From contig NC_079169.1 in the NCBI RefSeq assembly GCF_947568905.1, positions 31,000,001 through 31,064,000 on the forward strand: DNA of 64,000 nucleotides, read 5' to 3'. Under the pieces are notes generated by a model that saw only the letters and a list, made by a program, of their open reading frames with translations, was not told the DNA's origin and did not search any database. The translations under genes were made by a program, and so were the position numbers. Shown one piece after another: positions 1 through 64,000 of the stretch; the stretch's first letter is position 1; each line of letters begins with the position of its first letter. Origin of the DNA: Ostrea edulis (taxonomy: Eukaryota).

Positions 1-555
1 CATGAAGACTTATTAGATTTACTCCCAAATAACAAATTTAAAAAATGCTTATCACATCAATATACTACATCTCTGGACACACAACTGCCACTGTTTGTTC
101 AAATGGGCATCTTTCTGAGCTTTAAACAAAATTCTATGAATTACCACTGCTTGTGCCTTCATGTCAAAATCCATAGTGGTGACAGAATTTGGTTTTCAAG
201 CACTTCAAAGAATCACTTAAAAGTTCATATAATGAATTCATAATGCTAATGTTGACATGCACTGAAAATAACCATTTCTTCTTTCTTCCTTATCTCCCTT
301 AAAAGAAAAGGTGAACAAGCTCACATACCTCATGTCCCAACAATAAATGACAATGCTACACACAATGAATGACAATGCTATGCATACAGCACAAAAATTC
401 TTATGCCTCAGTGCTAAACTGTACTGTTTTTACGCATGTAACTACTCAAGTCATGCGTAATATTGTTTAGAAATCTAAATTGTGTAAAATATCAAAAGAG
501 AAATGTTTTAATTACATAAGCTTGAAATCCAGTTCATGCAAGTTGCACCAATTAG

Positions 556-1224
556 TACCGTAAATCTGGTTATTTTTGCTGTTGATTAATTTTTAGCATT
601 TTTGTAAGTCAGTTGGATTCACAAAAATATTTTTCTCAAAAATAACTACCGTAAAAAATTTCTAGATCCATCAATTCGATGGTCAGTTGTATTAAACTCC
701 CAGGTGTATACATAGTGATCAATACTGGCGATTTATTTGATATCACTCGTGCGTAACTAATCTGGCGGGTTATAGGTAGTTTATCGATGTTCAGTTTTAA
801 CTCAGATTTATTCCAGATGTTTCACGCGTTTTTTAATATGTGTTTACACGTGTTGTTTTATCAGTACTTTTTTGAAATAGAGAATAAATTGATTTCATCA
901 AATATACACGTTTTATTGACTATCCTATACCGTAGATAGTTTGGTATATTGTCACGTTCGGTATTACTTTTAAAAGCTAGAAAAAGACATAATTAAATTT
1001 TGTAATTTAGTTTTCAATGCACCCACGCCTAGCGAGGGTCTTTATCAGTATATAAACAAATGTCTGCTGAGTTTACAGAACTGAATTTAAATGACATACA
1101 TTCGTACGATGGAATTTATTTGTCGATTTATTCTTAGCTCCAGCATAAATTCGCAAAAATAAGAAACAAAAATAATTATATGGGCTTTTTACTCAAATTC
1201 GCAAAAATATCCAGATTTAGGGTA
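556..1224. mobile_element. Non-autonomous TA-flanked (Tc1/mariner-like) MITE with internal insertion
   Basis: Imperfect TIRs taccgtaaatctggttatttttgc (556) and gcaaaaatatccagatttagggta (1201-1224). Confidence 0.55.
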
Positions 1225-2577
1225 TTCTATGGTCAAAAGGGGCATAACTCCAACAAATCAAATCAAGTTAGAATTTCCTGAGAATACGCACATCTACACA
1301 GGAAGTCCTTATCAACTACAAAAGTTTCATGAAATTCTGTATAGCAGTTTTAGAGGAGCTGCAATAAAAAGATCAGGACTGATGGTTCAAAAATATTGTA
1401 CCATTCGCAACTCACTGCATAGTGGTATAAGAATACATGTATATTTTGATCTTTCTCTAGACTCTGTAGGGAGTAGTTGAGGCTTATACTGAGTCACAAA
1501 AACACATAATGTAAAGCCTGAGGACTATTAAGATTTATGACCTCTGAAAGGCACAGGATTCAAAGATTCAGTAAGTGTTTTATCCTAGATTATTGCATAC
1601 TGAAGAGTTCTAATATGTGTACATTTTTATTATAAGCCAGTCAGTGAATACTGTAAAGCAACTTTTATTGTCTGCCATAAGCTTGATTGCAAAAATTACT
1701 CGCTGCAAACCAGTTTATCATAGGTGAATCGTGAAATAACGTAGCCGCGAATAAAAGTTGTGCTCCACTGTAGATTTCCTGAATGTTAAGTCATGAAAAG
1801 TGGGAAATAAAAATTAGGGGAGAAATAAGACTAAAATAATTTTCCGATATGAAAGATGCAATATTGTATGTGTACTTTTTTGTGCTTTAAAGCATATTCC
1901 TACAATTAAGAGTCTCTGTTAACATTCCTACACTTCTTACATATACCTTGGCATTTAATAAAAGTTAATAGAACAAAATGTAGATGAAAATAATTTAATC
2001 TGGAATAGCAACAGGTAATTTCGATTAATATGATCATGTAGGCGAGATGCACTATTCCCCTTTATAACGAGACCTTCAGGGATTAAAAACAAAAGGAGAG
2101 AGAGAGAGAGACAGACAGAGAGAGAGAAAGAAATTAGCATAGCAATTTAACTTCTCTAGATGTTTACATTATGCAATGTTTTAATTTCAAGCCAGATTTT
2201 AAGAGCCTCTAATTCTGTCAGTGTGGCATTACAGGAATTTATATGATGTCGCACTTTGGAAGGATACCTACCTGTAATTTGGCTATTTGAAGAAAAAGTT
2301 ATTTCCTTAAGGAATCATAAATACTGCATTTTATTGAACAAATCATTTGACTTCCAAACAGTAACAGCTAATCATTTTGAAGTTTTTTGATAACTAAAGT
2401 CATTGCCTTAAAATAGGCATCATAATCCAAAGGATAATGGCTTTTTTGCTGTGCAAGATGCTTCAAGTGCTGGGTAAACTGAGCAAAACGCTAACTGTTG
2501 TGACTTAATCCAAATTCAACTAAATGTGGACTCATGATGGCAGTCAGCACCTAAATTCATTTCAAATTTCCACTCAC

Positions 2578-5500
2578 CAGCATAAGTAAAACTGAGTAGT
2601 TTGCTTCTCTCCCAGAGAGGAGCCCACTTTCCCCACATAGCATTCATGGCAGGAAATGTCACCCCCTACAAAACACAGGTGTGTATTCATATCACACAAA
2701 ATATGCATGTTTATCTGTATTTAGGGGTCAATATTCACATATATTACATGTGTGTGACTTTAGATAATAATATGTTCTGCATTATGTTACCTCTCCTATT
2801 CCTTCTATGACTCGGAGAGCAATGAAGACGTACAGATTCCACCGAGCAGCTAGAGGGGTCAGCAGGGTTAGGATGGCCGTGCACAGTACACCGAGTCCAA
2901 ACAGTTTCTTCCCACCAAAAACTTCTGCCAGCCACCCCCCAGGAATCTGAGTGATGATGTAGCCGTAGAAAAATGCTCCTAGCACCAGCGACTGGGTGTT
3001 GGAGTCCCAGTTAAACTCGCCCTGTTATCAGAAAATCCCAGAATTGACAAATGTGCCTCAGTGGTTTATAATTTCCTTTTTTAAATGCACAGAATATTGA
3101 AAATAAATATTGTGATGTGTTAAATGAGTTGCGACTTTGGAATGTGTTACTTCATAACTTTCATACATGTATTACTATACTAGTTGTAACCTGTGCCAGA
3201 ACAGAGAATCTCGACATGGTAGGAAATGAAGTCACTATTCTTAGTACGGATTTCTATGACATGTACTGCAGAGTGTTAACTTTTAACATCATACAATAAC
3301 CAGTGCATCCTTACATTATCGGTGAATACACAAACATGAAAATTATAGTAATAAAGCAGGTTTTTGTAGGATTATTAAAAAAGCTTATCATGGTTGGGAC
3401 AACTGGCCAGTGAAAATGTTCAAGTTATGTTGCATTGTTTTAAGATATAGAAATTTGAACACTGATTAAAAGTCCCTAATCTGTTATCTCAACTACCGCC
3501 AAATTTTTAAAAGTATAGACCCTACCTACATAAAATCTGGTTTATTTATAATAGTGAGACAGTAAACAATAAAAGATAAAGCCTTTATAACACATTCTTT
3601 TTTTTTTCTAATTTAAAAGTTTGTGGGTGTCCCACAAAAATCAATTAAACAAATACGAACAAGAGTACAACACCTGATGTAAACAACACCTGATGTAAAC
3701 AACACCCCATTCATTTTGATCATCTCAGAAACGTGTCTTTGTTTTTATTGTCACTTACACTACTTGATGATGAGGTTGTGTAGTTACTTACAGTACTTGA
3801 TGATGAGGTTGTGTAGTTACTTACAGTACTTGATGATGAGGTTGTGTTGTTACTTACAGTACTTGATGATGAGGTTGTGTTGTTACTTACAGTACTTGAT
3901 GATGAGGTTGTGTAGTTACTTACAGTACTTGATGATGAGGTTGTGTTGACACTTACAGTACTTGATGATGAGGTTGTGTTGTTACTTACACTACTTGATG
4001 ATGAGGTTGTGTAGTTACTTACAGTACTTGATGATGAGGTTGTGTTGACACTTACACTACTTGATGATGAGGTTGTGTTGTTACTTACACTACTTCATGA
4101 TGAGGTTGTGTAGTTACTTACAGTACTTGATGATGAGGTTGTGTTGACACTTACACTACTTGATGATGAGGTTGTGTTGTTACTTACAGTACTTGATGAT
4201 GAGGTTGTGTTGACACTTACAGTACTTGATGATGAGGTTGTGTTGACACTTACAGTACTTGATGATGAGGTTGTGTTGACACTTACAGTACTTGATGATG
4301 AGGTTGTGTTGTTACTTACATTACTTGATGATGAGGTTGTGTTGTTACTTACATTACTTGATGATGAGGTTGTGTTGTTACTTACATTACTTGATGATGA
4401 GGTTGTATTGTTACTTACATTACTTGATGATGAGGTTGTGTTGTTACTTACACTACTTGATGATGAGGTTGTGTTGTTACTTACATTACTTGATGATGAG
4501 GTTGTGTTGTTACTTACAGTACTTGATGATGAGGTTGTGTTGTTACTTACAGTACTTGATGATGAGGTTGTGTTGACACTTACAGTACTTGATGATGAGG
4601 TTGTGTTGACACTTACAGTACTTGATGATGAGGTTGTGTAGTTACTTACAGTACTTGATGATGAGGTTGTGTTGTTACTTACAGTACTTGATGATGAGGT
4701 TGTGTTGTTACTTACACTACTTGATGATGAGGTTGTGTAGTTACTTACAGTACTTGATGATGAGGTTGTGTAGTTACTTACACTACTTGATGATGAGGTT
4801 GTGTAGTTACTTACAGTACTTGATGATGAGGTTGTGTTGTTACTTACACTACTTGATGATGAGGTTGTATTGTTACTTACAGTACTTGATGATGAGGTTG
4901 TGTTGACACTTACACTACTTGATGATGAGGTTGTGTTGACACTTACACTACTTGATGATGAGGTTGTGTTGTCACTTACAGTACTTGATGATGAGGTTGT
5001 GTTGTTACTTACACTACTTGATGATGAGGTTGTGTAGTTACTTACAGTACTTGATGATGAGGTTGTGTTGACACTTACACTACTTGATGATGAGGTTGTG
5101 TTGTTACTTACACTACTTGATGATGAGGTTGTGTAGTTACTTACAGTACTTGATGATGAGGTTGTGTTGTTACTTACACTACTTGATGATGAGGTTGTGT
5201 TTTTACTTACAGTACTTGATGATGAGGTTGTGTTGTTACTTACAGTACTTGATGATGAGGTTGTGTTGTTACTTACAGTACTTGATGATGAGGTTGTGTT
5301 GTTACTTACACTACTTGATGATGAGGTTGTGTTGACACTTACAGTACTTGATGATGAGGTTGTGTTGTTACTTACAGTACTTGATGATGAGGTTGTGTAG
5401 TTACTTACAGTACTTGATGATGAGGTTGTGTTGACACTTACACTACTTGATGATGAGGTTGTGTTGTTACTTACACTACTTCATGATGAGGTTGTGTAGT

Positions 5501-8500
5501 TACTTACAGTACTTGATGATGAGGTTGTGTTGACACTTACACTACTTGATGATGAGGTTGTGTAGTTACTTACAGTACTTGATGATGAGGTTGTGTAGTT
5601 ACTTACAGTACTTGATGATGAGGTTGTGTTGACACTTACACTACTTGATGATGAGGTTGTGTTGTTACTTACAGTACTTGATGATGAGGTTGTGTTGTTA
5701 CTTACAGTACTTGATGATGAGGTTGTATTGTTACTTACATTACTTGATGATGAGGTTGTGTTGTTACTTACAGTACTTGATGATGAGGTTGTGTTGTTAC
5801 TTACAGTACTTGATGATGAGGTTGTGTTGTTACTTACACTACTTGATGATGAGGTTGTGTAGTTACTTACAGTACTTGATGATGAGGTTGTGTTGACACT
5901 TACACTACTTGATGATGAGGTTGTGTTGTTACTTACACTACTTGATGATGAGGTTGTGTAGTTACTTACAGTACTTGATGATGAGGTTGTGTTGTTACTT
6001 ACACTACTTGATGATGAGGTTGTGTTTTTACTTACAGTACTTGATGATGAGGTTGTGTTGTTACTTACAGTACTTGATGATGAGGTTGTGTTGTTACTTA
6101 CAGTACTTGATGATGAGGTTGTGTTGTTACTTACACTACTTGATGATGAGGTTGTGTTGACACTTACAGTACTTGATGATGAGGTTGTGTTGTTACTTAC
6201 AGTACTTGATGATGAGGTTGTGTAGTTACTTACAGTACTTGATGATGAGGTTGTGTTGACACTTACACTACTTGATGATGAGGTTGTGTTGTTACTTACA
6301 CTACTTCATGATGAGGTTGTGTAGTTACTTACAGTACTTGATGATGAGGTTGTGTTGACACTTACACTACTTGATGATGAGGTTGTGTAGTTACTTACAG
6401 TACTTGATGATGAGGTTGTGTAGTTACTTACAGTACTTGATGATGAGGTTGTGTTGACACTTACACTACTTGATGATGAGGTTGTGTTGTTACTTACAGT
6501 ACTTGATGATGAGGTTGTGTTGTTACTTACAGTACTTGATGATGAGGTTGTATTGTTACTTACATTACTTGATGATGAGGTTGTGTTGTTACTTACAGTA
6601 CTTGATGATGAGGTTGTGTTGTTACTTACAGTACTTGATGATGAGGTTGTGTTGTCACTTACACTACTTGATGATGAGGTTGTGTTGTTACTTACAGTAC
6701 TTGATGATGAGGTTGTGTTGTTACTTACATTACTTGATGATGAGGTTGTGTTGTTACTTACAGTACTTGATGATGAGGTTGTGTTGTTACTTACAGTACT
6801 TGATGATGAGGTTGTGTTGTTACTTACAGTACTTGATGATGAGGTTGTGTTGTCACTTACACTACTTGATGATGAGGTTGTGTTGTTACTTACAGTACTT
6901 GATGATGAGGTTGTGTTGTTACTTACACTACTTGATGATGAGGTTGTATTGTTACTTACAGTACTTGATGATGAGGTTGTGTTGACACTTACACTACTTG
7001 ATGATGAGGTTGTGTTGACACTTACACTACTTGATGATGAGGTTGTGTTGTCACTTACAGTACTTGATGATGAGGTTGTGTTGTTACTTACAGTACTTGA
7101 TGATGAGGTTGTGTTGACACTTACAGTACTTGATGATGAGGTTGTGTTGTTACTTACACTACTTGATGATGAGGTTGTGTAGTTACTTACAGTACTTGAT
7201 GATGAGGTTGTGTTGTTACTTACACTACTTGATGATGAGGTTGTGTTGTTACTTACAGTACTTGATGATGAGGTTGTGTAGCTACTTACACTACTTGATG
7301 ATGAGGTTGTGTTGTTACTTACAGTACTTGATGATGAGGTTGTGTTGTTACTTACACTACTTGATGATGAAGTTGTGTTGACACTTACAGTACTTGATGA
7401 TGAGGTTGTGTTGACACTTAAAGTACTTGATGATGAGGTTGTGTTGACACTTACACTACTTGATGATGAGGTTGTGTTGACACTTACACTACTTGATGAT
7501 GAGGTTGTGTTGACACTTACACTACTTGATGATGAGGTTGTGTTGACACTTACAGTACTTGATGATGAGGTTGTGTTGTTACTTACAGTACTTGATGATG
7601 AGGTTGTGTTGTTACTTACAGTACTTGATGATGAGGTTGTGTTGTGAGTTAGAGTACTTGATGATGAGGTTGTGTTGTTACTTACAGTACTTGATGATGA
7701 GGTTGTGTTGACACTTACAGTACTTGATGATGAGGTTGTGTTGTTACTTACAGTACTTGATGATGAGGTTGTGTTGTCACTTACACTACTTGATGATGAG
7801 GTTGTGTTGTTACTTACAGTACTTGATGATGAGGTTGTGTTGACACTTACAGTACTTGATGATGAGGTTGTGTTGACACTTACAGTACTTGATGATGAGG
7901 TTGTGTAGTTACTTACAGTACTTGATGATGAGGTTGTGTTGTTACTTACAGTACTTGATGATGAGGTTGTGTTGTTACTTACAGTACTTGATGATGAGGT
8001 TGTGTTGACACTTACAGTACTTGATGATGAGGTTGTGTTGACACTTACAGTACTTGATGATGAGGTTGTGTTGACACTTACAGTACTTGATGATGAGGTT
8101 GTGTTGTTACTTACATTACTTGATGATGAGGTTGTGTTGTTACTTACATTACTTGATGATGAGGTTGTGTTGTTACTTACATTACTTGATGATGAGGTTG
8201 TATTGTTACTTACATTACTTGATGATGAGGTTGTGTTGTTACTTACACTACTTGATGATGAGGTTGTGTTGTTACTTACATTACTTGATGATGAGGTTGT
8301 GTTGTTACTTACAGTACTTGATGATGAGGTTGTGTTGTTACTTACAGTACTTGATGATGAGGTTGTGTTGACACTTACAGTACTTGATGATGAGGTTGTG
8401 TTGACACTTACAGTACTTGATGATGAGGTTGTGTAGTTACTTACAGTACTTGATGATGAGGTTGTGTTGTTACTTACAGTACTTGATGATGAGGTTGTGT

Positions 8501-11500
8501 TGTTACTTACAGTACTTGATGATGAGGTTGTGTTGTTACTTACACTACTTGATGATGAGGTTGTATTGTTACTTACAGTACTTGATGATGAGGTTGTGTT
8601 GACACTTACACTACTTGATGATGAGGTTGTGTTGACACTTACACTACTTGATGATGAGGTTGTGTTGTCACTTACAGTACTTGATGATGAGGTTGTGTTG
8701 TTACTTACACTACTTGATGATGAGGTTGTGTAGTTACTTACAGTACTTGATGATGAGGTTGTGTTGACACTTACACTACTTGATGATGAGGTTGTGTTGT
8801 TACTTACACTACTTGATGATGAGGTTGTGTAGTTACTTACAGTACTTGATGATGAGGTTGTGTTGTTACTTACACTACTTGATGATGAGGTTGTGTTTTT
8901 ACTTACAGTACTTGATGATGAGGTTGTGTTGTTACTTACAGTACTTGATGATGAGGTTGTGTTGTTACTTACAGTACTTGATGATGAGGTTGTGTTGTTA
9001 CTTACACTACTTGATGATGAGGTTGTGTTGACACTTACAGTACTTGATGATGAGGTTGTGTTGTTACTTACAGTACTTGATGATGAGGTTGTGTAGTTAC
9101 TTACAGTACTTGATGATGAGGTTGTGTTGACACTTACACTACTTGATGATGAGGTTGTGTTGTTACTTACACTACTTCATGATGAGGTTGTGTAGTTACT
9201 TACAGTACTTGATGATGAGGTTGTGTTGACACTTACACTACTTGATGATGAGGTTGTGTAGTTACTTACAGTACTTGATGATGAGGTTGTGTAGTTACTT
9301 ACAGTACTTGATGATGAGGTTGTGTTGACACTTACACTACTTGATGATGAGGTTGTGTTGTTACTTACAGTACTTGATGATGAGGTTGTGTTGTTACTTA
9401 CACTACTTGATGATGAGGTTGTGTTGTTACTTACAGTACTTGATGATGAGGTTGTATTGTTACTTACATTACTTGATGATGAGGTTGTGTTGTTACTTAC
9501 AGTACTTGATGATGAGGTTGTGTTGTTACTTACAGTACTTGATGATGAGGTTGTGTTGTCACTTACACTACTTGATGATGAGGTTGTGTTGTTACTTACA
9601 GTACTTGATGATGAGGTTGTGTTGTTACTTACATTACTTGATGATGAGGTTGTGTAGTTACTTACACTACTTGATGATGAGGTTGTGTAGTTACTTACAG
9701 TACTTGATGATGAGGTTGTGTTGTTACTTACACTACTTGATGATGAGGTTGTATTGTTACTTACAGTACTTGATGATGAGGTTGTGTTGACACTTACACT
9801 ACTTGATGATGAGGTTGTGTTGACACTTACACTACTTGATGATGAGGTTGTGTTGTCACTTACAGTACTTGATGATGAGGTTGTGTTGTTACTTACAGTA
9901 CTTGATGATGAGGTTGTGTTGTTACTTACAGTACTTGATGATGAGGTTGTGTTGACACTTACAGTACTTGATGATGAGGTTGTGTTGACACTTACAGTAC
10001 TTGATGATGAGGTTGTGTTGACACTTACATTACTTGATGAGGTTGTGTTGTTACTTACAGTACTTGATGATGAGGTTGTATTGTTACTTACACTACTTGA
10101 TGATGAGGTTGTGTTGACACTTACACTACTTGATGATGAGGTTGTGTTGACACTTACAGTACTTGATGATGAGGTTGTGTTGTTACTTACACTACTTGAT
10201 GATGAGGTTGTGTTGTTACTTACAGTACTTGATGATGAGGTTGTGTTGACACTTACAGTACTTGATGATGAGGTTGTGTTGTTACTTACACTACTTGATG
10301 ATGAGGTTGTGTAGTTACTTACAGTACTTGATGATGAGGTTGTGTTGTTACTTACACTACTTGATGATGAGGTTGTGTTGTTACTTACAGTACTTGATGA
10401 TGAGGTTGTGTAGCTACTTACACTACTTGATGATGAGGTTGTGTTGTTACTTACAGTACTTGATGATGAGGTTGTGTTGTTACTTACACTACTTGATGAT
10501 GAAGTTGTGTTGACACTTACAGTACTTGATGATGAGGTTGTGTTGACACTTAAAGTACTTGATGATGAGGTTGTGTTGACACTTACACTACTTGATGATG
10601 AGGTTGTGTTGACACTTACACTACTTGATGATGAGGTTGTGTTGACACTTACACTACTTGATGATGAGGTTGTGTTGACACTTACAGTACTTGATGATGA
10701 GGTTGTGTTGTTACTTACAGTACTTGATGATGAGGTTGTGTTGTTACTTACAGTACTTGATGATGAGGTTGTGTTGTGAGTTAGAGTACTTGATGATGAG
10801 GTTGTGTTGTTACTTACAGTACTTGATGATGAGGTTGTGTTGACACTTACAGTACTTGATGATGAGGTTGTGTTGTTACTTACAGTACTTGATGATGAGG
10901 TTGTGTTGTCACTTACACTACTTGATGATGAGGTTGTGTTGTTACTTACAGTACTTGATGATGAGGTTGTGTTGACACTTACAGTACTTGATGATGAGGT
11001 TGTGTTGACACTTACAGTACTTGATGATGAGGTTGTGTAGTTACTTACAGTACTTGATGATGAGGTTGTGTTGTTACTTACAGTACTTGATGATGAGGTT
11101 GTGTTGTTACTTACAGTACTTGATGATGAGGTTGTGTTGACACTTACAGTACTTGATGATGAGGTTGTGTTGACACTTACAGTACTTGATGATGAGGTTG
11201 TGTTGACACTTACAGTACTTGATGATGAGGTTGTGTTGTTACTTACATTACTTGATGATGAGGTTGTGTTGTTACTTACATTACTTGATGATGAGGTTGT
11301 GTTGTTACTTACATTACTTGATGATGAGGTTGTATTGTTACTTACATTACTTGATGATGAGGTTGTGTTGTTACTTACACTACTTGATGATGAGGTTGTG
11401 TTGTTACTTACATTACTTGATGATGAGGTTGTGTTGTTACTTACAGTACTTGATGATGAGGTTGTGTTGTTACTTACAGTACTTGATGATGAGGTTGTGT

Positions 11501-13452
11501 TGACACTTACAGTACTTGATGATGAGGTTGTGTAGTTACTTACAGTACTTGATGATGAGGTTGTGTTGTTACTTACAGTACTTGATGATGAGGTTGTGTT
11601 GTTACTTACAGTACTTGATGATGAGGTTGTGTTGTTACTTACACTACTTGATGATGAGGTTGTATTGTTACTTACAGTACTTGATGATGAGGTTGTGTTG
11701 ACACTTACAGTACTTGATGATGAGGTTGTGTTGACACTTACACTACTTGATGATGAGGTTGTGTTGTCACTTACAGTACTTGATGATGAGGTTGTGTTGT
11801 TACTTACACTACTTGATGATGAGGTTGTGTAGTTACTTACAGTACTTGATGATGAGGTTGTGTTGTTACTTACACTACTTGATGATGAGGTTGTGTTGTT
11901 ACTTACAGTACTTGATGATGAGGTTGTGTAGCTACTTACACTACTTGATGATGAGGTTGTGTTGTTACTTACAGTACTTGATGATGAGGTTGTGTTGTTA
12001 CTTACACTACTTGATGATGAAGTTGTGTTGACACTTACAGTACTTGATGATGAGGTTGTGTTGACACTTAAAGTACTTGATGATGAGGTTGTGTTGACAC
12101 TTACACTACTTGATGATGAGGTTGTGTTGACACTTACACTACTTGATGATGAGGTTGTGTTGACACTTACACTACTTGATGATGAGGTTGTGTTGACACT
12201 TACAGTACTTGATGATGAGGTTGTGTTGTTACTTACAGTACTTGATGATGAGGTTGTGTTGTTACTTACAGTACTTGATGATGAGGTTGTGTTGTGAGTT
12301 AGAGTACTTGATGATGAGGTTGTGTTGTTACTTACAGTACTTGATGATGAGGTTGTGTTGACACTTACAGTACTTGATGATGAGGTTGTGTTGTGAGTTA
12401 GAGTACTTGATGATGAGATTGTGTTGTTACTTACAGTACTTGATGACGAGGTTGTGTTGACACTTACACTACTTGATGATGAGGTTGTGTAGTTACTTAC
12501 AGTACTTGATGATGAGGTTGTGTTGTTACTTACAGTACTTGATGATGAGGTTGTGTTGTTACTTACAGTACTTGATGATGAGGTTGTGTTGACACTTACA
12601 CTACTTGATGATGAGGTTGTGTTGTTACTTACAGTACTTGATGATGAGGTGTGTTGACACTTACAGTACTTGATGATGAGGTTGTGTTGGCAGGAGCATC
12701 CTCTAAACACTCAGTAGCGTTATCGGAAGACGATCCATCGTCTGTGGAGTTCACCATGGCAACCAAGGCTACGCTCAGGTTCACACGTAAACAATACACA
12801 TTAAAAAATCCCAGGAATGCCCAGAAAGCCAAAACATGTCGCTTTCCAAAACCTGCAACATTATCATAGTTTTTACATAATACACAACTAGGTAATTTCT
12901 ACCTTCCAGGTTTTCAATTAAGCAAAACAATTAAAATATTCTGTCCGATGTAAACATAATAAACTCTTAATTCACTCTTTAAATCTTAATGAGCCATTGA
13001 AAATTACCATATTAGTATTGTTTAAGGTGGCTCATAACAATAAGACTTATACAGTAACACTATCACAGCTCAGAGGATTGGGTTACCAACTCCCAGACCC
13101 CGAGTTCAAATCACCCAGTCTTTTGTTCATATTTATTGACATAAATTTTTAGAATTACTATTTCTTCTGAAATTGCAAATATTTTTTGTTGTAGTTGTTT
13201 TCTACCTCGTTGACATATGTACTTATTACATATCATCTTTAAAAAATAAATCATATTGTGCAGATTTTGGAAACTCTTTCAAGGCGTAGTTAACCACCTT
13301 AAATGCAATCTCAGAGATATATGTAAGAATCATGTAATGTTCACTGGTATGAACTTGCCTGAGGGTGCAGATGTAGTTTTCCCCAGCAGTGGTTCACTCT
13401 CTGCTGGCTTTGGTTTAAGGTAATCCAGGGTATCTTCAGTACTAGAATCCAT
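2578..13452 (-). CDS. SLC17A5: Sialin-like SLC17 anion/sugar transporter (MFS), 5' part; exons 13452-13359, 12852-12665, 3021-2791, 2665-2578; remaining exons lie left of the window
   Basis: Spliced reading: [31 protein letters not shown]|[35 protein letters not shown]...ANTTSSSST|[32 protein letters not shown]...LRVIEGIGE|[30 protein letters not shown]. These are hallmark SLC17 motifs. Intron phases (1,0,0,1) are consistent. Intron 1 has a GC donor (G|GCAAGT). Exact paralog is uncertain. Confidence 0.9.
3748..12689 (-). repeat. 33-bp minisatellite, ~270 copies, with higher-order block structure; unit on minus strand AACACAACCTCATCATCAAGT(A/T)(C/G)T|GTAAGT(AAC/GTC)
   Basis: Directly visible. 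Plus-strand unit is gttgtgttg(tt/ac)acttaca(g/c)tacttgatgatgag; 8942 bp / 33 = ~271. It begins inside SLC17 exon 2. Confidence 0.99.
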
Positions 13453-13457
13453 CGTAG

Positions 13458-13585
13458 CCCCCTAATATCTCTCCTCTCTAGAGGATAAAACAGCTGTGCC
13501 CCCTAAAATCTCTCCTCTCTAGAGGATAAAACAGCTGTGCTCCCTAAAATCTCTCCTCTACAGGATAAAACAGCTGTGCCCCCTC
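13458..13585. repeat. 3 x ~41-bp tandem repeat just upstream of the SLC17 ATG
   Basis: Unit ccccctaaaatctctcctctctagaggataaaacagctgtg; cagctgtg recurs at 13491, 13532 and 13571. Confidence 0.9.
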
Positions 13586-14168
13586 ACTACTTACAATTTC
13601 TTTTGGCTTCCATTATCAGTAACAAGTGCACTGTATAGAACTGACAGTGTATCAGTGTCACGAGAGCACGGTGGACAAGTCCCCCTTTTTGACAAGATGT
13701 AGACCAACATCATTTAATATCAGGGTGTTATCAAATGAGCAAACATTGTGTTGTGTTGTTGTTATCATCATGCATCAGCTGATTGTGGCTTACTGTAATC
13801 TTACCTTATTATACAAGAGAGTGAATAAAGCAAGAGAGACAACTCTTACACCATTTCCAGTACAATGCAGTAAACAAAGCAGAAAAATGCTTTGTCATTT
13901 TAAAGACATAAATGAATTTGGAACACTACAATTCTAGTTTCTAAAAATTGGTGAGAAGGGAAACTCTTTCACATCACTAATCTCAAATGATAAAAAATGA
14001 GTATATCTAATTTATTAAATAATCAAGCAAATTTTTCATTCATCAACTTTAACATAAAAGATACAAAAAAGTTCTTGTAAATGTTTCCACTAATAGATGA
14101 TATAGCATAGAATGTACAGTACAATGAGTTGCTAATTTTACATTTAACACTGTTACTACACATCACAG

Positions 14169-17100
14169 TCAATTCAAAATGTCTTTTACAATCATAGTAA
14201 CTGAACTATCAAGTGGTTTAGACAAAAGTAAACTTTTCCATTCTTTTATGTCTCTCTGGATCTCTGAATCTTCCTCTAAAATCAATGTAAAAAAATCAAT
14301 TAAAAAATAATATGGGAGTTTTTCCATGATGAAAATAAATCATAACTACACAAAATAAATTCCATGGAAATATAATATAGGAAAGTTTTTGAAGGTTTTT
14401 AATTTGTTAATATTATTTCAATGTTCAACATAAATGTAAAGACTTTAAGTAAAAGCACAGGAGCAAAATTCATGAGAGATCAAGTTAAGATACAGTGTAT
14501 CATAACGATACCAAAGACGGTGGTGATCAGTGTCCTAACAAGCCCCCCCCCCCCCAATCAGTACCTATGATTCAAACTGATTGGACAGGAAGAAGCTCTG
14601 CCTCCTTACCTGAACAGCAACTTCCTGGAAGTGGTAGTTTTATACAGTAAAAGGTCTACTTTCCTGGTGTATCAAAATTTATTGTTATTTAAACAATTAA
14701 AGGAAAACATACAGGACCAGGATGCAATAAAGCCTGAACAAACTACTTCATAAATTTTATGATGTATTTTGAGTAGAGTCCCACTGTCCTGAATGATTTA
14801 GAAATATACTTGTACAGCGCTTTGTGGAGTGTTGCCTCTCGTGTAACGGAAACATAGAAGAACATGCTAATGACCTACCTATCTGAACTCTGTCTGGCAG
14901 TACATTCATTAATCCGAACACCAGTTTAAGTCTGTAAAGCTGTCTGGAATTCTCCAACTTGATTTCGGTATAATCGTAACTTGAGGTGTTCTGTACATCA
15001 CACGACAAACCACTCTTCTTAATAAATTTCTACAGAAAGACAAAATGGCCATACACTTATACCCATACATATGTAAAATTAATTAAACTGCTCAAAGGAA
15101 TATGTATTGTGGCATATTAAAGCCCTTTCTCTAACAGTTCTAGCCATGGTGTGAGAGACAGAAAGACAAAGCTCCTATGCTTTGCAGGTGTCAGTCAGAA
15201 AAACACTACGTTTTTTTTTTAATGCTTTATTTCATTTTCTGTGCATATTTAACTACATTAACAAAAGAGCCGAACTGATTGAATGATGTAAACATTTATT
15301 TTACAGGGATTAAAATTAACAGCCACCTACTCATCCAATCTGGCAGTCCTGTTTTTCTGTTTTGTAATGTTTATTGTCTTACACAAATGAATTTACGAAC
15401 AAAGCTTATAACTGCGACATTTGTTGTGGTAACACTGGCTGTTAAGATTAGCCTGACTGCAGGTCTAATGCTATCGTATGAAACTTCGTCCATGCCTATG
15501 TGAGAAATATTTATGAACATGGTTAATATCTATCTAACAACACACGTCTTCTTCACATGTTACACTCACCAATGTTGGGACCAGTTGTAAATATTTTTCC
15601 AAACTCAAAAAAATTAAAATGACCTATTTCAATTAATATTAAAAAATATATCAATCATAGAATTGAGTCAAAATAAGTGATAGATAATTTACACAACTCA
15701 ATCATTATACCAATTATATAGTCATTACATTTGTCTAACCTTACAAAACTCCTTAGTTGAAATTTCAAAATTGAAGATTTACTGGTGGTTAGGATTAATG
15801 ATAATTCACTTAACTGAGATCAATGTGAGTATAGCTGATAATAATATCATAGTGAAAGTGTGAGTAGTCACAGATTTCTGACAACATTATCATTGAGAAA
15901 TTAAATAATCAGGCCTATAATGTGTCAATATAAAAACCAAGTTTTGCACCTCAAAAAAAGTTCACTTACCATGTATATTTCAAAAGTTTAAATATTACAA
16001 TTTGGGACTCAACAATAATGAGGGGATGTACAGCAGCGTTGTGATTCCTGAATTAGTGCTCTGACATGGCCACATGCTAAGTTTTGTTTAACAGTCTTCT
16101 AAAGACAAATTTCATCTAGTAAGGATGCTTTGTGCCAAGTTTACTTCCCTATGCATTCGCAAGTAACACTTTGATCCCCTATTGTGGCCCCACCCTAATT
16201 CCAGGGGTCATGAGTTTTGCAAACTTGAATCTCCACTTTGTTAGGATTGATTGATTGATGTTTTCCGCCACACTCAACAATTTTTCAGTTATCTGGTGGC
16301 ACTCAGTTTTTATTGGTAGAAGGGAGAACCCAGATACAATGTACCTGGGATGAGACCACTGACCTTCTGAAAGTAAACTGGGAAACTTTCTCACTTACTG
16401 GCGCGAGCGGGATTCGAACCTGCGTCGACAGAGGTGAGAGGCCATGTGATTTTGAGCGTGATGGCTCTAGCCACTCACTATGTCAGGAAGCTTTCATGTA
16501 AATTTCAGCTTTTCTGGCCTAGTGGTCCTTGAAAAGAAGATTTTTAAACAGGGATCGACACTAACGGTTGTCCGATTGCTCGAGGCAAGTGAAAACCCAG
16601 TTCGGACAAGTGAAACTCAATACACACTTGCCCAATGGGGCAAGTGATTATTTTAGTAGGAAATGTCATTATCATAATAATTGTGTTAAGCTTGGATGAT
16701 TATCAAATATTAGAAAGTAAATTCCAACTCCGTATTACTCAATCATCAGTTTATTTTTAATACTACAACTACTACTAGTGAAGATCGTAACATATCTTAT
16801 CCTATCAGTAAGTCGTTCCAAATAACATAAACTATCAGACATACCACTTATCTTAGTCACATTTGTGAGAAAATGGCAGCTTCACAACTGTCTCTCAAAG
16901 TATTTTAGTGAGGTAAACGCTCAGAGAGAAGATGATAAGAGAAAAGGCAATGTTAGAAAATAAAAATAAATCCAAATTAAAAAGAAAACGTGAGATTTAG
17001 GCGGCATGACAATCCCAATTTTGAGGTTTAATCAACACCCCGGCACTGAGCAGTATGATATGTGTCATGTGTCAGAAATTCATGCAGCGCAACACCTGCT

Positions 17101-20100
17101 ATCGCTGGTAATTTGTATTTTTTTTTACCGGTTATATAATTTACAGAATTTCTATCATCCATGAATATTTCATTGAGTTATACAATAAAAACTGATTTGT
17201 TACACTTTTGAAAACTTATTTTAAAAATTGAAATAATACATTGAGCATTTGAATCAAATACATGTATCAAAACTTTGCCTCATGTTACGTCCCTTGTTTG
17301 TTCTTTTGCGGTGAAAAGATCTATTTTCCTACAATAAACATTGTAATTTTCTTATTTATAACTGTCAATGAATTTTTTCATCAATTTCATTCACCTACAA
17401 TATTGCAACTTGTATGGCATAATTCACAGGTATAACCTCTTACACTGGAGAAAAAAAAAAAAGAAGGGAAAATTATTTTAAAGAAGTGAAAACTTAACTA
17501 TTCATCGGTTGACACAGAGAGAGCTAATTAAAATTACTGGTTGATAAGCACATTAGAGTCTAAAAAATTTCAGACAATTAAGCAAGTGAACGTTCAAGTT
17601 TACTTGCCCAAAGGGCAAGTGAGATAAAAAGTTAACGTCTATCCCTGTTAAATGACACCACCCTAGTTTTGCATTTTTGTGATTATCTCCCCTTGGAAGG
17701 GGGCATGGCCCTTCATTCGAACAATTTGAATCCCCTTCACCAAAGAATAATTTGTACCAAGTTTGGTAGAAAGTGGCCCAATGGTTCTGAAGAAGAAAAT
17801 GAAAATGTGACAAGTTTACACCAACGACAGACAACGCACAAATTTTTATCAGAAAAGCACACTTGAGCCTTCGGCTCAGGTCCTGAGCTAAAAATGCCCA
17901 AACTGGAGGGGGGACATCAAATAAAACTTTACCTTAATCCTCACAAGTTCTTCCCTTTTAAACACATATGCCTGCAGGTAGGTGTTAATGAGAGACAGAA
18001 AAGATGCAATATCACCAGTTGCCAAATGCTCTCTTTCTAACTGAAGTGTGGGGATGAATTCTGGCAGTGAATGACGATGTATAACATAACTTCTATCTCT
18101 CTCCTTCAACTCTATATGGTAAGATTCTAAAATCGTGTCATAATATGATGCATCCAAACACACCGTAAACTGGTTCCTATCCTCATAGCACACGTGCATA
18201 CCTGAAATAATAATTCAAAAAACAAACAAAAAATACTTAAGGAGGTGTACTACATTGTCATAATGGCTGACTTCCTTTAAAAACATGGATGAAAATATAA
18301 ATATCAGCAATATTTGTCTATTCCTTTTCAATTTAAGGTATCCAATGTATAATGAACAATTTTGAAGGATTTAAATTGACATAAATTATGTTTATTGTTA
18401 AATAATGATGAAAGTGATGTAGATGAAATTCACATGACAGTTAAATGATTTTAAAAATCCAACCTTTTTTGCACTTGAGACTTTTTTGAAGAGTTATCAG
18501 CCCTTTGTAAAAATAAGAAAAATCTAATTTTCTAAATATGTGTGGTAAATGATTACTTTTATTTCATATTTTGATAAAGAAAAAATGTATTTAACTTTCT
18601 ACAAAGGGATTTAAATGAAAATAAAATTTCTTTTTAAAATATTTTAATAAAACATGATCTTTCCAAAGACTTCAATGTTAAATTCTTGGAGAAATAAATC
18701 AAGCTGCAAACAAAATTTTGAAAATTCCTATGGTGGATTATTTTTTATTTGATGAACCCTTCAAAATGATACCGCGATTACCTAAATCTCACCATCCATT
18801 TAACAGATAAGAAATATGGTCATTATACTTTTGAATACTTTATATGTAAATCCCTTGCTAGCTACAGAGCTCAGTAGATTAGCGTGTCTACAGCTGAACT
18901 GTAGATGTGTCAACAGCTGAACTGTAGATCACGGTTTCGAGTCCAGCAGGGTTTTAAAAAATTTTTTTTTTCCAGATTGCTTTTAACTAAAACTACATTT
19001 TTAGACCAAATAAAGTGAATTTGAAAGTTTTCAATTTCAAAACAATGAAATTTGGACTCTAAGAGAATCCTTTTTGCAAACAAAGCACTGTTTTTTATCA
19101 TTCTGGGATAGATCACAAAAAATTCATATAAAATACTTGAGAGCTTGTATCACTATTTTGATGGTGAGATCATACTACATAAGAGGTGTTTTGACGAGCC
19201 ATTAGATAAAATTTTAGTTTAATGACCTACCTTAAAAAAGATGTTATCAAAGATAATTCTAGTCAACTTTACGTAGAACTAAGGACCTTCAGATAAATCA
19301 AATGAGTTTAAAAAGAATCAAGGAATCTGAAAATATCCTACACCTCTACTGGTTACTTTGTAATTATCACACACATACTTGTCATTATAGTGGTTTGACA
19401 TACAAGTGGAGGCATGAAGACGAAGCATTTTATGCTACTTTGAAGCATTCTCACCTGTGACTCGATATAAACTCAGCAAGTCTTCTAAATACTGGTGTCT
19501 CTCACTAAGCTCTTCACTTCTGGGCTTTGACTTTTGATCCCTGACCTCTGCTTCAATTTCTTCTTCTAATTGCTTCTAAAAAGGATAAAGGCATGTTTTG
19601 TTGTTAATAAATATTCAAATCAATTAACATATTCATCTAAACAATACTCATAAATACATTATTAAATAACCATCAAATCAATGTATCGTTTTTTTATACT
19701 GTGGATTTCACAGCGTGTGATCCGGTTTTCCGGATCACCACAATATGGTTTTCTGATTCTGTATCAGTATCCTCTGAAACTGATAATGTCACAATGCATC
19801 ACCGCAACATTTTTTGTGGAAAATATTGACCATGTCACAAACAAAACTGCATACACAAAATACAATTTCACTGTATGTCTGAGTTTTTGGTAATTTGGAT
19901 TATATTTATTATCTTATAAATGTGGATTCAAAATGCATAAGGGGGTATATAATAAATTTATCATTACTACAGTAACTTGATCCGGAGAGTTGGATCACAT
20001 CTCGTTGACAGGCACGGATCATCAGATCAAACTCGACCTTTCACGTCTTGTGTGATCTGATGATCAGCGCCTGTCAACTCGACGTGATCCGACTTTTTGG

Positions 20101-23066
20101 ATCAAGTTACTGTAGTAATAATATATATATATATGAAATTGAACACTAATACAATGGAGAATGCTAACCCGAGTTGCACAATTTTAATAAACCCTATTGT
20201 GACCCTGTTTTTAACACTTCACCAGTATGTTTATAACTAATAAATTTGACAAACTGTGCCTTTGAAATTATTCAAGTTTTTATAGCGAGCGAAGCAACGT
20301 GACGAGCTCGCTCCAATGATTACACATGAGTCGCGTGATTTGCTCTTCATCAGCTGAAAAAAGATGAGTATTACCCATAATGCTTCTGGAAAAATGTCGC
20401 CGTCACTGCGGTATACTTCCTGGACAAACCCATAATTAAAATAATTAGATTGTTTAGAAAGTACCATAAACGTTTTTAAATTCCAGACAAGATTTCTTAT
20501 AGCTTCAAACATTTTGTTTTTGCTTGGTTTCAGAGAAGAAGAAAAAACATTGCAGCTAATATGACGTCACAATGTAACTGTTTACATCCACCTTGTTATG
20601 TTACCCGCGTTAAATGAGGAGGCGAATAAAATGTCTATTAGTCATGTTGCAAGATGTTTATGGGCTTTGCTCGTCTCAACGGTCACACCGTACAACATAT
20701 TATATAATTACTGGATGCATACAATTATATAATATTGACAATGTCATGATCAATATAATTTTTAGATTGATGATACTTTTATACCAACCAAAAGAAAATA
20801 CATGATATCACAAAGCTAAATTATGATATTTACATTCAACATAGTTCTTCTCAACTCTAGTTTTCAATTTATAAGTCAATGATGCATAAATCAGTTGGCA
20901 GTGCTTGGCATTATGCCATACCATGATTTGCGTGTCCATTGTTAAAACTTGGAAAACCACTGATGTTAAAAACGATGTACAACTGTGTTCATGACATACA
21001 TCTAAATGACTGTAAGACAGCTTATGGATGCTTGTTTAGAAATCCATTCCTTTAGAAATAATCAAATTGCTAAATATTTTGGAATAACACTTGTAACAGT
21101 ATTTCACATAACTACATTTTCTATTTTCCTTTGCCTTAAAATACGGGTTACGGAACTAAAAATTTTTGGAACTCTTCAGAAAAAGAAGTTACGAAAATTA
21201 AGCATCACTTGGACAATTATTGTATACAAAATAGTGAGGGCTAAAGACGACTCATTTCTGATACAAAAATATTTACCTGGTTTGTAAGTTATTTTGCAGA
21301 ATGTTGTAGGTGAATGTCCTAGTACCAAAAACATGAGTTATTATACTAAATTTCTGATGTTTAAAAGCGAAGATGAAAAAAAAATTATTTCCTCTATGTA
21401 CGTATATCAAGGCTCGAAATTAACATATGTCCGTCAGTCTGTGACTGGTTAAAAGTATGGCGGACTGATTGACATTTGTTTTAGTCAGTCCAATGGGACT
21501 GGTTAATTTTCTCAAGGATCATTTTGGAAAATATGCTTATGAAATTGTATACACACATTTGAAATACTTCGATCTGTAGATATCAGACGAATCTGATTCG
21601 TAAATATAAATCCCACATTTAAGTGTTATAATATTGTCTGAGGCATATTGAGTTCAATTTTATTTTAATAATATTAACAACATATGTTTAAATTTATTTC
21701 TGGAAAACTCTGTTGGACTGGTAAAATTTTCTGCGGACAGGTTGAAATTATACCCCATCAGTCCGACTGGACTGGTGACATAAAAAGTTAGCTTCAAGGC
21801 ATGTATATGGATATTTACTTAATGAGATTTATTTTCTCGATTCATTAAAACAACCATCCGCAATAAAATGATATAAATAATCACATTTCATGCATCGATC
21901 CCCAGAGCTCAACATGAAGCCCCCTCTCCCTCACTTCTACTACACCTAACACACACATCCCCCCCCCTTGACATGAGACGTACTTACCGTGTTATTATCA
22001 TATACAATGTTAGTACATGCAAAGATCGATTTATTAGCTGGTCACTTGTTATAATGGTGATAAGAGGTAGCAGAAATGCAAGCATTGAACTCGTACATGT
22101 ACTGAAGAATACCCCCCCCCCCCCTCCCTATTCAGTATTGAGTTTACGATTTTGGGGTTTGGGCAGAATTGCTTTTCTTGCTAAAAAAAAAATTCTTCAT
22201 ATATAATGACACATTTATTCTCTGTTTGCTCCCCAGCCCTCAACTTTCAAAATCGATGCTTAACTGTCCCTTAACTCACTATATCTGATAATAATTAGTA
22301 ATAACTAGGTGCTTGTCTATTGGAAGTTGCCCAAGTTAACGCAGAAAACGTTATCTCGTTGGGCATACTAAATATTAAAACCATGACGGAATCGGAGACG
22401 AAATAATGGTTCCGATATTCCGTATTTAGGCTAAATGTGAAATCACTTGTACATTAAAATATTTCTAGTTTTATCAGTAAATTAACGACCCACTGAACTG
22501 ATAATGGATTGTTTTCATAACAGTTATACTGAAGTACTCTACATCATTTGTTGCCACTCTCAGTTGTTAAATTTCTGTAATCATGCAAGTATATAGGTGT
22601 CTTTTAACCAGTGAGTTACTCACATGGGATATTTTTATTACTTGTTTTTACGCATAGCTCATGGCTTGGTCAATCAAGTGAATATTTTTGACTTCATTGA
22701 TAAAATTTCAAACTCCTACATGGTAGGGCGTTCACTGATTCAGGGGACCTAGAAAATCAAATTCAAGAGATGACGCTCCAACGGCAGATACGGAACCCAC
22801 TGAATATTATATACCTCAGTTCTCTCTAAATGGTCAAGCTTTGTTTGGAGTTTGTCCCTGCTAGATTTGAGGTGTATCCATTTCTGATGCAAATCCTGGT
22901 CATTTTTCGTGCCTTCAACGTTTTCCTTTTCCAACTTCTCAAGAAAACCAAAACAATCTACAACGCAAAATCATAAATGCAACCCAGTTTACCTCGCTAT
23001 TTACTTATTTAACCCAACTAAGTACTTAGTGTCGTTAAATTCCTGGTCCTATCACATACCTGTCAT
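14169..23066 (-). CDS. CENPO: Centromere protein O, ~265 aa; exons 23066-23060, 22957-22815, 19575-19455, 18201-17933, 15029-14879, 14275-14169
   Basis: All introns are GT-AG and phase-compatible, giving 798 nt = 265 aa + TGA. Exon 4 (FTVCLDASYYDTILESYHIEL...IHRHSLPEFIP...FLSLINTYLQAY) matches my recollection of the CENP-O core (VCISTAFEGNLLDSYFVDL...IHHHSVPVFIP...FLFSLCEYLNAY). The N-terminal coiled coil and C-terminal LP.V / SKPL motifs also fit. The 7-nt first exon is less certain. Confidence 0.85.
16245..16478 (-). mobile_element. tRNA-derived SINE (family A), 5'-clipped
   Basis: Minus strand shows A-box-like gagtggctagagc, B-box ggttcgaatcc and an (atca)n tail; homologous to 31035-31282. 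Confidence 0.85.
16549..17647. mobile_element. Non-autonomous TIR DNA transposon with 5-bp TSD (TTAAA)
   Basis: TIRs CAGGGATCGACACTAAC and revcomp CAGGGATAGACGTTAAC. TTAAA lies at 16544-48 and 17648-52; removing the element restores the HINE motif gatttttaaatgac. Confidence 0.8.
18241..19231. mobile_element. TTAA-flanked Kolobok-like non-autonomous element carrying a nested MITE; homologous inverted fragment at 25375-25601
   Basis: ttaa|ggaggtgtac ... ctacc|ttaa. Shares ggaggtgtact, atcagcaatatttgt and ttcgagtccagca with the reverse complement of 25375-25601. Confidence 0.45.
18337..18839. mobile_element. ~510-bp Kolobok-like MITE (copy 1 of 3)
   Basis: ttaa|GGTATCCAATGTATAATGA...TCATTATACTTTTGAATAC; homologous along its length to 55447-55953 and 60680-61186. 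Confidence 0.75.
19963..20119. mobile_element. Palindromic MITE (~157 bp), probably TA-flanked
   Basis: attactacagtaacttgatcc...ggatcaagttactgtagtaat, with inner arms gttgacaggc/gcctgtcaac and gatcatcagatca/tgatctgatgatc. Confidence 0.75.
21408..21803. mobile_element. Non-autonomous TIR element with 5-bp TSD (TATAT)
   Basis: TIRs CAAGGCTCGAAATTAAC and revcomp CATGCCTTGAAGCTAAC; TATAT at 21403-07 and 21804-08; internal ggactgg subrepeats. Confidence 0.7.
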
Positions 23067-23519
23067 TTTCAAGATTTCGCGCTTTTATTCAGTATCAAAC
23101 ACTTTGTTCTATGACATATTCGTAAAGTAAGTCGTACGAAAAAATGCATCTCATGTAATGCAATATCAAATCATATTGTACATATAAATACATGTACTTG
23201 TGTTGTCACAATCATTTAATGGGTCTCATTTACCAGGAATTTTTAAGCAAAAATTGGGGGGAATACCTGCTTTTTAGCATTGGGAATGGGGCCTTATTTC
23301 GACCCCCCTATAGACCCTAAAATAACCTCTGGCAGCAGTTCCTAGCAATAAACAAGCTTTTAAAAGCAAAACGATCATTATATACAAACAGCTTGGTTCA
23401 GAAAAAAAAACTTTTCAAAGGTAACGACTAGAAATTCATTAATTATCAAACTTAATTATTAAACTTGACTTCAAATTCATTAATTATGAATATGCCCCTG
23501 CACAGGTATGGTCTTTTGA

Positions 23520-23999
23520 ACAGTCATATTAAAAAATTTCATCTACTTAATGATGCTTTGTGCCAAGTGTGGTTCCATATACATTCACATGCAAAACTTT
23601 GATCCCCTATTGTAGCTCCTTCCGAATCCCAGGGGTCATGAGTTCTCAACTTTGTCAGGAAGCTTTTCTGGCCCAGTGGTTTAAATCACACCACTCTATT
23701 TTTGCATTTTTGTGATTATCTCCCCTTTGAAGGGGGACGTGGCTCTTCATTTGAACAAAATTGAATCCCCTTCATCCAAGGATAATTTGTTCCAAGTTTG
23801 ATTGAAATTGTACCAGTGGTTCTGGAAAAGAAGATTTTCCTGTATATCTGCATGGCCGGAAAACTTTGATCCCCTATTGTGGTTCCACCCTACCCCTGGG
23901 GGCCATGATCTGAACAAATTTGAGTCTCTTCTATATCAGGAAGCTTTTAGGTAAATCACCACTCTTCTGGCCCAGTGGTTCTTGAGGAGATTTTTAAAG

Positions 24000-24059
<60 letters not shown>

Positions 24060-24480
24060 CCAAATAGAAAGAGTTGATATCACACAGTCAAAATAATTCA
24101 ATAAAAAAGCAGGAAAATATACAGTTCCAAAATATATTTAAATCACTACCGCTCATGAGGATGGATTTTAAAATCCAGAAAGCGCTAGTGATTTAAATAT
24201 ATTTTGGAACTGTATATTTTCCTGCTTTTTTATTGAATTATATATAGATCTATATATATATATTCGCATGTATAACTTATACAGGAGTCATGATCTAAAC
24301 AAACTTGAATCTACACTATATCAGGAACCTTTCATGTGTTTCTCAGCTTTTCTTGCCCAGTGGTTTTTTGTTGGTTTTTTATTTGGTTGTTTTTTGTTGG
24401 TTTTTTTTGGGTTGTTTTTTTTTTTTTTTTTTAGATAGGGTGGTGTCATTTGAAAAAAAAAGAGTTTTAAATGGCACAAC
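23520..24480 (+). repeat. Degenerate Cg170-like satellite/HINE array with (TA)n microsatellite at ~24001-24057
   Basis: Same monomer motifs as the other HINE copies. Confidence 0.7.
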
Positions 24481-24669
24481 CCTATTTTTGCATACAAAAA
24501 AAAAAATACATTTCATGTAATGCAATATTATACATATAAAATAAATGTACATGTATTGTCACAATCCTTTAAGGGATTCCATTTACCAGGATAATTGATC
24601 ATTTAAAAGGTTCGGAAGTAAGAATGTTTGTTCAACGGCCGATCTTGTCTCACTACACTACATTTTTAA

Positions 24670-25300
24670 GGAGGCATGACACTACCAGAGAAATATGGGC
24701 GAAAATTACCCTCACAACGCCAGGAGTTGTGGTATGACGGCCATGAGTCACTCAGTGGACCCAGGACTCCTGATATTGTGAGGATGGGGGGAGGGGAGTG
24801 GAGGAAAATTTCGAAAGGACCAGTAGTTATCAAGATATTGTACACAACGATAGTTTGTCCAACACTTGAGTACAGCAATGCACCTCGGATACAACAGTTT
24901 GCATACGATATCAAGTTAGAAATTAGGTACAGAGACCAGTAACGAAGCTTTGCATGCAACGGCATCAGAAATCATTCCTATGAAGAAAGGCTGCAACGTC
25001 TTAAGCTACCTTCCATGCAATATACAGAAGGGCGATATGATTCAAGTGGACAAGATCTTGACTTGGAAAGACACAGTTGACAACAAGAAGCTGCAGCCAA
25101 TGTCCAATACAAGCAAAACCAGAGGACACAGAATTAAGCTGTTAAAAGCCAGAACGTCAGGTCAGAAAGTGCTCGTTTGCGATGGGAGTCGTCAACGATT
25201 GGAATCGAATGCCTGACTCGGTCGTGAGTGTGAAGGACTTGAACGATTTTAAGACCAATCTTGACAAGTGCTGGAATACGAGCAGTATCTGACCAGACCC
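24670..25300 (+). mobile_element. Degenerate 3' fragment of a CR1/L2-clade LINE (RT C-terminus)
   Basis: Frameshifted peptides LYTTIVCPTLEYS, GDMIQVDKIL, KTRGHRIKL and VNDWNRMPDSVV are typical of the CR1 ORF2 end. Confidence 0.75.
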
Positions 25301-26906
25301 ACGCATGCGGTAATGTGTACACGAAGAACAGGCTGCCTAGCGTTTTTCGTGTAGAAGAAGTATCCTGCAGGAATAGTAAACTTTCAACTTACTCCATTTA
25401 GTCAAAAAATGAAGTTTTTGTAGAAAGTAATCTTTAAAAAAAGATTAAACCCTTGCTGGACTCGAACCCGCGATCCACAGATCAGGAATGGACACGCTAA
25501 ACGACTTGGGCTACCTAATTATAGGCAAAGTAGTATACAAATATTGCTGACATTGATATTAAAAGGACGTCAGTCATTATTACGATGTACAGTACACCTC
25601 CTTGAAGAGGATGCCTGTGAAAGACTCTCTACAATAATAGAAGTTGCAAGTTTTGTTATTTTGGATATTTAACAATTCTGGTGAAATTAATTTAAATGTT
25701 CATAGTCATAGTTAAACTTGCTTCTAAATTGGATTTCAGCAATATTTGGACTCAGGACAATTAACTTACTGGTTGGTTGTCAGAAAACAGCTGTAGAGAT
25801 CATTTATTGGATTCCTTATCCAATAATTCTATAAATAAATTACCCCTGTAAGAATCGACATATATGAAATGATCAGACGTTTGTACGTGAGGCGAAAGTC
25901 CGGCCGGTTTCAGGCGTTGGCATGATAAAGAACCCCCTGGCTTTATTTTACAGCTCTGAAGTCAGAAGTCAAAGCTGGTCTTTCTATATAAGTGAAAATT
26001 TCTCGAATGGGACGCAAAACAACAAAGATAAACAAAACACTCCTGTTGGGTTAATCTTGCAGGTTGTCAATTTACGCCCTAGACGTTATAAATACATCCC
26101 AATAAATGATTCTGTATCAAGGTCAAATCTCCGCCGGTTGGTCAGAATTCTTTCTCACGTTGATGGAGTATCAGCATTACGTCTTTGCTGGTACTGGAAA
26201 ATGATTGTGTGTTTGATACTAGGTACCCATCATTCCAAACGAAAGTATAATTCAAAGCTGATGACTTTCGAAATATGACCACACCACTGTAAAGCAACAT
26301 TAAAAGAGCATGTACAACTAAAACAAACAATATTTTCCTCTGTAATATTTCATAGGGTTTATTGTTTTCTGAGACAATTTGGCTTGACGTAAAAATGTAC
26401 AGTATTTATTGCCTTGATGCAACGTTCACCAAACATTTATAAAACATGGTACCAAAATTTCACCAATTGGCACGCTTGAACAATTGGACCAATTGTCAGT
26501 ATAGGGCCAATGCATCGTTGCAAACCACACACGCTTCCTCAAACATCGATGAAAAGCATCCGTGGGTAACCGATAATGGGACCATTTTGCTTGCCAACAT
26601 TGGACAGATGATATTTAAAGCGAGCATCACTGGATCCATGCTGGTCCAATGAAGGTCTGCTGTCTGATAACTTTAGGGGTTGACGTGAGCCCCATATCAT
26701 CGACTCAAACAGAATGTATCAGTGTATATTCAGGGTGTTATTACTGCGCTTATCGTGTATTCATCGGAAGCAAACACAACCAAGGCCATTCGTTAGTCAT
26801 TTGCTTCATGGATTGAAAATTAGATGAAACAACCCCGGTACTCCTCAGAATGTAATGGTACATATTCTCCGGAATGTAAATGTGCACATGTAATTCATGA
26901 GATCAA

Positions 26907-27199
26907 AGAGTTCAACCATCTCAGTGGTAGAACATATGCTTCGTAAACGGGCGGTCGTGAGTTCATGTCCCGCTCCTGGCACGGCTGCGTCAAACCTATG
27001 ACGTAAACATAGGCAGTGACTGCTCCTTCGCCAAATGCTCGGCATTTAGAAGTGAGAATCACGGGTCTTTCGGATATGACGTTAAAAACGGAAGTCCCGT
27101 GTCGCTGCAGGCGTTGGTACACTGCTACGCCTTCACAGCTGGTGACGTCTCAGTATGAGTGAAAAATTCTCGACGGGACGTAAAACGAACAACCAACCA
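26907..27199 (+). mobile_element. tRNA-derived SINE (family B) immediately 3' of the GT31 gene; related fragments at ~25900-26035 and ~29655-29875
   Basis: Head ctcagtggtagaaca...gagttcatgtccc; conserved body cccgtgtc...ggtgacgtctc..atgagtgaaaaattctcga.gggacgt; (aacc)n-like tail. Confidence 0.75.
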
Positions 27200-27280
27200 G
27201 TTCATCTTAAATTGTGTATTCTTCACAAACAATTCAGATGTAATCGAGGCCAGAATTCTTCACTTGCATTATATGTCGTT

Positions 27281-28282
27281 TTACAGGAAGGCTTTACACG
27301 CCAAGGAATTACTCCAGTTTTGACAATTTGCAAAATCAAAGAGCGCAGAATATTTCAGAGTAATGCCCAATTTTGATGCTACAAGGCCCACATACACATC
27401 GTCCACGGGGATGTTTTGAACATAAGGAAAAGCCAGGGATAGCCTCCTACCTATCTCCGCACTTACAAGGTAACTTCCTCCCGGGAAATAAGGCGGGAAA
27501 ACGTCGTTGGAGAACACAATGTTGGACACAAACCATTTACTGGCTCTGTCTCGGACAACAGACGCTCCAGACTTTACCAGGCGTCCTATAAACACATTTT
27601 CCGGCTTGTACTGCTTGGAAATAAAGCTGAACACGTTCTTCACATTGGTGAAAAAATCGTCATCTTGAAACATGATAAAACTGGCAGACGAACAGAAAGC
27701 AGTTGCCCACTCATAGCCCATTTGAGTTTTGTACGTCAGATTTCTGTATGTGTCAATGAAATTTTTCTGAATGATATCACCGTATTTGGTATGCTCTATC
27801 TTTAGATCTCTGTTCACTTTCTCAGAAAACCCTAACAAGAAGAGCATTCGTATGTTTTTGGCATAACTTCCGGCAGTATCCTTCACTAACAACCGTAGCC
27901 ACTGTCTCAGCCGTTGATGATCTGGGGCAGATTTTACCAACACAAGCACGTTTGTCAACGTTTTTTGAAATCCTTTACAGACATTTTTCGGATTCAGCAT
28001 GTAACGGAATTTTTCGTAGTTAACCGGTCCAATTTCTGTCGGCTCTCGTCTCTGAAGACTGTCCACGGCTTTAATTAACTTTAAGTCGACATCATATGAC
28101 GGCAACACTATTTCTTTAAAGTCTGCTTCGTTGTTCGAGGCTAGACCCAAGTCTGTCTTCGTGGGTTCAGTGTTTAACACTACGGTTTGGTACCGCGTGG
28201 CTGTTCTGTGAAAATAGACATAAGTTAGCAGGAAAACAAACAGAAATACCGACAGAGGGTACAGGACCTTCAGCGTCTTCAT
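27281..28282 (-). CDS. GT31 beta-1,3-galactosyltransferase/brainiac-like type II Golgi enzyme, intronless CDS, 333 aa
   Basis: N-terminal TM anchor (VLYPLSVFLFVFLLTY); motifs LVLVKSAP..H..R, FLLG, E...YGDIIQ..F.DTY.NLT.K, QDDDFF, W.V...FPPY..GGSYL and DDVYVG. Confidence 0.92.
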   Translation of the reverse strand: MKTLKVLYPLSVFLFVFLLTYVYFHRTATRYQTVVLNTEPTKTDLGLASNNEADFKEIVLPSYDVDLKLIKAVDSLQRREPTEIGPVNYEKFRYMLNPKNVCKGFQKTLTNVLVLVKSAPDHQRLRQWLRLLVKDTAGSYAKNIRMLFLLGFSEKVNRDLKIEHTKYGDIIQKNFIDTYRNLTYKTQMGYEWATAFCSSASFIMFQDDDFFTNVKNVFSFISKQYKPENVFIGRLVKSGASVVRDRASKWFVSNIVFSNDVFPPYFPGGSYLVSAEIGRRLSLAFPYVQNIPVDDVYVGLVASKLGITLKYSALFDFANCQNWSNSLACKAFL

Positions 28283-30829
28283 TCTTAGTCTGGTCCCACA
28301 ACATATCTGCTACACATCCAAGTTTTGAAAGAATAGCAGAAAAGTTCTTATTTCTTGTAGACTTTTTTGATTGAAGATTCACCAGCCGTGTGACAGTGCT
28401 ATTTAGTGCTTTTGAACCCGGGGGTTTAAATGTTCAGTGTCTATATTGCTCACACATCGTGCGCACCATAGATTGATGCGTGATAAATGGCCACACTGTT
28501 CAGAAATCTGTAGATATTGTCTGGAACATCTGAGGACTCTTAACGTATCTATCAAAACTGAAGGTCTATAGGTTTAAAATATAGGATCACGTTCTGTGAA
28601 ACAAGAGGCTTCCGGGCCTTAACTGCTTTATGGTCACCGGAGTTATTTATTTAAAACAATGAAAATGCATTACCCGTAGCCTTTTTAAATCACCTGAATC
28701 ATTCAGGTGAATTTAAATTGCATTTGGTCTGGGTCCGTCGTCGTGCGTTAGCAATTGAACATTTTTATCATCTTCTTGATAACCACCATTCCAGTTCTAT
28801 TCAAATTTATTTGATGCATCTTTAGGACAAGGGGAACATAAAATGTAAATTTCAGGACTCCAGCACCCTAGAGGCGGGGCAAAAATTGACGAATTTTCAA
28901 AAAACATTTGTTAGAAAAGATGTATTTCTACACATGGAGGGCCTCTGTCATCCCCCACCCTGTAATTTCTTTGGGCCAGTTTTCTATATTTTAAATTATT
29001 CAATCATATGATAAACAATTACTAACATTTTCTTGGTCAATATGATACTTTGTATCTCCATCCACCTTGCCTCCCTGGCATGGCGAAAAACAGTATATCT
29101 ATTTCCAAGTCATGGGTGGGTGTAAATGTAGATTCAAGTTATATAATTATGGTCAAGGGGTTAAAAAATAGGATTTTATCCCCTTACCACTTCTCAATAT
29201 CACAGGTGCTTGACTACTCGTATTTTCGTCCACAAAATTCATGTTTAGTGATTTATACTAGGGGTATCTGTAAATGTGATTGTTCTTTTTTCATCAATAA
29301 TTATCTCTCTCCTTCCCCAGAAGGGGGACATATTGTTTTTGTATGAATTCTTTTTACACTTTTTCTTCTTCTTTTGCAATTATCATACAAAGTTTGTCCG
29401 GGCCATAACTTTGTCTTATGACATAGGCCTTTGATATTTGGTATGTGGGTATATCACGATAATAAGACACTGTGCTGTGACCTTTGACCTTTTATGTAGA
29501 GGTCAAATAATGGAATTTTTGGGGTATTTTTACTGTCCTTACCATAACTTTTTTGGTCTTTTGACTTAGGCCTTTGATATTTGGTATACCATAAGACAAT
29601 GTGTCGTGTGCCATTTGTGTTGACCTTTGCCCTCTTATGTAAAGGTCAAATAATAGTTCCGTGAGGATCCGGGTTAGAATAGGTCCTCAGTACTCCTTGC
29701 TTGTCGTAAGAGGCAACTAAATGGGGCGGTCCTTCAGATGAGATCGCAATAACCGAGGCCCCGTGTCACAGCAAGTGTGGCATTATAAAGACCCATTCCT
29801 GCTCAAAGGCCGTACAAGCGCCGAGCATAGGCCTACATTTTTCTAAACTTCACCGGCAATGGTGACGCCCCCAATACTTCTCATTACCAGCTCGTTAGAG
29901 TTATCGCGCTTTGATGACTCTTGTGCGTCATTGGTAAGAAAATGCACAAGTCTCGCGAGTAAGTGCGAGATTACTGGGACATAAACAAAACGTTCATAGC
30001 AATACCCCCCCCCCCCCCCCCCCTCCTTTAAGAGTTAAAATACATGTTGTGTTTTAAAATAAAATGAAATTGGTGAAACTCCATTTTTCAGATATTCTAA
30101 CACTATTTTATTAAAGATGTTACAGGTTTTTAAAACTCCACCACACCTATTTTAAACATTCCAAACAACGATCGATGTTCTCTGTCCAAAGTCCATCAAT
30201 ATTTTGTAATTTTCAAAATAGCTTCGATGCAGTTTGGAAACGCATTAGTTGTGTTAATTAGTGTTATAAGCGTCTAAAAAAAAATGCAGTTTGGAATATA
30301 TATAACTTGTTCTAAAATATGGGAATTGAGGGGGGGGGGGTGTACATGTACTATTACAAAGTCCATGTCATATATGAACCTGTCCTAATTGTATGATAAA
30401 ATAGAATGTCTTCATAGTCTGACAGAATAACTTTAAAATAATATTAATTACAAGAAAAGTTCTTGTGTTGTTAGTGAATATAGGTTTTTCCCTTCACAGT
30501 TCTTCTTGCGATTGATGCTTAAAAAAAATATCGGTCAGATTTGGCAAATTTAGTACCATCTCTCCCTCACATAGTTTAATAAGTTCGTCTGTTTTCTTGT
30601 AAGAATAATCAATTCCTAAATTTGACTTTACAATTTTAATCAGTGTTGTAGTTTGCAGTCGGTTATAATATGTATTCGATACCATAATTTATATTACGTA
30701 TGCTTAAGTAATGTGTTTACATTATGTTGTCCCGGTAGCACGACTTTACGCGCCTTTAATTTGAAGAGTTCCACTAATGGAAATGATAAGTATTAGAGAA
30801 AATATCTTGAGAGAAACATCAAACAGTAC

Positions 30830-30862
<33 letters not shown>

Positions 30863-31034
30863 TCACCTTGGCCCATATTTAAAGATTTTCCCCAACATAT
30901 TTTCATGTAAAACGTTGATCCCTATTATGACCCCACCCTAACCCCTGGGGGCCATGAGTTTTACAAACTTGAATCTGCACTATGTCAGGAAGCTTTCATG
31001 TAAATATACACTTTTCTAGTCCAGTGGTTCTGAA

Positions 31035-31282
31035 GATTGATTGTTTTTCTGTTTTCCGCCACACTCAACAAATTTTTCAGCTATCCGGTGGCGCCCAGTT
31101 TTTATTGGTGAAAGAGAGAATCCAGATACAATGTACCTAGGAAGAGACCACCAACCTTCCAAAACTAAACTGGGAAACTTTCTCACTTACCTGCGCGAGT
31201 GGGATTTGAACCCGCGCCGACCAGAGGTGAGAGGCGTGTGATATTGAGCGTGATGCTCTAACCACTCAGCCATGGAGGCCCC
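31035..31282 (-). mobile_element. tRNA-derived SINE (family A), near full length
   Basis: Reverse complement starts ggggcctccatggctgagtggttagagc...gggttcaaatccc; (aatc)n tail; approximate TSD tggttct(tct)gaa. Confidence 0.85.
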
Positions 31283-31649
31283 TGGTTCTTCTGAAGATGT
31301 TCCCTATATATTTGTATGTAAAACTTTGATCCTCTATTGTGACCCCATCCTACCCCCAGGGGCCAAGATTTCAACAAACTTGAATCTACTCTATACCAGC
31401 TTTCAGGTAAATCTCCACTCTTAAGGCCCAATGGTTCTTGACTTTTAAAGATTTTCCTTGTATATTCGCTTGTAAAAATATGATCTCCTATTGTGGCCCC
31501 AACCTACCTATGGAGGTCATGATTTTTACAAACTTGAATCTTCACTTTGTCAAGAAGCTTTCATGATTATTTCAGCTTTTCTGGCCCAGTGGTTCTTGAA
31601 AAGATTTTTAAATGATCCCACCCTATTTTTGTGATTATTTCACCATTGT

Positions 31650-31689
<40 letters not shown>

Positions 31690-31765
31690 AATATGATGCA
31701 TCAAGTTTGGTTGAAATTAGCCCAATGGCTCTCAAGAAGTCAAAAGTATGAAAAGTTTACAGACG

Positions 31766-33257
31766 TTTAACCTCCATTGGCAAGACCAGTCATTAAAACC
31801 CTATTGAATCATATTTTTATGTCTATCCCCAACCCATCTGTGTTTTATTGTAAAGAATTAGAAAAAATGTTCTTTTCATTTGTATGGAATGGTTCAACTG
31901 TTAAGAGTAAAAAAAAGATGTCCTTGTTAAGAAATATGAAGGTCTAAAGATGATTAATCTAAAATCTTTCACAGCATCAATGAAATTATTCTGGACAGAC
32001 ATCTTATTTCTACAAACAGAGGAATGAATAACTTAATACCTGGCTTTGAACTAACTAGATTCATTTCTTGTGGGATTGAATATGTCAAGTTACTCTTGAA
32101 ATCCTTGAAAAATAACTTTTGGATAGATGTATTCAAATCCTGGATTGAACTACAAAATGCTTCTACAGAGTCATGCTACTGCAGATACACCTCTGTTTTA
32201 TAATCATATGATTCATATTGGTGGAAAACTTTTTGTAATAAACAACTCTTTGACAGTAACATCAGACACATAAATGATATTATTGAAGAAGATGGTAGTT
32301 TTTTTTAGCTATGAAACTTTTTGTGATACTTATCCGTATGTGAAAATCAATTTCTTAGAATATGCAAGCATCATTTATGCAATAAAGACTTGGATTAAAA
32401 AGTCTTCCAAAAACATAAGTTTTAAAAAGTTGGCAAATCCATTTATTATGTCAATATGTCAAACATATACAATGTACTGAAATGTAAAAAAAAAATCCAT
32501 ATGCTTTTATGAACTTCTCAACAAAAATTCCTCTGTGACAACAGGCAAAACAAGATGGAGTGAGCTCTTAGAAATAGATAATACTGAGTGGAAAATAATC
32601 CACAAAATACCTTTCATAATAACAAAAAATAGTAAACTTCAATGGTTCTAATATAGAATACTTAATAAAATTTTAGCAACAAACTCATTTTTATTTAAAA
32701 TAAAAAAAGCAAACTAAAAAATGTGTACCTTTTGTCACAATGAGGAGGAAACAATAGAACATATAATATGGGAATGTAATTGTGTTCAATAATTTCTAGC
32801 TGATTTTGAAGTTTATTTATAGAACAGAGAACAAATTGTCAACTATAGTCTTTACAAAAAAGTCTTTTATAGTTTAGGCATCCTTGAGAAAAACAAGGGT
32901 ATACAAAATATTCTCATCCTTTGGTTAAAGTATTATATTTATACAGCAAAGTGTACAGAGAAAAATTTGAGTGTGCATTTTGCAATATAATTTTTAAAGT
33001 TATTCTATGAAACACAAAAATTTATTTCTTATAAAAATGGTGACACTGAAAATTTTCTTCAGTGTCACCATTTTTATAAGAAATAAATTTTTGTTGTCCT
33101 TTGGAACAGATGGAACCAAATTTTTCATAGCTCTCTCTCCCTCTTTCTTTCTCTCTCTCTGAAAGAAATAAACACTTCTGTAATTCTATATCATATGTAT
33201 ATTATGAAGATATACCATGAACTATTTACAGAATGTTTGTTGAAAAATAATAAAAAA
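31766..33257 (+). mobile_element. 5'-truncated, degenerate L1/Tx1-clade LINE with 16-bp TSD
   Basis: Fragments FIWNG, GLKMINL, PLFYN, WSELL, KLQWF.YRILNKILATN and CTFCHNEEETIEHIIWEC (zf-RVT); A-rich tail; TSD gaaaagtttacagacg at 31750-65 and 33258-73. Confidence 0.85.
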
Positions 33258-33626
33258 GAAAAGTTTACAGACGATGGGCAACGGGTGATCAGAAACATGA
33301 TACAACAGTACGCAAATGCAAGTGTATAGTTACACTGAGCTACCTTCATAAGCAGGAGGAAACAACACCCATTACAAAGATTTTGTGCAAGTGACAATTG
33401 TTGCAGGCTAAAAATTAGATTGTAAAAAGGAATACATGATTGTTAGCTTAAAGCTAAAGCATGAATTTTATGGTATAAATATACCATACTTTATATCCAA
33501 GATTTAGATACCATACTAATTCTTCCAGATTTTAATATTTTCAATATTGAATTTAAATTGCAAGTCAGTATAATGAGCAAGATCTGATGTCAAGACAAAT
33601 TTCTTTTTACTCTATTAAGTTTGGCT

Positions 33627-36024
33627 TCATTTCAAGTACTGGGCTGAGTACAGTTCTCCTGACGCAGTACCTAACCACAACTGGTTGTTTTTATCGATGG
33701 CGGTCGAGATGATGGATCCAATACCGGTATCTATTTTATGCATAAACTCCAGACTTGGGTGAATTATGAAGAGCTCTGTGTTTGATGCCACTATAACATT
33801 GCCAAGATTGTCGACTGAAGCACTCGCAGAATACGCTCTTTCAATACATACTCCGTTCATTTTCTCTGAGGAAATCATTTCACCTTTCAAGGGAAGCATC
33901 ACAAAACCATTGCTGCGAAGAGCAATTATTTGACCATTCAGGAAAATGAGGTGATTTATGTCTTCATATTCTTCTTCAGGATTGTATACTCTTTGAACTT
34001 CTCCACTCATACTTAGTTTCATAATAAAGTATCTCCTGCCAAAAATATTAATGTCAGGTTTCTTAGAATATCCAACAACGAATATTGTTTCATTTACGCA
34101 GAGAATTCCATACAAGTTTGTAGCATATGACGAGAGGTCGGCTAATACACGGCTCTTTCCATCTCGAGATATCATTGTTATGACTGGTTTTGCACTGATA
34201 TTGTTTCCTTGTGTTTCTAAGAGATCTCCTGAGGGAGTGCAACAGTTGAACACTGGACCATGATCTAAGTCAATGGTTCGGAGGATTTCGCCCGAAGTAT
34301 TTAGCAGCTGAATGTTTCCTCTGAGTCTCAAACCATTTACCCATATCAAATTGTCATTCGACACACTGATTCCATGTATCTTTGACATTTTACTTGCTTC
34401 AGGATAAAACCTGGCATCAATTTTTTCCAAAAACAAGGTGGAAAAATATTTTGGTGCTGACCTTTCTCTTCCCAGCAATAAAGGATCATCGGTTTCTGTT
34501 ACTAATTTGTGTGCAGTTTTTGTTGAACTTTGTTGGATCATCTTTGCTTTGGAAATCCTACAATGTTTTGCTTCAGTGCTTTGTTGAGTATTAAGATGCA
34601 GTGCTTCTTTGGTGGTTTGATCTGAGTTCTTTAAGATTCGAACTCTACTTTGTTTCCGTGCTTTTTGTTTTTGGTTGGACTTGTTCCATATAACTTCTTT
34701 CTCTGGTGCTTTTGAAGTTAACATTGGTTTTGGAGTCCCTTGTAATATTCTCTTTTTTCCAGGTTTAGGGGTTCCACACAGGGTCCTTTGTTTTCTATCT
34801 TTATCTTTTTTAGTGATATTCTTCCGTGGTAGTGATGGATTCGAATCTGAAGTCTTTCTCTTGCTGCTCTGATCTTTATTCATAGACAAATGAGTCAAAT
34901 GCTTTGTACCTACTGGATGGATTTTCGGTTTGACATTTTTCACAAGTGGCTGTTTGGAAAGTGTTTCCTTGTTTTGAATTCGAGGTCGTGACTGCATTTC
35001 TTTCAATTTATCCATTTTAGAGTGCTGCATTTTCTGTCCCCCTTGCTTGTGTTGTGTGCTCGTTCTTCGGTCATCATTTTTAAAGCATCTCCTCTTGGTG
35101 TTCTCATTTACCAGGCTCTCGTCTAAAAATACGCATCAAAATGTATGCATTATCAACAAGTAATCTATGATTTAATGGTTTCAATCATAACGTATACTAG
35201 TTGATAGTTTTTTTAATAATGAAACTATAACACCATGATTTATATTATATACCTGTACATAACTATCTCAAGAAGAAAATCTGTTGGCCACGTCATGTCT
35301 TTTTATTCAGTTCACTGTTTTCAATTGTGATGTTGCAATGTGCTCGCTGAATTCCCTCCCCTGGTGTGATTTGATGAAAATAACTATATTTCACCTATTT
35401 CACATACTTTGCACAGAGAAGTAAATGATTTGGTTTGTTTTGATATCAGACACTTTTGATTTTTATATGTTTGCACACATACAGTTTGTATCCATAACAA
35501 CCTCTAAATTATACAGATTTTCTCTTTTTTCATCAATTTGAAAGATAAAAATGTGCAATAGCTCATTAGTATCAAGGGAACAAAACTTTACTAGTAATTA
35601 TCTCCTGATCACAAGTTAAGGTATCCCCGTTATCAGAAAAAGTCTCAAAATAATTATCTGAAAATCGTTACGAGAAAGTATTTCAGAATTACTACAAATG
35701 ACCTTAAAATGGCAAGTAAAGTTCTCATGATTTTGAGATAAGTACTTTAACGTAACAAGTATGTAACAATCTAATATTATCCCAATTTACAGGATTATTT
35801 TGCATAATAACAAGGAAATAAATTATAAATGAATTATAAATAACGATATCTTTTCTTCTAATTTTAAGACATTTCATAAAATGGTTTTATTCACCTTGAT
35901 CATTTTGCTCTGTCTCGTGTTTCCTTTTCCGTAAATTATACGACTTCCGGATTGGTTCATCCCGCACCAAAGAAGTGTTGTCTTTATGTGTAGCTCTACT
36001 TGTTCGTCTTCCCTGCCTCTTCAT
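33627..36024 (-). CDS. Uncharacterised ~541-aa protein: Lys/Arg-rich disordered N-half plus C-terminal NHL/SMP30-like beta-propeller; exons 36024-35895 and 35122-33627
   Basis: GT-AG phase-1 intron joins MKRQGRR...RKRKHETEQNDQ to DESLVNE...; long open exon 2. The C-terminus (IHGISVSNDNLIWV..., GDLL..., ASVDNLGNVIVA..., TAIDKNNQLWLG) resembles bivalve TRIM/NHL propellers. Confidence 0.75.
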
Positions 36025-37572
36025 CTCTGTATTGACTGTAAGATACATATACTTTATGTCATGTATTGATTAATTATTGATACTTGGAGTTAGAACAGAT
36101 ATTGATACTGGGGAGAACCGCGGGTCCAGATCCCTGCCCCTTCAGATTGGTATACCGGAATTAGCACACGATACGCCTGTCACAGGCTGTTCAATCGAGA
36201 AAAATGTTGACCACAACTTGCAGCTACCCACAAAACCTCCAGCTCTTTTAAATGGATACACACAACCAAAACAAAGATACAAAACAAAAACAAACCCACA
36301 CATTATCTTAGATATAAAGGCTGTAACTTAATGAAAACTGAATGGCATCATTACCATAATAATACACCCTATGTAAGATTGGTGTATAAAAATATTGCAC
36401 ATGCATTTTGATTTTATATATATATATATATATATAATTATTATTATTATATTATTCAGTATAGATAAGATAAGTTTATTCCAATTTTGGGCCCAGAGGG
36501 TATAACAGTAAGACAGTTTATACAGAAGGAAACTCAAAAAAGAAAGAAAGTTTATATATATATATATATGTCACGCTGTATACATGTATATATATATATA
36601 TATAAACAAGCTATAAAACGTCATAACATGAAAACTGCAAAGACAGATGGACAGACAGACAAATGAATGATTGCAACGTGATTTAGATCGACTAAAGAAG
36701 ATTCAGCTTAATATATGGCAGACAAATGAAAATAAAAACAGACATGTGTGTGTGTGTGTGTGTGTGCAAATTTGCCTATATTACGGAGTTTACGTTTTAA
36801 GTTTGGACTTCTTAAAAATGACATGGGCGGAATCCCCCGTCTGTGGAAAATTTGTAAAGCCGCGCAGACAGAGGATGCAAAATTTAGATGATGGCCAAGC
36901 CCGTTTTGACCCGAAACTCATATTGTTACAATGAGTTTCGGTTCAAAACGGGCTTAGACCCTGTGGTTCTACTTAGTATATCCATGTACAGCATGCTAAA
37001 ATGTTGGGAGAACTAGCGTCAAATATTTTAAAAGATACCATCAAATGCTTAAAATAGCGTCTAACTTACAACTCCCCTATTCAGTTAAAAAAAAACCCAC
37101 CGATCTGTCTGTGCATGTGTGCAACTATTCCCCTCAAGACAACATATTCCATAGCTGATTTGGGGGATCAAAATTAAGCTGCTTGATATCGTATTTGTTA
37201 ATTTCACGACAAATATTACATACATTCGCATTGTCTAGATATATATACAGGTTAGGCTTCAAAAGAGACTATAAATAGCCATGACTGATGTCTTTAGATC
37301 GCTATACAAACCGTGAATATCTTGTAAAAATCACAAATTTATCCACACAGTCTGATAATTTCCAACATCAGTTGCATATACGTCAAGACAGACACTGATA
37401 GCATACTTGATTTTAACGATCCGGCGCACCTGGGTTAATCGGCGATGACCAGCGACACACTTGATTGTGAGCCGGAATAGTTTACGCCAGCACCGTTTCC
37501 GGTTTTAAATATTAGTCACGGTTTATGGGGGATACTGAAAACGCTTTATCAATTAGACGCTTGAAGTAAACA

Positions 37573-39636
37573 ATGGTGAAATATTGTTGTGTTCCACTTT
37601 GTGGTGGTTTTGGGGGTCACAAGTTTCCCACAGATCAGGAATTACTCTTGAAATGGAGGGTAGCGATCAAACGGATGGATAGGAAAACAAAAAAATTATG
37701 GAACCCAGGAAAAGAAGACGTTGTTTGCCATATACACTTCACAGAAGATGACTACAAAATCACCGAATCAGGTTAGATCGAGGTCCTATCAATCAGTTAT
37801 ATAAAGCTGCATCGTCAATTGATTTGTTGAATTGTTTTAATTTTTCCTTCTTTCAAATATTGATTTATAAAGTTTCCTCATTTTGTCTTGTATTCGTGTA
37901 TTGATAACGTTCTTTTTTACATTCTTGAATGCGTTGCTTTGTGGTTTGTTTTTACTCTTTTCAGGTGCAACTACTGACATGTGGTATGTATCACAGTATT
38001 CATTTAATATAATACTAGGCTATATGACGAGACATATACTGCTTTGATAAAACGTTACAGGATTAAAGAGTGCTATGATACCATATATGTATATATATAC
38101 ACACATATAACCAGCTGAGTCCTGGTCTCCACACAATGTAATTAAAATTAGATCTTCCATCCGCTCCCCAAACTGGGGAGCGGATGGAAGATCTAATTTT
38201 AATTAGATTGGGTCTCCACATTAACAATCACCATTTTCTGGTGTTATTTTCATATATTTGGTGATTCCCCCCCCCCCCTAATATTTTTTACAGTAGAAGT
38301 GACTGCTAAAAATGCAAGGTTGAATTTGCTACATGACTATTTATGTAAATCAATTATAACAAATCTAGTTTATAATTAGCGAATCTTAAAGCTTTTAAAT
38401 ATAAAGTATAACTTACAACCAACATTCCTGTAACATATTCAATTTGTGACAGGTGAACGAAGACGACTTAAGTATGGAGCTGCGCCCTCTGTTTTTGACT
38501 TCAAGAATACCAGTACTACCCAGGAATCTGACAGAGCTAAGCGAAAGAGGCTGCGAGAGTCTACTCAAGATACATGTACTCCAATGATTGAAGACCTGCC
38601 CATATATATGGATGAATTGATTGTACATCATGAAGTTGTTGTAGATCAGTCATCTACAAGTATTTCCACATCCATGCCAGAAGAAATGTGTTCAACAGCT
38701 GAGAAAGAAATCCAGTGTGACATACCTACCTTAGGTAGATTTTCAATTGAAGGTATGAAACTGGACACTAAGATGCTTTCTTATTACACTGGTTTGAATG
38801 GCTATGATCATTTCATGCTTCTCTTTAATATTCTTGGGCCAGCAGCTTTTGACTTGAATTACAAATGTGGCTTATTAAGTCCACAAGATCAGTTGTTTTT
38901 AACTCTGATGAAACTCAGACAAGCAAAAGAAGATGTGGAACTTGCTATGCTCTTTAAAGTCTGTGAATCTACTGTTTCTAAAATTGTAACAACTTGGATT
39001 AACTTTTTGTATTTTCAATTAAAAGAGTTAGAGGAACAATTCTGGCCTTCTAAAGACATCATTAAAGAACATATGCCAACAGATTTTGCTAAAAAGTTTC
39101 CCAATACACGCGTAATTTTAGATGCAACCGAGCAACCAATTCACAAACCATCAAATGTTGAGGCACAATCCAAAACATGGTCTTCTTATAAACACAAAAA
39201 CACGTTGAAAACCATGGTAGGTGTAACTCCAAATGGAGCAGTATCATATGTATCCTCTACTTATGGGGGCTCTGTGTCTGACAGACAAATCATTGAACAC
39301 TCTACTCTGCTAGATGTAGGCAAATTTGATGCTGGTGACAGCATTATGGCAGATCGGGGAATTCTTGTTCAAGATTTATTTGCGAATCAGAATGTTTTTA
39401 TTAATACACCTACGTTTGTCAAGGGCAAAATCCAACTTGACCCCGAAGAAATAGTTAGAGATAGGCGAGTTGCCTCAAAACGTATTCATGTAGAGAGGGT
39501 GATTGGGCTTGCAAAGAGGTTCAAAATTTTGAAACATGAGCTACCAATGTCAAAAATCCCCCTAGCTTCCAGAATTGTGTACATTTGTTTTATGTTGTCA
39601 AATTTTAGGAATTGCATTGTTGATAAAAGTGCTTAA
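37573..39636 (+). CDS. THAP-HTH-DDE (DDE_Tnp_4/HARBI1-like) transposase, ~460 aa; exons 37573-37771 and 38453-39636
   Basis: THAP: MVKYCCVPLC...FP...W...P....VCHIHF, ending GAAPSVF after a phase-1 splice. HTH: QLFLTLMKLR...LAMLFKVCESTVSKI. Catalytic triad: ILDATE, MADRG, RIHVERVIG. Confidence 0.92.
38134..38210. mobile_element. 77-bp fold-back mini-element with 10-bp TSD GGTCTCCACA
   Basis: caatgtaattaaaattagatcttccatccgctcccca-aac-tggggagcggatggaagatctaattttaattagattg; TSD at 38124-33 and 38211-20. Confidence 0.9.
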
Positions 39637-40184
39637 ACATGTGCCAGTAGTATATCAAAATGTACATGCATACATGTCTAAGTTTAATAAATGTATGCCC
39701 TGCACATACAGTGAATCCCTTGAGAGTTGTGTTCATATTTCTGCTTACAAGTTTTAAATGTATCGTACATTTTTTGTATCCTTTATGCAACATGTGCTGT
39801 CAATATTCAAAGGGATACATCATACAAGGATCTTGGTAGACATATCAACTTTTAAGTGTAAAAGCTATTTACCTTGAAAGGGTCAAAGTACAATATCTTT
39901 TTAAAAAAATCAATTTAAAAAGTTTAACACTTTATATAACCAACATCTATGCATTGTTACATGTATATTGTCAATACAGAAAATTTCATATCATGGATAT
40001 GCAATGTATTTCATCTGAAATTGATTGGCATTCTGGGCAGAAACTTAGGCAAAAAAACATGAAGAATCATTTGCAGACTCTAATCAAATCATGAATACAA
40101 AAAAGATTCTGTATAAAAAAATGAACTGTCTCGATAAATCATTTAGAAGAAACTTTTACACAAGTTTGCATATATGCTTCCACT

Positions 40185-43100
40185 TTACAGCAAGGATAAC
40201 AAGTATGGCATGAAAAATTTATCATAGAATACATCAAGCTTTGGAAGAAGAGAATTCTGGCAACATTCTACATCAATATGTACTTTCTGGATGAACAAAT
40301 CTTTGAAAGTGTATACAACAAAATAGCAAATTTGTTTTTTGGCAATAAGCATTTGGCCTTGTATTTGGAAAAAATATTTAGAGGTGGGTTTCAATTTCAT
40401 TTCACCAGTTACAGAGTCCATTGTTAGATATGGGAAGTACTTTCCAGGCTGAATCTTCTCAAAGCGACCAGCAAAGGGACATTTGACTTCAATTAGTGCA
40501 TCATTGCCAACGAGTCCATCCGGTGATGCCCCCAAGTAAGGTCGATCCATATCAACAAAGAAACCACATCTTTGAACACCTTGGCCAGTCTCTCTTTCAA
40601 AGGATCTGTAATGAGAGATAAAAATAGGAAAAGGCATATAATATATGTAAATAATAATTTACTGATTTGACCAATGCTTATATAGAGCGTTAAGATTTAC
40701 AAACCAGGTCTCTGCTGTACACGTGATTGTCTGACTAGCTCACACTAAAACATACCTAATAGCACGTGTCTCATAGGTACGTCCATGGACTAGAGCTTCA
40801 CTGCGAAATACAGCAGCAGAAGGCTGGTATAGAGACTCGCAGAGTTTCTGCCTATTACGTTTGTCTGTAGCTAAACAGATATCTCCAAATCTTGAGGCTG
40901 TGATCCGCCATGATCTCTCCTTGAACCAATTATTTGAGCTGGCTTGTCCACGTGTCTGCTCCTCAATGGCAACTACTTTATCTGCTGTAACCTTTAAGAA
41001 ATTGTATATAACAAAAACCATATATCTTGTACTGTGTTTTGTAGTATAAAATTGCATGGTATTAGTAATACATATGAACATGAGAAAAAATCCTTGCAAT
41101 CAATTTACATTGCACATTATATCTTATTTTAACACATATACAACATTTGCACAAATGTCATAAAATTTAATTTTGTTGAAATGCAGTTTGAGCCAATTAA
41201 CAAAAGACCTACCTCAACAGCTCGTTGAACCCAATACTCTGTGAAGGGTCTTTCCAAATAATCATGGTCCAATACTGCTGCCTAGTGAAACAAAAGGTGT
41301 TACAGTTTGTTTGTTATTAAACACTTTATTTTATATGTGCAGTTTTACCCTTCACTACTTACTGCTTTAGATTAACAGACTTATAATTTTAAAATCAACA
41401 TTTTATATGCATTACTAATATAGCTTGCTATAAGTTCACTAGCGAGATACTTTTGACTTGACGCTGCTTATAATTAGCGATGTACAGGGACATTAAGTGA
41501 GATTCTTGCTTGTGTGAGTAATGCATTTTCATGCTTATGTTTACCTGAATAAATGCTTTCTCGATGAGATATCTGTATGTCAGATTGTCTGAGGTCTCTG
41601 CACAATGGTTTAAGACCATATTGCGAACCCTATCCGGGTAACCAGCTACACCTTTTAGATGTTCAGGGCGGGGATCATTTAAAAAATCATCAGTCAGATT
41701 CTGCTTCCTGGGCAGATCTTCAGCTTTGACTGGTGAACCTATATCAAAATTTGAATATGTTAAACATGTGGAAAAAAATAAATTATTGTACTTGATTCAA
41801 TATATGGTCATAAAACTATTGCTTCTGTTCATCATGGAACATCACATAATATTCATGTATTTTTACCTGAGTATGAATGTTTGGGTTTATGAAATGTCTG
41901 CAGGTTTTCTGTGCATGATCTCTGAATCCTCAAACCTTTTCCTTCAGAACAAGAGAGTAAAACTATGGCAACAGCAGCAAGATGTTTGCAAGTTCCATGG
42001 GGACCTCGTCCTGCAGGACACTCACAATGGCTGTTCAAGATGTCTCCCGAGTTTTTGTCAAATTTTAATTTGAAGTTGTATGTTACCTTTAATTTGAAAT
42101 ACATACATGTATTCTGGGTAATATAATTTTTTTTAGTTATTTTTACAAAAATATCTCAGTACAAAGTAATAAAATAAGAGAAAATAACTGATAACATACA
42201 TGGTACATGTACAATTAGTACTACAATGTATATTATATCCACAAATTAAATGTAATACTTGCCTTTGTTTTCATGGCTGCGCCAACAATGCCTGTAAAGA
42301 ACAGGGAATTATCTTCCTTTAAATATGACACAGCCAAGACTCTATCACTTTCAACAAGCAGCCTTCCTTTCTCGATAGCCTTGACATCACCAGTGCTTTG
42401 TCTGTCACCTACACATAAGTACAAGCTCATGATTTTAAAATTTATTTACTCATAAACACATAATTATATATATGTACAAATTATTCTATAAGATATTGCA
42501 CATTCATTAAATGACTCCTAATGTTAGATGTATGTTTTACAAAAATGTTGTTCTTAATCATACAAGTAAATTATATGAACAAACCTGCTAATCTATGTAC
42601 AAAATACATGTCTATCTGCTCAATGCATATCTCTGGGATTTCTTCTTTATGTGATTCCTGGAGCTGTTGAAATCCCCTCGTTGGCCAATCAACTTCCAAA
42701 GGCTCAGGTATATGAATTGGGTCATTCTTGAAATCTTTATTTCTATCATATGCCTTAAGCCTACAATAAAGTACTGTACAATGTCCACTTCCCATAAAAA
42801 AAATATTAGGTACCAAGACGTACTAGTACATGTCAGTGAATGCCATTGTATCATGTATTACAATATTAACAACAGTCCGTATAGTACTATAATTATTACG
42901 TATAATTGATGACATAAATATAACTTATATCACATTAATTTATTGAATTTTGATAAAAGAATTGTCGCACTGAGCATCAAAACAATCTCTAGGCATAATC
43001 ATGCCGGCGTAAACATCCTCCGTCGTCTGCATGGGTGCAGAGCTACGAATTTGTTGAAATATTACAAACGAAAATAACGGCTATGAGGTATGAAACTACA

Positions 43101-43207
43101 AACCTGTCTATAAGGTCGGCTTTTCTGCCTCTCGTGGTGGCTCCTTTTTTCTTTAACTCGTCCTTGAGTCGAGAGACGGAAAACTTTACGTAAGTTTCTC
43201 TTTCCAT
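40185..43207 (-). CDS. SAP-SWIM-YqaJ (lambda-exonuclease-like) protein of ISL2EU, ~521 aa; exons 43207-43104, 42760-42585, 42408-42263, 42086-41867, 41738-41545, 41281-41213, 40991-40756, 40605-40185
   Basis: All eight exons splice in frame (1566 nt; one GC donor). SAP-like VSRLKDELKKKGATTRGRKADLIDRL; SWIM CECPAGRGPHGTCKH; YqaJ motifs EEQTRGQ..W.KER..RITASRFG, HG..YE, LGASPDGL, EVKCP and YFFQIQGQM. Confidence 0.88.
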
Positions 43208-43649
43208 TTCAGTGTTTACAAGCGTCTAAGTGAAATAAAGCGTTTTAACGTATCCCCCATAACGACATAATTTTTAGAACCGGTAACGGTCGTCGGCGAA
43301 TACCATTGCGCACGCATCCCGCCGGGTACGCCGATTGAGCCGTAAAATTTTGATATATTCAACCAATAGATTCAAGCTGATGTCATTGGAATTGAATCGA
43401 GCTTAGCCGGGTATACCCGACGACGTGCTAAGAATCAAGTGACCCAGCTACAGTACAGTAATGAAAATATTGACCTTCTATTGCAGATCTGTATAAACAT
43501 TATTCGGCATAGTAATAACCAACATATTTACAAATCATGTTTATTTCACCAGTGTAAAAAACATTATGTCTTTAAAATAAGCAACTCTCGACTACGGTTT
43601 CCATGGACGCCAGCTTGAAGCCGCCTTTGTCTATCATGGAGTCATGATG

Positions 43650-44010
43650 GATGTTAACAACAAACGAACAACGCTAGTTTATGGAAAACAGAACTACTTC
43701 AGCTTCTCCATCTTAACTTCCCATAATTTGTGTAGCAATAGTCTATTGATTCGATACGTGAGAATTTATAATCAGTTTTTAAACCTTGGCAGAATACCGA
43801 TAATAAACTTAATGTTACAATGTATTCACTTTTCTCTTTTAAACTCAGCATTACACAAATATTCTATGGTCGTTATCATAATCTTATTTGCAAATACAAC
43901 CTGTCATTAAGTTGGATACTCTCTGACGTGTTTCATACCAAATGCAAGGTCGTTCTTTACATACTGATTTTGACTACGGATTACTTTGTTTACCTAGTTA
44001 AGCTTGAGAG
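43650..44010 (+). mobile_element. Degenerate Penelope-like element 3' fragment
   Basis: Homologous to the reverse complement of 46200-46560 (cttcagcttctccatc, ttctatggtcgttat, ctgattttgactacggat). Confidence 0.65.
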
Positions 44011-44429
44011 TTCTCAGTGGGTGTGACCGGTGTAGCTAATCGCAGCTGGTGATTCATCTTTTCTAGCCAGGGATTCACGGTCCGCCCCGCTTCTCAACGA
44101 CCCTTGGCTGAGTTAGAACAATTTTCGTGTATAACAATTTCCTGCATATGATTGGATGCAGGCCAAGTCCTCTGCATTTAATCATGTTACACCACGTGCA
44201 AGACGATGAAATGTGTCAACAACTAGTCATTGTCTTTAAAACACTTCCATTTAATCAGATTTTCATAGTCTCCATGATTGAAAACCTCTCTGGAAAATAC
44301 ATAACATTAATACAACGTTCACGGAACCATATTTCATGAATATGGAAGGAACATTTCTATTATTGGCATACAACTCGTGATTAGACCATAGACATGAATG
44401 ACTAGTGCTTAGTGTCACTGGATAACTAT

Positions 44430-44930
44430 TATTTCTATAATTTATGTCTACATACAAGATGAATATGTCGACATGCAGGATAATTATGTCAACATGAAAC
44501 ATAACTATGTTGACATGCAAGAAAAATGTAATCAGATAAGAATTTGTATAATATTCGAAAATGATCAAATATCGCCCACATGTGAACTCCAACATGCTAG
44601 TCTTCATGCAACTCATTTATGTTGACATGCAAGATCATTATGATGCAAGATCATTATGCAGACATGTAATATATTTATATCCACGTGCAACTTGTTTATG
44701 TCAGCATGAAACTTATTTATATTGACATGCAACTTATCTATGACTTGACATGCAACTTATTTATGTTGACATGCAACTTAATTATGTTGACATCTGAGAT
44801 AAATATGCATGTCGACATATTTATATCGCATGTTGACATAAATAAGTTGCATGTCGACATATTTATCTCGCATGTCAACATACATGTAAATAAGTAGCAT
44901 GACAACATAAATAATTTAAAAAAAACAAAC
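44430..44930. repeat. Fold-back/MITE-like element built of atgttgacatgcaa subrepeats in both orientations
   Basis: Repeated tgttgacatgcaa and ttgcatgtcgacat motifs. Confidence 0.55.
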
Positions 44931-45087
44931 AAAGAAAACTTTAATGCAAACGAAGGTTTGCATATTAATATGATATAGTGTGGCCCTATAACTTTTGGAT
45001 TTTTAAAAAAAATTCCTACAAATACTTTGAGTCCCTATTTTAGTTCCAAGGGGGGGGGGTGATTTAATTAAATATGAATCTGCAGTG

Positions 45088-45527
45088 GTTGATTGATTGA
45101 TTGAATATTGTTTAACGTCCCTCTCGAGAATATTTCACTGTTATGGAGACGTCACCAATGCCGGTGAAAGGCTGCAAAATTTAGGCCTATGCTCGGCGCT
45201 TACGGCCTTTGAGCAGGGAGGGATCTTTATCGTGCCACACCAATCTGATTAAAATACAGATCTCTCAAATAGCGCACAGCGCAGAGATGTGCGCTATTTG
45301 AGAGATCTGTATTTTAATCAGATTGGTGCCACACCTACTGTGACACGGGACCTCGGTTTTCGCGGTCTCATCCGAAGAACCGCGCCATTTAGTCGCCTCT
45401 TACAATGGCCATAAGCGCTGAGCATAGGCCTAAATTTTGCAGCCCTTCACCGGCAGTGGCGACGTCTCCATATGAGCAAAAGATTCTTGAGAGGGATGTT
45501 AAACAATATTTAATCAATCAATCATAT
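45088..45527. mobile_element. Two family-B SINE 3' fragments in inverted orientation (45088-45404 minus; 45405-45527 plus)
   Basis: (gatt)n tail at the left end and (aatc)n tail at the right end; ~115-bp mutually complementary arms. Confidence 0.8.
45241..45325. mobile_element. 85-bp fold-back mini-element with 9-bp TSD GTGCCACAC
   Basis: caatctgattaaaatacagatctctcaaatagcgcac-loop-gtgcgctatttgagagatctgtattttaatcagattg; TSD at 45232-40 and 45326-34. Confidence 0.92.
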
Positions 45528-45851
45528 AAATACATTTGGGAGATTTTGCACATAAAATTGGGAAAATGGACGAGATTTTGTCAATGGGAGCGAATCCGAT
45601 ATTCAGTCTAACTTTGAGGGAAATAACGGCCCTGCAAGTCATTAGAGTTCTTGTTTTCTACTGTTTTAGAGATACAGGTCGGGGGCGTGGCTCAAGCTAT
45701 CCCTCTCACCTTGAACCCCGCCCTGTATCTCTGACATAGTAGAAAACCTAAAGTTATTCTCAATATCACATAAATTCACCTTGAGCCATTTCATGCTTAT
45801 ACCATTTCTCTGACCCTGACACGGGACAGTTGACAAGAAAACCTTATGTGC

Positions 45852-47986
45852 AACAAGAGGCCTTTGGGCCACATCGATCATCTTGGCCCATATCTAAAGA
45901 TTTTCCCCATACATATTCGTATGTAAAATTTTGATTCCTATTGTGACCCCCAACTTATCCGCGGGGGCCATGGTTTTTTTTATAAACTTGAATCTACACT
46001 AAAAAAGATGAAGATCACTAATAGTGATTAATCCCACAACTCCTATAAGCATTACAAAATAGATAGCTGGGCAAACAAGGACTCCTGGACACACCAGAGG
46101 TGGGATCAGGTGCCTAGGAGGCGCAAGTATCCCCTGTCGACCGGTCACACCGCCGTGAGCCCTACTTCTTGATCAGTTAAACAGAGTTATCCGTAGTCAA
46201 AATCAGTGTGCCAAGAACAGTCTAACAATCGGTATGAAACAAGTCAGACACCATTTGACCCAATGATAGGTTGTATTGGCAAAGTAGATCGTTATAATGA
46301 CCATAAAATTTGCAAAATGCCGACTTTAAACGAGACTGTTGAAACCCCTGTACCATCAACTTGTTTGTCAGTAGCTTGCCTTGATTCAAAAACTGACTAT
46401 ACGCAGAATGATTTAAGCTCTTGCGTATGGAATCAGTTGAGAGATATAAACACCATATGCAGGTGATAATGGAATATTGCTACATAAATAGGGCTAGAAG
46501 TTGACGATGGAGAAGCTGAAGTCATCCCGTTTGTCGTAAAGTTGAGCTGATTGTTTGCCGTTAATATCTACTTTCAATAAAATATCTAAAGTATGAAGCA
46601 GAAGTGGATGACTCTATGGTGTCTTTTATTTCGAGCTCACAGGGATATATCGAATTGAGATATGAATGAAAGTTATTATATTGTTAATTGATAAAACGTC
46701 ATCGACATATCTAAATGTTGTATTGAAGGCCACAGCAAGAGATTTTTTCTTCTCACGTAAAAGTTTTTGAATAAATTCTGCTTCATATGAACAGCTAACA
46801 AAGGCGCTCAGTTCATGCCCACAAGAATTGCAACAGACTATTGGAAGACCTGATCACCAAAAACCATGAAAACATTATAAATGAGTAACTCTAGCATATT
46901 TTTTATTTCAACTTCAGAGTACTTGTGGAATCAGAATGGTGTTTAACAAAGTAATATTTTTGGATGACTGTCTTGAATTGATCGTGAGGAATGGTCGTGT
47001 GAAGTGTTGAAAAATCATACATTTTGATGTTGTTGATTTGAGAAAAGTTTTGCGATTTCAAGTTTACTAACGCTTCTTTAGATTTTTTTAAAAATCCATA
47101 TTTGAGTTACACCACTTCTGGCATATCTAGTCGCACAGTACGTTTGAAGTTTCTCCTTCACAGCTGTTAATATTTTCAGAAAGCTTTAATGTAAATGTAA
47201 ACTTTTCTGGCCCTGTGGTTCTTGAGAAGAAGATTTTAAAAGATTTTCCCTAGATATTTGTATGTAAAACTTTGATCCCCTATTGTGGTGCCACCCTACC
47301 CATGAGGGCCATGATTTTTACAAACTTGAATCTGCACTATGTCAGGAAGCTTTCATGTAAATATAAACTTTTCTGGTTTGGTAAGAAGAAGATTTTCCAT
47401 ATATATTTGCATGTAAAACTTTGATCCCCTATTGTGGTGGCAACCTACCCCTGGGGACCATGGTTTTAACAAACTTGAATCTGCACTATGTCAGGAAGCT
47501 TTCATGTAAATGTAAATTTTTCTGGTTTGGTGGTTCATGAGAAGATCTAAAAAAAAGTTCCTATATATTTTATATGTAAAACTTTGATCCTCTATTGTGG
47601 CCCCATCCTATTGCCAGGGACCATGATCTGAACAAACTTGAATCTACTTTATACCAGGAAGCTTTCTGGTAAATCTTCACTCTTATGTCCAGATGGTTCT
47701 TGAGAAGAAGACTTTTAAAGATTTTCCCTATATATTCGCATTAAAATTTTCATCCCCTTTTGTGGCCCCATCCTACCCCCGGGGGTCATGATTTTGACAA
47801 ATTTGAATTTCCACTATGTCAAGAAGCTTTCATGTAAATTTCAACTTTTTTGGCCTAGTGGTTCTTGAAAAGATTTTTGAATGACCCCACCCTATTTTTG
47901 CACTTTTGTGATTATCTCCTCTTTGAAGGGGGCATGGTCCTTCATTTGAACAAATGTGAATCCCCTTCACCCAAGGATGATTTGCA

Positions 47987-48024
<38 letters not shown>

Positions 48025-48068
48025 TAAGTCGAAAGTATGAAAAGTTTACAGACAGATGGACAGACAGA
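45852..48068 (+). mobile_element. HINE with Cg170-like array (about 5-6 monomers), split by a Penelope-like insertion
   Basis: 5' aacaagaggcctttgggccacatcg; monomer broken at gaatctacact|...|tcagaaagcttt; 3' acagacagatggacagacag. Confidence 0.8.
46001..47175 (-). mobile_element. Degenerate Penelope-like retroelement fragment (RT C-terminal part plus 3' end)
   Basis: Minus-strand peptides IKMYDFSTLHTTIPHD, VDDVLSINN, SIYPCELEIKDT and LYDKRDDFSFSIVNF match Penelope/Neptune RT motifs. Confidence 0.8.
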
Positions 48069-48509
48069 GGCCTTTGATATTTTGGTATGTGGGTATACCA
48101 TGGTATGAGAGTGTGTCACATACCATTTTAATGACCTTTGATGTAAAGGTCAAATGACAGAGTTTTGGGGCATTTTTTTTTTTGTCTGGACCATAACTTT
48201 TTTGTCTTTTGCTTTTGATATGTTTATATTACCATCATTATGTTCACAACATATCACATGCTGGTTGAAGCACAAATACATATACATGTACTTAGGTGAA
48301 TCTTATGTATCATAACTCTTAATTTTCCACTTTAAAAGATCACATCTCTAAAAATGTTTTTAAAAAAACTATGGAAAATGGAAGGGGACACACCAGTTTC
48401 AGTGTTCCTAGTTTATATTATAGTTATAAACAAGAGAAAAATATAAATCATGCTAAATTAAACATTAATTCTGTTGGGGGAAATAAGATGGTCAATGAAG
48501 TGTTTGTAA

Positions 48510-50728
48510 ACAGTACCATCAGAATACACTCAGTACTTATTCTCAACAGTACCATCACAATACACTCAGTATTCATCTTAGAACAGTACCATCACAATAC
48601 ACTCAGTATTTATCCTAGAACAGTACCATCACAATACACTCAGTACTTATCTTGGAACAGTACCATCACAATCACACAGTACTTATCCTAGAACAGTACC
48701 ATCACAATACACTCAGTACTTATCTTGGAACAGTACCATCACAATACACTCAGTACTTATCCTAGAACATTCCCATCACAATATACTCAGTATTCATCTT
48801 AGAACAGTACCATTATAATACACTCAGTACTTATCTTAGAACAGTACCATTACAATACACTCAGTATTTATCTTAGAACAGTACCATTACAATACACTCA
48901 GTACTTATCTTAGAACAGTACCATCACAATACACTCAGTACTTATCCTAGAACAGTACCATCACAATACACTCAGTACTTATCCTAGAACAGTACCATCA
49001 CAATACACTCAGTACTTATCCTAGAACAGGACCATCACAATACACTCAGTACTTATCTTAGAACAGTACCATTACAATACACTCAGTACTTATCCTAGAA
49101 CAGTACCATCACAATACACTCAGTATTTATCCTAGAACAGTACCATTACAATACACTCAGTACTTATCCTAGAACAGTACCATCACAATACACTCAGTAC
49201 TTATCTTAGAACAGTACCATCACAATACACTCAGTACTTATCTTAGAACAGTATCATCACAATACACTCAGTACTTATCCTAGAACAGTACCATCACAAT
49301 ACACTCAGTACTTATCTTGGAACAGTACCATCACAATACACTCAGTACTTATCCTAGAACATTCCCATCACAATATACTCAGTATTCATCTTAGAACAGT
49401 ACCATTATAATACACTCAGTACTTATCTTAGAACAGTACCATTACAATACACTCAGTATTTATCTTAGAACAGTACCATTACAATACACTCAGTACTTAT
49501 CCTAGAACAGTACCATCACAATACACTCAGTACTTATCCTAGAACAGTACCATCACAATACACTCAGTACTTATCCTAGAACAGGACCATCACAATACAC
49601 TCAGTACTTATCTTAGAACAGTACCATTACAATACACTCAGTACTTATCCTAGAACAGTACCATCACAATACACTCAGTATTTATCCTAGAACAGTACCA
49701 TTACAATACACTCAGTACTTATCCTAGAACAGTACCATCACAATACACTCAGTACTTATCTTAGAACAGTACCATCACAATACACTCAGTACTTATCTTG
49801 GAACAGTATCATCACAATACACTCAGTACTTATCCTAGAACAGTACCATTACAATACACTCAGTACTTATCCTAGAACAGTACCATTGCAATACACTTAG
49901 TACTTATCTTAGAACAGTACCATCACAATACACTCAGTACTTATCTTAGAACAGTACGATTACAATACACTCAGTACTTATCCTAGAACAGTACCATCAC
50001 AATACACTCAGTATTTATCCTAGAACAGTACCATCACAATACACACAGTACTTATCTTAGAACAGTACCATCACAATACAATCAGTACTTATCCTAGAAC
50101 AGTACCATTACAATACACTCAGTACTTATCCTAGAACAGTACCATTACAATACACTCAGTACTTATCCTAGAACAGTACCATCACAATACACTCAGTACT
50201 TATCTTAGAACAGTACCATCACAATACGCTCAGTACTTATCTTAGAACAGTGCCATTATAATACATACAGTACTTATCCTAGAACAGTACCATTACAATA
50301 CACTCAGTACTTATCCTAGAACAGTACCATTACAATACACACAGTACTTATCCTAGAACAGTACCATCACAATACACTCAGTACTTATCTTAGAACAGTA
50401 CCATCACAATACACTCAGTACTTATCTTGGAACAGTACCATCACAATCACACAGTACTTATCTTAGAACAGTACCATCACAATCACACAGTACTTATCTT
50501 AGAACAGTTCCATTACAATACACTCAGTACTTATCTTGGAACAGTACCATCACAATCACACAGTACTTATCTTAGAACAGTACCATCACAATACACTCAG
50601 TACTTATCTTAGAACAGTACCATCACAATCACACAGTACTTATCTTAGAACAGTACCATCACAATACACTCAGTACTTATCTTAGAACAGTTCCATTACA
50701 ATATACTCAGTACTTATCCTAGAACAGT
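48510..50728. repeat. 37-bp minisatellite, ~60 copies
   Basis: Unit cagtaccatcacaatacactcagtacttatc(c/t)tagaa, with 36-bp variants (aatcacacag). Confidence 0.98.
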
Positions 50729-51100
50729 GTGCACTATTGTGGTCTCTGAAGAAACTGAAACATTGACAGAACACAAAATGGGGTTGAAGACATTTTTAAT
50801 AGTCCACAACTTGAATATAAAACAAAGGAAGACGACTGCAATCAATATGGATGCATAGCACATACTTAATGGCAAAACAAAATATCAACTAGTTATCATT
50901 AACACAACTGGGATGACTTGACAGAGAAATGGGTTCACAAGCTAAGCACCAATTATACATAACACAGACATGTATATTTCAATTCACAGCAAACAGGAAT
51001 TTTTTTCTGCAAAACGTTTGGCATAGACAAAATAAAGATTCTTTCATAAAAAAATATATAATTCAATCAGTACTAAAAAAAGGAATTATTGCCTGAAAAC

Positions 51101-51202
51101 TAATCTGATTAAAATTAGATCCTATGATCCACTCACGTAGATCACTATACTAGTATAGGAATCTACGTGAGCGGATCATAGGATCTGATTTTAACCAGAT
51201 TG
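51101..51202. mobile_element. 102-bp fold-back mini-element with 10-bp TSD GCCTGAAAAC
   Basis: taatctgattaaaattagatcctatgatcc...ggatcataggatctgattttaaccagattg; TSD at 51091-100 and 51203-12. Confidence 0.88.
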
Positions 51203-53403
51203 GCCTGAAAACCTGATATGGCAAGACTCTTCATTGGAATACCAAAACTGTTTGGAATGTAATTAGAGGATGATGATGATGAGATTCTTGTGGAGTCGAG
51301 ATTGAACTACTGTAGAGTAGTACTCTCAGATCGTATTCTGGGGCTATAGTCTACTAACTACTTACCGTATTCTATGTTACAGCACACAACCTACTGACAG
51401 TTTTAAACAGTTAAAATATCATTTTGAAGTCTAAAAAGTGACATTTACATGAATTATATACATCTACATGAGATACTAGCTAGTGTATACTTTTGATCAT
51501 CAAAAGGTAAAATACTTAAAATAAAAAGATGTGAATACTGTTTTAAATACTAGTAAACAAAATAAGAGATTTTAAATCCTGACACATCTAAAGAACATTC
51601 TATTTCTTTATTGCTCAGCACCAGATGAAAATGATCTTCCATTAACACACCATTATAGCTGACTGAACACGCCTTTTAAGTAAACATCAGTTGATAAAAA
51701 AAATTGTACCTATTTTGAGGTTCTCGTCAACTTCTCTGACAAGATGAAAATAATTCCGATAAAAAAAGTTGAACCATTTCTTTTACTGAGTATAATACCC
51801 CAAAATCTATCCACAAAAAAAAAGTCTGACACAATGCATTTACTAACAATTTATCACAAAGGCCTGAATAATTTTACGCCATTTAAAATTAAAGACACAA
51901 TTTATAAAAAAAACTTGATCCTGAAAATTAGAATTGACAGATTATTTGTGGTTCCTTGTCTCTGGTTACATAAAACAAGCCCGAATAAAATTAGTATATA
52001 CAATGTATAGATGTACACATGTACACAAATCAATGCAAGTATGGAAAACAATTACAGTAAAACATGGTTATAGCAAACCTCCTGGGCAGCAAACAAAGTT
52101 CGTTAAAAATATCACTTCGCAATAAGCATAAGTTCGCTATAAGAGAGTTCATTATAAGCATCTTTTACTGTACTAGTATTGTACAGTAACACTATCCAGT
52201 GTCAGCATTAACACTGACTTCAAACGATCTCAACACACTATTTAAATAATCTCAAATACAGAGAGTCTTTGGCACACCACAGTTAGTTATAACCTGAGAT
52301 ATTCATTCAATGAAGTATAAAATCAGTTTGATGATGGCTCTTAATTACTGCCACAGTAAATAGCTCTAATATATTTCACTATAGAAACACAGAGGATTTA
52401 ATAAAACCAAAATCACTCATAAAACCCTTCTTTATCTAACCAGTAATTATGAGATGTGTAGTAAGATGAAGGGGGGGGGGGGGGGGGGGGGGGGTGGGGG
52501 TACAATAACAGATATTCAGGAAGAATGTAAAGGAAATACATAATCTAGAATACAGAGACTGTTCTGAATACATGGCAGATTTGGAATTACTTTGTACTTG
52601 GACAAATCAATAGCTTACATACTGTATGTACAGGTACATCAACAAGAACATATATAAACAACATTTCTACAAAATCTACCACAATAATCTTAACTTGACA
52701 CGACCAACCCTTTTCATTCCCTCAGTTTATAAAAAAAAAACCTGCAAAGGATCACTATATTTTGTCTGTGAGATGAAGCCTTTGTGGTGCCACACATGTC
52801 AACCAACAGGTAAACCAGGCTCCACGCCCATAAACTGAGAGTAGACTCGAGTCAACAATTACATAATCATTCTCGACTTGTTAAACTCACACAAATACTT
52901 TACTGACAATTTGAATCATTTCAAAATCTATTCTCCTCATGAATTTTACCGAATTTAAATAACAATATTTTATGGTTTTGATTGAACTGAAAATCTGACT
53001 TTTTAGTCTATTCACAGCTTATGGTCAATTTGTATTTTTCTCATGTACTGTGTTAGAACTTTTAGATCCTCAAGAACACAAATTATAATACAGCTTTTCT
53101 ACAAACTAAATGACGAACCTGACTTTGTGCAAGCAAGTCTATCATATCCACTAAAAAAATTAATGCCCTATACTTTGAAGCACTGCCCCCATTCTTACAT
53201 GAAAGGATTAAATCGCCATTATTGAACAATATATAATGACTTTGATGTCAGAGCTCATCAAAGCTGGTCTCCAGTTCCCCATCACATCAGTGAAATATCT
53301 AGTAAAATATAATACCTTAACCGTGCAAATCTCACATGTACAAGAAAGCAAAAAGTGAAATACACATAGAAACTAAAAAAAAAGCTACTGATAGTGTACA
53401 GAT

Positions 53404-53499
53404 TTAATCATCCACAGCACTGTGAACAGTGAATTGGGAAACTTTCCTCTGCAGTATCCCATGTTCAGGGATGATTTCAGATATTGATAGTCTACAGAT
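53404..53499 (-). repeat. Diverged 96-bp tandem copy of the KCNT C-terminal codons and stop
   Basis: tctgaaatcatccctgaac...gctgtggatga(g/t)taaatctgta occurs twice at a 96-bp spacing. Confidence 0.9.
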
Positions 53500-56083
53500 T
53501 TACTCATCCACAGCAGTGTGAACAGTGAATCGGGAAACTTTCCTCTCTAATATCCCAGGTTCAGGGATGATTTCAGATTGTAACAAATCCTCCCTCTCCG
53601 GCTCCTTAAAGCTCAGAGTTTTAACGGAGTTACTGGGCTTTCTTTTTGTTCCTGAAAACACAAAGACGGCCTCGCTTTCTTTGGCATATAGTTCCCCGGA
53701 GCCACTGGAGGTGCGCTTGAGGAGGTTTCCATTGTTTTTACTGGTTGGTGATATGTTGGAGGCAGCGGGATTACTAAAGGACCTCGACACAGAGGGCCTG
53801 CTCGTAAAGGCATTCCTAACCATGTTCCACCTCGTCTTACTGCTAGGAATGGCCGCCATGCTGCTCGGTTGTATAACATATCTGTAAGAATTTCAAAGAA
53901 GTCTATAGGTAATGCTCATTTGATATGTCACTGCATAACATTAACATTACAATATGATACAACTGCAACTCAGGTGCAGTTTCCATGGAAATGAACTCTG
54001 TAGAGAACTTACACAATGTCCCCCACTCGGAGCTTTCTCATGGGAGTCGGGTTCAGGATGACATAAGATATTGTGTTGGCTGACGAGTCTGTATCCGCTG
54101 AAAAACAACAATTTCGGTTCAACATTTTCAATATTGTATAGAACCTCATTTTCACTGCAGTTTCATTTTCACGGTAAGCCTGATATTAAAACAGTAGTAA
54201 AAATAACCTAATCAGAATATTTGTACAGAATTGTCATAATTTAAAAAGCATGAAAATAGATTTTGAAAAGAAATTATGCAAGAGTATTTATTTTTCAGTA
54301 TCTTTATGTGCACTGGTTATAATTTGCCTTGAGTGTATATTTCAGCATATTGATGACTATCATAAAACTGGAGGAAACTGACAAATCAATATACATGTAA
54401 TAGAGGAAATATTACAAACATACAGTTCATATTTCTGAAATTCTTTTATGACTGGTCTTTTATATTCTGGGCCAGTATACAATTTTACAGTTTTACAAAG
54501 CAATTTATGACAAAACTGCAAGTCTTAAATTGTATGTAAAGTTGGTCATAAGTCGTATGTTCTTTTGTAAAACACACTCCTGCATATCAACCATTGTTAG
54601 CACATTAGCAATTACTTTGTATTACACTATTGATAAGGTTTTATTAAGAATTCCAATGTTTGAATATATCTATGAAAATCTAAAGAGGCACATGGGTCAC
54701 ATTGCTCACCTTGGCCCATATTTAAAGATTTTCCCTATATATTTGCATGTAAAACTTTGATCCCTATTGTGGCCCCAACCTACCCCGGGGGCCATGATAT
54801 TTACAAAATTGAATCTGCATTATGTCAGGAAGCTTTCATGTAAATGTAAATTTCTTTGGCCCAATGGTTCTTGAAAAGAAGATTTTTAAACATTTTCTCT
54901 ATATATTTGTATGTAAAACTTTGATCCCCTATTGTGACCCCACCCTTCCCCCGGAGGGCATGATTTTAACAAACTTGAATCTGTACTATGTCAGGAAGCC
55001 TTTATGTAAATGAAAAACTTTCTGGCCCAGTGATTCTTCAAATGAAGATTTTTTAATGATTTTCCCTATATTTTGTATGTAAAACTTTGATCCCCTATTG
55101 CGACCCCACCCTACTCCCGGGGGCCATGAATTTAACAAAATTAACTCTGCACTATGTCAGGAAGTTTTCATATAAATGTAAACTTTTCTGGCCCAGTGAC
55201 TCTTGAGAAGATTTTCCCCATGTATTTGCATGTAAAACTTTGATCCCCTATTGTGGCCCCAACCTACCCCTGGGGGTCATGGTTTTAACAAACTTGAATC
55301 TGCACTATGTCAGGAAGCTTTCATGTAAATTTTAGCTCTTCTGGCCGAATGGTTCTAGAAAAGAGGATTTTTAAATGACCCCAACCCTAGTTTTGCATTT
55401 TTGTGATTATCTCCCATTTTTGAGGGGGGCATGGCCCTTCATTTAAGGTATTCCAAGTATAATGAAAGAATAATGAACAATTTTGAAGGATTCAGATCAA
55501 CATAAAACTTTATTGTTAAATAATGATGAAAGTGAAGCAGATGAAATTCATATGACTGGTAAATGATTAGAAGCTGACCTTTTTGCACTTAAGGCTTTTT
55601 GAAAGAGTTGTCTGCCCTTTGTAAAAATAAGAAAAATCTAATTTTCTAAAAATGTGTGTGGTCAATGATTAAATTTATTTCATATTTTCATAAAAAGAAA
55701 GTGTATGTAACTTTCTACCAAGAGATTAGTATGAATATATAATCTGTTTTTAAAATATTGTAATAAAAGATGCTTTTCCCATATACTTCAATGTTAAATT
55801 CTAGTTGAAATATATCAAGCAGTAAACAAAATTTTGAAAATTCCTACCGTGGGTTATTTTTATTTGATGAACCCTTCAAAATGATACCATGATTGAAAAT
55901 ATTCCACCATCCATTTATTAGATATGAAATATGGTCATTATACATTGAATACCTTAAACAACTTGAAAGCCCTTCACCCAAGGATGTTTTTTGTCAAGTT
56001 TGGTCAAAATTGACCCAGTGGTTCTGGAGAAGAAGTCGAAAATGTAAAAAGTTTACAAACTGATAGACGACAGACAACAGGCA

Positions 56084-56115
<32 letters not shown>

Positions 56116-57413
56116 ATGAGCTAAAAAGTATTCCTTATTGGGAACACTTAGCACCTGTATGATGTCAGGATTAGGATCTGCATATAAAAGGTGGTAAGCC
56201 TGTAATCACTATCTGTTAGATGGTATAATTATTCTATACTTATAAGATGTTCATTATTTTGCCAGATGGTTAGGGTCTGACAAAATATTAAGTGAAATTT
56301 TCGACTTATTCACATTTGCATGATAGTACATGTATTTAAGCTAAACAAATTTAATTTTATGTTGTGCTAAATAATTGTTAATTTCACTCCAAATTCCTGC
56401 AAAGTTCCCAAAACATTTTTCATAGCATATTGTACTTTTCCCAGTCTAAAGCTTACTTTTCTGCACTGGTCCAATCATTTTTCCCTTTACCAATTCTATC
56501 TGTTCACTAAAATGCTCATATACTTTTTTTTTAAAAAAATGCTGAATTTCAGAGAACATTTCTCCTTTACTGTATTTGCTCCATATAGTAGTCCCTATCA
56601 GCCATATGTAAGCAGGCTAAGCATAGGGAGATTGTTAGCAAACAATGTTTTCGGAATATACATGTAGTACATTGTGTTTGGTCACTGCATGGGTTAATAT
56701 CAGTTAGTAGTGCAAGCAAAACTTTAAACCTCAGGGTTTTTTCTGGTGAAAGATTGTTTAGTTATCCTCTGCATCTGACATCAAAATATTATCTCTAATA
56801 CAAATAAGTGTATATAATACATGTGTACATGTAAATATAATTTATTCTGGAAATACTATTGAATATTGTTACCATATTATCATTATACTTTAGTAACATA
56901 ACACATACATTATATGTACCTGTATTATTTTGGAAAACTAATGTACAGTGCTTCCTCGATATATTGCGCCCCCCTCCCCCCTGTTATAGAACAGATTTCT
57001 CCCTGTGTTAACACCCCCATTATATAATGCCAACTCTGCATAATGCCATATGCCACTGATTTCACAAACAAATGTTCAAATTTTATGGGGTTTGCCCTCA
57101 ATATTAATGCCAATATTACCTAACACCTATAATCACACCTGTACTGTGAGAGTGGTGCGTGGAAGTGCAACAGGCTGGACAACGTATTCAGGTGGTTAAG
57201 TTAATTACGAATAATTGCTGCATAAAACATACGATTATCTAAATGTTTATACAGAATGTAGCCCTAATAAATTACGTGACTGAAATTTTTTTTGACTGCT
57301 CAGTAAATTGTCAGTACCAGTGAATTTATTGTATTGTCACCCCCACTTTATGGCCCAAATTGGTCTTGAACAAAACTTGGCAGTATATATTGAAGGAGCA
57401 CTGTATTTATAAA

Positions 57414-57464
<51 letters not shown>

Positions 57465-57725
57465 GAAGATGGCCAAGGTCACAAGGGCAAATATCTTGGT
57501 ACCAGTAGAAAGATCTTGTCAAAAGTGCTCATGTACAATATGAAAGCTCTAATATTTACCATTTAGAAGTTTTGACCAATGTAAAAAAAAAATTAAAAGT
57601 AGGTCAAATGTCAAGGTCAAAAGGTTCAATACCCACGGAAAGGTCTGGTCACAAGGAATACTCATGTGAAATATCTAAGCTCTATCACTTACTGTTCAAA
57701 AGTTATCAGCAAGGTTAAAGTTTTC

Positions 57726-57758
<33 letters not shown>

Positions 57759-57794
57759 GGGGTCAAAAATGTTGGTACCCACGGAAAGGTCTTG

Positions 57795-57830
<36 letters not shown>

Positions 57831-57839
57831 TCACTTATT

Positions 57840-57904
<65 letters not shown>

Positions 57905-57940
57905 GGGGTAAAAAATGTTGGTACCCACGGAAAGGTCTGG

Positions 57941-57976
<36 letters not shown>

Positions 57977-57984
57977 TCACTTAT

Positions 57985-58050
<66 letters not shown>

Positions 58051-58086
58051 GGGGTAAAAAATGTTGGTACCCACGGAAAGGTCTTG

Positions 58087-58122
<36 letters not shown>

Positions 58123-58130
58123 TCACTTAT

Positions 58131-58201
<71 letters not shown>

Positions 58202-58545
58202 AATCTTCGATCTCGGGGGCATAAATATTTTAGAGAAAGTGCTTGGACTACATTGTTGTATTTAGAAATAAGTGCAGCACATGTATCAGTGATTGGTGTA
58301 CAGAGAGTGTGTAGAAAGAATGTTAAACATTACATTCCGTGTTCTAAATCTTTATCAATATACAAATTCAACACACATAAACGTTAATTTTTTTTACCAA
58401 GAATTACCTTAAAAAAAGAGAGAACAGTTTTGAAAAAAAAAATGTTTTCTTCAGTTAAAACCTATCATAAATAAGATTTCTCAAGTTATTTAATGGAAAG
58501 TCCTAAATAGTGTGTTGATACTTAGAGATAAGCCTGCCTAAAGTC

Positions 58546-58581
<36 letters not shown>

Positions 58582-59039
58582 TCACCCTGGCTCATATTTA
58601 AAGATTTTTCCTATATATTCGCATGTAAATCTTTGATCCCCTATTGTGGCCCCAACCTACTCTTGGGGGCCATGATTTTTTCAAAATTGAACCTGGACTA
58701 TATCAGAAAGCTTTCATGTGAATGTAAACTTTTCTGGCCCAGTGATTTTTCAGAAGAAGATTTTTAATGATTTTCCCTATATATTTGTATGTAAAACTTT
58801 GATCCCCTATTGTGGCCCCATCATACCCCTGGGGGTCATGATTTTAACAAACTTGAATCTGCACTATATCAGGAAGCTTTCATGTAAATCTCAATCTTTT
58901 CTGGCCCAGTGGTTCTTGAGAGGAAGATTTTTAAATGACCCCACTCTATTTTTGCATTTTTGTGATTATCTCTCCTTTGAAAGGAACATGGCCCTTCATT
59001 TGAACAAACTTGAAAGCCCTTCACCCAAGGATGCTTTTG

Positions 59040-59082
<43 letters not shown>

Positions 59083-59120
59083 TCGAAAATGTAAAAAGTT
59101 AACAGACAGACAGACAACAT

Positions 59121-59166
<46 letters not shown>

Positions 59167-62100
59167 GATCACAGAATTGTTGTATATTATACATAGTATT
59201 ATACATACTATATTATATATAGTGCATTCTTTACAATACAAAGTGTACTTCCAGGCATTAAGAGTACGAAAATTGCTTGTTACTTACTGAAATCATCACC
59301 TGTAAACACACAGTACCCACATAAAGCAGACATTCATAATTTACAGGTATGCACGACATATTAACAATCAGGTGTAGAAACTTGATCCTACACATGATAT
59401 TTTATCTCATATACAGCCCCTACATTTTTTATACACTGCAAATGAAGTTGGGGGAGAGTATATAAAGGGAGTCAATCTGTGTCTTTTAAACTGTCTGTCT
59501 GTACAGGTATGCAAGACAGATCAATGATTAGGTATGAGAACTTGGTCCTACTGATATTTTACTTCACATACAGCTATTACATTTTTATGTCTGCACAATT
59601 GTGTCTGGGTAATACTCGTACTATACATAAAGACTGCTTTGGATCCGAGAGAGTGTAATGACTAACTGAGAGTCATTTGTATTAGATCAAAGTAAATGGG
59701 AGGGGAAAAAATTTAAATTGGATTTCTGATTCTACCTTGTTACCAAAGATATAAAGCTGACACCTGATATAGAGGTCACTTAGATCTGTAAGCCATGTTT
59801 TGGAATGTGGGCAAGGTCAAAGCCACTTAATGAAAAGGAACAAAATTTCCAACCATATTTAAAGCAAAGAAACTGCACAATCGTATATTACACAAAGGCT
59901 GATTGAAACCTGTCTGAGGCACAATCCTTGGCCAAGGTCATTTTGAGGCTACTGAGGAAAAATTGTCAAAATTTTTGTTCCATTGATATATTTCTGATTT
60001 TAGAGAAATCTTATATACCAATACTTGATCCAAAGGTTGCTTTTGAATAATCATCTGTCTTGATCATCCACCTCAGTCATTTGTGACAGGTCAAGGTCAC
60101 AGGAATTAGAATCATATTCTGGTTTGTAACTATGTTACGCAGGTTTATAGAAGTTTGTATGAATGTGGTATATAACTATTCTGTGTTTCAAATATGTCCC
60201 CGTTTTGATGAGCCCCATTAGGGTATTTGACACATTGGGACATTAAAATCAAATGAAAACTCCCATCTCCATTCCAACAGTATGCACCAATCACCAACAT
60301 TCCATATTAATAAATAACTACGTGAAATATTTGAAAACCAAACAGTGGAGCATTCCTCAGAACACAATGACGCCCAGCCCTGCAGCGAAACAGCAGTAAC
60401 TTCACACAGCAGGGACCGACTCTTACCATAATCAGACGCTTTCATGCCTAGATTCACGAGTCGGCTCTTGACAAGTGCTGCTAAGTCTGCCGTCTCTTTC
60501 TCTGCCTTTTTATTGGACGACTTGGAGAACAACCCTCCTCCGCTCATCTTGGTGGAGAACTTCCTGTCATCACACTCATGGTGGTTGTTGTTCTTATTGT
60601 CCGTCTGAGGAAGGAATGGGCACCAAAATAAAACTTTAAACATCATTTTTACATTCAGTTACTGCTAGAACTTTTAAAAGGCATTCAATGTGTAATGAAA
60701 GGAGACTGAATAAATTTGAATAATTTAAATCAAGATAAATGTTTGTAGTTAAATAATAATTAATGTGAAATAGATCAAATTCACATGAGTGGTAAATGAT
60801 TAGAAGCTGATCTTTTTGCACTAAAACGTTTTGGAAGAGTTATTGCCCTTGAAATGTTTTTTGAAAAATTAATTCTCTAAACATATATGTGGTAAACTAT
60901 TAATTTTATTTCATACTTTTATAAAGAGAAAATTTATGTAACTTTTTATCAAGAGATATTAATGAAAATACAATTTCTTTTAAATTTTTTGTTGTTGATA
61001 AAACATGCTCTTCCCATAGACCTCAATGTAAAATTCAAGGTGAAATAAATCAAGCAGAAATCAAAATTTTGCAAATTCCTATTGTGGGTTATTTTTATTT
61101 CATAAACCCTTCAAAAAGACCCCATGATTACCAAAGTCATATTTCATTTGTTAGAAATGAAAAATATTTATTACACATTCAATACCTAAACAAAGACTAA
61201 AACATATATACACCAATACAAGAACAATTTTCACAGGTATTTTTAGACTGAACATCACAGAATTAACACTAAAAATCAACTCTTTTCAAATTAATTTCAT
61301 AGTATTGTATGTATTTGTATTTCACAGTATTGTATGTATTCTGTATTTCACAGTATTGTATGTATTCTGTATTTCACAGTATTGTATGTATTCTGTATTT
61401 CACAGTATTGTATGTATTCTGTATTCCATTAGTATTGTATGTATTCTGTATTTCACAGTATTGTATGTATTCTGTATTTCACAGTATTGTATGTAATCTG
61501 TATTTCACAGTATTGTATGTATTCTGTATTCCATTAGTATTGTATATATTCTGTACAGTACTCACACTATGGACTGCTGTCATAGGATCCACATTCTCCT
61601 CTGTTCTATAAATAGCAATAGGGATTTCCCCTGTGGTTGTTGCCATGGCAGTATAGAGATCCCCATAAGTGCTATATCTTGCATAGGTCATACGCTGAAC
61701 CCTGACCTGTAAAAGTTTGAATATGATGCAAGCAGAAGAAAACAGAAACGCCATACATAATCATATCACAAATAGCAAACCATCCCATTTCCATTCCGCC
61801 AAGAAAATTAACAGCATACGGCTTCTGTTGTATGAAATTGTCCATAATTTCAGCTATTTTAACTTAACAAGACTTGAAATTTAACAAGACTTGAAATTTA
61901 TCAGCAGAAATTAATTCCACTTACACTTGAGAGATGACCTGAGTTCTCTTCAGCATCAATGCCCAACAACAACCTGACTAGTGTGATTAAATATCCCTTT
62001 ACAAAGGTCTGAAAAATAAAGCAAAACACCATTCCTTACAACCAATTATATTTCCTAAAGTACAGGTGTAACGAAGCTAAAGTACAGGTGTAACGAAGCT

Positions 62101-63335
62101 AAATTACAGGTGTAACGAAGCTAAATCACAGACAGTATTAATTATATACAGCATCCTCAAAATGTAACAGTGCAGAGACTTCATGCAAAAAATTCTAACT
62201 CTAATGCCGAATCATTTCATCAAATTCTAACTCAAATGCCGAATAATTTCATCAAATTCTAACTCAAATGCCGAATAATTTCATCAAATTCTGACTCTAA
62301 TGCCGAATCATTTCATCAAATTCTGACTCTAATGCCGAATCATTTCATCGTTGTACCTTTTTCTAGAGCTTGATATACAAAAGGTGTGTGTAATATTACC
62401 TTTAATATAGAGAAGATGTGTAGTTCTTATTATCTGATAGTATAAATGTGTATTTCTTATTATCTGATAGTTTAAATGTGTATTTCTTATTGCATAATAG
62501 TGTACATATGTAGACATGTATTATTAGACACATAGTCATTCATGGACTGGGTATGGGATGGTACCTGGTTATTAATGTCATAATAGTGTACATATGTAGA
62601 CATGTATTATTAGACACATAGTCATTCATGGACTGGGTATGGGATGGTACCTGGTTAATAATGTCATACCCCATGAGGTGAAGCACAGCTGGGTGTGAAA
62701 TTCATGAAGCAGGTATCATCTGTACCTGTTCAATAAATGACCATGTAACAAATTTACTCCACTGATGGCCACATCAGGGTGTCAAGCCACTTTTGGTCCA
62801 AAAAATATAGGATTATAGGAATTTTTTTTGCAGGTTATAGGGCAAATATAGGAATTTTTACAGCAGATTTTGAGGAATAAATAGGGTTTCCATTAAAGAA
62901 TTTGTATAAAAGTTTATTGTTTCTGCATAAAAATCTAGCAAGCATAGTGTCTTACTGGAGAAGAAATATTATTAACATAAACAAAGACAAAATCCTTTCA
63001 GATGTTGACAGTTTTCCACCCAATAAACATTACTTACACAATATACCTTCCCTTCATGTGACTAATGTAAATCAATCATTAGCCAGCATTTCATGAAATA
63101 AAAAAACAATCCGAGGTGGGGTAATACTTATTACCCGATAGTGTAGATGTCAATTTCTTATTACAATGTACCTGACAGAAAAGATATGCATTTCTCATAA
63201 TTTGATAAATAAATGAATCTCTCTGTTTACCTGATAGAGAAGACTGTTAAGCATACTGGCACTGAATACTTGTCCCGCAGCGAATGGTTGACGAAAAATG
63301 TGGGAAAGAGCAGAACTCATTTTCCCATTCACAAC
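53500..63335 (-). CDS. KCNT2: Slo2/Slack sodium-activated potassium channel (KCNT1/2-like), last six exons: 63335-63231, 62008-61925, 61706-61566, 60604-60427, 54097-54013, 53881-53500
   Basis: Spliced reading: FRQPFAAGQVFSASMLNSLLYQ|TFVKGYLITLVRLLLGID...|...TYGDLY..MATTTGEIPIAIYRTE...|...LAALVKSRLVNLG...|ISYVILNP....GDIV|YVIQP. This matches the KCNT RCK2/C-tail (RQPFAAGRVFS, EIPIGIYRTE, LVKNRMKHLG, SYVLINP). Phases are consistent. KCNT1 versus KCNT2 cannot be distinguished. Confidence 0.92.
54682..56127 (+). mobile_element. HINE with Cg170-like array, containing Kolobok-like MITE copy 2 (55447-55953, TTAA TSD, 19-bp TIR)
   Basis: 5' aagaggcacatgggtcacattgctcacc; 3' gatcagaaaagctcacttgagctttcagctcagatgagctaaaaa; ttaa|ggtattccaagtataatga...tcattatacattgaatacc|ttaa. 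Confidence 0.85.
57416..58224 (+). mobile_element. Second HINE-type family with about 4 x 146-bp central repeats
   Basis: gaaatat recurs at 57668, 57814 and 57960 (146-bp period); gacaga microsatellite and terminal gccccc...gggggc hairpin. Confidence 0.8.
58547..59166 (+). mobile_element. Complete short HINE (Cg170-like, ~2 monomers)
   Basis: aacaagaggcccatgggccacatcgctcacctgag ... acagacagacagac ... agctcacttgagctttcagctcaggtgagctaaaa. Confidence 0.85.
60680..61186. mobile_element. Kolobok-like MITE copy 3
   Basis: ggcattcaatgtgtaatga...ttattacacattcaatacc; homologous to 55447-55953. Confidence 0.7.
61300..61557. repeat. 26-bp minisatellite, ~10 copies, in a KCNT intron
   Basis: Unit ttcacagtattgtatgtattctgtat. 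Confidence 0.95.
62058..62670. repeat. Cluster of small tandem repeats in a KCNT intron (about 3 x 22 bp, 5 x 32 bp, 2-3 x 33 bp, 2 x 86 bp)
   Basis: aagtacaggtgtaacgaagcta; caaattctaactcaaatgccgaataatttcat; cataatagtgtacatatg... at 62493 and 62579. Confidence 0.85.
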
Positions 63336-63479
63336 CTAAAAATATTGTAACAAAAATGGTTGGTTGTACATGTATATTGTTTACGTGAATGTTTCACTCA
63401 ATGGAAATTTATATATGATGATATATTCATCATTTAGTGATTTAAAAATTATCTGAATATCAAAACAAAGGATTAATTT

Positions 63480-63766
63480 GCCTCATTCCCAGGAGACACC
63501 TACCTTCTACAGCCTCATCACCTGGAGACACCTACCTTCTACAGCCTCATCACCTGGAGACACCTACCTTCTACAGCCTCATCACCTGGAGACACCTACC
63601 TTCTAGAGCCTCATCACCTGGAAACACCTACATTCTAGAGCCTCATTACTTGGGAACACCTACCTTCTATAGCCTCATCACCAGGAGACAACTACGTTCT
63701 ATAACCTCATTCCCAGGAGACACCTACGTTCTATAACCTTATTCCCAGGAGACACCTACGTTCTAT
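63480..63766. repeat. 32-bp minisatellite, ~9 copies
   Basis: Unit agcctcatcacctggagacacctaccttctac. Confidence 0.9.
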
Positions 63767-64000
63767 GGTATCAGGAGAACTCGTACCCAGAAATTTGGGT
63801 ACGAGTTCTCCTGGAGAGGTTGTACCCCGGTACGACTTCTCCAGGAGAACTCGTATCCGGGAACGAGTTCTCCAAAAGAAGTCATACCCATCAATATCTG
63901 GGTATGAGTTCTCCTGGAGAAAAACTTGTCAATTGTATTATAAAAATCTGGGTACGAGTTCCCCTGCAGAGAAAACTTTGTCATTTCTGTCATAAAAATC

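What the first reader, a model, noticed from the sequence alone, without database searches (positions are those of the whole stretch)
37270..43520. Apparently intact two-gene ISL2EU transposon with an 8-exon SAP-SWIM-YqaJ nuclease partner
Both genes splice into uninterrupted frames with intact catalytic motifs (DDE; PD-(D/E)xK as SPDG...EVKCP), unlike every other element in the window, so it may be recently active or domesticated. The transposase + YqaJ pairing is known for ISL2EU. The role of the exonuclease is, to my knowledge, not experimentally established. The N-terminal SAP (DNA tether) and SWIM zinc finger suggest a targeting or end-processing subunit replacing the Myb/SANT partner of Harbingers.
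Basis: partly seen in the sequence, partly recalled or inferred. Interest (0 to 1): 0.7.

Follow-up and report, generated by a model that had tools for sequence, protein, structure and literature searches.

The report
Young intact ISL2EU transposon in oyster
This is an open-reading-frame-intact copy of a young, roughly 25-copy "cut-and-paste" ISL2EU transposon of the flat oyster, a known kind of element that carries a transposase gene and a lambda-exonuclease-like gene whose role is still untested, so it is largely ordinary.

Summary
Seven other Ostrea edulis copies (99.0-99.8% identical) and empty-site reads place the element at 37479-43304 (5,826 bp). It sits in an AATT target with an AT duplication, the ISL2EU hallmark.

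The + strand encodes a THAP/HTH/DDE transposase of 460 aa, if a 19-nt cassette exon is skipped. The - strand encodes an 8-exon, 521-aa SAP-SWIM-YqaJ nuclease. Both frames are open in the window copy. The DDE triad and the lambda-exonuclease D..ExK triad are intact.

Splicing support: spliced contigs from a related organism show five nuclease introns exactly and one acceptor. The model gives 521 and 493 aa in two copies, matching NCBI's product lengths there. An intronless homologue is collinear with it.

The family is mobile, not domesticated. Read depth suggests about 25 copies, on at least 6 chromosomes. Activity today is not shown.

The transposase + YqaJ pairing is published; the nuclease's role is not. 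SAP-SWIM-YqaJ is conserved in mussel and brachiopod elements.

Two untested leads: a possible splicing switch at the cassette exon, and the same nuclease clade fused to Mutator-like transposases.

The scan found this family before on other DNA of this genome (s1-287409).

The parts
37476..37478 (.). Left half of the target: A, then the AT target-site duplication (37477-37478)
   Evidence: All the copies whose ends are intact begin AAT and end ATT, next to unrelated flanks. Reads join 37476 directly to 43305, giving an empty ..CCGGAATTGCGC.. site.
37479..37572 (+). Left terminal inverted repeat (about 94 bp, imperfect). It runs up to the transposase ATG, so it must also hold the 5' UTR and probably the promoter.
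   Evidence: 76 of 94/97 positions match the reverse complement of 43208-43304. Homology among copies starts here.
37573..37771 (+). Transposase exon 1: the C2CH zinc part of the THAP domain
   Evidence: Pfam THAP E 6e-10, profile positions 1-63 of 87. The GT donor follows at 37772.
37965..37983 (+). 19-nt cassette exon. If included, the THAP frame stops after 73 aa and THAP is separated from the catalytic part.
   Evidence: Strong acceptor and donor, identical in all 8 copies. The N-terminus of the NCBI product P0001 is encoded across this exon. A 19-nt counterpart with the same splice signals exists in Saccostrea.
38134..38210 (.). 77-bp fold-back insertion in the transposase intron, flanked by a 10-bp duplication GGTCTCCACA (38124-38133 and 38211-38220). 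It is a passenger, not part of the ISL2EU machinery.
   Evidence: Inverted repeat I5, 95% complementary. Read depth is very high and there are many loose ends here. It is present in all 8 copies.
38453..39636 (+). Main transposase exon: the AVPTIF-like end of THAP, HTH_Tnp_4 and the DDE_Tnp_4 catalytic domain, with the stop at 39634-39636. DDE residues are D at 39121-39123, D at 39352-39354 and E at 39493-39495.
   Evidence: Pfam matches. The three residues are invariant in 20 homologues. The frame is open in all 8 copies.
43208..43304 (-). Right terminal inverted repeat (about 97 bp); it runs up to the nuclease ATG
43305..43307 (.). Right copy of the AT duplication (43305-43306), then the T of the AATT target
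43104..43207 (-). Nuclease exon 1: SAP domain
   Evidence: Pfam SAP E 1e-9. A spliced contig joins 43103 to 42759, +/-1.
42585..42760 (-). Nuclease exon 2: conserved N-terminal region with no Pfam family
   Evidence: Spliced contig in X19. Homologous exon in Saccostrea and Lingula.
42263..42408 (-). Nuclease exon 3: beta-strand lead-in to the SWIM domain. The donor is GC, in all copies.
41867..42086 (-). Nuclease exon 4: SWIM zinc finger, CxC..CxH at 42026-41982
   Evidence: Pfam SWIM 21.4 bits, cut-off 19.6. The motif is conserved in Saccostrea, Mytilus and Lingula and nearly invariant in 25 representatives.
41545..41738 (-). Nuclease exon 5: linker, with the conserved DPRP..RN motif
   Evidence: The acceptor at 41738 is seen in X19. 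The donor was chosen by frame and by the 521-aa total. Exons 5 and 6 are contiguous in Lingula.
41213..41281 (-). Nuclease exon 6 (23 codons)
40756..40991 (-). Nuclease exon 7: N-terminal half of the YqaJ / lambda-exonuclease domain
   Evidence: Both flanking junctions are seen in spliced contig X19 record 11. Weak Viral_alk_exo match.
40185..40605 (-). Nuclease exon 8: catalytic half of the YqaJ domain, with the stop at 40185-40187. Catalytic residues are D at 40520-40518, E at 40490-40488 and K at 40484-40482.
   Evidence: Pfam YqaJ E 8.5e-9. It aligns to LHK-Exo 3SYY and lambda exonuclease 1AVQ across SPDG..E.KCP.

Best explanation
Window 37479-43304 is one ORF-intact copy of a young, multi-copy ISL2EU (PHIS superfamily) cut-and-paste DNA transposon of Ostrea edulis.

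Shown. The element is 5,826 bp long with imperfect terminal inverted repeats of about 95 bp. It is inserted in an AATT target with an AT duplication, inside another repeat. Its two genes converge, and each starts right at the inner edge of a terminal repeat. One encodes a THAP-HTH-DDE transposase. The other encodes an 8-exon, 521-aa SAP-SWIM-YqaJ protein with an intact lambda-exonuclease catalytic triad.

Inferred mechanism. The THAP/HTH part of the transposase binds the terminal repeats. The DDE domain excises the element and re-inserts it at AATT with a 2-bp stagger. The partner protein is a 5'-3' exonuclease held on DNA or on the transposase by its SAP and SWIM domains. It most likely resects DNA ends that the transposase makes, either the donor-site break or the excised ends. 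That would channel repair towards homology-directed copying, which would restore the element at the donor site. This last step is my preferred guess, at about 0.3.

A 19-nt cassette exon may decide whether a complete THAP-DDE transposase is made.
For: Domains.

Limits, duplication and target: seven paralogous copies on at least 6 chromosomes, and 27 raw DNA reads plus contigs joining 37476 to 43305.

Youth and copy number: copies are 99.0-99.8% identical. Read depth is about 35-40 at about 1.4x genome coverage, so about 25 copies. At least 17 annotated loci fall in one 90% protein cluster.

Intact frames: 460 aa and 521 aa in the window copy. The transposase frame is open in 8 of 8 copies and the nuclease frame in 5 of 8. 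My exon model gives 521 aa and 493 aa in L005 and L002, matching NCBI's product lengths there.

Splicing: spliced contigs of run X19 show five nuclease introns exactly, one acceptor, and the transposase intron. The intronless homologue P0138 is collinear with the exons that match it (E2-E5, E7, E8).

Catalytic residues.

Fold: a model of the 48%-identical relative P0138 matches LHK-Exo and lambda exonuclease (TM 0.73 and 0.62) and weakly ZSWIM8.

Family features as published: AT duplication, A|AT|T target, THAP/HTH/DDE plus a YqaJ ORF (PMC4482050).

Selection: 15 of 37 coding variants among copies are synonymous, against 21% expected (P about 0.007, ignoring transition bias).
Against: There is no direct evidence that this copy, or the family, moves today. 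The empty sites seen in reads are paralogous copies of the host repeat, not proven alleles of this locus.

No O. edulis RNA run could be laid. The spliced contigs come from another organism's decayed copies.

NCBI's O. edulis transposase models include the cassette exon, so they lack a THAP fusion. The active 460-aa form is therefore inferred from Saccostrea P0002.

The window copy has a private Ser-to-Ile change at a fairly conserved position, KGK[S]QL.

Fixed differences between the two sub-groups are as frequent in coding as in non-coding DNA, so the selection signal is weak.

The left end starts AG, not the usual GG.

The nuclease's role is pure inference.
Confidence: 0.85

Rival explanations
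1. The pair is a domesticated host locus: a fixed, single-copy transposase-derived gene with a nuclease partner, kept for a cellular function.
For: Both frames are open and both catalytic sites intact. NCBI annotates the copies as ordinary genes with isoforms.
Against: At least 8 copies at 99% identity sit in unrelated flanks on several chromosomes. The terminal repeats and AT duplication are intact, empty versions of the target exist, and there are about 25 copies by depth.
Confidence: 0.02
2. The family is young but now silent. This copy is a molecular fossil whose frames are open only because too little time has passed, and the cassette exon or host silencing prevents any full-length transposase from being made.
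For: NCBI's O. edulis models all carry the 19-nt exon that breaks the THAP fusion. 3 of 8 copies already have a broken nuclease gene. Coding and non-coding DNA differ equally between the sub-groups. No RNA run of this species was found holding the element.
Against: There is an excess of synonymous changes. All 8 transposase frames are open. Divergence of 0.2-1% implies recent bursts from two sub-lineages.
Confidence: 0.3
3. The nuclease is a core catalytic partner of transposition rather than a repair helper. It would cut or trim the second strand, or process 5' ends of the excised element, so that the DDE enzyme can integrate it.
For: The pairing is conserved across phyla with the same convergent layout. 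The same nuclease clade is fused directly to Mutator-like transposases, as expected for a part that works within a transposition complex. SWIM could mediate protein contact.
Against: The related Spy and PIF/Harbinger groups carry no nuclease gene alongside similar DDE enzymes (PMC4122938, PMC4482050). Lambda-type exonucleases are processive resection enzymes, not site-specific cutters.
Confidence: 0.25

Closest known systems
ISL2EU group of the PHIS (PIF/Harbinger-ISL2EU-Spy) superfamily, e.g. the Repbase ISL2EU families of Crassostrea gigas and fishes (Han et al. 2015, PMC4482050; Han et al. 2014, PMC4122938)
   Same: THAP + HTH + DDE transposase, a second gene with a YqaJ exonuclease domain, a 2-bp AT duplication in an A|AT|T target, terminal inverted repeats within the 6-259 bp range, an animal host, and a size near the ~4.8 kb average.
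   Different: This is a new family-level member from Ostrea edulis, not described in any paper I could search. The left end starts AG rather than GG. The published descriptions I read name only the YqaJ domain. Here SAP and SWIM are shown to be conserved parts of the partner protein.
Lambda exonuclease / LHK-Exo / phage YqaJ (PDB 1AVQ, 3SYY)
   Same: The SPDG..E.KCP catalytic triad has the same spacing, the Y..Q.QGQ motif is present, and a close relative shares the fold.
   Different: It is eukaryotic, split into exons, and carries about 270 extra N-terminal residues (SAP, SWIM, linker). No annealing-protein partner such as Red-beta or YqaK is encoded. Trimer formation and activity are untested.
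PIF/Harbinger two-gene transposons (e.g. Harbinger3_DR with its Myb/SANT partner)
   Same: Related DDE_Tnp_4 transposase, and a two-gene design in which the second protein is presumably needed for transposition.
   Different: The partner is a nuclease, not a Myb-like DNA-binding protein. The duplication is 2 bp (AT) rather than 3 bp (TWA). DNA binding is built into the transposase as THAP.
Drosophila P element (THAP transposase regulated by tissue-specific splicing)
   Same: It has a THAP-domain transposase. Here too an alternative splice choice would decide between a full-length enzyme and a truncated product.
   Different: The catalytic domain is unrelated (RNase-H-like P/THAP9 type against DDE_Tnp_4). 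The switch here would be a 19-nt cassette exon rather than a retained intron, and it is only inferred.

Membership tests
ISL2EU transposons | DDE_Tnp_4-type transposase with a complete DDE triad | tested here: met
   Pfam DDE_Tnp_4 matched over 1-158 of 158 positions, E 5e-42. D226, D303 and E350 are invariant in 20 homologues.
ISL2EU transposons | N-terminal THAP and HTH DNA-binding domains on the transposase | tested here: met
   THAP E 6e-10 and HTH_Tnp_4 E 1e-13. The THAP fusion requires skipping the 19-nt exon; the fused form is annotated in Saccostrea P0002.
ISL2EU transposons | Second gene encoding a YqaJ-domain protein | tested here: met
   YqaJ scores 36.3 bits (cut-off 22) on the last exon alone. 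The same partner lies next to the transposase in Saccostrea, Mytilus and Lingula.
ISL2EU transposons | 2-bp AT target-site duplication in an A|AT|T target | tested here: met
   The copies with intact ends are flanked AAT...ATT. Empty-site reads read ..GGAATTGC...
ISL2EU transposons | Terminal inverted repeats, usually starting GG | tested here: inconclusive
   Imperfect repeats of about 95 bp are present. The right end starts GG and the left end AG.
ISL2EU transposons | Transposase falls in the ISL2EU clade, apart from PIF/Harbinger and Spy | not testable with these tools
   No Repbase reference transposases were available. Membership rests on the architecture and the duplication.
Lambda-exonuclease / YqaJ PD-(D/E)XK nucleases | Catalytic Asp, Glu and Lys in the D-x9-E-x-K arrangement | tested here: met
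   SPDG..IEVKCP aligns to D119/E129/K131 of lambda exonuclease and to LHK-Exo. The residues are invariant in 25 relatives.
Lambda-exonuclease / YqaJ PD-(D/E)XK nucleases | Lambda-exonuclease fold | tested here: met
   Tested on a 48%-identical intronless relative, P0138, not on the window protein. pLDDT is above 90 in the domain. Foldseek gives 3SYY at E 8e-10 with TM 0.73, and lambda exonuclease at TM 0.62.
Lambda-exonuclease / YqaJ PD-(D/E)XK nucleases | Processive 5'-3' dsDNA exonuclease activity and a toroidal trimer | not testable with these tools
   Needs biochemistry or a multimer model of the joined protein.
SWIM zinc fingers | CxCxnCxH signature and a Pfam match above the cut-off | tested here: met
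   HCECPAGRGPHGTCKH; 21.4 bits against 19.6. Conserved in four species.
Domesticated transposase genes (HARBI1-like) | Single-copy, no terminal repeats or duplication, syntenic between species | tested here: not met
   About 25 copies with intact ends and duplications.

The most novel reading that the evidence does not exclude
Two features not described in the papers I could search may be real biology.

(a) A 19-nt cassette exon, conserved in length and splice signals between Ostrea and Saccostrea, acts as a P-element-like splicing switch. Included, it uncouples the THAP zinc finger from the DDE domain (off state). Skipped, it yields the full transposase (on state).

(b) The SAP-SWIM-YqaJ protein belongs to a portable end-resection module that different transposon superfamilies have recruited. 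ISL2EU carries it as a separate gene; Mutator-like elements carry it as a C-terminal fusion. Its function would be to steer repair of transposase-made breaks.
Probability: 0.25. Interest if true: 0.6.

Novelty: new member of a known kind. Interest (0 to 1): 0.3.

Why it matters
On its own this is one more family of a catalogued transposon group.

Its value is practical. The family is very young, both genes are open in several copies, and the exact ends, target and exon structure are now defined. That makes it a good starting point for the first functional test of what the ISL2EU nuclease does, a question the literature leaves open (PMC4482050).

The conserved SAP-SWIM front end, the cassette exon and the Mutator-YqaJ fusions give concrete hypotheses for such a test.

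Tried and rejected
Rejected. Homology among copies starts at 37476 and ends at 43307.
- **My first guess for the ends.** I took the perfectly repeated GGGGGATAC 13-mer with AT beside it (37525 and 43260) as the ends. Rejected, because the inverted repeat and the copy homology continue about 50 bp further out.
- **Other copies in the window.** None found by DNA.
- **Empty-site polymorphism at this locus.** Not resolvable. The flank is itself a repeat with dozens of variants, so the 37476-to-43305 joints are paralogous empty sites.
- **O. edulis RNA evidence.** No run on record as RNA holds the element. X4 and X11 behaved as DNA. X19, from another organism, gave spliced contigs from decayed copies. 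These carry 20-nt and 13-nt deletions, an odd exon-4 junction, and a transposase junction 4 nt short of the canonical site. I used X19 only for intron positions.
- **The window locus's own gene calls.** P0134 is identical to the window over the 393 residues of the main transposase exon, but it is not on record as a longest product.
- **PDB sequence search with the transposase.** No hit.
- **Bacterial promoter scan.** Irrelevant for an animal.
- **SWIM homology between ISL2EU partners and the Mutator-YqaJ fusions.** Only the YqaJ part is shared.
- **Joined spliced proteins of the window copy.** Exons were searched singly by reference, and a stored intronless relative was folded instead.
Full report
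**What is there.**
- On the + strand: a THAP finger (37573-37776, E 6e-10), then HTH_Tnp_4 and a full-length DDE_Tnp_4 domain (38446-39636, E 5e-42).
- On the - strand: SAP (43043-43207, E 1e-9), SWIM (41853-42104, 21.4 bits against a cut-off of 19.6) and YqaJ (40185-40637, E 8.5e-9).

The two genes converge, and their 5' ends face the element's ends. The organism is the flat oyster Ostrea edulis: the best protein hit is an O. edulis RefSeq product at 98% identity.

**True limits and target.**
The word search with the main transposase exon found a 90% cluster of 27 O. edulis products from at least 17 annotated loci. I fetched seven of these loci, from at least 6 chromosomes.
- Each aligns to the window from 37476 to 43307 or 43308 and no further. 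One copy is truncated at 42468 and one has a rearranged left end.
- At the ends the copies begin AAT-AGTTTACGCC and end GGCGAATACC-ATT, next to unrelated flanks.
- Raw DNA reads of run X21 (27 reads from 25 start points), and contigs of two other runs, join 37476 directly to 43305. They read ..CCGGAATTGCGC...

So the element proper is 37479-43304 (5,826 bp). It is inserted in AATT with an AT duplication. This is exactly the ISL2EU signature published by Han et al. 2015: AT duplication, A|AT|T target (PMC4482050).

The extra sequence belongs to another repeat, which is abundant in the reads in its uninterrupted form. The empty sites are therefore paralogous, not proven alleles of this locus.

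The terminal inverted repeats are about 94 and 97 bp long and about 80% alike. They reach the ATG of each gene. Any promoter and 5' UTR must therefore lie inside them.

**Gene models.**
*Transposase.* Exon 1 (37573-37771) joins 38453-39636 in frame and gives 460 aa. The THAP domain is completed by an AAPSVF box at the start of the second exon. This matches the annotated 463-aa Saccostrea cucullata protein P0002.

*Nuclease.* The eight exons are 43207-43104, 42760-42585, 42408-42263 (GC donor), 42086-41867, 41738-41545, 41281-41213, 40991-40756 and 40605-40188, plus the stop. Together they encode 521 aa. Support for this model:
- Contigs of run X19, a different organism, carry the spliced forms of five of the seven introns at these positions, plus the acceptor of a sixth. 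These contigs come from copies with small deletions.
- Applied to the other copies, the model gives 521 aa in L005 and 493 aa in L002. These are the NCBI product lengths at those loci.
- Every exon except the first has an in-order counterpart in Saccostrea, Mytilus and Lingula elements. The intronless 482-aa homologue P0138 matches exons 2-5, 7 and 8 in order.
- Exons 5 and 6 are contiguous in Lingula, which fixes the one junction not seen in RNA.

**Intactness.**
- The 460-aa transposase frame is open in all eight copies.
- The 521-aa nuclease frame is open in five copies, including the window. L002 has a 1-nt deletion in exon 8, L004 has a stop at codon 241, and L001 lacks the 5' part.
- The DDE residues are invariant in 20 homologues from molluscs, a nemertean, a brachiopod and a tunicate.
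- The nuclease motif SPDG..IEVKCP aligns to D119/E129/K131 of lambda exonuclease and to LHK-Exo, with the same spacing. The residues are invariant in 25 relatives, and the four SWIM ligands are nearly so.
- The window copy has one private change, Ser to Ile in KGK[S]QL. This position is Ser in 14 of 20 homologues.

**Age, copy number, selection.**
- Copies are 99.0-99.8% identical and fall into two sub-groups: the window plus L005, against the rest.
- Read depth on the element is about 35-40 in a sample of about 1.4 Gb from a genome of about 0.95 Gb. That gives roughly 25 copies. It is a rough figure, because no single-copy flank was available for scaling.
- Of 37 coding variants, 15 are synonymous against 21% expected (P about 0.007 without allowing for transition bias). 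This hints that both genes were under selection while the family spread.
- However, fixed differences between the sub-groups are no rarer in coding than in non-coding DNA (17 of 2942 against 16 of 2880). The signal is therefore weak.

**How it most likely works.**
The identification as a mobile ISL2EU element is solid. The domesticated alternative fails on copy number, intact ends and duplications.

Cut-and-paste by the THAP-DDE enzyme at AATT follows from the family's published properties.

The nuclease is the open part. The papers I read say only that its role is unknown (PMC4482050). What I can add:
- A model of the relative P0138 (mean pLDDT 78, above 90 in the nuclease domain) matches LHK-Exo (TM 0.73) and lambda exonuclease (TM 0.62). 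Both are processive 5'-3' resection enzymes. The SWIM part weakly matches ZSWIM8.
- SAP, the SWIM region and the linker motifs are conserved across two phyla.

My preferred reading is a DNA-tethered resection enzyme acting on transposase-made ends, which biases repair towards homology-directed copying. A direct role in strand processing within the transposition complex is nearly as likely. Neither is tested.

**Two leads.**

*First lead: a cassette exon.* The intron between the THAP exon and the main exon holds a 19-nt exon (37965-37983) with a strong acceptor and donor, identical in all copies.
- NCBI's O. edulis products (P0001, starting MTTKSPNQVQLLTCGERRRL) are encoded across it.
- With it included, the THAP frame stops after 73 aa. 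The zinc finger is then separated from its AVPTIF-like box and from the catalytic domain.
- Saccostrea has a 19-nt counterpart. The polypyrimidine tract and both splice sites are the best-conserved part of an otherwise poorly conserved intron, while the exon's interior is not conserved.
- That pattern suits a frame-shifting switch, but no O. edulis RNA could be examined.

*Second lead: Mutator fusions.* The exhaustive search with the last exon found 5,710 relatives at E up to 0.001.
- Besides many SWIM-YqaJ proteins, it found proteins of 546-1155 aa in which the same nuclease clade (36% identity over 200 residues, E 3e-38) is fused behind a Mutator-like transposase. One of these is from the beetle Holotrichia oblita.
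- No paper I could search mentions this.

**Limits of this work.**
- Exons were searched singly by reference. Joined frames were only checked inside scripts.
- The fold was made on a stored relative, not on the window protein.

**Earlier notes of this scan.**
The scan has already met this family on other DNA of the same genome. One note describes a 5,847-letter "young ISL2EU transposon copy" and judged it largely ordinary (s1-287409). I agree with that verdict.

Noticed in passing
window 37965-37983 (and L008 7374-7392): A 19-nt cassette exon lies in the THAP/transposase intron. Inclusion truncates the THAP frame at 73 aa; skipping gives the 460-aa fusion. Its length and splice signals are conserved in Saccostrea, but its interior sequence is not. 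It may be a splicing switch.
   Followed up: partly
proteins P0194, P0203, P0239, P0270, P0281: The same YqaJ nuclease clade is fused to the C-terminus of Mutator-like transposases (Pfam PF20700), for example in the beetle Holotrichia oblita. I found no paper describing this.
   Followed up: partly
window 38124-38220: A 77-bp fold-back insertion (38134-38210) with a 10-bp duplication GGTCTCCACA sits in the transposase intron of all eight copies. Its family is very abundant in the reads. It belongs to the fold-back family noted earlier by the scan.
   Followed up: partly
window about 37400-37476 and 43305-43355: The transposon is inserted in another repeat. Dozens of contig variants of the uninterrupted flank exist, and the copies diverge again near 43355. 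The left limit and the identity of this host repeat were not determined.
   Followed up: no
L002-L004, L006, L007 transposase gene ranges; product P0121 (115 aa): At several copies NCBI's transposase gene range runs about 1.5 kb past the stop, into the nuclease gene on the other strand. A 115-aa isoform uses a donor inside the main exon (..SIE|gtatga). Transcripts of the two genes probably overlap antisense.
   Followed up: no
L006 5729-5760: One copy has a rearranged left end (AGGGGATACAATAGTTTCCG..). It seems to carry part of the internal GGGGGATAC block moved to the tip.
   Followed up: no
L008 about 12336-15121: In the Saccostrea cucullata copy, nuclease exon 2 is split by an insertion of about 2.8 kb, so that copy's partner gene is broken.
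   Followed up: no
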